Assembly: GCA_024679065.1 (NCBI GenBank)
Contig: JAGIQG010000001.1
Coordinates: forward strand, 126,046,001-126,110,000
Source of the DNA: Sphyrna mokarran
Taxonomy: Eukaryota
DNA: 64,000 bases
Direction of reading: 5' to 3'
Shown: in pieces, positions 1 through 64,000 of the stretch
How the letters are laid out: every line of letters starts with the position of its first letter
How positions within the stretch are numbered: position 1 is the stretch's first letter
Notes under the pieces: model-generated
What the model was told of the DNA's origin: nothing
Seen by the model: only the letters and a program-made list of their open reading frames with translations
The model's database searches: none
Program-made: the position numbers and the translations under genes

Positions 1-250
1 CAATGGTTAGATCTCAAATTTGAAAGTCAAGTTGGAGGGGAATTTGGCCTTGCAAAGATGTAAAAGGAGTTTATTAATGGGCTGAGGACATAGGTGTTGA
101 GAATGACCATGGAGGTGTTGTTGCCTATGCTTACTGACTGCAGTCTGTGGGTGAGGAAGTCTACGATTCAGTTAGAGAGGGAGGAGCTGAGCCCCATACG
201 ACAAAGTTTGAAGATCAATCTTGGAGGAATAATGGCATAGAGCTGTAGTC
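1..250 (-). mobile_element. Rex1/Babar-like LINE RT fragment (left part, interrupted by CR1)
   Basis: Minus-strand degenerate RT sequence. It continues at 1245-1490 after the CR1 insertion. Confidence 0.6.
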
Positions 251-1244
251 TACAAGTGGTGTACCTCAGGGGTCTGTTTTGGGGCCCCTGCTGTTTGTAA
301 TTTTTATAGATGATCTGGATGAGGGTATTGAAGGATGGATTAGTAAGTTTACAGATGACACTAAAGTCGGTGGAGTGGTAGATAGCGAAGAGGGGTGTTA
401 CAGTTTGCAGAGAGACTTGGACAAGTTGCAGAGCTGGGCCGAGAGGTGGCAAATGGAGTTTAATGTGGAAAAGTGTGAGGTAATGCACTTTGGCAGGAAT
501 AATAAATGTGTAGAGTATAGGGCTAATGGTAGGATTCTTAATAGTGTTGATGAACAGAGGGATCTTGGTGTATTTGTGCATAGATCCCTGAAAGTAGGCA
601 GTCAAGTCGATAAGGTTGTTAAGAAGGCATATGGAGTCTTAGCTTTTATTGGTAGGGGGATTGAATTTCGGAGCCGCAACGTCATGTTGCAACTGTACAA
701 AACTCTAGTGCGGCCGCACTTGGAGTATTGTGTGCAGTTCTGGTCCCCACATTATAAGAAAGATGTGGAGGCATTGGAGAGGGTACAGAGGAGGTTTACC
801 AGGATGTTGCCTGGTATGGAGGGCAGGTCTTATGAAGAGAGGCTGAGGGATTTGAGGTTGTTTTCGTTAGAAAGGAGGCGGCTAAGAGGAGACCTTATCG
901 AAACATATAAGATGATTAGAGGTTTAGATAGGGTGGACAGTGATAGCCTTTTTCCTAGGATGGAGAAAGCTAGCACGAGGGGACACAGCTTTAAATTAAG
1001 GGGTGATAGTTATAGGACGGATATCAGAGGTAGGTTCTTTACCCAAAGGGTGGTTAGGGAGTGGAATGCCCTGCCTGCAGCAGTTGTAGATGCGCCAAGT
1101 TTGGTGGCGTTTAAGAGGTTAGTTGATAAGTTTATGGAAGAGAAGGGAATGGTTTAGTTTGGAGGATCATTGCTTTTTATAATGGTCGGCGCAACATCGA
1201 AGGCCGAAGGGCCTGTTCTGCGCTGTAATGTTCTATGTTCTATG
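251..1244 (+). mobile_element. 5'-truncated young CR1 (HER1-like) LINE: RT C-terminus and 3' UTR
   Basis: Uninterrupted ORF 279-1157 preceded by TSGVPQG, with CR1 motifs SKFTDDTK, LYKTLVRPHLEYCVQFWSP, LERRRLRGDLIE and FFTQRVV. Ends in a (TTCTATG)n tail. Confidence 0.95.
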
Positions 1245-1490
1245 AATAGGAGTCTAACATAGGTGTCTTTGTTATCTAGGTCTTCCAGGGTTGAATGCAA
1301 GTCAGGGAGATGATGTCTGCTATGGACCTGTTGCAGTGATAGGCAACTGTAGTGGATCCAGACAACGTGGGAGGCAGGAATTGATTTGTGTTGTGACTAA
1401 TCTTTCGAAGCACTTCACAATGATGGATGTCAATGCCAACAGATGATAGTCATTAAGGCATGCTGGCTGACTTTTCTCTGGTACAAGGAG
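1245..1490 (-). mobile_element. Rex1/Babar-like LINE RT fragment
   Basis: ORF 1320-1532 contains PACLNDYHLLALTSIIVKCFERLV...LDPLQ, typical of Rex1 RT. Confidence 0.8.
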
Positions 1491-1569
1491 TACCGAACAG
1501 TATAAATTGTTGCTTTTCCTGTATTTCTGCAAAATATCTTGATGAGTTTAAGATGAAAAACTTTGACAT

Positions 1570-2875
1570 GTCTCTTTTTCACATTATATCAATCACTTAG
1601 ATGAGGAGACAGGATGCAATGTATCCAAGTCTGCTACTGATATCAAAGTTATGTGGGAAAATAAACTATGAGTAAAACACTAAGAGGGCAGAGGAGATTT
1701 GCCAGGATGCTGCCTCATTTGGAGGGTAGGTCCTATAAGGAATGTTGAAGGAGCTGGGGCTTTTCCTCTTTGGAACGGAGGAAGATAAGAGGCAACTTAA
1801 TAGAAGTTTATAAGATGATGAGAGGGATTGATAGAACAGATGTGCAGAAACTATTTCCTCGAGTGGATGTAGCTGTTACTAGGGGGCATAACTATATGGT
1901 TCACGGTGGGAGATAATAAGAGGGATGTCCGAGGTAGATTCTTCACTCAGTGGTTGGGGTGTGGAATAGGCTGCCTGCAATAGTGGAGTTGGACACCTTA
2001 GGAATTTTCAAGCAGTTATTGGATAGGCACGTGGAGCATATCAGAATTAATCAGGAGTGGGATACCTTGATCTTGGGAATGGACATAGCTCAGCACAATA
2101 TTGAGGACTGAAGAGCCTGTACTGTTCTATGTAAACTCCAAAAGGATTTAGGCAAGGTAAATAAATGGGGGAAAAAAAAAGGCAAAGCAGAGAAATGAGA
2201 ACTTATCTGCTTTGATAAGAAAAATGAAAATACAGAATAATTTTTAAAATGGTAAGAGACTGGAAAATACATTCACAGGAATCTGGGTGTTTTTATACAC
2301 CGATTACAAAAAGTCAAAATGCAAGTATAATCAGCAATTAGGACAGCAAATGATATACTAGTCACTGTTAAAAAGAGTTAAAATATAGGAATGAAAAAGT
2401 TTTATCTGCATTTGTATAGAAAATTGGTGAAAGCACAACCGTTATATTGTGTACAAGATATACTGTCTTAGAAGAAATGCAACAAAGGTTCTCCACTACG
2501 ACTCCTGTTCAACGAAGAAAGATGCATACATTCCCTTGAATTTAGAAGAACAAGAGGTGATTTCATTGAAAAAGACAGAATTCTTAAGGGGTTTGACAAG
2601 GTAGATGCTGGGCACATGATAACCCAGGCTGGAGTGTGCTTCAAACCATTAGGACTATGATGAGGAGAAATATCTTCAGTCAGAGGGTTCTGACCCTTTG
2701 AAATTCTCTACCACAGAAAATTGTGGATGCTCCATCATTGAGGATAGATGTCCAATTGTTTGATTTTTGATAATTAAGAAAATCGATTGATATGAGAATC
2801 ATGCAGGAATGTATAGCTGTGATCTTACTGAATGATGGAAAAAGGCTCAAGCAGCCTATGCTTCTACAATATTTT
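1570..2875 (+). mobile_element. Nested degenerate CR1 fragments
   Basis: Decayed RT C-terminal and 3' UTR sequence similar to 251-1244. A younger copy (about 1685-2130) sits within an older one. Confidence 0.7.
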
Positions 2876-3883
2876 TGATATTTTGTTGTTTAGGATGAAG
2901 GCACCAAGAATGTGGAAAATAAAATCACAAATAAAAAATGCAGCACAGAATGCTTTAATTCCACAATTTCAACAATGGTTTTCACACAAAAAAAAGGAAG
3001 AAACTAAAGTACATTCATGATAAGTAGACTTTAGGAGAAGCAAGAAGAAATGACACTTCCATATCAGAATTTTGCACAGTTAACGAAGAGGCTACTAACC
3101 CTGCTATTTGAAGTGCCCTTATGCTAATGGGTTTGAGGCAGTCCTAAAGCGACAAGTGACTGGCACTTACGAGGCGGCTCTCAGGTCTGTAATACTACAT
3201 TTACACCTGGTATCACAACCACTTTTAGGCAAAAATAAATTTAATTCTGTTTCCATTTCTGTTCAACACAAGACAGCTTCACAATTAGTGAGCCTTTTGG
3301 TGACATTAACACTCCAGCCATCCAGCGAAGTACGTGCCACATGGCACTTGGATACTGCAGTTAAGTTCCTTGCCAGTTTGCATTTTAATATTGCTGAAAT
3401 AGATATGAAAACTGATCTTTGATCTTTCAAGCCAGCAATAATCCAGTTTACACAAGCCGTGATCATAGTTCATTTTCCTTTATGACAGAGTCCATATCAG
3501 ATTTGTGTTAATGAAAATAGATTACACCTTCCCTGAACAAGTAAAATATGGTGCAAATGATTGGCTTATTAACCGTTACTAATTTTTGTGCATTTTGTAT
3601 ATATATTCCTCGATCCTTTTGACTTTCTATCCACTCACACTCTTTTTATTCAAGCAATAGGTGGTCTCCTTATTCTTCCTCAAAATGTAATACCTCACAT
3701 TTATCAAGAAAGCTTGAATAACTGGATTATTTCCTGCAGAATTGAAAATGAATGCTGAAATGCGTGACGTAAACAACAAACGAGACATGTTAAATGTCGT
3801 TAAGCTTATGAAAGGTGTTTGTTTAAATTGATGTAGAAATATTTCCACTTATAGGGAAGACAAAAACTAGGTGCCATAAAATC

Positions 3884-4183
3884 AGAGTCCCTACAGTGCA
3901 GAAGGCCATTCTACCCATTGAGCGTGTATCAACAGCAATCCCACCCAGATCCAATCCCCGTAACCCCTTTATTTATCCCGCTAATCCTTCTGACACTAAT
4001 GGGCAACTTTGCCACGGCCAATCTGCCTAACCTGCACATCTTTGGAGTATGGGTGGAAATCAGAGGAAACCCACACAGACATGGGGAGACCACGTGAACT
4101 CCACACAGACAGTTACCCTAGAACAGAAATTATATCCAGGTTCCTGTTGCTGTGAGGCAGCAGTGCTAACCACTGTGCTGCCC
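3884..4183 (-). mobile_element. HE1/V-SINE-like tRNA-derived SINE (CR1-type tail), inserted in a CR1 3' fragment
   Basis: Reverse complement gives GGGCAGCACAGTGGTTAGCACTGCTGCCTCACAGC head and CTGCACTGTAGGGA tail. Confidence 0.85.
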
Positions 4184-4639
4184 ACAAATATATGATTGTC
4201 ACTACTGAATCTAAGAGGGAATTCAGCAGAAACCTCTTTATCCAAAATGTGGTAAGAATATGGAACTTGTTACCATAGTGAATAGCATGGAAGCATTTAA
4301 GGATAAGCTAGATAAATACTGAGGGAGAAAGAAATAAGAGGATACACTGATAGGGTTAGATCAAGAAGTGTTGGGAGGTTCAATTGGAACCCTGATCTTA
4401 CTGATTAACAGAGCATGCTCATAGGACCAAACATTCTACTCCTGTTTCTTGTGTAGAAAGCTGGGCTGAATAGTCTGCTCCCATGTTGTAAACAGTGCCT
4501 TTGAGTCGATGGGAACTACACCCATTGGCTGTCATCTTTCTGGTTGGGTTCAAGGCATCAGGGAGATTTGTTTTAAACAGAAGATTGTTCAGCTTAAGAT
4601 GTCAACGATGGTACAGGTTCCTTCATTGGGGGCTACAAA

Positions 4640-4900
4640 CTCAAGAATGATTAGCATCCTTCACCATCTCATGATGTCCCAAAGCACTTTACAGCCAATT
4701 GCGCAAAGCCAGCTCTCACAAACAGCAATGATACAGCAGCAAGATCAGTTTTATTTTGATACCGGTTGAAGGATAAATATTGGCCAAGACTCTAAAGAGA
4801 TCTTCCAAACACTTTTTTGAAAACGAGCACAGAAAGATTCTCTGTCGTGCAATACTGTTGTACACTTAGAACTGCACTAAACTGTACTCAGATTTTTGGA
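4640..4900 (-). mobile_element. Degenerate SacSINE1/DeuSINE-like element
   Basis: Similar on the opposite strand to the 19195-19612 element. Confidence 0.45.
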
Positions 4901-5369
4901 TCAAACATATAAGGCGTTATCCTCTGGCGTTAATGCCAGCAGGATTCTTTGGTCCCGCGGCAGTGACCGGAAATGATTGTAAATTCTCCGGCCTTACTGG
5001 CAACAACAGTAGGGTATAAACAACCAGAGAATGCTGGCTATGATTTTCTACAACAGTAGGACTGCTACACATAGACCCACAGTTAACGCTTCCTTGCTTC
5101 CTCCCTATATCTTTTAATGTATTTATTCATTCATGTGTTTACCTAGTCCCCTTCAAATACTATGAATGACAACATGTAGTTCTTAAAGCCAAGTCAATGT
5201 ACAGTGATTTATTTTAATAACAAAGAATCTTTAAACAATTATTATAAATTTTTCATTTTTGAAAAATATTCAAAAGATCGTGAATTTCAACATTTAACAA
5301 AGTGTTTAAAGCAAATGTATTTCTGATTACACCTCTGTGAAGTGCCTTGGGATTTATTTTAAAATAAAG

Positions 5370-5740
5370 GATAACAATAACTTATATAGTGCCTTTAAAA
5401 TAATAAAAATTCCCCACAATTCATAGCTGCATTATAAAACAAAATTTTACACTAAGCCACATAGAAAGAATTTATGGCAGATGTGCAAAATCTTGCTGAA
5501 AGAGGTAGGTTTTAAAGATGTAGGAAGGTGATTCCAAAAGTTAGGCCTAGCCAACTGAAAGCACAACTAACACAGACACAGTAATTAAAATTGGGATACT
5601 TGTGACACCATAAAATTAGAGAAGTGCAGATATCTGGGAGGATTGTGGGTTGGAGGATGTTACAGGGATACGAAGGAGCATGGCACTGAGGGATTGAAAA
5701 CTACAATAAGATTTTAAAACCAAGATCTTGCTTGACTGCA
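5370..5740 (-). mobile_element. L2-like LINE 3' end fragment
   Basis: Resembles an L2 3' terminus. A related copy lies at about 62035-62330. Confidence 0.45.
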
Positions 5741-7091
5741 AACAATTTGTTGTTTTAATCCATCTCCACCCGCACCTCAAACCTTAAGTACACTGAAATC
5801 AAAACCAGAAAAAGCAGCATAAAATGAAAATAAAATAATTGCAATATTGATCTCTTTATTTAAGTTTGCTTTGTACTAGGCTACAAAATATACAAAAAGA
5901 AATAAGATCATAAGTGCAAAAATATTGGAATCGTACAAAATACTGTTTAGTTTCTTTCATTTTCTAGCAGTTAAAATATTTTAATGGTGTCAGCCAAAAG
6001 TTTCGAAAATATTTATCTATACCCAGTTACATTTACAAATTGTAAAATATCCAATTGTTATTCTACCTGATGTTGAACTTCAGCAACACAAATATAACAT
6101 TTTTCATATAGTTATATCATTACTTGTACACAGAAAAAATAATGATATGAAAGAAAACATTCAACATACTGAAACAGGAATATAATTGCTTGCCAAAAGC
6201 TGAACTCAGTGAAGACCCAATTTTTTAAAAAAAACCTTAAAAATGATCATGAAATGCAGTTTGGAATTGAACAAAGAGCTCTTCTGTATGTTTTCTGATT
6301 TCTCTGGCCACACTGTGGATAGAACTTAATGTCTGGTCATATTGTCACCAGCACCTTGCTGTAGACTACCTTCTTAACATGATACTTATTTCTTGGAATC
6401 ATGCACAAATTTATGTTGCAACAGGAACTAATTTTTAACATCAGGAAAAAGTGAGAGGTTCAAATCTGTATGTTCTCTTGCATCAACACAGCTAAGAAAA
6501 AGCTTGCAAATTCTGAGGTCCACTGAATTAACTGAGCACTCCCAAAAATTATACAAAGCCATATTTCATATTATTCCTCCCTTATGCAAAGGGAAAATAT
6601 CATGAGATTTTCTGCCAGCTTCTGTTTTAGTATGCTGAGAGACTAGAGTACCAAGATGTATTGCTATTTTCATTTTGATGACATTTGAAACTGCCCCACT
6701 ACAACACGAAAGTAGCAGTATGATCAAGAATTGAAGACTCTCAATGCACCACCTCAGTTGACAACAAAAACTTTAAAAGTCAAACAGTTGAACAACTAAT
6801 TGCCTTTAAATTGCATACTTCCACCATAATTCATACAGAATCATCCTCATCATTTGAGGATAAGGAGTAAATCTTTTCAGGCTGAAGTGAGGAGAAAGTA
6901 CTTCACCAAAGGGTGGTGAATCTGTGGAATTCACCACCACAGAAAGTAGTTGAGGCCAAAACAATATCTAATTTTTTCTTGAAATCACACACAGTTCTAG
7001 GGACTAAACAGATCAAGGGATTTTTTTTTGGTGGGGGGGGGGGGGGGGGGAGAATGAGATCAGGATATTCAATTTGATGATCAGCCATAAT

Positions 7092-7397
7092 CAGAACAAA
7101 GAACAAAACAGCACAGGAAACAGGCCCTTCAGCCCAACAAGCCCACGCCGCCATCCCGATGTTCCCACCTTTACCCATGATCCCTGTCTATGTTTATAGA
7201 TCTATGGATTAAAAACCAAATTTGAGACAATTTAGGGAGAATTTGTTTTGCCAATTAGCCTAAGAGCACATCTTTGGGATGTGGGAGGAAACTGGAGCAC
7301 CCGGAGAAAACCCACACAAGCGCAAACTCCCACAGACAGGCCCAAATCCATGTATCTGCACAGCACAGCGATAGTCACTGAACTGTCGTGTTGCCCA
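7092..7397 (-). mobile_element. Degenerate tRNA-derived SINE within a CR1 3' fragment (about 6850-7460)
   Basis: Central domain CACATCTTTGGGATGTGGGAGGAAACTGGAGCACCCGGAG is shared with the other SINE copies. Confidence 0.7.
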
Positions 7398-8755
7398 TCA
7401 AATGGTTGGAGCAGGCTTGAAGAGTTGCATGGCCTAACTCCTGCTTCTGTTTTCGATATTTCGATCCAAAACCAGCATTTAAAAAACAAAGAGTTTCAAA
7501 CGCAAGTTGCACAGCCAGTGCAAATTGAGTTTCAGCAACCTTTTACATTTGGATGCCAGTCCCACCCTAAATTTGGATATGCCCCAGATCAAATTATTGA
7601 GCTGGACATGTTTCTGTCAATGGCAACCATTTGCATCCTTATGAAACTTCTTAAATTCAGTTTAACAGTCAAAAGTTTTTAAATAAAGTATTTATTAAGA
7701 AATTGACAAGTATACACTAATAAAACTAATAATTATTCTTTAAAAATCACTTCATTCAAAATTAAGTTGGTCATTTGCAACAGACCAATGCATCAAGGGA
7801 TGTACTTAGTGCAAGATGAAAAAATATTTACACTCCAAAATGCTAACCAGTTTCATTGGTTCATGGAAAAGTTTACATCTGTGATAATGCAAATAAGTTT
7901 GAAGACAAACTTGGGCCATTACTTAATTTCAGGAAAACAGTACTTTTTCAAGCACAATTTATGCTTAGGTTACCAATTATGTCCAAAACAGAAGCTCTCA
8001 GAATCTATGCTTCAGAATCAACATTCTCCTTTGAGGCATCAAGTCATAGATGCTCATATATGTCATGAAATGAAACCACCATCGTTGGAACAGGAGTATT
8101 AATTCTTAATATGTTGTGAAAGAGGGGGATTAATTTAGCAGACACATGTTAAAACTGAACTCATGTTAAATGTGTCAAAGTCTAAAACTAGTCACTGTGC
8201 GTATTGTATTGCTATGTTCCTGTTTATATTTAGAATGAATCAAACTTTCACAGAGGCGTCGAGTGACATGCTAAGAATTACTAATATGCGTTTTTAAAAG
8301 GGAAACAAACTCCAGGGGTGGGGCCAAAGAGTCGAGCACACCCACACACAATTCTAGACAAGATGCTCCTACTGTGATTTGCAACTGGTCTTTCACGGGA
8401 CCGTAACAAACAAAATGGGCATTTCTTTCATTTTTCAAAAGTGAAACAGATCTGAATTTGTTTCAGTAACCTGCGCACTTTAGTACTTAAAGTATATCTC
8501 AGTATTTCCAGTAACTACACCGTAATTTCCCAAAAGCCATTCCAATCACTTTGCAGGTTGCATCACTGTAAAAAAAAATGCCCAGTTAATCATTCGTTTT
8601 GGCGGACTTAACAGTAGTTAAAACATTTATTTTTAAATACTGTACTTTCACCGTTGACGCCAATAATTACAGCGTATCCATCTCTATTAAATAAACCTGC
8701 ATTGTCTGTAAAATATAAATCACATTATTAATAGCTGATAAAGCATTCTACTTAC

Positions 8756-8768
8756 CGCTAGTACTCAT
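8756..8768 (-). CDS. ABLIM2: First coding micro-exon (ATG AGT ACT AGC G | gtaagt; MSTS-) of an actin-binding LIM protein gene, probably ABLIM2
   Basis: ATG followed 13 nt later by a consensus donor G|GTAAGT, just downstream of a CpG island. Resembles ABLIM N-termini as recalled (ABLIM3 MNTSI, ABLIM2 MSAV). Divergent orientation to SH3TC1 matches known ABLIM2-SH3TC1 synteny. No LIM-domain exon is in the window, so the name rests on synteny. Confidence 0.65.
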
Positions 8769-8829
8769 GTCTATTCGATGTATTGAGACCCCCAAATAGA
8801 CTCAACTTGTCTTAGTTGTAGATGAACCC

Positions 8830-9300
8830 TGCGGATAAGGGGTGTTGCACACAGATCAACCTGTTGTTACTCAATGCGCAAAAACAGCACGCGCAAATAA
8901 TCTTACTTAAAAAAAACACACCGCCGCTGTCAAAATAGCTTCTAATTAAAACCCCTGGCACCAGTGGGTTTTCCCCCTTATATTGTTTTGTCTGTAAATG
9001 AAATGCGACAGTTTATCGCGCTGTCGCAGCAACAGCGAGAGATGTGTGTGCATTCGTGCGGGCTGCTGTCACTCAGTCGAATGCGGCTCTGGTCCTCGCG
9101 CTCTCCTCCCGGGCTCTGTCCCTGAGCTCGAGCCGCAGACACCGCCGCAGCGCGAGCTCGGCGCAGCCACGCGCACGCGCACGCTCCTCTCGTTCTCAGC
9201 CCACCGCGCGAAATTCAAACGTCAGCTGCCGCGCGAGCTGGAAGTTTGTCTGCTGTAGGCTGTGCCCTTTGAGCTGCAAGACCCCAACTCTGGGAGGCGC
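8830..9300 (-). promoter_or_regulatory. CpG island, putative ABLIM2 promoter and 5' UTR
   Basis: Dense CpG (e.g. GCCACGCGCACGCGCACGC) in an otherwise CpG-depleted window, directly upstream of the micro-exon. Confidence 0.8.
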
Positions 9301-9760
9301 ACCCCCCCCCAAACCCCCTCCAATCCCATCCCCCCACAATCCCATCAACCCCATTCCCTATCCTATCCCACCCCACCTCTACCACCACCCCCACCCCACC
9401 CACCAATCCATCCCATCAACCCCGTCCTACCCCACCCTACCCACCAACTTCACTCCCCCCACCCCACCAACTCCACTCCTCCCACAACCATTTACCAACC
9501 CACCCTCACCATCCATCATCACCCGTCCTACCCACCCTACACCAACTTCATCCCCCCACCCCACCAACCCCCCCACCCACTCCCCCCACCCCACCATCCA
9601 CTCCTCCCCACCAACCCCATCTTACCAACCCCACCCCACTCACCAATCCATCCCATCAACCCCGTCCTACCCCACCCTACCCACCAACTTCACTCCCCCC
9701 ACCCCACCAACTCCACTCCTCCCCACCAACCCCACCTTACCCCACCCCACCAACCCCACC
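9301..9760. repeat. C-rich low-complexity tract, (CCCCA)-like, with an internal duplication at 240-bp spacing
   Basis: Nearly G-free plus strand. 9391-9483 is repeated almost exactly at 9631-9723. Confidence 0.9.
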
Positions 9761-9937
9761 AGATGAACATCATCCACATCTGTGTGCACGAGTAAGTGTC
9801 ACGTACAGTGCAGACAGAGAAATCGTGAAAAAAGAAGCTGCTGGAAATCCAGAAAAAAATACATGTCCATCTGTCTGACTTTTATATGTTTGAATGAAAA
9901 CTTGAATTGATCCCCAGTACACCTACAAAATGTTTAA

Positions 9938-10199
9938 AATTTATTTATTAGTGTCGCAGGTAGGCTGACATTAACGCTGCAATGAAGTCATTGCGACAAT
10001 CCCTAGTCGCCACACTGGTGCCTGTTTGGGTACAGGGAGAGAGAAGTTAGCACAGTCAATAAACTAAACAGCACGTCTTTCAGACTGTGGGAGGAAATCC
10101 ACACAGACACAGGGAAAATGTGCAGACTACACACAGATAGTAACCCAAGCTGGAAATCCTTGGTGCTGTGAGGCAGCAGTGCTAACCACTGTGTCACCC
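9938..10199 (-). mobile_element. tRNA-derived SINE, alternative-tail subfamily
   Basis: HE1-like head, tail ...CTTCATTGCAGCGTTAATGTCAGCCTACCTGCGACACTAATAAATAAA on the minus strand. Confidence 0.8.
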
Positions 10200-10220
10200 T
10201 TAGTTTTGATGCGGAAATCA

Positions 10221-10554
10221 ATAGAATCATAGAACCCTATGGTGCAGAAAGAAGCCCTTCAGCCTAAGGAGTCTGCACCGAACACAATCCCACCCAAGCC
10301 CTACCCCCATATCCGTACATAATATACCCACTAATTCCCTCTAACCTAGACATTAAGGGGCAATTTCTTAGCATGCCAATCAACCTAATCTGCACATCTT
10401 TGGGCTGTGGGAGGAAACCGGAGTACCTGAAGGAAACCCATGTATACATGAGGAGAATGTGCAAACTCCACACAGACAGTGACCTGAGCTGGGAATTGAA
10501 CCCAGGACCCTGGAGCTGTGAAGTAGCAGTGCTAACCACTGTGCTACCGTGCCG
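10221..10554 (-). mobile_element. HE1/V-SINE-like SINE (CR1-type tail)
   Basis: Full head with A and B boxes (GGTTCAATTCC) and TTCTATGA tail. Confidence 0.9.
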
Positions 10555-10582
10555 AGATGCCAACATTGGACTGGACTTGGCT

Positions 10583-10744
10583 CAGTAAGAAGTCTTTCAA
10601 CACCAGATTAAGGTCAAACAGGTTTATTTGTTATCACAAGCTGTCAGAGCACTGCTCCTTCATCAGGTGAGTCGCCTGATGAAGGAGCAGTGCTCCAAAA
10701 GCTCATGCTACCAAATAAACCTGTTGTTGTGAGACTTCTTACTG
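10583..10744. mobile_element. Palindromic Penelope pLTR derivative with two degenerate hammerhead ribozyme motifs
   Basis: Arms match the termini of the Penelope element at 27935-30097. CTGATGA-GGAGCagtGCTC motif on both strands. Confidence 0.8.
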
Positions 10745-12053
10745 TACCCTTAATTTCAATTGAGTATATAGTTTTCCTATAAAAATGTTCCTTCTACCAC
10801 AGTTGTTTTCCATTTGAATTAAACAACTAACCCATATTTCTGTATCAGGCCCACACACCCACATGCATTAAATGGAAAGAAATAAAAGAAAGACGTGCAT
10901 TCATTGAACACTTTTCACAGAAGGACATCTCAAAGTGCTTTACAGCCAATAAAACTGCTTTTAAAATCTAGGCACAGTTGCAATGTAGGAAATGGGGCAG
11001 CTGCGATGCTTCCAGCAAACTCCCACAAACAGCATTGTAATTGTGATAATTGTGCCTTTAAAGGCAACACAGCAGAAGAGGGATACCTGGCTTGGAGGAC
11101 TAATTGGGACCAAGTGTGGATACTCATTCCTGGGGGTGGAGGCCTCTATTAGGTAGATGATGTGGAGAGATTCAGGCAAACGGAGGGCATGCTGGCCTCT
11201 GCAGTTTCTTATTAATAAATACCTTTTGTGTTTCTAATGAAGTCTATGAATATGCATTGTTACATCTGACAATAAAGATGAAATTATAACACTGCTTCTG
11301 GCCCAATACCTGAGTAACCTGTTTTAATCAAAGTCAGAATTTAAAAAAAGTCAGCCAAATACCTCACTGTGGACAAATGGACACATTTTAGATGTTGAGA
11401 TATTGCCAGACCCTCAGGGACACACACAGAATAAGCCTGAGTTGGCCAGAATGAGAAGTTTGGAAATGTGTACAGAAAAACTAAGAGAAAATAACCCTGA
11501 AAACAAGAGCTGTGATTTTGAGTTAAAGGGAAAGTAGAATCTAAGACAAAAAAAAGAGTTGCTGCAAGTTTTTTTAAAAGAAGAGAGCACAGAAAGCAGT
11601 GCTTTAGCTAAAAATAAATGACCAAAATGAGGTTTGGGAGATTTCCAGAAGCACGGAAAAGTCAAGAGACTGACACTGACAAGTTACTAATTGAAGGATT
11701 GCCCTTCCATTGCAGCAATTCCTGCATTGGTGAACTTTAAACTGGGAGAGCTGAGTTTAATTTCAGGTGAACATTCCAAAATTATGTTACAACATTATAG
11801 CAAATATCAAAACTCAAAATACCACATAGGGTTTGATGCTGTTACACAGTTTTGAGTAAGATATTATGTACCATTCTTTACATGAAATGTGAGCTGCAAC
11901 AAATCTGTAATTCTGTGAACATCAACAGGAGGCCATTTAGCTCAGCAGGTCTGTACTGGCTCTCCATGCATTTCACCTAGTGTCATGATCTTGTCTTGCC
12001 CCGTACCCTATAATTGTTTCTTTTCAAATAATCATTTAATTGCCTCTTGATGG

Positions 12054-12917
12054 TGTTAGGGACCAGATGAGAAAATCTAAGGTATCTTAGGAAGTTAACC
12101 TCACCTCCAACTATTTTTGATTTTGGCATTAGTATGAACATAAGGTATTCCACTCCAGGTGTGATTCTATTGACTCACTGGGAAGATTTTATTAAAACAA
12201 ATTTTATTTAACAACACAATTAAAATATAACAAAAAGAATTAGCATAACTTTTACCAACAAATATTTAAACCTAACAAAGTATAATTCTTAACTGTTAGC
12301 TATTTCTATTAGTTGTGGTTTAAGCAATATCCCAATAGATGTAAACCCGACTTCAGAACTAGTTAGCAAGACACACAGGCTTATGTGAATTCCCAGCCAT
12401 CCAACTTTTTAACCCTTCTGGACAGTTATGCAAAGAGATGCCAGCTTCTGACTCTCAGATATCTGTCTGTCATTAGACAGCAGAACTCCAGGGAAAGGGA
12501 GAAAACACATCTTGCCTTTCTCAGACCCGTGATGAGATACTTCTTTTCTAGCAGGTTTCAGACTTTAATGTCCAGAAACAGAGAGCTACTGCTCCTTTTC
12601 AAATTCAAACTGCAACTGCCTGCTTTTTTTCTTCCATATAAGCCTAGCTCCATCCAGTTATGATTTTCTTCTTGTCAATCAACCTAATCAAACCATACTC
12701 TGAAAACCTCAGGGGATAACCCTAACATGACAAAACTGCATTAGCCTTGATTAAAACAAACATTGCAATAATTAGGAGAAATTAATCTTCTGCACGCTCA
12801 GCATGTGAGCTGCTGGTCATATAACAATTCAGCATCATAATTAGAATTGAAGTGTGAAACAATCCCTTCAGAGGAAACATGGCACAATACATTTCTTAAG
12901 GACATAATACCATGACA
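12054..12917. mobile_element. Probable solo LTR (TG...CA) inserted in a CR1 3' fragment
   Basis: Begins TGTTAGGG and ends ATGACA. The CR1 sequence resumes across it. Imperfect 4-bp TSD (ATGG/ATTG). Confidence 0.5.
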
Positions 12918-13581
12918 ATTGCCTCAATTGAACATGCCTCCACCACATTCTCAGGCAGTGCAAGTTGAGGTGCTGAGGACATTATTCAAATCCTATGGCT
13001 GTTGCTGAGAATTCAAAAATCTGGAATTGACAGCTAGTCTCAGTAATGTGATCATGAAACTATTATCATCCCAGACCCAGCATCAATGGTGAGCCCTTAT
13101 AAGCAGCATGAAGCTATTCATAAATCATGGAGCATCAGCCTGACACCTTTAATATTGACTTAGCCACTAATGCAAATTCCTATCAGCAGTGCAGGGTCTC
13201 AAAAGTCCCATCCAAAAACACAGACAAAATGACAATGGATCTGGGAGAGTCATGCCTAATAATCAGCGAAAGATACTCACATGACTTAGCAAATCCTGCC
13301 CAATAATATCCACAATTATGATTGATAATTACTTGCAGAGTCTAAGAAGTCCTATCCATTAATAATCTGAAATAACCTAAATATTTGAATTTTGTCAGTG
13401 CCTTAATTATACTGAGTGGATGATTTGATTTTAAGATACCAGCTTTTCTTTATAAATAAATTATAAGAATAGCAGTAAACAAACTGAACCATTATACTAG
13501 AATAAGGTCACACAAGATGATATATTGTTTTAAGAATAATGTTCTGTATGATATAATAATTGTGGGCAATTTTAATTTTTA

Positions 13582-14065
13582 TATGGATTGGACAAATCAG
13601 ATAGGCAAAGGTAGCCTTGAGAATCAGTTCATGGAATTTACTTGGAACAGTTCCTCCACAGAATCATAAATCATAGAACTACTACCAGCTTCAGGGACCT
13701 GGATTCAATCCCTGGTTTAGGTCACTGTCTGTGAGGAGTTTGCACATTTTCATTGTGTCTGTATGGGTTTCATCCAAGTACTGTGGTTTCCTCCCACACT
13801 TCAATGATGTGTGGGTTAAGTTGATTGGCCATGCTAATATTGCCCTTAGTATCCTAAGATGCTTAGGTTAGAGGGATTAGCAGGTAAAATATGTAGGGTT
13901 GTGGGAGTAGGGCCTAAATAGGATTGTGGTTGGTGCAGACTCGAAGAGCCTCTTTCCGCACTGTAGGGTTCTATGATTTATGATTCTGTGGAGGAACTGT
14001 TCCAAGTAAATTCCATGAACTGATTCTCAAGGCTACCTTTGCCTATCTAATTTGTCCAATCCATA
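13582..14065. repeat. 98-bp inverted repeat (13582-13679 / 13968-14065) enclosing a SINE
   Basis: Arms are reverse complements with one mismatch by manual comparison. SINE body on the plus strand at about 13680-13987. Confidence 0.92.
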
Positions 14066-14679
14066 CCACTGGATTCAATAACCAGGGATTGAATCCAGGT
14101 CCATGTTGCCCAGTTCCTTGGTTCAATATATTCTGGAATCAACCAGGAAAAAGACTTGGGCCAGGAGTTTACTACCCTATCAGTCTGAATGGAGATTTAA
14201 ATGGCTCACTGTATCCACCAAGGGGAGACATGCTGTGGCAGGACCATAAAGTCGTGGCCCTCATAACATGCAGTGGGAAAGGATTAACTAATGATCTCAT
14301 AATAAATGATCCTCCAGACGAGTAATCATAGCAAGGTAACATTTTACATTAGGTTTGAGAGCAAGAAATCTTGGTCTGAAACTAGTTTCCTAAATTTACA
14401 TAAATGCAATTACAAGGGTAATGGGGTCATGCAGAAAACTGAAGTTAGGACCATAAACAAATCAACCATGCTGCTACTGAATGGCAGAACTGGCCCAAGT
14501 GGCCAAATGGCCTACTTCAGCTTCTATTTCTGATATTCTTGTGTTGGAAATTGCTAAATTGCACATCAGAACAGTATTCCATTTTCTAACAGCCCTGAAT
14601 CTATTCTCTGCATGCATTTATCAATATCCCCTATATCTCTGGGGAGGGGACTCTTGGCTTCAGTGACTTGTGCTTGAAT

Positions 14680-15520
14680 GTGATAAAAGGTCAGTGCAAT
14701 ATTGGCAAATAGAATTCAACCCAGAGAAGTTTGAGGCAATGCAGTTTGGGAGGATAAACTGGGCAAAGGATTACATAATAAATCGGATGGTACTGAGAGG
14801 TGTAGGAAAGAGAGACTCCTTGGTGTGAATGTCTCTGAAGGTATCAGGAGAGGTTGATGATGATAAAGAAGGCATATGGAATATTTTCAAACTTATAAAA
14901 TCCTAAAGGGGCTCGACAGGATAGATACTGAGATGTGTTCACTAGTGGGACAGTCCTGGATAAAGGGACATAGCTACAAAAAAGAGTCAGTCATTTAAAG
15001 CTGATGTGTGTAGAAAGTTCTTCTTGCAGAGGGTGCTGAATCTCTAGAATTCTCTGTCCCATAGGGTAGTGAAGACTGGGTCAGTAGAAGTATTTAAAGT
15101 GATGATAGATAAATATTTGATAAATAGACCAATAGAGGGCAATGGGGAAATGGCACAGAAAACAAGTCGAGGTGGGCATGTATCAGCCATGATCGTATTG
15201 AATGGCAGGACAGGCTTAAAGGGTCTACTCCTGCTTCTATTTCTTGTGTGTTCTAATGTCATGTGTTTTCATTTCTTAACCAAATCATATAAGAACAGGA
15301 GGTTATGCTGGAACTATTTAAAACAGTAGTTAGGTCGCAACCAGTATTGTGTGCAGTTCTGGTCACCTCACTACAGAAAGGATGTAGGTGTATTAGAGAG
15401 GGTACAGAGGAAATTTATGAGAATGGAAAATTGCAGTCATGAGGAAAGATTGGATAAGTGGAATTTTTCTGCTTGGAACAGGGGGAGGCTGAGGTGAGTT
15501 TTAATTGAGATGTACCAATC
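14680..15520 (+). mobile_element. Nested degenerate CR1 fragments
   Basis: TATTGTGTGCAGTTCTGGTCACC (YCVQFWSP) and CR1 3' UTR similarity. Confidence 0.75.
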
Positions 15521-16994
15521 AACTAATCTACCAGGGCAGCGCCTCAGCAATCCTAATAATCCGTTGCAAAGCAGGTTGCTGGATTGTCCTGCTGATCTGG
15601 AAAGCCCTCTGAACAGTAGTTCCCAGTTCCATATATGCAGCATGAAATTGCATGACAGCAATCAGAGCTTCCAGTCCAGAAAATTATAGGACTTCAGTTT
15701 GAGCTTCCATTACAATACATTTTTTATCCATTTACTGGATGTGGGTGTCACTGGGCTAAGCCAGCATTTATTGCTATCCCTTGTTGTCCTTGACCTTGGG
15801 TGGCTACTGCTTGTACCATGTTGGAAAAGGTGGGATCTAAGTTAATGCTATTCCAATTTGGTGCCAAACTCCTTTGTGTCCTTGAAATTAAACTTTCTCA
15901 GTGAATTATATTTTTAAGTGTGTACATTCATTAGCTTTCTCCCTTATTCTGGCATTTGGGTTTTACTCAGCAGAATGATGAGCTGGAATCTGCATTCTGC
16001 CTTCCCTACTTGCAGTGCACATGTGCCCGGTTGTCGATCCAATCCCTAAATTATGCACAGCATCAACATCGAACCGGTGGCTGTGATTGTGAAATCAAGT
16101 GACATCCTGGCAGGTGGTAATGTTGGCTATCTGAAAGGGAAAATGAACAATTGTATAGTTGTGTTGTGGAGAGAGAACAGGCCAAGAGATACATGCCTAC
16201 ATCATCTGCAGTTTGTAAATTAAAAGAGATTGTCAGATGAGGGGGAAATAGAATGAGAGAAGGAGAATTAAGTATGAAAATACCTTCAGTGGCTTCAATC
16301 CAACTGGCCACAGTGTCAGTAATGGCTCTTCCACAAAGACCAGGGCCCAGATTTTTGCCAGGACGAGACAGAAATGGCCAAAATTTCTAAGTCCCACCGC
16401 AGAATCAAACATTTCCCATCTCCACAGGGATAGAGTGGAGTTGGGCTGGGATATGCAAAATTTGCAGTGATAGCTGGCTATTTAAGTCACCGGCTTCCTT
16501 CATGAAGTCGGATTTTAGAAATCCAGGAATGTGAAACATGGACTGTGCAGATTAGACCAGATAAGAAGAGATTTTGGACACCCAGCATATTCTTTTGGAG
16601 AAATAAGGTGCCCTTTTCTACAGGATTCCATGATATCTTTGGAAGAAGTAAGGCATTCTTTAGGTTTGTTAACATCAAACATGATTTTTCATTTTTATGT
16701 TTTATGTTTTAATCATTGGAACTGTCCAGTTGCCAAGGAACTGTCAAAGGGTACTAGGTGAATCAGCATGGAAGCATAAAGACAAAATATGAAGGCATAG
16801 ATTTGCATGAAACGGCACTAAGTTAGCACAGCAGATATGAGGGACCATGAGGGTGGGTAGAGGGACATGGATGGCAGAGGGAGTATGAAGAGTGATGAGT
16901 AGGTGGATGGGTGAACTGGTTGGCATGGATGGGGAACAGGGGGTTTGTCAGGGAGAATGAGAGCTGGAGCACAGCAGCACGGCACCTAGATTTT

Positions 16995-17341
16995 AGTAGC
17001 ATGGTAGCATAGTGGTTAGCACTGCTGCTTTACAGCTACAGGGACCTGGGTTCGATTCCCGACTTGGGTCACTGTCTATGTGGAGGTTGCACATTCTCCT
17101 TCTGTCTGAGTGTGTTTCTTCCGGTGCTCTGGTTTCTTCCCACAGTCCAAAGATGTGTGGGTTACATTGATTAGCCATGCTAAAAATTGCCCCTTAAGGT
17201 CCTGAGACATGTAGATTAGAGGGATTAGCAGGCAAATATGTAGGAATGTGGGCATAATGCCTGGGTGGGATTGTGGTCGGTGCAGACTCTTGGGCCAAAT
17301 GGCCTCCTTCTGCAGTGTAGCATTTCTGTGATTCTATGATT
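16995..17341 (+). mobile_element. HE1/V-SINE-like SINE (CR1-type tail)
   Basis: TGGTAGCATAGTGG A box, GGTTCGATTCCC B box, GATTCTATGATT tail. Confidence 0.9.
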
Positions 17342-19194
17342 CACAGAAACCAGCCTTCCACCCAGCCCAGCCTCCATTTTTGATCCAGGATCATCTGCCC
17401 CAAATCCTATTTCAGCCTGCACTGCCTACCCAGTCTTCCATTCCTGGTCAAAAATCCAACCTTCAGGAGGACATTTTAAAATTGAATTTCCAAAGCTGGG
17501 AGATCTACCATCTCCACACATCCACTCCAGGATAAAAAACCTTGAATTAGTAAAACAAACTCAAGCCAAGGATCGATAAAGCTTTTTTGCCAAAATATGC
17601 CACAGTTCAGAGCTGCCAGAAATGTAAGCACCATTTACAGTTGATAAGCTAGTATAAAGTCCGCTGTTTTTATTAAGTAAATTAAACATCTTTATCCATT
17701 TATTAAACAATTATTCTTATAAACTGTTATATGCACCAATTGCTGATTTTGTCAGTCGTATTGAATCTTGTAGATTATTACATTTTTTATAGTAAAAGTG
17801 ATAACATACCTGTATCAAATGAGCCTGAGGACCACTTAGTGAATATTTGATCCTAGACGTCAAAACTGTGATGATATTTTGATGGCTATGTTACTTTATC
17901 ATCACTGCACAGCTTCCAATGCTCTATTCTTTTCAAAACTATTTATTGAAATTTCATTTGTTTTATAGACTATTCTCTGTTAGCAGGATGTTAATGGTGT
18001 ATATTTCAAGTGCAGAAAGCAAGTCCAAACAAATTACCCAACGAAATCATGTGACTACCTGGATGGTCGAAGGTGAATCAGTTTGGCCTTGCTTGGCCTT
18101 TTCTCATCCCTTAATTCCCACATTTTCATTGTCCTAAAATTCGCCTTGCAAATAAATGAGCACTGACACATTGGTCTTAGCATGAAAAGCTCTTAAAATA
18201 CCTCCTTTTCACTTACACCTACATTCTTTAATACAGCAGAATCTATGAGTATGACTCTAACCTAAAATTGATTGCAAACTGTATTTTTTTGAAATAAAAT
18301 GGAGTGAATGCCTATTGAAATGTGTAATAAAGATTTGTCAATGTACAGACAGATATTAAGCATTTTATATTGAGAGGCACTATTTTCTATTGAACTGCAA
18401 AAAGCATTTCACAATTTCATGTTTACTCTTAACAAACAGTAAAAGATTAAGCTTCAGAAGTTGTTAGTTTCATTTTAACAGGAGTGATATACCAGTCAGT
18501 TACATGATAAATAAATGGTAACATTGGAATTTAGTTAACGAAATAAAATTTCACTATGTTCTTAAGTAAAACAAAAGTGCAGATGCTGGAAATTTACAGC
18601 AGGTCAGGCAACATCTGTGGAAAGAATAGACAGGTTAAAGTTCTGTAGACGTCATTAGATACAAAAGGTTGGGTGGAATTTAACGCACCCATTAGCCACG
18701 AATGCAAATCCTATAATGGTCAAGAACAGGATTTGGACAGCAAGATATCTGATTGAAATCTGTCTGGGCTTGAACGTTTACATAGTTTCTGCCTGAACTA
18801 CCTGCCCTACTTGACCCCTTAGTTTGCTTTTAATTACCCTGTCCCATGTTTTTATGAATATTTCTGCAGGTTAATTTATCTGTATGAAATTGGATTGGAT
18901 TTTATGTGAAAATGTTTTCTTGCCATAATATGCATCTCCCCTCCAAACAAAATTTGCACAGCAGAATGCTCACACCAATATATTACTAAGGTGATTTTGT
19001 AATTTGGCATTCTTGGCACTGAATCTTCCTTGATTAGAGAGAGGAAGCAGATGGACATTGAGGTCAGTGTGTCTGATTCATGGCCTCCTGAGTTTTTGAT
19101 CTTCAAATTAGTAGATGGAAGTCTGCTTGCCCTGTCAATAAGGCTGCATGACATAAATTTTAACTCTTAAATTTAATTCACTATTTTTTCAGTG

Positions 19195-19612
19195 GCAACT
19201 TTGGTTGCTTTGATGAAACTTGGTTCTCTGGGTCACAAGATTCTGGATTCAAGTCCCATTCCAGGACTTGAACAAAAAAAAATCAAAGCTGACACTCTGG
19301 TGCAATACTAAGAGAGTGCTACAATACTAAAAATGCTGTCTTTTGGATGAGATCTTAAACTGAGGCCATATCTGCCTACCTATGTGGATATGAAAGATTC
19401 AGGGCATCATTTCAAAGGAGAGCAGGAAACCTATCTCATTTTCTAACCAATATTTTCTCCCAATCAACTTACCAAAATGGATTTGGTTGTTATTATATGG
19501 CTGCTTGTTGGAATGCGTACAAATTGGCTGCGGCATATCTTATATCACAGCACTGACTACATTCCAAAAGTATTTAATTGCCTGAGACATCCTGTGGTCA
19601 TGAAAGACAGAT
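19195..19612 (+). mobile_element. SacSINE1-like DeuSINE
   Basis: tRNA-like head (GGATTCAAGTCCCA) and a Deu-domain-like core TGCTGTCTTTTGGATGAGATCTTAAACTGAGGCC. Confidence 0.7.
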
Positions 19613-21549
19613 CTTTCACCTCATCACAGACCTACTTTGATGTCACCTTAGGTTCTTTTTAAATTTGTTCTTGACTCAAATTTTTGCAAAGAAGATGTAG
19701 ATGTGTATTTCATGTGGAAGCATTTTTCCAGCCTGCCCACCCCCAAAAACCCAGCTGCCTAATTCCCAAGAAAATAGAATCATGGAGCCCAAGCTGAAGT
19801 AAGTCTGGCATTTGAATGAGCCTGACTGGGAGACCATAGTGAGGGGTGAGGGGGGAGGGTTCAGGGTTAGAGGGGTTGGGGAGGGTTAAAAGGGATGGTC
19901 TGATCTTGGGGTGAGGTGACCTCTATTGAGCACAGGAGAGTGTGTAAAGAAGATCCCTCCCCTCCAGCACACACACACTCTCTTGCCCAGATGTAATCTG
20001 AGAGGTGATTGCTGCTAGGTTACCAGCCTTGCCCCTGCGTTTCCTTACCACACACAAAATGGCAACAAGGCAGAATGAGGCCCTTAAGGTGCAATTAAGT
20101 GGCCGTTAATATTTTACAACCCCCACCTCTTCCCAAGCTTAAAATACACTGACCAGGAATCAAATTACCAGCCCTTGGAGCTGTGATAGTGAAATATTAA
20201 TTAGGTTAAAAGTGTGGAAATATTAAATTAAAAATGCATCACATAGCACAGATTAGTAAAAAAGCAGCTGAACATCACTTGAGAACCAATATATTGCTTT
20301 TGCTTTGTACCTAGCAAAGGTAATCCTAATTCTAGGGATTACATTAACTTGGACAGCAATTTCCTATCACTGTCAGGACACAACCCAAATGCCAGTCTAC
20401 TGCATACAGTTGCAGTATTTATTTGTCAGGTTGCCTGCAATTATAACTGTTTATAAATAAATATTACTGGTCCTATATTTGATATTCCTTTGTCTATACT
20501 ACTTTACCAATTTTAATGACTGTGCTAAGTCACTGTTAACTGAAATGTAACACAAGTCTCAGTGAGGTGTGATATTCACATAATGCTTGAACTATCACTG
20601 AGATGTATAACAATGCATATATTGCACAAATATCCATATATCCTTTATTTATGCCAAAAGTTTGTGTGCATCTTTTTATTTTTGTTTGCTGCAATATCAG
20701 GTGAATTAGCGTACTTTTTTCATTTGTAATAAAAAAATCTTTTCTATTGTAGACAATAACAATTTACTGTTCTTCCTGTACAGCAAAAGAGTCATTTCAT
20801 GGGCTTGTGCATCCCAGTTAGGCAGCAGAGAGTAAAGGGCTGCCAGGTTTTCTAAGATACAAGATGTCATTGAGGGCAAATATGTCACATTGAAGATGAA
20901 CTGCAGACATGCATTCACTTATGTGAACAAGAGAAGATTCATTGATATGCAGACTGTTCTTGATACCACTCATTGGGTCATTCATGTTATCCTGATGTCT
21001 TCATCCTCCAATATTCAGCACTTCTTCGACTCTTCAGGGAAGGTGCCTAATGGGATATAAGGCATGACCTTAGTCCCATGACTAATGATCCCAATTTAAC
21101 CAACCTGAGCCCAAGCCTAGGAGCAGAAGAATAAGACCCGGACCAATAATTGAAAGGACCAATGATTTGCTGAAAGTGCTCTTTCAATGCCTGTAAGATA
21201 GGATGGGTTTCTACAATACATATAAGACAGAGTGTCCAGATTTTTCAAAATTTTCTGTGCCTTTCAAAATGTTGTCATCAGAGGTTACATATTGGCAGTC
21301 ATTCAAGGTGCAGATGCCACCTCCTCCCAGGTGGCATACTTTGTATTCCTTTGCCAGATTTATGAAATACAGTCTTTGCCTGTTGGCTTCAATTTTGTCT
21401 GTAAGATCTTGGACTCTGATCTATAACCCTTCCCTACAGTCCACTGCACACAAATGGCAATTCACTGATCATATTGCTGCCAAAATATAATCACAATAGT
21501 GATGAGAAATGCAGTAGGTAATTTGAGAAAGAGCACAGAGTGATTATAT

Positions 21550-22540
21550 TATGAACATACACACTTGGCCTTCAAGCCTACTTGGCCACTCAATAATCAG
21601 ATCATGGCTGATCTGATTACAACCCCTGCCTATACGTGATAACCTTTCACCCCCTTGTTAATCAAGAATCTATCAAGATCTGCTTTAAAAATATTCAAAG
21701 TTTCTACTTCCACCGCCTTTTGATAAAAAGAGTTGCAAAGGCACCCAACCCCCTAAGAGAATCTTAAATGAACAACCCCTTTTAAACCATAATCCCTAGT
21801 TCTAGATTCTTCCAGAATAAAAAAATTCTTTCCATCCTGTCAACCACTCAGGATCTTAAAGGTTTCAATCAATTACTCTTCTGAATTCCAGTAAATACAA
21901 GCCTAATCTGTCCAACTTTCCCATATAAGACAACTCAACCATTCCAGGTATTAGTCTAGTAAACCTTCTTTGAACTGCTTCTAATGTACCCATATCTTTC
22001 CTTAAATGTGGAGCCCAATGCAATACACAATGTTCCATATATGATTTTATCAGTGCTCTATAGAAGTGAAGCACAACTTCCCTATTTTTGTAATCATTCC
22101 TCTCAAATAAATAATAATATTCTAATAACTTCCAAAATTACTTTTTGCACTTGCATATTAGTCTTTTGTGTTATGCACTCTGACGCTCAGATCCCTCTGA
22201 ATCTCAGAGTTCTGCAATGTCTCACTATTTAGGTAATACATTTCTATTTTTATTCTTCTTGCCCAAATGGACAATTTCACATTCTCCTACATCATACTTA
22301 ATTTGTCAGATCTCTGCCCACTCACCTAACCTATTTAAGTCCATTAGTCGCCTCCTTATTCTCTCTCCACAACAGCTTCAACAGTTTTCTCAGATCCACT
22401 TCACTGCTGATTGCAATTTTTCTGATGTCTCCTTCCCTTTCACTTTATGATTCACAGTTATTTCTGATATGTTACTTATATCCTTTCTGGTGAAGACTGT
22501 TGCAAAATACCTGTTCAATTAATCTACTATTTCCCTACTA
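21550..22540 (-). mobile_element. Degenerate CR1
   Basis: ORF 21865-22074 (YRALIKSYMEHCVLHWAP...VQRRFTRLIPGM). Confidence 0.85.
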
Positions 22541-22544
22541 CAGC

Positions 22545-23145
22545 ACATTCTTGGCAGTGAGCATGCATAACAGTTCACACTCAGCTGACAAATTAAGCAA
22601 TTGTTTAGCTCAATAGTTCATGAATCCAACAAATTGTTGCATTGCTTTCATAGCACTGTGTCACTGCGACAACTCTCACCTTGTCAGCGTCTAGACAAAG
22701 ACCTTTTTGCCGTCAATTCATAACTGATGTACTTGGCTTCAGGCATCTTCAGTTGCAATTTGTTCTTGTTCAGCTTCAAATTTATCTGGTGAGCTCTCTC
22801 TGTCAGTCATATTAAATTTATATCATAGCCTGCTAGGCATCATAAGTTGCGTCTCCACATCCATAGGCTAACTGATTGTCCAATATGATTTCCACCCTGT
22901 GAAGATCATTGACTATCTCATGTTGTCTGCAATCATGTTCTTCTGGAGAAATGAATCTGCTAAAAGGCATGTACAACCATTCTGTGTCCCCTGAACAGCA
23001 TCCAGAACATCATTAGAAAGCTGAATTTCATTAGAAATTCAGCATCACTTGCCAGTAACCATAACTCCAGAGTTTCCTTCTTGCCATTGCATTGGGTCAG
23101 ATTAATCTGTCCTCTTGGTATGAGTATCATGCTATCATATAGTCT
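22545..23145 (-). mobile_element. Ty3/Gypsy RT relic
   Basis: Frameshifted minus-strand translation resembles MPF...PEE...RQHEIV.DL..VE.I.D...YGCGD...NLKLNK.KL...VKYI. Confidence 0.6.
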
Positions 23146-23169
23146 CAGTCTTAATTTTGAGGGTTTCAT

Positions 23170-24290
23170 TTATTTATTAATTTATGGGATATGGGCGTCG
23201 CTGACTGGGCCAGCAATTATTGCTCATTGCTTGGTTGCCCTTCAGAAGGTAGTGCTGAGCTGCCTTCTTGAACTGCATGATGTAGAGATGCCGGCGTTGG
23301 ATTGGGGTAAACTCAGTAAAGTTTTGTGTTGCAAAACTTTACTGAGTTCTTGAACTGCTACAGTCCTTGAATATAGGGTCACCCGCTATATTGTTAGGGA
23401 AGAAATTCCAGGATTTTGACCAGCAACAGTGAAGAAACGGCGATATGTTTCCAATTCAGGATGATGAATGACATGAAGGGGAGCATCTAGCAGGTGGTGC
23501 TCCCAGGTATCAGCTGCTCTTGTCATAAATGATAGTGGTCATGGGTTTGGAAGGTATTGCCTCAGGAACTTTGATGAGTTCCTGCAATGCATCTTGTAGA
23601 TGGGTACATTCAGTTACCACAGGTGAAAGGATTGAATGTTTTGTGAAAGGGGTAGCAATCAAGCAGGCTGTTTTGTCCTGGATGATAAAAAAAGGTTATT
23701 TATGAGCCGCAAGTAAGGCTTACATTAACACTGCAATGAAGTTATTGTAAAATTCCACTAGTCATTGCACTCCGGCATCTGTTCCGTGAATGCACTAACC
23801 AGCACATCTTTCAGACGGTGGAAGGAAACCAGACCATCCGGAGGAAATCCATGCAGACACTGAGGAAAAAAATGCAAACTCCACACAAGATTGTGACCCA
23901 AGCCAGGAATTAAATCCAGGTCCCTGGCGCTGTGAGGCAGCAGTGCTAACTACTGTGCCACCATGCCAGCATTAAGCTTCTTGACTGTTGTTGGATCTGT
24001 GCTCATCCAGGCAAATGGAGCATATTCCATCACACTCCTGGTTTCTGCAGACGGTGGATATGCTTTGGTGGTTAGGAGTTGAATTACTCGCTGCTAGATT
24101 TATAGCTTTTGAACTACTCTTTTAGTCACAGTATTTATATGGCTTGTCCTGTTCAGTTTCTGGTCAATGGTAATCCTCAAGATGTTGATAGTGGGGATTC
24201 AGCAATGGTAATGACATTGAATGTCAAGGAGCAATTGTTAAATCCTCCCTTGTTGGAGATGGTCAATGCCTGGCATTTGTGTGGCATTTA
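23170..24290 (-). mobile_element. CR1-clade LINE 3' fragment, interrupted by an alternative-tail SINE (23697-23967, minus)
   Basis: Homologous to 34410-35080 and 46160-46690. The SINE head and tail are recognisable. Confidence 0.7.
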
Positions 24291-24994
24291 TGCATGAATC
24301 GCAAAAACCCAGTCTGCACATGCAGTAGGTGATCAAGAAGGTGAATGAAGTGTTGGCCTTTATAGCGACGGAGATAGAATATAAAATCAAGGAGGTCTTG
24401 CTGCAACTGTACAGGGTACTGGTGAGGCCACAACTGGAGTACTGTGTGCAGTTTTGGTCGCTGCATTTGCAGAAGGATATATTGGCCTTGGAGGGAGTGC
24501 AGAGAAGGTTCACTAGGCTGATACTGGAGATGAGGGGGTTAGCTAATGAGGAGACATTGAATAGACTGGGTCTGTACTCATTGGAGTTTAGAAGGCTAGG
24601 AGGGGATCTTATAGAGACATATAAGATAATGAAGGGGATGGATAAGGTAGAGGTAGAGATTCTTCCTGCTTAGAAAGGATAGCAGAACTAGAAGGCACAG
24701 CCTCAAAATAAGGGGAGGAGGGGTGCAGTTTAGATCTGAGTTGAGGAGGAACTTCTTCACTCAAAGGATGGTGAGTCTGTGGGATTCTCTGCCCATTGAA
24801 ATGGTGGAGGCTACCTCACAGAATATATTTAAGTCACGGATAGATAGGTTTCCGATAGACAAGGAATTAAGGATTATGGGGAGAAAGCGGGAAAGTGGAA
24901 CTGATTCACTGCAGATCACCCATGATCTTATTGAATGGTAGGGCAGGCTCGAGAGGCTAGATGGCCAACTTCTGCTCCTATTTCTTATGTTCTT
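24291..24994 (+). mobile_element. CR1 3' fragment
   Basis: ORF 24329-24673 (LYRVLVRPQLEYCVQFWS), followed by a TTCTTATG tail. Confidence 0.9.
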
Positions 24995-25440
24995 ATCACA
25001 TACCGTTCCAAGATCTTATTTTCTCTCTCAACTCTAGCGTCAAATAGATAATGTTCATATGTAAAATTAACTCAGGTTCAAAACATGTGTTCAAGGTGCT
25101 CATAATCTCTGCCATCCCTTGTCTTTGTTTGTCAGTTAGATTTAGGTTGGTATACACTTTGTAGCAGTCTCTCCCCAGCAATATTAAAAGCTTCTCTTCA
25201 AGCTTGTCAATTAAGTCTGTTACAATCTCATACTTTTACCATTGCATGCAGAAAAACCTCCCTTTTTGCCACACAAAACTAGGGATGGAAATGGAAGATT
25301 CAGCGCAGCCATTATTTTTGTTCCTTTTCAGCAGCTTTTTATTGCAGATTTAACCTTTCTGTGTTTTGGGGGGTTTTTCAGTGGCTTCTTTGCATTATTT
25401 CCAGAGTTGAAAAATCTATTTTTTCTCTACTTTCTGACAC
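24995..25440 (-). mobile_element. Ty3/Gypsy gag relic
   Basis: ORF 24996-25181 (LGRDCYKVYTNLNL...LNTCFEP) resembles a Gypsy gag N-terminal region, on the same strand as the RT relic. Confidence 0.5.
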
Positions 25441-25443
25441 AAT

Positions 25444-25570
25444 GGCCAGAATTTTATCGGTGCACCGGCCTTGATTCCAGGGGCGGGCAAGACTCAGAGA
25501 ACAGCATTCTCTGTTGGCCTCAAGTAGGATCAAGTGAAACTCGTGTGCTCAGGTTGGTAAAATTCCACCC
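25444..25570. mobile_element. 127-bp MITE, PIF/Harbinger-like; inverted homolog at about 25752-25877
   Basis: Imperfect TIRs GGCCAGAATTTTATC / GGTAAAATTCCACCC, flanked by a 3-bp AAT duplication. Confidence 0.6.
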
Positions 25571-25996
25571 AATGTTTCACATACAAGGATAAGAGTCTTC
25601 ATCAGTATCTGTCGCTAGAGAGAATTCATTGAACCAAATAGAAATGGCAGCCTACGCTGACTTTGCCTCAAGGCTCAGGATCCTAAGCTTTATAAATAAG
25701 GGCATGGAATACAAAAGCAAGGAAACATTATAATCATCCTGTATAAAAACCAGGTGGAATATTACAACTTCACTTGGGCAAGGCTCATAAAATCCCATCT
25801 GAATCCAATGGGGAATTTAATTCTGCAAGCCTCACCTGCCCTGATTCCAGGGCAGGCAAGGTGGTAAAATTCCAGCCAATAAGATAGTTCCGCTGGGATA
25901 TTGTGACCAATTCTGGGCACCATATATGAAGAATGTGAAAAGGGTACAGAAAAGATGCACGAGAATAGTTTCATTGGTGACGGACTTCAGTTACAT

Positions 25997-26553
25997 CAAG
26001 GTTTCCCAAACTAGGTTCCGTGTATCTCATCCAGGGGATCCATGGGCAGTCTGGCCATTTTAAATATTTTGAAAAGCTGCCCATCCAACTTGACCAAAGG
26101 TGTTTTTTTAACTTTGTTGGCTACTGATAAGTGCACTAGTCAGTTTATCAGCAGCCAATGAAGTAAAAAGCTGGCCTCTTATTGGGTGAGCTGAAAATAC
26201 CAGCAAAGTCTATTAAAATTTACTTCAAACTTGCAGGTAAGGCTGGTACGTTGCGTTCATGGGGTGGGGGAGGCTGGAGCCAAAGCTGAGAGGGGCCAGG
26301 CTGAAAAGAGCTATGGGAGGCTGAGAGAAGGGGGATTTAAGTGTAAGAAAAAAATTAATTATAATAATATATACATACAAAACACAGAAATATATTTTAA
26401 ATTTGTTTTGGTATGTTTGTACCAATCATTACGCAATAATAATTTTTTTTGTTGTTTAATTTTTCTAGGTATTAAGAATATTTGTTAGGGGTGCTTTCAG
26501 TATTCTTGGGGGGTCAAAAGGGATTGGTGGCTGGAAAAGTTTGAGAAACACTG
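25997..26553. mobile_element. Non-autonomous hAT (Charlie-like) DNA transposon inserted in CR1
   Basis: TIRs CAAGGTTTCCCAAACT / AGTTTGAGAAACACTG and an 8-bp TSD AGTTACAT/AGTTACAG. Confidence 0.8.
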
Positions 26554-27934
26554 AGTTACAGGAATAGTTTGGAGAAGCTGATGCTGCTGAGTTTGGCAGA
26601 AGAAAAGACTAAGAGGAGATTTGATAGAGCTATTCATGAGGAATCTGGACAGAGTAGGTAGTGAGAGATTCATCTTGGTCTCACCCACGAGAAGATATAC
26701 ATCCATTAGGTTATTATCTGAAGAAAAAAAAGATTGTAGGATCATGTGGAAAAGCAGAATGACATGAGCTACTCTAGAGAGCTGTCATAAACATGGCGGA
26801 CTGAATGGCTCTCTCTGTGTGGCACACGTTCTATGACTTATTTGTACTGCATTTTATTCTTGGCAGTGTCTCTGCAATTTAGACTAATTGTATATAATTG
26901 AATGACAATTACATACTGGATAATGCATATGTATAGAGGGCAATGAGTATAGGAATGTAAAGATGAGGAAGCTGGCAGATGTCTAGAGAAGAGCCCCATC
27001 TTCGTGATCAAACATAAGTAGATTTGGGTAATTTCAAAGTATCGTTTTATCCTCCAATAATTGGCTGAGATCACATGTTCTATTACTCTTTTGCAAATAG
27101 TTTTTACAATGTTTAATAAAAAATTCACAATTGCGAACAAAAATGGCTTACGCATTTTCTGACCTTTGGAAGATAATTTAGAAAAATTAACCAGTCAAAT
27201 CTAAATTTAGCCAGCAAAATCTTGTAACTTAGATTCATGTGTCTCTCTTCAGGATGTGGATATTTATGAAATAACCCCTGCCTCAGAGCACACATGTAGA
27301 GAAATTGAGTTGCAATAAATTTGAAAACACCAACACTATTTACTATATTACAAATTAGAAAATGTTTTATATATATATATATAAAAATATATGTCTATGT
27401 CATCAGCATAAAGCCTTATCCTGGGCAGAGGCAATAGGTGCAATAGTTACAGGGGTAGATGGCTAACAATGAACAATTCAGCCTGAATGCATTCAGTTTG
27501 AAAGTTTCTGGAGGTAAAAGCTTACAATTGTGTTATCCTTAAACTGTGAACTTTTAAGTTTTCTTACATTTAATCTTTAAAAAGATAAGTCAGGAACATT
27601 AAAGTGGCCAAAACCTCCGTAAAGTATTATCAATGTAAAATATATCATAGCGAGATAACAGTGGAGTAGATTTAAAATATAAAGTGACTGACAGATTAAA
27701 TAAGTCTACTTGAAATCTAAAGTGCTGCCAGGAAGTAAGGACCATTTTGAGACTTGGACTTCAATTCCAAAGCACCTGGTACAGATCACTGACTGTGTAA
27801 TATTGGACCCACCCAAAAGTTAACCTATTTTATAAAGAGGTAGGCTTTGGGAGGAGGTCATTTCAGATGAGGGTGAATCTGAAGTAGAAATAAATTGTTT
27901 TGGTGGTGATTCTCCCACTGTACTGCTTTTGTAG

Positions 27935-30097
27935 ACACAGTAAGAAATCTCACAACTCCAGGTTAAAGTGCACCAAGTTTATTTGGTAGCAAAAGCCACT
28001 AGCTTTCAGAGCACTGCTTTATCAGGTTAAATGGGAGTTCTGTTCACAAATAGGGCATATAAAGACACAAACTCAATTTACAAAATAATGGTTGGAATGC
28101 AAGCCATTACAGGTAATCAAGTCTTAAAGGTAGAGACAATGTAAGTAGAGAGAGGATTAAGAATAGGTGAAAGAGATGTGATTGCTCTATCCCACGTGCT
28201 GTCATCCTACGTACTCTCTCGTTGGAGACCTCTACTGCCTTCCAAAGATACACAAGGCAAACACACTTGGCGGTCCCATTTCATCAGGCAATGGGACCCT
28301 GTGCAAAAACCTCTCTGGCTATGTCGACATCATCCTGAAACCCATTGTACAAAGAACCCCCAGCTTTTGTCGTGACCCTACGGACTTCCTACACACATGG
28401 AGTAGTTGAACCAGGAGCTCTCCTCATCGCAGTGGATGTCTCGGCACTCTACACCAGCATCCCTCACAACGATGGCATTGCTGCAACTGTCTCAGTACTC
28501 AACGCCGAAGCTTCCAGTCTCCAGATGCAATTTTACAACTCATCCACTTCATCCTGCTCTACAATGTCTTCACCTTCAACAACTAGTTCTTCATCCAGAC
28601 ACACGGAAAAACAATGGGGACCAAGTTCTCACCTCAATATGCCAACATCTTCATGCACAGTTTCAAACAAGATCTCTTCACCGCACACGACATTAGCTGA
28701 TGCTATACACTAGATACGTCAATGACATTTTCTTCCTTTGGACTCATGGTGAACAATCACTGAAACAATTATATGATGACAACAATAAGTTCCATCCCCA
28801 TGGATTACTCCCTGGAATTGGTTGCATTTTTGGATACATGCATATCTATCAAGGATGGTCACTTCAGCGCTTCATTGTACCACACGCCCACAGATAACCT
28901 CATGATGCTCCACTTCCTCAGCTTCAACCCTAAACATGTTAAAGAAGCCATTCTCTACAAACAAACCGTCCGTATACACAGAATCTACTCAGATGAGGAG
29001 GATTGCAACAGACACCTCCAGATGCTGAAAGATGCCCTCATAAGAACAGGATATGGCACTCGATTCATCGATCAACAGTTCCAACGCATCACAGCAAAAA
29101 ACTGCACTGACCTCCTTAGAAGACAAAGATGGGATACAGAAGACAAAGTACCCTTCGTTGGCCAGTACTTCCCCGGAACAGGGAAGCTACAACATCTTCT
29201 CCAGAGCCTTCAACATATCATTGATGAAGACAAACATTTCGCCAAGGCCATCACCACACCCCTACTTCTTGTCTTCAAACAACTACAGAAACTTGAACAG
29301 ACCATTGTCCGCAGCAAACTGCCCAGCCATCAGGAGAATAGTGACCACAACACCACACAATCTGCCACAGCAACATCTGCAAGATGTGCTGGATCATCCA
29401 CATGGATCCATCATCTCACGTGAGAACACCACCCACCAGGTACATGGTACATACTCTTGCAACTTGGCCAATGTTGTCTACCTGATACGCTGCAGGAAAG
29501 GATCTCCCGAGGCATCGTACGTTGGGGAGACCATGCAGATGCTACAACAACGGATAAATGAATATAACTCGATAATCACCAAGCAAGAGTGTTCTCTTTC
29601 TATTGGGGAACACTTCAGCTGTCATAGGCATTTGGCTTCTGATCTTCAGGTATGCGTTCTCCAAGGCAGCTTTCAGGACACACGACAACACAGAGTCACT
29701 GAGCACAGACTGATAGCCAAGTTCCACACACATGAGGATGGCCTCAACCGGGATCTTGGGTGCATGTCACACTATCTGTAACTCCCACACTTGCCTGGGC
29801 TTGCAAAATCTCACCAACTGTTCTGTCTGGAGACAACACACATCTCTTTAACCTATGCTTAACCCTCTCTCTGCTCACATTGTCTGCACTTTTAAGATTT
29901 GATTATCTGTAAAGACTCGCATTCCAACCATTATTTTGTAAATTGAGTTTGTGCCTTCATGTGCCCTGTTTGTAAACAGAAGTCCCACTTACCTGACGAA
30001 GAAGCAGCTACCAAATAAACTTGTTGAACTTTAACCTAGTGTTGTGAGACTTCTTACTGTGTTTAACCCAGTCCAACACCAACATCTCCACATCATG
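27935..30097 (+). mobile_element. Penelope-like retroelement (probably Neptune type), 5'-truncated, with inverted 5' pLTR
   Basis: Frameshifted RT (DVSALYTSIPH, YTRYVNDIF, FLDTCI) and GIY-YIG endonuclease (NVVYLIRC...YVGET). About 250-bp inverted termini. 13-bp TSD ACTGCTTTTGTAG at 27922-27934 and 30098-30110. Confidence 0.93.
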
Positions 30098-30116
30098 ACT
30101 GCTTTTGTAGCACACT

Positions 30117-30905
30117 GGGGCAGAAGATTTGAGCAGGTGCCATTTTTCAGCCTCTGCGAGTCTCAGGCAGTCGGATTTCTGCAGCAATCAGCTCCACAAT
30201 GGAAATCACCACAGAGCTGAGAAAATTATTTCAATCCTCATTTATACTGATTTTGAATCTAATTAGCCTCCTCCTGCTCCCTGCTGACCAAGGGTATTTC
30301 ACTCCAGCAGAATTTAGTATAGCTCCCCACCTGCGGGGAATTAGTGGCCCAACCCTGCTGGATTGAAGAGGCCAGTAGAAGCTCCCTAATGTGCCAGGTG
30401 CTGAGGATGGTGCCTCTCGTCATTGCCATCCTGGCAGTGCCAGCCTGGGCCCCTGATACTGCCCAAGGGCCAAAGTGCCAATGACCAGGGGGCACCTTGG
30501 CATTGTCTACCAGGCTTAGGCAGGGCCTGATGGGAATGAGTTCTGATGCAGGGCTTCTGGAGGATGATTGGTGGGGGTGAAGGTGGTCCGCTGCCACTCT
30601 GCTTTTGGGCTGAGTGAGGGAGGGAGGCCGGCAATCAAATGGCTGGCTGTGCAGGGCCACTGCAATGTGCTGATCTCGGTGCTAACAGATTGGTGCGTGC
30701 ACAGTGGCCCACTCAGTGCTAGGTTACCGGCTTCTCTAGGGAGAATAGGCTCCACCACTGATTTTTAGATGATTCATGCTGAGGCACTCTGCAGTGAACA
30801 GAGTGTGGGAGATTCATTTTGAAACTCTCACTGCAAAAACCAGCATGATTTACTCCAGTTTTTATATGAATTCAACAACTGGAATTTCTTTGGGAGAATT
30901 GCTCT
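30117..30905. mobile_element. GC-rich non-autonomous DNA-transposon-like repeat (Harbinger-like)
   Basis: GC-rich body with (CTGGCA)-type repeats and a GGGAGAATTGCTC terminus. The left TIR is degenerate. Confidence 0.4.
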
Positions 30906-31774
30906 CATTATTCCTCTTGGAACTACTTGAAATCCCTGGCCTCACAAAAACAAATTTTAACTTTAACCGTTTTAGTTATCTTCTACTGTGCCATCAGGTA
31001 ATAATACTAGTTAGACAACTCATTCTGCTCCTTTCATCTAATTATACCTCGAGATGGCAGTTTTACAGTCCGACATGCAATGTGGGATCCTAATTTGAAT
31101 AGTAAGAGAGCCTATGTTATGAAAGAGAAGCAATTTCATGACTGCAAAATTAACATGAATAATAGAATGTGAATCCGTATAAAGTTGTCATTGTTGCTGA
31201 AGTCTATAAATTCATTGCAGGAGTTAGTTTTGCTTTGGTCATTAGATGAATCCAGTGCGTGCTATGTAAATATTGTGCAACCTTCATTTGTAAAACTGCG
31301 AAGGCAGAAAATCAGTGTTGCAGAAACTTTTTCATCACTTGACCTTTCTGTTAAAGGGTAGAATGTTTAACTTAGATTGTTTTAATTATATTGATTCCAT
31401 TACAGGCATAGTACATCCTGTGGCTAAATTAAAGCACCATATTAGATTGATTCTATGTGAATGATCTTTCATTTTTAACTTATGCTTATTTTTTACAACT
31501 TAGTTATTTATTATCCCAATAAATTTCTGCCTGTTATTTGGGTGGATGAAAATGTCTGACTACTCACTTGGCTATGTTGTGTTTAGTTAATAGGCAGTAT
31601 TTCTGCCAGGTAAAATGTGCTAAAGATTATTATCCTTATAATATTTGACACATTCTTTCATAGGCTTGCAATTTAAAATATTTTGTGATAACATTATCTA
31701 TAGTGCATAACCTTCCTCTGGTATCATGGGACTCAGCTTTAAGGAAAGAATGGAGAAATCCAGATTGTTTACAC

Positions 31775-32272
31775 ATATGAAATAGGAACAGAATTAGGCA
31801 ATTTGACTCCTTAAATCTGTCGGCCATTTATTAAGATCATGGCTGATCTGTTTAAATTTTGAATTCCACATTCCCATCTACACCAGATAACCTTGGATTC
31901 TCTTGCTTCACAAGAATCTACCTGTTTCCATCTTAAAAATATTCAATGACCCCACCTTCTGAGGTGGAAAGTTCCGAAGTTGCACAACTCTTTGAGAGAA
32001 AAAAAATCCCAATTCTATCCTAAAAGGGTGACCCCTAATTTTAAAACAATATCCTCTGTTTGAGATTCACCCACAAAAGGAAGCACCTTTCATTGTCCAT
32101 CTTGACAAAACTGTTCAGGATCTTAAGAACCTCAATCAAATCACATCTCACACATCAAAACTCCACTGGAAATGGACCCAAGCTGTCTAACCTTCCTTTA
32201 AAAGACAACATGCTAATTCCAGATATCATTCTAGTAAATCTCCTCTGAACTACCTCCAATATATTTATATCC
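31775..32272 (-). mobile_element. CR1 3' fragment
   Basis: Similar to 21550-22000. Confidence 0.75.
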
Positions 32273-33025
32273 TTTGATTTGATTTATTATTATGAAATAT
32301 ATTAGCATACAGTGAAAAGTGTTGTTTCTTGCATGCTATACAGACAAAGCGTACTGTTTATAGAGAAGGAAATGAGTAAGTGCAGAATATAGTGTTAAAG
32401 TCATAGTTAGGATGTAAAGAAAGATCAGCTTAATGCGAGGTTGGTCCATTCAAAAGTCTGATGGCAGCAGGGAGAAAGATGTTTATCAGTCGGTTGTTAC
32501 GTGACTCAGATTTGTGTATCTTGTTCCTCATAGAAAAACATGGAAGAGAGTATATCGGGGGTGCATGGGTTCTTAATTATGCTGGCTCCTTTTCCCAAGG
32601 CAACAGGAAGTGCAGACAGAGTCAATGGGTGGGAGGCTGATTTGAGTGATGGGGCTGGGCTTCGTTCACAACCCTTTGTAGTTTCTTGCAGTCTTGGACA
32701 TAGCAGGGGCCATATCAAGCTATGATACAATCAGAAATAATGTTTTCTATGTAAATATTGGTGAGAGTCATAGGAGGTATGCCAAATTTCCTTAGTCTTC
32801 TTAGAAAGTAGAGGTGTTTGTCGACCTTCTTAACTATAATGGCAGCATAATGGAACCAGGACAAGTTATTGGTGATTTGGATACCTTAAAAGCTTTTGAC
32901 CATTTTTGCTTTGATCCCAGTGATGTAGATGGAGGCATGTTCTCTACTATGCTTCCTGAAGTTGATGATTATCCCCTTTTGTTGACATTGAGGGAGAGCT
33001 TATTGTCATCGCACCTGTTAACGAG
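32273..33025 (-). mobile_element. Rex1-like LINE 3' fragment
   Basis: Minus strand CDDNKLSLNVNK, with a 3' end TTTTCACTGTATGCTAAT...AATAAATCAAATCAAA. Confidence 0.75.
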
Positions 33026-34409
33026 ATTTCTAGATCCCGTTTCCTTCCGCAATAACCTTTGAAAGAAGCAAGAAAGGAGGCACCAGAGATGACATTTTAC
33101 TAAGGTGTATGAAACAGTGGAAGACAAATTGAGAACACAACTTCTAATTAAACTGTAACTGGAGAACAAGATGCAGATCAAACTGCAGGAAACATATACA
33201 TTTTGGACAGAATCTCATGCAGGCAATGGGCCTTGCCTGCCAGCTGGAGAGAGAGAAAACAGTTTCCTTTGGGAAAAGCCTGCCAAACCACAAGTCAGTT
33301 GAGGGATTAGCTGAGGTCCTCTTTCTGGTGTCAGGCCCTCCAGGGACAAGAGGTCCTGGTTCCTGAGAGCTACTGAGAAGCTCTTATGTTTAGCCATGGA
33401 AAAATGATGGCTTCTGCCAGAACAACAGCCATCAGAAGTTCAGGTATGCAGAACAACCTAAGCCAGTGAAGCAATGACAAGGGAGTTTTAATGGGGTGGA
33501 GTTCACAGGGTGTAGGGATGATCAGCAGTAAGAACATTGAGGTTGCTCACAGTGAGATCGCATTTCGTATTGTTGGGTGTTGGATCAGGAACTGATTGTC
33601 TTTGAAAGAGAGACACTACCGACAATCCCTCATCCTACCAAAAGATGATAAATTGTCTGCACAAGTTTACTTGTCGATCTTGCAGCATGATGTCAGGCAA
33701 TGAGGGTCACCAATTAAATGCCTTCTCCTTACCCAAATACAGCAGTAGAGAGGGCAGAAGAATCTGGCCTTTGATATCCTTTGCATGAATTAGTGTTTCC
33801 TAACAATTTTCTTGTTTGGCCAGGCTCAGAAATAAGGCCATATTCCTTGTACTGGATTCTGTCTAGTTTTTCTTGGTCTACCCTAATCTACTCTTTCAAA
33901 TTCCTAAAAATGCCCAATCAAGTAATCCCTTAAACTTCTATATTCCAGGAAATATAAGACTAGTTTACATAATCCATCCTCACAATTAAACCCCTGGAAC
34001 ACTAGTCAATTCAAAAGATCAATGTGTGTTTAAGATGTTGGGCCTAAAACATAATTTGTTATAGCAGAAAAATTTAAACGTTATCAAATTACCTCTGTGC
34101 AATGCTTCAGAAAATGATCTATTGTTTTATATAAGAGTGGAAAATTGTTCTGTGGATAAGTTTAGTTCAGTAATGATACTGTGACTCCACACATTTGCTA
34201 TCAATATACTTGGAAAATAATCTTGGAAAAGCAAGAGAACCAGAAACAATGTAGAACAACAGGAAGCTTAGTCTGGCCTTAGCTTTAATTGCCTGAAAGA
34301 GAAAAGCCTGTCCTGTAAGCTAAAGAAGTATTTGTGAAATAAATACTGTAATAAGTCCCTCCTGGGACACTTTAATTTTCTGTTTCATATTTAATGTATA
34401 CATTTTTTA

Positions 34410-35080
34410 AAAATTAATTTTACAAGACACATGCGTCACTGACTAGATGAACATTTATTGTCCATCCCTAATTGCCCTTGAGAAGATAGTGATGAGCTTG
34501 CTTGAACTGCTGCATTCCCTGAGATATAGGTTACACCCACAGCGCTTTATGATTTTGACCCAGTGACTGAAGAACGGCAATATATTTCTAATTCAGAATG
34601 GTGAGTGACTTGGAGGGAATCTTCCAGGTACTCAAGTTCCCAGGTATCTGTTTTTGTTCTTCTAGCTGGTAATAGTCATTGATTTGAAAGATGCTGTCAA
34701 AGAAGCCTCAGTGAGTTCTTACAGTGCATCTTGATATGGTACACACTGCTGCCGTTGTTCATCGCTGATGAAGGGATTGAATGTTTCTGGTAGGGTTAGC
34801 AATCAAATAGGCTGCTTTGTCCTGGATGGTGTCAAGATTCCTGAATGTTGTTGGAGCTGTACTCATGCAGGCAAGTGGAGGGAATTGCGTTAAACTCCTG
34901 ATTTGTGCCTGGTAAATAGTGGACAAGTTTTGGGGAGCCAGTTACTCATTGTAGGATTCCTAGTCTTTGATGTTAGCCACAGCATTTATATGGCTAGTCC
35001 AGTTCAGTTTCTGGTCAATGTTAATCCTCAAGATGTTGATAGTGGGGGATTCAGCAGTGAGGGATTCAGTAATGGTAATG
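34410..35080 (-). mobile_element. CR1-clade LINE 3' fragment
   Basis: Homologous to 23170-24290. Confidence 0.7.
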
Positions 35081-35994
35081 CATCCATTCAAACTCAAAAA
35101 TACTCTCAAATACTTCAATTATGAAATTAGGTTGCCATCTACTGTACAAAAGAAAAATGACAGCACAGTGTTTTCTCAACGTATCATCAACATATGTACC
35201 AACCTACAAAACTTAGATACGAGTGAAAGGCTTCAAAAAAACTGACAGTCCCAAAAAGAGGCGACAGATCAAAAACCATCAGACAGCTGGAAAACATCCA
35301 AAGAAAGACCAAAGATCTTACTGATGTCAGAAATGGCCTCTGCTCCCAACAGTGAGCCCATTACATCCCCGTGATCCACGTCGGTGAGGACCTCCACCTC
35401 GAAATTTCCTTGCATTAAATATGGGAAGACCAAAGCATTGTCTTCAGATCCTTGCTACAAACTCAGTTCCCTAACTACCAAGTCCATAGAAGAGAATTTC
35501 ATGATCAACGCCTCTACATCCATGGTTGAGGTGAATGGGGGAGGCACATAAAATAGAATGGATGGTGCAAAATGCATCACCACTCTGAACGTTTTGGAAC
35601 CTTGATGTCATTTTTAGTTCGATGGTTGGCTTCCGACCATGAGTCTCTTCCCTCACAGAGATCTTATATTTCCATCTCTGTGGCATTGGCTGATTCTGGC
35701 CTTGTCTCAGCTCACCTATTGCAGAGAACCTTATCCTATAGTCTAAGGACTTGACTATAGTAAAGCACTGCTTGCTAGCCTCTAATATTCTATTCTCCAT
35801 AAACTTAAGGTCATCCAAGTTCTATATGCTATATCTAACCCCGACATGCATTTTGCATATTCCTGATTTTACCTAATACCCAGGCCCTGAAATTCCCTCC
35901 TTAAAAATTTCCACCTCTCTGCCTCTTTTTCCTCCTTTTAAACCATTCTCTTTGACCAAGGATTTAGTCCTCAGCTGCATTTTGGTTTTCAACC

Positions 35995-36830
35995 ATTCAT
36001 TTTGTTATCCCATTAGTTAAGAAGGGAGGGAGAGAGAAAGTGGGAAACTTCAGATCTATTAACCTCACATCAATGTGGAAAATGCTCCAATTGTTATAAA
36101 GTATGTGACAAGTGGACACTAAGATAATAAGGATCTGACTAGACATAGTCAACATGAATTTATGAATGGGAAATCATATTTGATGAACCTGTTGGAGTTT
36201 TCTGAGGATATTACTATCAGAATTGATAAAGAGGACATAGTATACTTGTATTTTCAGAAGACTTTCAATAAAACCCCCACAGGGAGCTGGTTAGCAAAAT
36301 CAACACACATGGGATAGGGGACAATATATTCACTTGGATTAGGGACTGGTTAACTGGCAGAAAATAGAGTAGGAGTTAAACAGTCATTCTCATGTTGGCA
36401 GTTTTTGACTAGTGGGGTAGGGCAAGAATTGGTACTTTGGTGCCTAGTTCTTCACAATATATATCAATGATTTGGATGTGGAGACCAAATGTAACAATTC
36501 CAAGTTTGCAAATCACCCAAAGTTGAGTGGAAATGTGCGTTGTGAAGAAGACGCAAAGCAGCGTCAAGGGGATTTGGACAGACATGGTGTCCAGAATTTT
36601 CCAGCTCTCCCTTGGTGCAATCTTCCAGTCCTGCCAAAGTCAACAGACATTTGAATGCTTTCCCCATCCACATAGGAGACTCATTGCAGCAGGGCCAGGA
36701 AATCCTGTTCAGAGTGGTTAGCAGCATGGCAGATGGAATATAATGTGGAATGTAAGATGGAAGGTATATGAAGTTATCCATTTTGCTAGAAGAAACAGAT
36801 GTGCAGAGTATTTTTCAAATGGTGAGCATA
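35995..36830 (+). mobile_element. Degenerate CR1 RT, interrupted by a MITE (about 36588-36712)
   Basis: Remnants of SQHGF.GKS.L.NLLEF, Y.DFQK.F, TSGV, YINDLD and SKFA. Confidence 0.8.
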
Positions 36831-37419
36831 GGAGTGGTTTTCAGAGACCATGTATTATGGTGGCTTTCAGGTGGAGGATTTCATCTCTTAATTACGGCTC
36901 AGCTAACACACAAACACTCACAAAAATATATATTCTGACAACAGAAATTACTTTATTTTCCAAACTTGGTTCAATGTACAAAGGAGAGCAATTTGGGGCA
37001 GTTCCGAATCACTCTGAAATTACATCACTCTCAGTATTACAATTATATAATTTTCAAAATCCATTTACCCACCTCCTTGCTCTCTCCAGCCAGGTGTGTG
37101 CCAAACATTATTAATATGATTATTTACCTTGGCCAATAACATTTACTCTTGGATAGCATGGGACTGTGTGATCAGTTCATGAATTTTAAGAGTTTCTCAC
37201 AGTCTCCTGACATTTCCTTATCAGATATAATGTATGTCCTATTCATTAAAACTGACTGGGACCCCTGGGACTGTCTGGAGTCCACACCAATAGAGTTGCT
37301 TTTCCCTTTGTTCAATAATGCTCACATTATTCTGAGGAATGTCGTTCTTTTTACTTGACTATGTTCCATCTTGCCTTAGAACATGGTGCTATTGGCCAAG
37401 GTATATGCTTTTCATACAG

Positions 37420-38502
37420 AATATGTGAGAGATTGGAAAATATAGACGTACTAATGAACCTGCATGTCCTCATCAATTAGTCACTGAAAACTAACATGCA
37501 GGTGCAGCAAGCAATTAGGAAGGCTAATGGAATATGAGCCTTTATTGCAAGAGAATTTGATTGCAGGAGCAGTGAAGTCTTGCTTCAATTGTATAGAACA
37601 TTAGTCAGACCACACCTGGAGTACTGTGTAATTTTGGTCCCCTTACTTCAAGGTGGATAGTATTGCTATAAAGGGAGTGCAACGAATGTTCAGCTAACTT
37701 GTTGCTCGGATGACAGAACCATGCTATGAAGAGAGATTGGGGAAACTGGGTGTATTTTCTAGAGTTTTGAAGAATGAGGGGTGATCTCATTGAAATATAC
37801 AAAATACTAAAAGGATAGCAAGGTAAATGGAGGTAAGAAATTTCCTTTGGGTGGGGAGTCTGGAACCAGGGTACATAACAAGGGGGAAACCACTTTGGAC
37901 CAAGATGAGAAGAAATTTTCTTACTCAGACATTTGTGAATAGAGCAGCACAGTGGTTAGAACTGCTGCCCCAGGGATCCGGGTTCAATTCCGACTTTACG
38001 TGACTGTCCATGAGGAGTTGCACATTCTCCCCGTATTTGCGTGGGTTTCTTCTGGGTGCTCCGGTTTCTCCCCACAGTCCAAAGATGTGTGGGTTAGATA
38101 GATTGGCCATGGTAAATTGTCCATTAAAGTCACAAAGATGTGTACGGTAGAGGAATTGTGGGATCAATACATGGGATAATGAGGATAAGGTGAGAGTGGC
38201 CTGAGTAAGCTTCTCTTTTGGAGAGTCAGTGCAGACTGAATGGGCCAAATAGTCTCCTTTTGCACTGTAAGAATTCTATGATTCTATGAATTGTTGAAAT
38301 TCTCAAACACAGAAGGTTGTGGATGCTTAGTCATTTAGTCTATTTAAAGTAGAAAATGACAACTTAAGTACTAAGGTCATAAAGGTAGATAAGGATAACA
38401 TGAGAAAAAAAGGCATTGAAGTAGATGATCAACCAAGATCGTAATGAATGGTTGAACAGACTCAATGGCCTGAATGGCCTATTCCTACTCCTATTTTCTA
38501 TG
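37420..38502 (+). mobile_element. CR1 3' fragment containing a SINE at 37942-38288 (plus)
   Basis: LVRPHLEYC remnant. SINE with GGTTCAATTCC B box and ATTCTATG tail. Confidence 0.85.
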
Positions 38503-38643
38503 TAAATGCACATAGAAAAAGTCAACAATATATTTTGTGACTGTGGGGTGATTGCAGTTTTTGAGGAACATGCAAGCTAAAACTTTGACACAGCGTTCTT
38601 AAACTTTTCCATCAAATTCAGGTGTTTGCTGCTGGAATATTCT

Positions 38644-39557
38644 TGTCAGCAGAAAACAGTTCCTCACTGGTGCAGGAAATGCAGACAGGCTTCAATAGCG
38701 TACTACTGATCCACTGAGAAATAAATAAAATGTAATTTTTCCATAGTTATTTCTTTCACTAATTACAAAAAATTCAGAAAAGATAATGCTAAAAGATAAG
38801 AACCGAGTTCAAACTCTGTCCTCTTCCCAACTATTGGCAGCATTGTAGACATATGGGGTGCCAGTTCCACCACATTCCTACCAGTTTGATTTCAAGCACA
38901 GAAAGTTTGGCCATCACAAAGGAATGGACTCCCATTTGTTACCTGGTTATTCCTATTTCAAGCTCTGGTTACTTTTGGGGGATTCCTTTAAATCTTCTTG
39001 CTGACCCCAAGGGAAATGTCAGTAGATTTGGCACTTTTCAGATCCAAAAGTGATGGCCTTGGGCATTATATATGGTGAGCAATAATCTGATTGGAGTAGC
39101 CATTTACCTGCAGGATAATATTAACGTGCCCTTTCTCAGTATAAAGCTTGCAGTGAGCAAATGCCTCATGCCCTATTATTGAGATTGCTAATAAGGCCAA
39201 CCTTAAAATGTGTGTAGATATAGGAATCCCAACCCGTGTAGTAACCAGTGAAATGATCCTGCAGTAGGAAGTAGTAAAGAACTCATTAGTGGATTTCTCA
39301 ACCAGCATGTCAAGAAAAGGAAACTTGTTAGACTACTCACTTCTGGATAGTTCAATCTCTCCTCCGATTCAGAAAGCTGCACTCATCCTCTAATAATCAG
39401 CACACTTCCAACTCTTTTGTCTATCTCTAGTTTCACTAAGCTGACACTGCCCTCGGTTTCTCCAAACTCTAGTCTTGTTTATTTCTCAGTGGATCAATAG
39501 CATTCCAATGAAGCCTGTCTGCATTTCCTGCACCTCTGAGGAACTGTTTCATAAACA
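38644..39557. repeat. About 0.9-kb segment bounded by about 75-85-bp imperfect inverted repeats
   Basis: AAACAGTTCCTCA..GGTGCAGGAAATGCAGACAGGCTTCA...TGATCCACTGAGAAATAAA at about 38654-38725 recurs reverse-complemented at about 39478-39549. Confidence 0.8.
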
Positions 39558-40707
39558 GCTCCCGGAAATTCTCTGAACCCTAACTGCCTGGCACAGAACC
39601 AGTGAACTTCTGTCACCTTCTCAGCTCCCCAAGACATCTCTGAGCTCTCACTGCCTGGTGTCTGTTAGCAGCTTCTAGGACCTGCCAGTGAGCTGCAAAC
39701 CACACAAAGTCCAAACTTCAATCAAAACACTCCCCCAGCAAACATACAGAAAAATTGAAGTCAGAGAATCTTTTTAAGCTCTGTGATTTCAGGACTCATT
39801 GAAAGCTTTTCAATTAATTTAGCTCTAACTCCACCCAAAAAATTCTCTCTGGATTATCCCCTTTGTAGGCACTGTGGACAGTGGAAATTTCCCATAATTT
39901 GTCAGACTGTCTTAAAAATATATAACTTGTGCCCATAAATTAACAGATATCTATCCGAGAGAAATGTTATATTTACCTGTATGAGCTTGCTTGCCTAAAT
40001 AGGGTTATTACTAAAGGGGTTAAAATTACTGAGTACAGCACAGTTCACTGGGAAACTGCTGTGAAGGTGTTTCTGTACAGTTCCCACAGTTGCAGATGGG
40101 CTGCACAAACAAACTGAACAATAGACAACATAGGAACTCTGAGAACCACAAGAAAATAGCCATAACTGCAGCTGTGGAAATTTGGATGATATAGCCATGT
40201 AGGTGTACTTTATTGGTAATTAATTATTGTAATTAGGCAAGCATAAAGTTGCTGTAATTGATTAAATATTATTGTGGGAAACAAATGAAGTAATCACAAT
40301 TATTAGTTGGCATTAAATATTAATTACTGTGTACAATTTCCATAGAATAATAGAATCTTTACCATGCAGAATGGGGCCATTTGGCCCAGCAGGTCTGCAT
40401 CACCTGTCCAAAATAGCATCTCACCCATGTATCTGGAATTGTGACGTAGCAATATCTATGAGAATTTAATATTTAATATAATTTCCTAACCATCTCTTCC
40501 TCATGACGATAACCAAGTTCTATCAAAGGAGCTGTGTTGAGTTTCTGCAGTGCATCTTCCACATGGTACATAATGTAGTTAGTGTATACAACAGTGGTGG
40601 AGGAAGTGAATGCTGAAGAGTGAATGAGGTTTGACCAAGTGGGCTATATTTGTCCTGGTTGGCATTGAGCTCCTTGGGTGTTTCTGGAGCCACAATTATC
40701 TGAGTAA

Positions 40708-41018
40708 TTTTTTTTGTCTTTATTCCAATTCAATCCAACCAAGTCCAATTCAGAGTCTCAACAAATTGAGACATTCCTGATCCAAGCTGAGAACACAGGG
40801 TTCTCACCTCCTGTTTTGGGCTTGATCTACATGGTCCAAGCTGATTGGAATAGATATAGCTCCTCCTCCAAGGCTTGATCTCATTTGCATCTTAGCCAAA
40901 AGGCTGAAATACCACTTTTAAAAATTGCTTCAAATGAAGTTAAAATGTAACCTAATGACTTAATGAAATACAGCATGTCAATACTACACTTGATCTTAGC
41001 AAAAGGCTGAAAAGCAAT
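40708..41018 (-). mobile_element. U2 snRNA-headed SINE-like element, copy A
   Basis: Minus strand begins ATTGCTTTTCAGCCTTTTGCTAAGATCAAGTGTAGTAT (35/39 to remembered vertebrate U2 nt 1-39). Second U2 segment at 40889-40907. Ends in AATAAA plus an A tract. Confidence 0.8.
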
Positions 41019-41119
41019 TCTTCAGTCTGACTCTGAGATGTTATCAGGGTTAATTCCTTTGCTACTTGCAGCCATTTCCTGATATCATGTAAAGAAAATA
41101 GAATTGGATGGAGATAGCT

Positions 41120-41425
41120 ATTGGTCTTTGACCTTTTGGCTGAGATTGGGTATAGTGTTGATATGCTGTGCTTGGTTGAGTCATAAGGTTACATTTTAGC
41201 TTCATTTAGCTTCACAGTAGCATCTGGGCCTTTTGGCTAAGATGCAAATGAAATCAAGCCTTGGAGGAGGAGCTATGCCTACTCCAATCAGCTTGGTTCA
41301 TATAAATTAAGCATAGGACAGGAGGTGAGAGTGACGTCTTGTCAGCTTGGATCGGGAATGTCTTAACTTGTTGAGACTTTGAGTTGGACTTGATTGGATT
41401 GAACTGGAATAAAAATTAAAAAAAA
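41120..41425 (+). mobile_element. U2 snRNA-headed SINE-like element, copy B
   Basis: Colinear with copy A over the full length. Degenerate U2 head, internal GGCCTTTTGGCTAAGAT at 41227-41243, AATAAA plus A tract. Confidence 0.8.
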
Positions 41426-41829
41426 TCTGTTTGTGCAAAATCCTCATGTGATGAGTCATCCAGATACAAGTGGGCCTTAACCAGGCCAGATTGAAGCATG
41501 GTTTTGTTTGCCTGCTCACTGGAGAGTGATGAATTCTGCTGCCAAGGGCTCAGATGAAAACCTCAGTGGGGCAGCAAATTGGAAACTGCTAAATGAGCAT
41601 CCACACCAAGATGCTGAGTGCACTGACTGAGTTGCCAGTCAGCCTCTATAATTGTAAGGGAGCATGGAGGAGTCTGGCTGCAACCAAGTGAAGGACATAT
41701 CACAGAGCTTGCCCTTTCTGCAGTCTATGCATCATCTCCCTGTCATGATGCAGACCCAGATACTGCCATTTCTGCCCCCATATTTGTTTTCTCCTGAGAG
41801 CACAGAATGCCAAAAGAAGATTTCATAAA

Positions 41830-41960
41830 AACTCTAAAGAGTCATATGGACTTAAAGTTTACTGTTTCTCCCTCCACTGATGCTGCCAGACCAGTGTTTT
41901 TCCAGCATCTTTTGTTTTTATTTCAGATTTCCAGCATCTGCAGTATTTGGCTTATATTAT
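41830..41960 (+). mobile_element. Short Penelope-pLTR-like repeat (second family); related copies at about 18570-18670 and 59775-59900 on the opposite strand
   Basis: Shared GATGCTGCCAGACC...TTTCCAGCAT...TTTCAGATTTCCAGCATCTGCA, preceded by a decayed hammerhead-like segment. Confidence 0.5.
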
Positions 41961-42054
41961 AGAAAGTACAGCATTTTAAACCATAAAGTAAATAAAGAAC
42001 TGTTTTCCAATGGCATAGTGTGGAATAAGACCTCACCCTATATTTTTTAAATAA

Positions 42055-42475
42055 AATGCAGTAGTTAGCATTGCTGCTCTCAACACCAGGGATTTGGGTT
42101 TAATTCTGGCCTTGGGTCACTGTGTTTGTGGAGTTTGCACATTTTCCCCATGTCTATGGGTTTCCTCCCACTGTCCAAAGATGTGCAGGTTAGACCTTCT
42201 CTAAGGCAAACCAAATTAACCAACTTAAATTAACTCAGGAATAAAGTAGAAGGGGCAAAAAAAAAGCTCCCCAAAAAGGAGGAACAGTCCAAACAGAAGT
42301 ACAAAGGAAACTTAAAACTTCAAATCATAACGTGATTATAAGGGCCTACAATGCACGCCAGCTCCTGTGGTGCCCAATGAACGTGGAAGGCATGTATGGG
42401 TTAGGTCGATGGGCTATGCTAAATTGATCCTAGTGTCAGGAGATTAGCAAGGTAATATATGTGGGGTTACATTGA
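42055..42475 (+). mobile_element. HE1-like SINE split by a Tx1-like LINE 3' end (42194-42391, minus)
   Basis: The insert encodes AFHVHWAPQELACIVGPYNHVMI* on the minus strand and is flanked by ATGTGCAGGTTAG / ATGTATGGGTTAG. Confidence 0.65.
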
Positions 42476-43559
42476 CAAGTCTAGTTAGCACAGGAAATCC
42501 TTTTGGGTCTCACCAAAATAAATTCTGAATTCCCAAAAATGAAATAGTTAAATTCAATATTTTCTAACAACCAGACTTCCTGTATTTATCACAAAATGGC
42601 AATCACACATGGCTCAAAACTCCTGATTGGAGTCAGTACCCAAGCGTAAATCTGATCAGACAGAAAACTCACTTAGATTTACTTACATATAGAACATAGA
42701 ACACTACAGCACAAACAGGCCCTTTGGCCCACACGTTGCATTGATCATATCCATACCCATCAGGTCTATCTAGAACTTTCAATCCCATTAAATCCCATGT
42801 ACTCATCTTTTCAAAATTTGAAAATTATTCCTTTCTCAGGGTTACAAAGCCAATACAGAGTGGACAGGGCAAGCCCTTAATCCATTTCCTTTTTTGGTCC
42901 AAAAACCTGTTCAAATTCAAATTAAATCTAATACAGGATTGCCATAAAAGAGACATACTAAATTCAAGCTGACAAGAACAGTCATTACACCTGATCTCAG
43001 TTTAAAAAAAAGGCAAAGTTGTGAAGAGGTTCTGACTTTCAAAGAGGATCCTACAGAACTCTCTCAGGATAGCAATTCTTGCAGAGACTATTGAAGCAAA
43101 TCTGTATAGTAGCCCTGCTCCTTTTTATGGCCCTCAGCGCCGCATTCTGCAAGTGTTTAAAAGTCCCCAAGAATCTCAGTACGTTAGCAAATGAGTGTAT
43201 GAATGAATGGTGTGGCTCTTTAAACTGATAGATGGATGGAATGAGTGGGGATAATTAGAAAATCAGGTCAGAAATGTGACAGGAATCATGGGGATAGTTG
43301 AGAGATGGGGTGAGTCAGATGAGGGAAATTATGGGGGATCCTGGGGGCCAGATGGTAATCGGGGAGTTTAAGGTTTTCCCGTTGTTGGGCTGTTAATTTT
43401 GAGCTATTTGTTAAAATCCAAAACGTGAAATTGGTTGAAGTAGAAATTCTTATCATGGTTTCATAATTTATTTCATGCAAATTAGGAGGCGTGTCAGAAT
43501 TGTAAGAAGTTTTGTCTTTTAATGTGGAAAATTTGCAGAGTCCCTTAATATATCAGGGA

Positions 43560-44420
43560 GGGAGGATTGTGTTCAAGTCTGACCTACTCGGAAGTACAGG
43601 ATTAAAAACCTGACTGGGAAAGTGAGTTGCCAGGTTCAACAGCATGTGGCACAGTCTCCAAAAATAACGACCATGCAACCGGCTGTAAGCGATCAAACAA
43701 CACTGGGGAAAGAAGGAACATCCCGTGACAGCGCTTGCAAAACTTAACAGCAGAACCGAGTGTAGCATTTGAGCAGGTTTTGTGGTTATGGAGAATACAG
43801 CGTGGGGTGATGCTCTCTCTGGGAAGGATTTCCTTTTGTACACCATCGAGGAGGAAAGGTCGAGCCTGACCTCCGAAAGCAATCCCCAGGAGGTGGGAGA
43901 ACCAGGAAGCGACCCTGACAGCGAGTTCCTGGATCAGACAGGAATCAGTCACCCAGACATGGTACCGAACTCAACCGGTAATACATAGATGTTTTAATGC
44001 ATTTTTCTTTAAAGATTGTTTATTAATTTCTTTGCTAATAACTAATAGGATGTGTGTGTGTTTATTTAAAAAAAATTCGTGGAATCCAATCCTTACAAAA
44101 AAATTAACGTTATTTTAGCACACTTGTGTACTTTAGGAATGATAGAATACAATATAATGCAGGCCATGAATAACTGCAACTCTGTGTTCTGACTGAAGTT
44201 ATTAATGTAACTAGAATCAGTTGAGGATTTAAACCACCCCGCCGCCCCCCCCCCCCAACAATCACCTGACCACCAATCCTCATTCGCAAACTTTAACCTG
44301 AGTCTCCACACCTTGCTGCTTAACTGGTTACCTCCGATTTGAAACTGTTGAAATGCTTTCTTGGAAATTTTTCACTTCACAACAATTGACTTTTGCTTTG
44401 AGTTGCTCAGGCGGCGGGAG
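43560..44420 (+). promoter_or_regulatory. CpG-enriched region, putative SH3TC1 promoter/first exon
   Basis: Locally elevated CpG and GC-box-like CCCCGCCGCCCC around the MEN-start exon. Confidence 0.55.
43788..43977 (+). CDS. SH3TC1: SH3TC1 first coding exon (MENTAWGD...MVPNST, phase-1 donor)
   Basis: ATG GAG AAT start (human protein starts MEN), open acidic frame, G|GTAATA donor in phase with the exon at 58531. Confidence 0.65.
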
Positions 44421-46159
44421 GTGGGGTGCTGTTGCTCACAAAGCGCTTTACCCTTCTAAAACTATGATTGCTGTTAATTTTTCTAATTAGTTCAGTCATT
44501 TTTACATGGAATTGAAATACGACCGTTGGGGTTTCGTTTGTTTTTTTTTGTCACTTTTCCTTGAAAATGGGCCTGTTCTGATCTGATATTTTGCCCTGGT
44601 GTCTGTTGACTCCCTGATAATGTTAAATAGGAGCCCTCAAATTTGATTCTTTCTCTATGTCAGTACAGTAGTTTAAAAATCTAACCCCTAAAAAGATGAT
44701 TTAAGACTTTCATCTCACTTATATTGACCTTGGAATTTTCAACAGTTCTTCCTTTTTTGGAGCAAGAAAATATTCATTTTCTTCTTACTTTGAAGAAGTA
44801 ATTGCACAATTGTCATTATTTTGTGCTTATCTTCAGTTTTAATATTTGCATGTGTAAATATCCTGATTTCTGTAATAATTTTACTATTATAGTACACCTG
44901 TACTTTATGGAATTTAAGTTTATATATTAGTGTCGCAAGTTGGCTTACACTACAACTGCAATGAAGTTACAGTGAAGACCCCTTTTTCATCACACCCTGG
45001 CACCTGTAGTGTAAATTGGTACTTCCACCAGTATTTGGGAACATAAGAATAGGCCATTCAGCCCTTAGGGGCTGCTCTGCTATTCAATGTGATAATGGCT
45101 AAATATCCACTTCAGGGCTTTTTTCTCACGCTATCTCCATAGCCTTTTGTCATTGATATTTAGTAGTCTGTCAATCTTTGCTCTAAAAATATTCAGTGAC
45201 TGAGAATTCCAAAGATTCTCAACCATCGGAGTAAAAAAATTTCTCTCCATTTTGGACTGAAGTGGCTTCGCCTTTATTTTGAAATTGTGTTCTGATTTTC
45301 CAATCAGGGGAAACATCTTACCTAAAACTACCCTGTATTTTGTAGGTTTCAATTAGATTACTTCTCATTCTTTAAAATTCTAGAGATACAGGGTAATTGG
45401 TAAAATTAAATATCTTGCTACCTTTTATCAGAGTCACCAGATGCAACTATTGTAAAAACACAAGTCACTCTTCACAAGATCCTCTAAATATAGTGGCAAG
45501 AAAAGTGGTCCAACTGTAGCATCCTCTCCCAAGCCAAAATGCTTGGGATCAAGCTACTATTCACTCAAAATAAGCTCTGCTGGGAAGAGCATACCAGTTT
45601 TTGCTTGACAATGGGTCCTGAAGCAACAGCTCTATTTGTAACTTGGCCATAGAAAGAGAACTATGTAAATCCTTCAGGGGCATTCCCGAAGAGGCCAACC
45701 ACGAGTCCCTGGCTTGTGACCAATCAAAATAGAGAAGGTTTATCTGGGAAGGCACCAAGAGATTTCACCTGGGACATTCAAAGATAAAGTCAAGGTATTG
45801 GAGAGAATGCACAAACCTCCAAACAATTCACCTACCTGACTTTACAGGCACACCTGACCTACATGTGGCAGAGTCTGCCACCTCAGAACTAACCAAGTGG
45901 AGCTTGGGAGCAAGCCATCCTCAATCCCAAGGGGATGCCTAAGAAAGAGAAGAATGGAAAAAGATCTAAACAGAAAATGTCTGTTAGCAATGGAACTGGA
46001 ATGTATTTTAGTTCTCTCATTTGTACATGTAGCACATGTTTGTAAGTGAAGGATGCATATTATTTGTCACTAGCAAATATAGTGAGTGGTGCACTTCTGC
46101 TGGAAATGTATGTATAGTTTCTGCAGCAAAAACAGCAGGCTGGAATGACATTGACAACT

Positions 46160-46690
46160 GTGACTTTTTTTATTCATACATGGGACATGGCTGTTGCTGG
46201 CTGGCTAGTATTTTTTAGTTGCCCTTGAGAAGGAAATCGCTACAGTCCATGTTCTGTGGTTTGACCCACAATGCTGTTAGGGAGGGAATTCCAGGATGTT
46301 GACTTAGTGACTGCAAAGCAACAGTGATATATTTCAAGTCACTTGAAAATGTGAGTGACTTGGAGGGAAACTTGCAGGTGGCGGTGTTCCCATTCATCTG
46401 ATGTCCTTCTAGATGGAAGTAGTTATGAGTTAGGAAGATGCTGTCTAAGGATCTCTGGTGAATTGCTGTAGTGAATCTTGTAAGTAGTATACATTGCTGC
46501 TACTGAGTGTCTGCTATGGAGGGATTGAATGTTTGTTTGTAGATGTGATGCAAATCAAGCAGCCTGCTTTATCCTGAATGGTGTCAAGCTTTTTGAGTAT
46601 TATTGAAGTTGCATCCCTCCAGGCAAGTGAAGAGTATTCCATCACATTCCCGACTTGTGCCTTATAGATGGTGGATAGGCTTTGAAATAA
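46160..46690 (-). mobile_element. CR1-clade LINE 3' fragment
   Basis: Homologous to 34410-35080. Confidence 0.7.
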
Positions 46691-47012
46691 AGATGGGGGT
46701 TACAATTTTACATGATAAAAGAATTTTAGCATTTCACTGCAAATTGGGGATCTGTTCTCAAAAGAAACATGGGGCATAAGGTGCTTGTTGTCCAGTTCTC
46801 TTTGCCCTCATCACGTGCAAAATATAACCCATCTTTTGTCTTTCAAGTGCTGCTGGATCTACTTTATATATTCTGATTTGATTTTGAGACATTCCATAGC
46901 TTTCCTTTTCAATATTTATTATTAGGATATCAATTATAAACTATTTGAAGGTCTGTCATTTCTTGTACACTTTGTACTCCATTCACAAGGAGGACTGGCA
47001 AAAACTTTAATA

Positions 47013-47016
<4 letters not shown>

Positions 47017-47046
<30 letters not shown>
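47017..47046. repeat. (TA)n microsatellite
   Basis: Perfect AT dinucleotide run of about 30 bp. Confidence 0.95.
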
Positions 47047-47048
<2 letters not shown>

Positions 47049-47139
47049 GCTCACTCTAGCATCATGCTGTATATTAAGAAAACAATGACATGAGAAAAGA
47101 CTATTATCATTATAGTAGCCTTGTTCTGTTTGAATGGAG

Positions 47140-47485
47140 TATCTCCTAGGATAATACAGTGCTTGGCACTACTGCTATGCAGAGACCCAGATTCAATTCT
47201 GGCATTGGATGACTCTGTGTGGAATTCCACACATTCTTCCAGTGTCAGCTTAGGTTTCCTCCACTTGTTCCAGTTTCCTCCACAGTCCAACGAAGTGCAG
47301 GTTAGGTGAATTGCCTATGGGTAAATTGTTTCTTAGTATCCTAGGATGTCAAGGTTAGATGGATTAGTCATAGTAACTGTGAGAGTTTGCAGGGCAGAAG
47401 GCCTTCCTGGGTAAGATGCACCATCAGAGTTGGTGCAGACTCAATGGACCAAATAGTTTCTTCTGCACTGTAGGGATTCTGTGAT
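47140..47485 (+). mobile_element. Degenerate HE1-like SINE
   Basis: Central domain and CTGCACTGTAGGGATTCT tail. Confidence 0.8.
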
Positions 47486-49339
47486 TTAGGAAAGAGCTAG
47501 AGAAGGATGGAGCATGCAAAAAATTTTGAACAAGAAGATTCGGAGCAAAAAAAAATGTTTAGAAGGAAGCAAATGAGAGAGAGAATAGGATTGGGGGAAT
47601 TTAATCCCCTGATGCTACTTGAAGTAATGGCGCTGTGCTGATAACATAGATTTCTCAGGGGTGGGTAACTGTAAGCTGCAACACAAATATCACAAATCTG
47701 GCTGCCTGTAGGTGAATATCTGAGTCTTGGGATTTGCTCAATGTTAGCAACATTGTTATAAAGCATATTGCACTTATGTAGGAAAGCAATACTGCATTTT
47801 AGTGCAATAATTCTTGTTCAGATAGAGGATTCTTTGGTTTACAAGAATTTTGATATTTTAAGCTATATGTGCTCTTGCTTTGATGAGGATGCCACTCAGA
47901 TTCGGATTGCTGCTAGAACCTGTACTATGCCCAGTTAAGGAGTAGTAAGAGACAAAGAAAATACTTAGAAATTTAAAAGCTGATAATAGTGAACTAAATT
48001 TACTAAATATAAGAAATATTACACAACAGCAAACCTGCTAGGTACTTGATCAAGTATAGTGTAGGGGCAATTTTCTAACGTATACTTAGAATTCTCTGAA
48101 TCGAGGAATTTATTGCTTGGGTAAACAAAGTCCAAATACAGTAAAGGGCTGTTATAAATAGATTATGACATTATATATGCCGCTGTATTCTCTCTGGCAG
48201 TTAGTAGAATTTATGTGGACCTAAATCCAAGCTTACAAAATAAGAAGCACTGCTGAAATCCTCTAAGTGTTACTTTCCCTTTTTCCCTGCCCTCACTCCT
48301 TTGTCATTCTTACACTCGTTCTCTAACTCCCTCTTTACTCAATTTGTCATTGGTAAAAGAGAATTAATGTCCAGAAATGTGAAAGGGTTAAAGTGAAAGA
48401 AGTGATGTAATTGCTGGTGAATGATATTTGAATTTGCTTAGTAAACAGGAAATTTTTGTTCTGTAGAAATGGAGTTCATCATTCTGATTTCAAGTTAATC
48501 ATCTGTATCCGTTGGGATAAGAAGCCAAAGTGCTCACCATCTAAGAGAGGGATGTGTATCCTCTTCCTGTAGTCAGCAAATTCTGAAAACGTTGTTCTGA
48601 CTGTGTTGAAAACTGAATTAATTCAGTTTTGAACTTTGCCTTTTCATTGAACGACATAGCAGATAACAGTGAAGGAGAAGCAAACATTTAGTTTGGCCAA
48701 TAATGGTTCAAAATGATCTAGATTTTTTCATATTTTAAAAGCCTCAATTCAGGGTCTTAAAAATTACTGAACAATCCTGGAATCAAACATACGGTAGAAC
48801 ACTAATTCTTGAATGTTCAGTCCATTACTAGATTTCCTGACATTCATGTTATAAACTATTCTGCTACTAAATCTTCTTATTATCCCAGGTCGTGTGTTGT
48901 GTACTACCTGGCTGAAGTTTTAATAGAAACATTGTAATTAAAGTGCCAAGGCACACAAACATGCTTTCCTTCTCCCTTCCCCCTCAAATTGTATTTGATT
49001 TGAACTGATGCCCAATGACGACTTAGCCGTTCGCTATAGTTATATGTAGGGCAAAGTAAAGAAAAACCTGATGGTTGACATTCCTGTGGTTACTATGCAG
49101 CAATGCTAATTATTCATAAAAATCCTCCTAGTCAGTTACCTTTTGACAGTGTTTGGGGAAAAAAAGCACTGGCTCATCTCATTGGAATAATGCAGTGTTT
49201 TGCACTATTAACTTTTTTATTTTAATAACTTTACAGTGTTAAATTTAAAAAAAAATGCACCAATTGTTTTGTATTTAAACCACCCTACGTAAAGTTGTAA
49301 GTACATAATGGAAGCTGAAAATCCAAACTAACAATCTGA

Positions 49340-50290
49340 AATGAGCAACAAAGAAATAAGAGCCAAAATAGGCTAATTGGTTGTCGAGCCTGCTCCACCA
49401 ATCAATAAGATCAGAGCTGATCTTCAGCCTCAACTTTACCATCCTCATATCCCTTGATTCTTTTAGAACTCAGAGGTCTAGCTAAACTTGTTTTGAATTC
49501 CTCATAATTTCAGTCATAAATGGCTTGCCTCTTAAACAAAACTGCAACTTTTAGCTCTAGACTCCCCAGACCAAGAAAACATCCTCCCAGTATTTATCCT
49601 ACCAAGCCTCTTAACAATTTTATTTCTATCAGGTCATGTGATTCTTCTTAACTCTTGGGACTTTGGATCTGATCTGTTCAATTTCTCCTCATAGGACAAG
49701 TCACTAGACTGATTTCTGGGTTGAGTGAACGTTCATTTCAGTCTCTTTAAGCATGTATATCCTTCCTCAGATAAGGAGATCAAAACAATATATTGTATTG
49801 CAGATGTAGTCTCATCCAAGACTCTCCATGATTGTAATAAGATTTCCTTACTCTTATGCTCCAATCCCAAAGGCTATTGTACCTTTCCTTTCTGTATTTG
49901 CATGGTAATTTTCTGTGATTCATATACAAGTACATTCGAGAGTCTCTGAATACTAATTTCTCAGTGTCTCCCAATTTAAAACACACTCAGCTTTTTTAAA
50001 AAATTTTGTTTCTATAGGAAACCATTCTAAAATCTAGGAATTTTGGAAGGTCAAAACCAATATATCCATTATCCTTGCGATTAACTCTTTAAATTCCTAG
50101 GTTGCAAACCATTGATTTTTAGTCCCATTTAGTTTCTCCCATATTATTTCTTTACTTGTATGAATTTCTTTGTTTGTCATTCTCTCTCTCTCTAGACCTT
50201 TAGTAGCCCATTACTTCCAGTATGTTGTTTTTGTCGTCTTTTGTGAAGTTATACGAAGTATTTGTTTAATGCCCCGTCACTTTGTCCCCA
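49340..50290 (-). mobile_element. Old CR1 fragments
   Basis: Similar to other minus-strand CR1 3' ends in the window. Confidence 0.6.
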
Positions 50291-51674
50291 CTATTCCTCT
50301 CCTCTCTCTGCCAATGATTACAATGGCCCAAATTCTGAAAGAAACAGAAGGGGATCCTGTGGAAGTCCTGGCCCAGGGACCAGTATATGAATTGCTGGGA
50401 AATTTTAACTTCCGATAGGCAATTCCCTTCTGAGTTAATAATTACGCAGAGAATGTTAGGCAAATTAAACCTGGCCTAATATCTATTTAAGTCCACAACA
50501 ACACACAACTATCTCCCACCCTGATCTGACCTGACCACCTGCTCACCCATTCAAAGACTGGATCTTTAAATACTTAAGAGTGTGGTATCTGGTGCTACTA
50601 AAATGGGATGTCTTGTTCTCCTGACTCAACTCTTCTCACTTGGGTTAGAAGAGGATGCTGCCTTCTGTATTTCTTTTTCATCTGGGATCAAGAGATTCTG
50701 GAAGAAATGGGCAGTAGAATTGAGTCAGAAAAATTTTTTACATGATGGAAGATTCAGGGTAGTGTTTTTTTTTAAAGAAGTCCTTTGCTTGTTGCTCTCA
50801 TTCTTTTCTCACTTCCGTGATCGTTTCCTTGGTCATCCTTTTGAGTTCTAAAATCATTCAAATTTTCATACTTATTATCTCATCCTAACTTTAACTCTCT
50901 CATTTGACATTTTGGACTACTTTGCCTTTTATTTCTTTAACATATTTGCAAATTGTGAATTAATTCCAAAATGATAGCCATTGCTTCTCTACAATAATAT
51001 CTTTAAATATAATTTCCAATTTATCTTGTCAACTTCTTTCTTGTACCTATGTAATTTACTTCAATCAGATTTAAGGCATAATCAGTTTCAGACATACATA
51101 AATTTTCCTGCTCAAAGTCTGGGAAGTTCCTTGGTGCCATCAGAGAGCTATCTTAGATGCTCACTTAAATGAGGCTAGAAATACCCAAAGTAACAAGTCT
51201 ATTAGAAGATGTTGGGATGTGATCTTTTTGATCACTTGAACATCACCTCTGCATTCAGTGAGCCAAGATGTTGGGTTTCAATTAACACATCAGCACCTAA
51301 TGTTTCCGCTGCCATATTCCCCAGTGAAGCATTAGTCCTTCTGAACTGGAAGCCATTTTTTTCATCTATAAGATGCAGAAGATTATTTTACTGGTTCTCC
51401 AATCAGCCATTTTCAGTGAGAAATTGTGCCTGAAAAGAGCATTAATTGGGACTTGGTTCTTTTGAATGCAACAAACTCAACTCCAGACCTGGAACTTTAT
51501 GGGTGTTTTTGATGACATCTTGATTAGTTATAATAATTTAACAACTACATTTTAAAAAATGTACATAGTGTCAGATACCAACTACTAAATAATTATAAAT
51601 TGCAAACTACTTAAATGATCATTTTCTGTTTCTGTGCAATGTCAAACAATTGCAAATTCCATTATTTTTTCCAG

Positions 51675-51770
51675 GGAAAACGTCAAAATCCTCAAGCTAC
51701 TGGACTGACTTGTCACACAAGTTAGAGGAATGTGATGTAGGCTCAGCTGCAGGAAAGCAAGAAGGCCCAG
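51675..51770 (+). CDS. SH3TC1: Candidate SH3TC1 internal exon (GKTSKSSSYWTDLSHKLEECDVGSAAGKQEGP)
   Basis: TTATTTTTTCCAG acceptor, CAG|GTGAAT donor, 96 nt, phase 1-1, open in the required frame. No recognisable homology. Confidence 0.5.
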
Positions 51771-53107
51771 GTGAATACCAAATGCATAAGAATAATTATA
51801 GTTTGAGTCTGGAGTGGCTACTAGTGTAAGACTATCAAGGGACAGAAAATGGATGGGACCTAGAAACACCAGTTCTTTGCCCTGCAGACAACCAGGAATC
51901 ATCACTGCTGAGGATGGGAACAGATAGAAGAACTATTAATGACCTTATGCATGAAATGGAGTTGAGATTATTTCATCCATTAAATTCCTTGCAGCTTTTA
52001 TCGCCTTGCCCTAATCATTCAATAAGAGACAGACAAGGTACTGGTGCCCAGGTTAGTGGATTGGAGGAAGCGGTGTCCTCAAGTGTGTTCCAGGATGCCA
52101 CCCAGTCCTGAATGAGGAATGTTGCATAGTTTAAGTTGCCCCTTTGACCAAGGAGTTAATTTCAGTGAGCTTTCAAATATTTTGATGTATTTGGTTTTCT
52201 TTCCACAGCTGCAAGTGCCTTGCCCATCGAATGCTAAAATTGGCACGATTAGCCAGTTCCTTCATATTAATGACTTCCTCTTGGATAGACCAGCACACCA
52301 GGGTCCAAGTCCACCTATGAGGCATGAATCCTGCTTTGCTAGAGTTACGAAAGCAGAGTAGGATTAAAAGGTTTTGACTCCATCTCTTGTAGAAATGATT
52401 CAACCTTTTGTGAAATAACTTGGTGGATTAGGTTGGGTTGCAATAGATTAATGATAAAGTAATTCCAATCAAGATGTAAAATTTAAAAGGAAGAGAAAGC
52501 AATTTGAAATAAAAAAAAATTCTGAAAATATGCAAGTTAAGCCAATAGAATGAATTGAGCTCAGGAGTTCATCAGCAACACAAGCAAGGCATTTGGGTGC
52601 ATGTTTTCCATTTGATAAGTTGAATGGAAAATTTTGAGAGCTCAGCTGATTGCCTGACATGAGCTGCTGGTGGACAATGCTTTCTGCTGATTTCAGCCAC
52701 AGGGACAATTTTAAAATGTCAGTTGGTTTGGTGTGGGATGTTCTGTTAGATTGTGAAAAACTGCATAAAGCAAAGGTGCTTTACTGTTAGCTTTCAAGAA
52801 AGTTGAGAAACCTAGATACCTCTGTGAAAATTTTATCTGTCTCAAAATGAAACTGATTGTAGTTTATTATTATAATTATTGGTTATTTCTCATAAGCGAT
52901 TCTCTTCCAAAGTTAGTTGAGACTGATTTGGGATCTGCAGACTTTATAGCATATTGGGTATTTGTTGACATATGACTGGACATTCCAGATGATATTAAGA
53001 GCCAAAGCTGCCATCTCTTGATCCTCGCCTCGTCAGAAAGCTCTGCCAGGCCCTCTATATGTTGGAAATCCGAGATGGATTCAGGTTTATAACAAGCTCA
53101 AATCACT

Positions 53108-53765
53108 GAGAATCATAGAATCCCTACAGTGCAGAAGGCAGCCATTCAACCCATTGAGTCTGCACCAACCACAATCCCACTTGGTCCTATTCTCATAATG
53201 CCACACATTTAACCTGTTTATCCCCTGACACAATGGCCAATTTATCATGGCCAATCAACCTAATTTGCACATCTTTGGACCTCAAATAATAATCCACAAG
53301 GTCAGAGATGATAGTATGGTACTTAGCACTGCTGTCTCAAAGCACCAGGAGCCCAGATTCAATTCTAACTTCAGGTCACTGTCTGTGAGGAGTCTGCGTT
53401 CTTCTTGTATCTGTATGGGTTTCCTCCCATGGTCCAAAAGACATGCTGATTAGGTGCATTGGCCATGCTATGTTCTCCCTCAGTGAACCCAAACAGGTGC
53501 TGGAATGCAGCAACTAGGAAATTTTCACAATAACTTCACTGCAGTGTTAATATAAGTCTACTTATAACTCTATTAAAAAAAAATTTAAAGGTTTGTGGGT
53601 TAGGTGGATTTGCCATGCTAAATTGCTCCTTAATTTCCAAAATATGTAGTTCAGTGGGATCAGTAAGTTGGGTTACAGGGGTAGGATCTGGGTAAGAAAG
53701 AAAAAGGAGTTGATGCAGACTTGATGGGCCAAATGGCCTCCTCCTGCACTGTAGGGATTCTGTAA
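53108..53765. mobile_element. Cluster of three SINE pieces (minus 3' half; plus alternative-tail copy 53305-53575; plus 3' half)
   Basis: Recognisable heads and both tail types. Confidence 0.8.
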
Positions 53766-54189
53766 GTTCAGGTCATAGTCTTTTTACTAAAATTCTGCTC
53801 TAGTCGCAATTTGCCAGTCACTGACAGGTTTGAAAGCTTAAAAAGAAAGATACTGGTATATGACATATTTTACTTGGGGAAGCCATTGCACACCATCTAC
53901 CATGCATGTCTTGTCAAAATGAAAACTTAGCCAATGGCAAGGAAGTTGACCTGATCACAAGTTTTGTTCTGCTACAACCTTTCTCAGATCAGCCTTTGAG
54001 ATGTCCCAGCTGGTGTGACTTCCTCTGTCTGCTCCTCCATTGAGAATTTGTTTGCCACAGCCCATCTGCTGAGCGTTTCCAGGATTCTGAACATGCCTTT
54101 ACAGTAATCAAAGTGGCCCAGGACATATGGAATCCCACTGAACTTCACTAATGTCTAGTTTGATGGATCTGGGTGATCCATCAGGTTTT

Positions 54190-54505
54190 GTTTTGGTAGT
54201 CTTTGTGGTACTTTGATACAACTGAGTAGCTTGCGAAGCCACTTCAGAGGACGTTAAAGAGTCGATCACATTGCTGAGACTCTAAAATCACATATAGGGT
54301 AGATCAGGCAAGGGCAGCAGATTTCTTTCCCTAAAAAGCATTACTAAACCAGTTGTTTCATGGCTGCTATTATTGAGACTAGCTTTTTAATTCCAGATTT
54401 ATTAACTGAAATAACACCAGCTATAGTGGGATTTGAATCTGTGTCCACAGAGCAGTAGCCTGGGCTTCTGGATTATTGTATGTTCTCACTATGCCACTGC
54501 CTCTT
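54190..54505 (-). mobile_element. Different tRNA-headed SINE-like repeat
   Basis: Minus-strand head GAGGCAGTGGCATAGTG and B-box-like GATTCAAATCCCAC. Confidence 0.55.
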
Positions 54506-55779
54506 CACATAACTAACTTGATCAAATGTAATCACAATGGTGACATTTAATACATTTCATTTTCTTTCAGGACTAGATCAGTCACAGCTGTTATTCAGAT
54601 CTTGTTTTAAAAAAAAATTAAATTGCATTGAACAAGGTGCAAATTTTGTAGGGAGTCTCTAACAATGTGAGAGTGGAAAGAGAGAGTTCTTGCCAAGTCG
54701 ATTGATTTTACAGACTTTTGCCTGTGGGTGGGGGTTAGTGTCCTGAGAATAGAACCCTGTGGGGGTTGGGGGGGGGGGGGGGGCAAAAAACTTCGGAAGA
54801 GGGAAATATGGAGGGCAAAGCCTTGTAAAGTTGTAGATAACTTGCAATGAATCCCATTCTTATTGGAAGGAAGTTTTTGTTATTGGTTAAAGGATGCTAT
54901 GTTAGCTGTCAGTTCTGTTTATATTATAGCTTGTTGATTTGCAGACGTTGTGAATTGTTTGCAACCTTGAAAGGCCGTTTGTGGATAACTCTCAATGTAC
55001 ACTAGCTGTTTATTGTGCTATTGTATTAAGGGTGGCATGTTTATTGTTGATAATGTTGTTTTTATAATTTATTATTGTGAGATTTGTATTGTGGTGTGTA
55101 ATGTATTTTGTATTTGTGAACTCTTTAAATAAGAGTGGGTGGGGGTGAGTGGTGAAGTAGTTAATAACAAACAGCAATTTTGTTACAATCCTCAGATCAA
55201 TAACTTAAAATGAATTTCCCCATGAATAATGCAAGATTTTGTGTTTTAAGACTTCTACCTTAAACTCAAATCAGTATTATTCAGTAGACAGTAAATACAC
55301 TAAATTATAGAGAAGTTATTCCTCATTGCATTCACAATACAACCAAAAGCCCCAGGCCATGATTTAGTCTTGTGTTGTAAGGCTTCAGTCAATTTGACTC
55401 TAACAATACCTCTTCTTCCTGTCCTAGTAGGGTGAACCTTCCAGTGAGCTTTTTAAACAAAGTCCCTTCACTCAATCTTCTAAGCATTATAAAGTAGCAA
55501 GCACCCTTTGGTGACTCCTTGATGTTTAACTCTCCATGTGCCTTTTTTTTCCAACTGCGAATCCATCCTCATCTGCATTCTGATAATTAATCAAGAAATA
55601 GTCCCTTTTTCTTCTGCATGGCACAGAAGTATCTACTGCGGGTCTTCTTCCCAAATCTCTGACTGAGAGCCTGTGAGGCAGTACATTCTTGGACAAGTTG
55701 CTTTCTCCTTTTGTCTCAGTATTTAAACATGCACCTTACTCCAATCAAAACTCATTGAAATTTTCTGTCATCGTGACCG

Positions 55780-56160
55780 ATTTCAGCTATGAAGAGAGGC
55801 TGGTTCAGCTGGAGCTGTTTTACAGGAGAAAAGGCTGAAGAGATCTGATTCAGGTGTACAAAATTATGAGCAATATAGAATAGAAAGGAAGAAATATTTC
55901 CCCTTTTGTAGGGGTGTCAATAATTAAAGAGCATAGATTTAAAGAGGATTTGAACAAAAATCTTTCCATCCAGAGGGTGGTGGGAATCTGGAACTCTCTG
56001 CCTGAGAAGCTGGGAGAGGCTGAAGACTCTCAGCATTTAAATGAGCACTTGAAATATCACAGCATAAAGGCTACAGATCAAGTGTTGGGAAAATGGGATT
56101 AGAGTAATTAAATACTTGACCAGCATAGACATGATGGGCCAAATGACCTTTCTGAACACT
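55780..56160 (+). mobile_element. CR1 3' fragment
   Basis: SYEERL...DLIQVYKIM...QRVVGIWNSLP remnants. Confidence 0.8.
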
Positions 56161-57019
56161 AAAACAGAGTCCCATGGGGGTTTGTCGCCTAGCAGATATT
56201 GTAGGAGGACATAACCCATCTCCAAAGTGTTCCATTTTACCTTGAATTAAAGGAAACAGTTCAAAACATAACTGTGTTTATAAAATTTAAGTTGGCAATA
56301 ATTTCAGGATTTCCACACTAACTTGCATTTGCACTTAATCCTGAAGTTTCAGTCAGATGATTGAGGGGTAATGATGATGAATTGTGACAGTTTGCTGTCA
56401 CTAATTCTGCAAATTCTGGGCTAATATGTTTAGAAGGATTGTACCCATCTCCTGATATTCTTTCTAATTCAATGCATTCTAGTACAGGGTCCAATGGAAG
56501 AAAACAAAGCATCTTTTATGCTTCCTGAAGAGCTATTACATGATCCAACAGGTGAGGATGGTGCACAACTTGTATAGTAGTAACTACATTGTGTGTACAC
56601 TTAGTATAACATATCTGAACGGATACGAGATGGAGAGGTTATGCATTGTATTTCCATCATAGTCTACCATAGTGTAGAATGTAAGCACACAATATGCAGA
56701 GACTTGCACTTAATTCTTCTGTCGAGTTACTTGGTAATGAATAGGAAAGTGCATTCTCAAAAGCTACTGCTTCAAATTTGTCACAAAAAAAACTGCACCT
56801 GAATTAACATACCAAAAAGCCCACCAATTTCTCTTAACAAGCACCACAAGTTTCTTCTGCCACTTTAAATTAAATTGAAGGGTTGTTGCCTTTTCCTATT
56901 CCCTGCTAAACCCACACCAAATAATTACTGCCTTGGCGACAGTTTAGACAAGAGCTGCTGAAGCTATCTTTGAGGCAAATACCACCACCTCAGAAAATAA
57001 CTAGGGAAATCAGAGCTTG

Positions 57020-57325
57020 AACACAGTGATTAGCACTGCTGCTTCAGTGCTAGGGACCTGGGTTCAATTCCAGCTGAGGCCACTATCTGTGTGAAGTTTG
57101 CATGTTCTCCCCATGTCTGCGTGGGTTTCCTCTGGGTGCTCTGATTTCCTTCCATAGTACAAAGATATGTAGGTTAGGTGCATTAGCCATTCTAAATTAC
57201 CCCTTAGTGTCCCAGGCTGCATAGGTTAGAGGGATTACGGGGATAGGGCCTAGGTGAGATTGTTAGTGCAGACTCGATGGGCTGAATGACCTCTTTCTTC
57301 TTCACTGTAGGGTTTCTATCATTCA
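57020..57325 (+). mobile_element. HE1-like SINE (CR1-type tail)
   Basis: GGTTCAATTCC B box, central domain and tail. Confidence 0.85.
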
Positions 57326-58530
57326 TTCTAATTGTCTATTTCTAGCTTTCCTTGAGAAGGCAGTAATGGTCTTTCTATTTGCACCACTGCAGTCCATCAA
57401 ATGAAAATAATCCCACAGATGAAGTGATGATGATGGAATATACGGCACTATCTATCTAGATTGGGATGCTGTGTGACTTGGAGGGATCTTGTGCACGATG
57501 ATGTTTGCATGCACCAGATACATTTGCCCTTCTATGTAGGGGAGAACTTAAGATTATGGCTGATCAGCAGGTGTAAAATTCCATATCGCCCACCTACCCC
57601 TAATAACTTTTGATTCCTTGCCTAATCAACCTCTATCATCATAATATTCAGTGACTCTGCTTCCACTGCCTTCTGAGGCAGAGAATTCCAAGGTCACCAA
57701 ACTTTGAGGGGGAAAAAAAAACTCTTCATTTCTGTCCAGTAAGAGTAATCCCTCATTTTAAAACAGTGTCTCCTAGTTCTGGATTCTCCCCCATTTTGCA
57801 TGTGCTTGCTGTTTGAAAAATCTATCTAATTTGTCTCACTCCCTTACTCTTTTCCTATAGCTGTCCAAATCTTTCCTTTCTAATTTATATCTAAGAATAC
57901 ATAATGAGGCTTGACTAAGAGCCCAGAAATCTATTAGCCTACTGACAGTGTAAGTCTTTTAAAAATGCACTTCTAAGCCCATATCCATCCATCTGCTGAG
58001 CTTCAACTAACATTTGAATTCACTGTCATGCGTTGCATACTTTGCTTGATTTTTGGCTTGGTCACATTTTCCTGTTGAATGGCGGCAAAAACACTCAAAT
58101 GGGAGAGGGAAAAAGAAGGAAGGCAAAAGCAGTTTTTCCATAATTACAGCAGCTATTAATGCATCATGGAGTAACATAAAGAAGACTGCAGTGAGCTCCT
58201 TTTTCCAAGCTACTTTTTTCGTTTGAGGTGCATGTGTATTGCAGAAAAAAAGACAGGGAAATTCAAATGTGGTTCATGAAAGCATACAAAGCCCAAAATT
58301 CCTTTGCAGGGCTGTGGTGCTGTGATATTCCTGATCCTACTGGAGAACAAGAGAAGGTCACATATCAGCATGTTAGTTCTAGCAGGAAACAATTAGTAGG
58401 AACTGACAGTGCAGATAACAATTCCTAAAGTAAAATAGCAGTGGCTAGTAAATACAAACTTGGTGTACATAAAAGAGCAAAGTGCAGTAACTTTGTGAAT
58501 ATTATTACTTGCCTTTTGTTTCTGTGATAG

Positions 58531-58658
58531 ATATTTTACTGAAATTGATAATGAAGCAACAAACAACAGGGCTTCCTGATGTTCAGCTACAGGACAAGCT
58601 GAGAGGAAAGCTGCGCATTCTAGAGAATGACTGTGGAGAGGTCACAGCCCTCTTTAAT
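58531..58658 (+). CDS. SH3TC1: SH3TC1 exon (DILLKLIMK...KLRGKLRILENDCGEVTALFN)
   Basis: AG/GT bounded, phase 1 to 0. Matches remembered human DLTLQLL...LRGQLRLLENDSRE. Confidence 0.92.
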
Positions 58659-58694
58659 GTAAGTGCCAATATAGAAGACTTCCCTCTTTGCATA

Positions 58695-59350
58695 TCAGGC
58701 CAATTATCATCTCAGTCATCAGCATGGAAAGGGTCAGCAACAATACTATCAAGCAGTACTTACTTAGCAATAACCTGCTCACTGCACAGTTTGGGTTCTG
58801 CCAAGGTCACTCTTATCTCATTACAGCTTTGGTTCAAGTATGGCTCAAAGAGCTGAACTCCACAGGGGAGGTGAAAGTTTGACATTGAGAGTTTTCGATT
58901 GAATATGGCACGAAGAAGCCCTGGCATAGGTGGAGGCAATGGAAATCATGGCTGGGTGGGGGGAAGCATGCTACTAGCTGGAGTTGTACCTTGCACAAAA
59001 GAAGATAGTTATGGTTGTTAAGAGGCCAATCCTTTCAGTTCCAGGACATCACTGATGGGGTTGCTCAGGATACTGGCCTGAGCACACTTGTCTTCAAATG
59101 CTTCATCAATGACCTTCCTTCCAATATAATGTCAGAAGTGCGATGCATGGTGCTCTGCACTATTCACACATCTAAAACCAAACCCATGCCTAAACTATCA
59201 ACATCCTGGGATGCCACTGACCAAAAACTCTACTGGACTAGCCATATAAATACTGTTGGTAGCAGAGTAGGAGAAAGGATAGGAATCCTACAATCACTAA
59301 CTCCCCACAATCCCTCCATCATCTACAAGGCACAAGCCAGGAGTGGAAAA
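58695..59350 (+). mobile_element. Degenerate CR1-clade RT in SH3TC1 intron
   Basis: NNLLTAQFGFCQGHS, GVAQ...FKCFINDLPS, IYKAQ remnants. Confidence 0.75.
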
Positions 59351-61496
59351 TGAATAGGGAATGGAAAACACATGCGGTTGAACATCTGTCCTCTTGATGT
59401 GACCCTGAAATTTACTGAGGGATCCCAACTAGCATATCTGAGCATGTACCAGCCCTTGCCACAGGCCCATCACTCTTTTTGAAAGGAGTGGCTGTTCCTG
59501 ATTCTCCTCTTTCAACTTTCAAAGTATCCTCCCCAGGATTCCTCGACTCAGATTTTTCAAAAAGCTGGTGTTGGGACCTGTGTGGAGATCCCCTGAGGCC
59601 TGGTATGCCTGAGTTAGGGATCAGGAACAACTGAAGAATAGAAGTAAGTTGCAAGTATGAACTACTTCCTTAATTTTTCTTGTGTTTCCAGAGGATCCTT
59701 GGGCTTCGGCCTTCCAGCTGCTATTCTCTTTATCTAATTAATTGCCCTCAGCCCTTATAAAATCCTTAATCAAAAAGCAGAAAACTGTATTTCAGATTTC
59801 CAGTATCCAAACAGAAAATGCTGCAAATGTTCTGCAGGTTAGCCAGCATCTCCAGAAAGAGAAACAGGAGCAAACATTTCGAGTCTGACCTTTATCAAGT
59901 CTGTTTTATTCTGTATACTACCTTACCTTTTTTTCCAGTTATTTTTAGCTAAGCAGCTACAGCTGCTCTACCCGCTCATCTGCACACTAGCTTCTCACTA
60001 TAGTGCTGTTCCTTCGTTTTATCTATTTAGACAATGCAATCCGCTATACTAGCACTTCTGACATGTTATCTTTTTATCTTAGTTAAGGATTCTGCACATG
60101 ACCAGCATGGTTGACTGGGCCCTCCACCATTTCTGATCTATTTCATGCTCTTCTACTTTGACCCCTTCCTAAACCATGGTAAGGTTCTGCATGTCTTTGC
60201 CTTCCGTGCAATTGATCTTTGGATAAGTAACTCCAACTCCAGCTTGATGCCACCATTGCAAACCTCTTTCCCACACATCTTTCAGTATTCGGAAGGCCCC
60301 ATTTCCTCTCCAACACCTTGGTCCATTCTTCAGTTACTCACAATAACCCCTCCCTTTACTATAATACAGTTCCTATTGTTTGTCATTTTAATTCTCCATC
60401 TTTTTCTGTTATTGGGAAAATGCTCGAATGTGTCATTTGAGAGGAGGTGGCATGGCATATGAGAATCATAATAATCAGGCAGAATCAGCATGGTTTTGTG
60501 AAAGGACAATTGTGTTGGACAATCTGACTTTTTGAGGATGTAACAAATGAGGCGGATAAAGTAGAATGACTAGGTTGGAGTATATTTGGATTTCCAAATG
60601 ACGAGCACATTGTATTAGGGTTTTTGTTAAATAGTTTATTTTTCATGACTGGTTAGTTGCTTCAATCATTTTGAAGCTTTTCTATCTGGGGGCTCCTTAC
60701 AAATGTTGACAGGTTCCTAAAGACGATTGATGCATTTTTGTGAACTATGGTTACAACTCTTTGCTCTTGCTTTTGAATTAAAATATTAGTTGCCCAAAGG
60801 AAATATTGATGTAAAGTATTTGTATTAGTTAGCAGCATGTGTTTGAGTCAAGTATTGTAAATACTGTGTGTTTTCCATTTGAAAGAAAATAAAGAAAGCT
60901 ATTACATTGCCTAATTACACTGGTTTCTGGAAGATTTTACATTTATGTAAATAAGTTTCAGTGGCACTCTAAACATAACCTAATAAGCATGATTTTAGAT
61001 GCGGTTGTCTGGCGATGCCAAAACAAGAGCGTGACTATACCATTTTGTTTCCTCCTCATATATAGAACCTACTCTATGTAGGACATTGCACATGAATGAA
61101 TTACTGAAGTTCTTTCTGTCCAAAGCTAAAGGCAGTTCCTTGGCTCAATGGCTGCCGGTACTTCATCCTGCCAATTTTTTTTTTTTTTTTTGTTGAAATT
61201 TTGTCAGTGCTTGTTTACCAGTGCCTTCCACTCTTAGAAGCAAGGCAGAAAATCCCATGTCTATCTTAGTTGGAATGGGAATCAAACCCATGCAAATGAC
61301 CTTGCTTTGAACACATGCTAGACATCCAGGCAACTAGGCTAACCAACACCATGTGATGTTGGAAAGTTTATGTAATTGATTATGTTTCTTTTTCGACTTG
61401 GCTTTCTGTAGAAAATATGCTTTGGTTTACGAATATTGCACTATATTTACATAAGTCAGCATTCTATCATGCATCATCTGCTTTGTAGTTACATAA

Positions 61497-61649
<153 letters not shown>

Positions 61650-61845
61650 TGAGGTGATTCTTTACAGTCCAAGTTTTGAAGAAATGCATTAAAAGAAATA
61701 TAGTTTACATATATAAACATTGCAAATTGTATTTTTAAATCTCTGTTGCGGAGGTCTGTTGATATCAATAAGTAGAAAATAGTGATAGGTTACTATATCA
61801 ATTGCATGCACTTCTTAACCTGCAATTACAATTTCTGCTGTTTAG

Positions 61846-61989
61846 GTTTTGTTGGCCACTGTATGGAGAACCTACTATTAGATCAAGGCTTTTGGCTGAA
61901 TTCTCTTGATGAAGAGGATGCCAGGATTGAAGTGCAGATAAATGAAGAGTCTGTCCAAATGATGTGCAAAAGTCTCCTTTTACAGGAAG
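61846..61989 (+). CDS. SH3TC1: SH3TC1 exon (GFVGHCMENLLLDQGFWL...KSLLLQE)
   Basis: TTTAG acceptor, G|GTGAG donor, phase 1-1, clear homology. Confidence 0.96.
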
Positions 61990-62996
61990 GTGAGAATTAG
62001 TTACCCTGAATTGCATTTAAACTTGGAAAGAACTAACAAATTCAACAACTTGCTTTTATTGAATGCCCTCATCATCAATCAAAATTTGACATTAAGCCAC
62101 ATAAATTGTTATGACTTAGAAATTGTTCAAAGAGAGAACTTGTAGGGACCATTTTGAAGTGGGAGAGAAGAGAAATAGAGAGGCGAAGAGATTTAGGAAG
62201 GGAATTCTATGATTTAGGGCCATGATGGAGCTGTGAACATTGAGAATATACAAGCTGTCACAGCTGGGATGGGTTAGATATGAAGGGATTTAAAAATCAG
62301 GATAAGGATTTTAAACTGGTAAAGAATGTAGGTTCTGAACCTCACTAATACTGAATACCTGAAATGGAAACTCTCTCAATCTCTTAGTGCCGACATGAGC
62401 ATAATCTTATTAAATTAGACATTTTAAGTAGCACTGGAGCTATTGGACCTCAGATAACCTATTCTTGTTACTGTAAGTTCATATTTTCAAAACTGTCCAA
62501 GTTGTGAATTCCTTATTGAAAACCAAAGTATCCAAAGTCTATGACCCTTCTGGTGAACCTACATTCACCATGAACAAGGCCATCTTTATCAGAATGGGAC
62601 TTGAGAAGAAGGAATGTGACAACTAAGGCCAGTGAACACCTTTTTGCAGGCTGTGGTCCTGTCAAGTCTGGTGATCTCCACTGGAATAACTCATCTATCT
62701 TATTAAATGGATACAACAGTAAACTAAAATAACAGTGGGATTCACTGCAATCCCTGTATCATGGTTCTCATGATTTTCTGTCCTGGTGCTATCGGTGAGA
62801 TTTCCCATTGACTCCATCCCATGCTGCTAGGAAACCCACAATGGGGATGCACCATTGGTAGCGGGACCAGAAGATCCCACTGTGACCAGCCTGTTAAGTT
62901 CTGACCAATATCTCCTGGACTCCCCACACTATGGCAGGATCAGAAGTGAAAGTCACCAAATGTTTGTAAGTTCACATTACTTTTTTTTCCCTTCAG

Positions 62997-63186
62997 GAGT
63001 ATTTTTTGTCAATCATCCATTCCGTCTTCAGAAAAGTGAAGGCAATGACCAGGAACCCAAACAGAATGATCTTATTGTTATTGACGATGCAAAATGTAGT
63101 TCCAAATGGTCGGGAAAGTCTCTGGTCAGTGGAAAGAAGGTTTTGGTTCCAAAGTCACAAGTGGAGCTTCTCATCCCTTTTCATCA
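62997..63186 (+). CDS. SH3TC1: SH3TC1 exon with SH3-like segment (GVFFVNHP...WSGKSLVSGKKVLVP...LIPFHQ)
   Basis: Polypyrimidine-CAG acceptor, CA|GTAGGT donor, phase 1 to 2. Ends in the conserved LIPFHQ. Confidence 0.93.
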
Positions 63187-63875
63187 GTAGGTCTCAGAAT
63201 TTTTTTGTTTCATTAAAATAATGAACTTGCAGGGAGAGATTGGGAATGCTACAGCAAGTAAATTTGTCTTCTGACTCCTCAAAGCCTGTCCACCATCTTG
63301 ATGGCAAAAATTAGAAATGTGGTGGAATTCTCTTCACTTGTTTAGCTAAGTGCAGTTTCAACAACACTTAATAAGCTCACCACTATCCAGAACAAAACAA
63401 TTCCCACGATCAGCACCCCATCCGCTACCTCTTAACGTTCACTCTCCACTGCCTGTGCACAGTGACAGCAATGTATGCTACCTATAAGATACGCTGAAAC
63501 AACTCACCAAGCTGCTTTCCACAACATCTTCCAAACTTGTGATCTCTATCACCTATAAAACAAAAATAGCTGACACACGGGAACGTTACCTGCAAGCTTT
63601 CCTCTGTCACCTTTGCTTCCATATGGCCGTCTCTCATATCATATATCATCTCAGCGTTTGGTAGCTCTCAATTTTTCTCTTATTTATTGCTATGAGCAGA
63701 AAATTGCAGAAAGGCAAGAGAAAAGTGTAAAACTCTGTATTGGAACCTAAAGTTATACTTTCTCACGTGAATTTTATAAATGTGGATATATTTTATAAGC
63801 TGACAAGAATATTCTGGCTCAAGGTTAATTATATGGGCTGAATAATTTTGTACGAGGATTTTTGTCTGTTTTTAG

Positions 63876-63949
63876 ATGGTTTTTCAAAGGGTACGGTGAT
63901 GGCCTCGGTGCATGGAACAACACGGCAGCAGAATTTTCTAATCCACTTG
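63876..63949 (+). CDS. SH3TC1: SH3TC1 exon (WFFKGYGDGLGAWNNTAAEFSNPL); gene continues beyond window
   Basis: Completes PFHQ-W across a phase-2 intron. G|GTAAGT donor. Confidence 0.92.
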
Positions 63950-64000
63950 GTAAGTTGCTCATGTCTTACGGCAGTTCATAGAAAAGTAATTAAACGTAAG

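Follow-up and report, generated by a model that had tools for sequence, protein, structure and literature searches.

The closest described systems to the repeats reported here are the SINEU retroposons of crocodilians and the Keno and Utopia retrotransposons. As set out in the available text of PMC4494074, SINEU-1 and SINEU-3 combine an snRNA-derived head with a length below 500 bp, a poly(A) tail and thousands of copies; SINEU-1 shows repeated 5′ additions and partial duplications, and SINEU-3 is an internally deleted form of U2. The same text describes tandem insertions, no tail in common with a LINE, oligo-T runs that exclude Pol III, and a Tx1 partner that was inferred from shared targets and has copies with U1 or U2 heads. 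It names SINEU transcription as an open question and places snRNA promoters upstream of the transcribed part. In their available text, PMC5786205 and PMC5381603 repeat that SINEUs are confined to crocodilians, and PMC7245038 cites the SINEU paper. For Keno and Utopia, the accessible portions of PMC4640811 and PMC6136364 describe insertions in which U2 from nt 39 forms the 3′ flank.

Each of the SINEU properties listed above recurs in a shark, Sphyrna mokarran, in a repeat that we call family A, a likeness drawn from the published description of SINEU. In the window (the whole 64,000-nucleotide stretch of DNA that was analysed), two family A copies lie close to one member of a second U2-derived repeat, family B. 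Family A is a real, discrete, high-copy snRNA-headed retroposon family, and very probably a Tx1-linked, SINEU-like one. Our main reading, to which we assign a probability of roughly 70% on sequence evidence, is that it is a non-autonomous retroposon made almost entirely of U2 pieces, likely expressed from the promoters of invaded U2 genes, with a resident Tx1 LINE, Keno-like but relaxed in its choice of target, as the likely source of its copying enzymes. The relevant features of the window are as follows.

40708..41018, minus strand: copy A, a whole family A element with its A tract (body profile E 6e-86).
40981..41018, minus strand: head of copy A, U2 nt 1-39 with GTAGTA kept (35/39 against the genome's own U2 gene).
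40951..40976, minus strand: nt 44-70 of copy A, antisense to U2 13-39, with a predicted fold-back onto the head.
40889..40912, minus strand: second U2 piece of copy A, U2 nt 4-27, stem-loop I.
40834..40884, minus strand: nt 137-187 of copy A, U2-derived but diverged, with homology to positions 16-66 of family B.
40726..40828, minus strand: nt 193-295 of copy A, likewise a diverged U2 piece, with homology to positions 19-121 of family B (window match E 9e-10).
40708..40724, minus strand: AATAAA and A-rich tail of copy A.
41019..41119, no strand: spacer of 101 bp separating copies A and B.
41120..41425, plus strand: copy B, a whole family A element with its A tract (body profile E 1e-78).
41120..41158, plus strand: head of copy B, U2 nt 1-39, more decayed than that of copy A (28/39 match).
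41163..41188, plus strand: antisense-U2 segment of copy B.
41220..41243, plus strand: second U2 piece of copy B, U2 nt 4-27 (22/24 match).
41248..41298 and 41304..41406, plus strand: two family-B-like (diverged U2) segments of copy B.
41408..41425, plus strand: AATAAA and A-rich tail of copy B.
41426..41431, plus strand: TCTGTT 3′ of copy B, identical to U2 39-44, with which the Keno target begins.
42819..43002, minus strand: family B copy (Rfam U2 28.6 bits; family B profile E 9e-54).

Copies A (minus strand) and B (plus strand) are thus inverted and head-to-head, with 101 bp between them. Much of what the initial annotation had read from the letters of this region stands: the two elements are colinear (copy A running 41018->40708, copy B 41120-41425, at 80-84% identity), both start at the U2 +1 position and end in AATAAA plus an A tract, GTAGTA is retained in copy A (it is absent from copy B), and a canonical Sm site is lacking, the motif RAT4-6GR being matched by just 3/60 family A copies. 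Its assignment of the heads to U2 fares less evenly against Rfam: copy A, at 34.6 bits (E 0.0029), falls short of the gathering score (46), and copy B is absent from the matches at E<=1, whereas two copies elsewhere reach 48.9 and 47.7 bits. No convincing target duplication surrounds either window copy, and the TCTGTT match to the Keno target may be chance. Window 42820-43022 could be taken for an ordinary U2 pseudogene, but that view is wrong: the sequence belongs to family B.

Elsewhere in the window, a 302-codon open frame (249-1157, plus strand) is 98% identical to one database protein and belongs to what we take to be a CR1-type LINE; this identity suggests that the LINE family is probably young. 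Among animal-named records, the best relatives of a LINE protein in the window come from sharks (71-74%), followed by rays (55-69%) and by birds and turtles (43-59%), as suits an elasmobranch host; two short bacteria-named records, probably contamination, score 66-75%. Positions 9305-9760 hold a degenerate, C-rich tandem repeat.

The family A element is about 305 bp long, and the possibility that only the two window copies exist is removed by one 29-mer, which has 594 exact matches genome-wide (control 0); a body search gave 3,033 first-look candidates. Because this 29-mer is carried by 14/35 copies of a best-hit sample and by 1/17 unselected copies, the 594 exact matches translate into roughly 1,500 to 10,000 copies, probably several thousand. 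We read 119 loci, comprising 30 best DNA matches and 89 of the 594 pattern matches, on four contigs; they yielded 136 pieces, some of which are halves of interrupted copies, and 11/119 loci held a second family A copy. At one locus (L026), two copies lie tail-to-tail with an A/T tract in common. Half or more of the sampled family words also occur in 11 public sequencing runs, which belong to six studies, cover no fewer than five organisms and may include a run from the source itself.

Might the family be only the sum of independent chimeric U2 retropseudogenes? U2 pseudogenes are indeed many in this genome, in which a U2 search gave 48 scored matches. However, the junctions and the body are common to all family A copies, no LINE with this body was found, and the 50 columns at which family B departs from U2, among 162 well-agreed columns, are common to that family. 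The shared internal junctions refute the idea of independent chimeras, to which we give almost no credence, and bear out the earlier view of a discrete family.

The ends of family A copies are those of a retroposon that starts at U2 +1, as had been proposed from the window: of the 118 pieces that extend to nt 60, 110 continue into the head and 57 run at least as far 5′ as nt 6, with 5′ ends spread by 5′ truncation, and the 29 copies that start at +1 to +3 have no upstream flank in common. Agreement of the column majority with U2 is mostly 0.8-1.0 across nt 1-39, lower at three CpG positions only; it is 0.92 at nt 39, 0.56 at nt 40, which is a CpG position, and 0.03 at nt 41. Target duplications, which had been suggested as a check, flank 22/113 copies versus 1.1% of mismatched pairs and were not seen in ~80% of the 113. 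The A tail averages 15 nt (103 copies) and is often interrupted by a C at a constant position, a hint that the A tract is templated. Unlike a classical Pol III SINE, family A has T4 runs in 59/59 copies and a B-box motif in 1/60, so that transcription by Pol III is not a route open to it. The octamer ATGCAAAT is present in 57/60 copies. Mean identity to the column majority is 0.927, with CpG decay, pairwise identity is 85.0%, and linked diagnostic columns indicate at least two subfamilies. Family A looks extinct or nearly so; this CpG decay, together with 0/2,628 pairs above 95% identity, weighs against the alternative, raised in the initial annotation, of an ncRNA family.

The portion first described as a 'non-U2 body' is instead U2-derived at element nt 44-70, 109-132, 138-188 and 193-295. 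When the element is set against the U2 gene of this genome, nt 1-39/40 correspond to U2 in the sense direction, nt 44-70 correspond to U2 13-39 in antisense (16 Watson-Crick, 7 G-U and 4 mismatched positions) and nt 109-132 repeat U2 4-27; only nt ~72-108 are left unassigned. The antisense segment pairs with U2 better than all 30 shuffles in 100/111 copies, and 7/11 departures from exact antisense preserve G-U pairing. For the 3′ segments, the family B profile matches nt 193-295 in 40/40 copies (E<0.001) and nt 138-188 in 37/40 (E<0.01), with 0 matches in the reversed control in each case. The U2 profile on its own matched 0/40 family A copies over nt 134-302, and 10/300 shuffles scored equally well in a pairwise U2 test of these nucleotides; U2 homology there therefore rests on family B as a bridge. 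A resemblance of nt 133-176 to the Tx1 5′ UTR (weak and post hoc, 0/200 permutations) was set aside, as family B explains this segment better.

Family B, the older of the two families, sampled at loci L280-L299 plus the window copy at 42819-43002 (minus strand), is about 215 bp long, with 1,232 first-look candidates in the genome and 76% pairwise identity. The U2 profile matches 19/19 copies read, stem-loop III is kept, and in kind the family is close to SINEU-3. Its homology with family A ends just 5′ of the family B Sm site, and GGAATAA terminates both families. From this anatomy we infer that deletion, duplication and the addition of sequence at the 5′ end may have produced family A from the lineage of family B.

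Predicted folding gives strong structure in four well-kept family A copies (z -2.5 to -5.0) and a weak fold for window copy A by itself (z -1.78). The predicted hairpin covers GUAGUA, which in U2 is the branch-point recognition sequence (PMC13019295, in its available text). These folds, the G-U pairing kept at 7/11 departures and the Sm-like site in 13/19 family B copies would all suit a source of a different kind, namely a variant snRNA gene under an snRNA-type promoter of its own, possibly functional (for example as an antisense U2 regulator), whose retropseudogenes are the copies we see. Against this, no conserved source gene appeared in the copies sampled, although a single intact gene could be missed in a sample of this kind; even the full-length copy nearest the column majority is no more than 96% identical to it, no pair exceeds 95%, and the linked columns point to more than one source. 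Moreover, U2 alone is matched among Rfam families, and family A is without an Sm site and 3′ stem-loops, its copies being decayed. We regard a variant snRNA gene as quite improbable and return to the reading of a U2-built retroposon.

Where U2 ends in the family A head, the initial annotation had pointed to a nearby insertion position of Keno and Utopia, and the junction coincides with their published site, U2 nt 38/39. A genome-wide search for an A tract followed by the exact Keno target gave 15 rows at 12 distinct loci (control 1), of which five are occupied by family A, four by a Tx1 tail and three by neither. Hence 9/12 exact-target loci hold the element or Tx1, in keeping with the link that had been suspected to a poly(A)-type Tx1 LINE and the Keno site. 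An earlier pattern that joined the element to the U2 3′ half gave 4 matches versus 2 in the control, and one of the matches was the element.

One of the copies inside U2 lies at the edge of a U2 gene array (G000:C949:17.32-17.40 Mb, ~8-kb units, with a Tx1 3′ fragment in each unit read). That edge holds two invaded U2 genes, one entered by family A and one by Tx1. At G000:C949:17389776-17390226, a family A copy lies within a decayed U2 gene unit in the order U2 upstream region (blocks of 85% and 81%), U2 4-37, body, A tract, U2 40-191 and U2 downstream region. The unit is 79-81% identical to reference copies and its promoter region is interrupted; this decayed copy is at most a candidate source gene. 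The U2 upstream region is present at 1/5 in-U2 family A copies, the other four being without U2 flanks. No target duplication was found around the whole in-U2 chimeras. Two of the four copies that have no U2 flanks (L271 and L274) are 5′-truncated, carry U2 39-126 or 38-87 and are without a full U2 5′ part upstream; they look like read-through retrocopies, though an insertion with loss of target would look alike.

Most dispersed family A copies lie outside U2-like sites. A general U2-like target for them was rejected (mean 3′-flank match 2.87 versus 2.90 in controls), and a TCTGT 3′ flank in 4/103 dispersed copies versus 2/311 controls (p 0.036) is one of five uncorrected tests; junction parsing of dispersed copies misread one locus, L040.

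The probable partner is a Tx1 LINE of about 5.2 kb, every copy of which is broken where read. It has RVT_1 and a ZCCHC3-type ORF1, with zf-RVT below the cut-off; its endonuclease has no direct Pfam match, and the region aligns by tblastn at 36-46%. The LINE aligns to APE-endonuclease Tx1-type proteins, its closest named homologues being amphibian and teleost (33-49%); no named Keno sequence is among 31 Tx1 homologues. Its tails use the U2 nt 38/39 site at several loci, most of the 30 tails examined lying elsewhere. A Tx1 tail stands directly 5′ of a family A copy in 5/89 cases, against ~0.01 expected, and downstream or opposite in 0, and four family A copies surround Tx1 sequence at one locus (L244). 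The two families are of similar age by pairwise identity (85.0% for family A versus 87.7% for Tx1, the Tx1 sample being biased to best hits). The 3′ comparison that the initial annotation had called for gave no shared tail (best E 0.45 against five long Tx1 copies), which sets family A apart from classical SINEs of the stringent type. The tail adjacency could also reflect any endonuclease that seeks A tracts. Dense Tx1 tails cluster at G000:C224:19.65-20.18 Mb (at least 12 exact matches in ~0.5 Mb). At G000:C1548:102.54-102.59 Mb and C794:7.97 Mb, fragments of Tx1 are found among U1 genes, and a cluster of U3 genes contains a Tx1 and a family A copy.

The 5′ ends of this LINE bring in a competing account of the family A head. 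Among 15 long Tx1 copies read (of 16 loci, with L255 left out), 13 are headed by U2, U1 or U3 pieces and two are without: seven open with a 5′ part of U2 that breaks off at nt 33-35, 53 or 58, and six carry U1 and/or U3 pieces and then U2 (from nt 29-34 to 51-55), with weak support for three of the U3 matches (E 0.003-0.13). The stacked U1, U3 and U2 heads occur at L243 and L250-L254; the available text of PMC4494074 makes no mention of a U3 head. At four loci (L246, L245, L256 and L249), the Tx1 sequence just past the U2 head shows partial complementarity to U2 nt 19-29, and pairing between it and the head is predicted, as in family A. Template switching, the published model for SINEU heads (PMC4494074, in the text available), could also have added the U2 head of family A, once, in which case the family and its Tx1 partner would be the same, the promoters would be chance host promoters and the in-U2 copies dead ends. 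The mixed Tx1 heads point in this direction, as do a doubled U2 head at L139 and a full 5S rRNA copy (L112:1957-2075, minus strand, 65.5 bits) directly 5′ of an element within U2 sequence. Several observations fit it poorly. The head spans U2 from +1 to the Keno cut site, with no upstream extension common to the 29 copies; in-U2 copies have a single head and not two; and L271 and L274 resemble read-through products. We consider template switching an unlikely sole origin of the head, and the promoters of invaded U2 genes remain our preferred explanation.

In this preferred model, source copies would be inserted in U2 genes at nt 38/39 and transcribed from the upstream U2 promoter, giving an RNA that starts at U2 +1 and continues through head, body, A tract and U2 3′ part. 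Tx1 enzymes would prime mostly in the A tract, yielding dispersed, promoter-less copies, and sometimes further down, yielding copies that carry the U2 3′ part. Transcription driven by the host U2 promoter would suit the 5′ end at U2 +1, the junction at the Keno site and the copy in a U2 gene, and we think it somewhat probable from the arrangement of these sequences. Family A itself would be an offshoot of the family B lineage that had lost the Sm site and the 3′ stem-loops, undergone duplication and repeatedly gained U2 heads at its 5′ end, and its fold-back hairpin would, if the predicted fold forms, bury the branch-site recognition sequence. More broadly, we tentatively entertain, at slightly under even odds, a fuller scenario of two successive shark families of almost wholly recycled U2, an independent and uncatalogued origin of snRNA-derived SINEs, whose members re-enter U2 genes at the Keno site for a promoter and whose RNA hides the branch-site sequence. 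The initial annotation had offered an independent SINEU origin and a non-autonomous U2-targeting element as alternatives; both seem to hold together, except that most dispersed copies lie off U2-like sites.

Several differences separate family A from the described systems. First, its host is an elasmobranch, whereas PMC4494074, in its available text, found no SINEU beyond crocodilians; in the literature searched, which includes few subscription journals, we found no shark or ray snRNA-headed SINE, and an entry in Repbase or Dfam may exist. Second, U2 itself is the target shared with Tx1, where for SINEU that target is a Mariner element; the body can be traced back to U2; and the antisense fold-back is not described for SINEU in the text available. 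Unlike SINEU heads, family A has no U1 piece. Third, the partner is, like Keno, of Tx1 type with a tail that abuts U2 from nt 38/39 at several loci, a site family A shares, but its targeting is much more relaxed than that given for Keno in the accessible accounts, most LINE and element copies lying outside U2; family A, for its part, has no coding capacity and does not represent a LINE with an internal deletion. Finally, Utopia uses the same U2 site, and its crocodilian members also show weakened specificity, but it has a restriction-like endonuclease (PMC4640811, available portions), in contrast to the APE-endonuclease Tx1-type proteins to which our LINE aligns.

There are several implications. 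If the model is true, a U2 gene promoter together with the enzymes of a resident LINE would explain how promoter-less elements are copied, and would answer how SINEU-type elements are transcribed; where the available text of PMC4494074 leaves the promoter open, the family A copy in a U2 gene is a concrete candidate. The element, a near-complete-U2 relative, a likely LINE partner and an in-U2 copy occur together in one genome, which makes the 'borrowed promoter' model directly testable. These families also show how, step by step, the gene of a splicing RNA gave rise to a retroposon, and they offer thousands of insertion markers for shark phylogeny.
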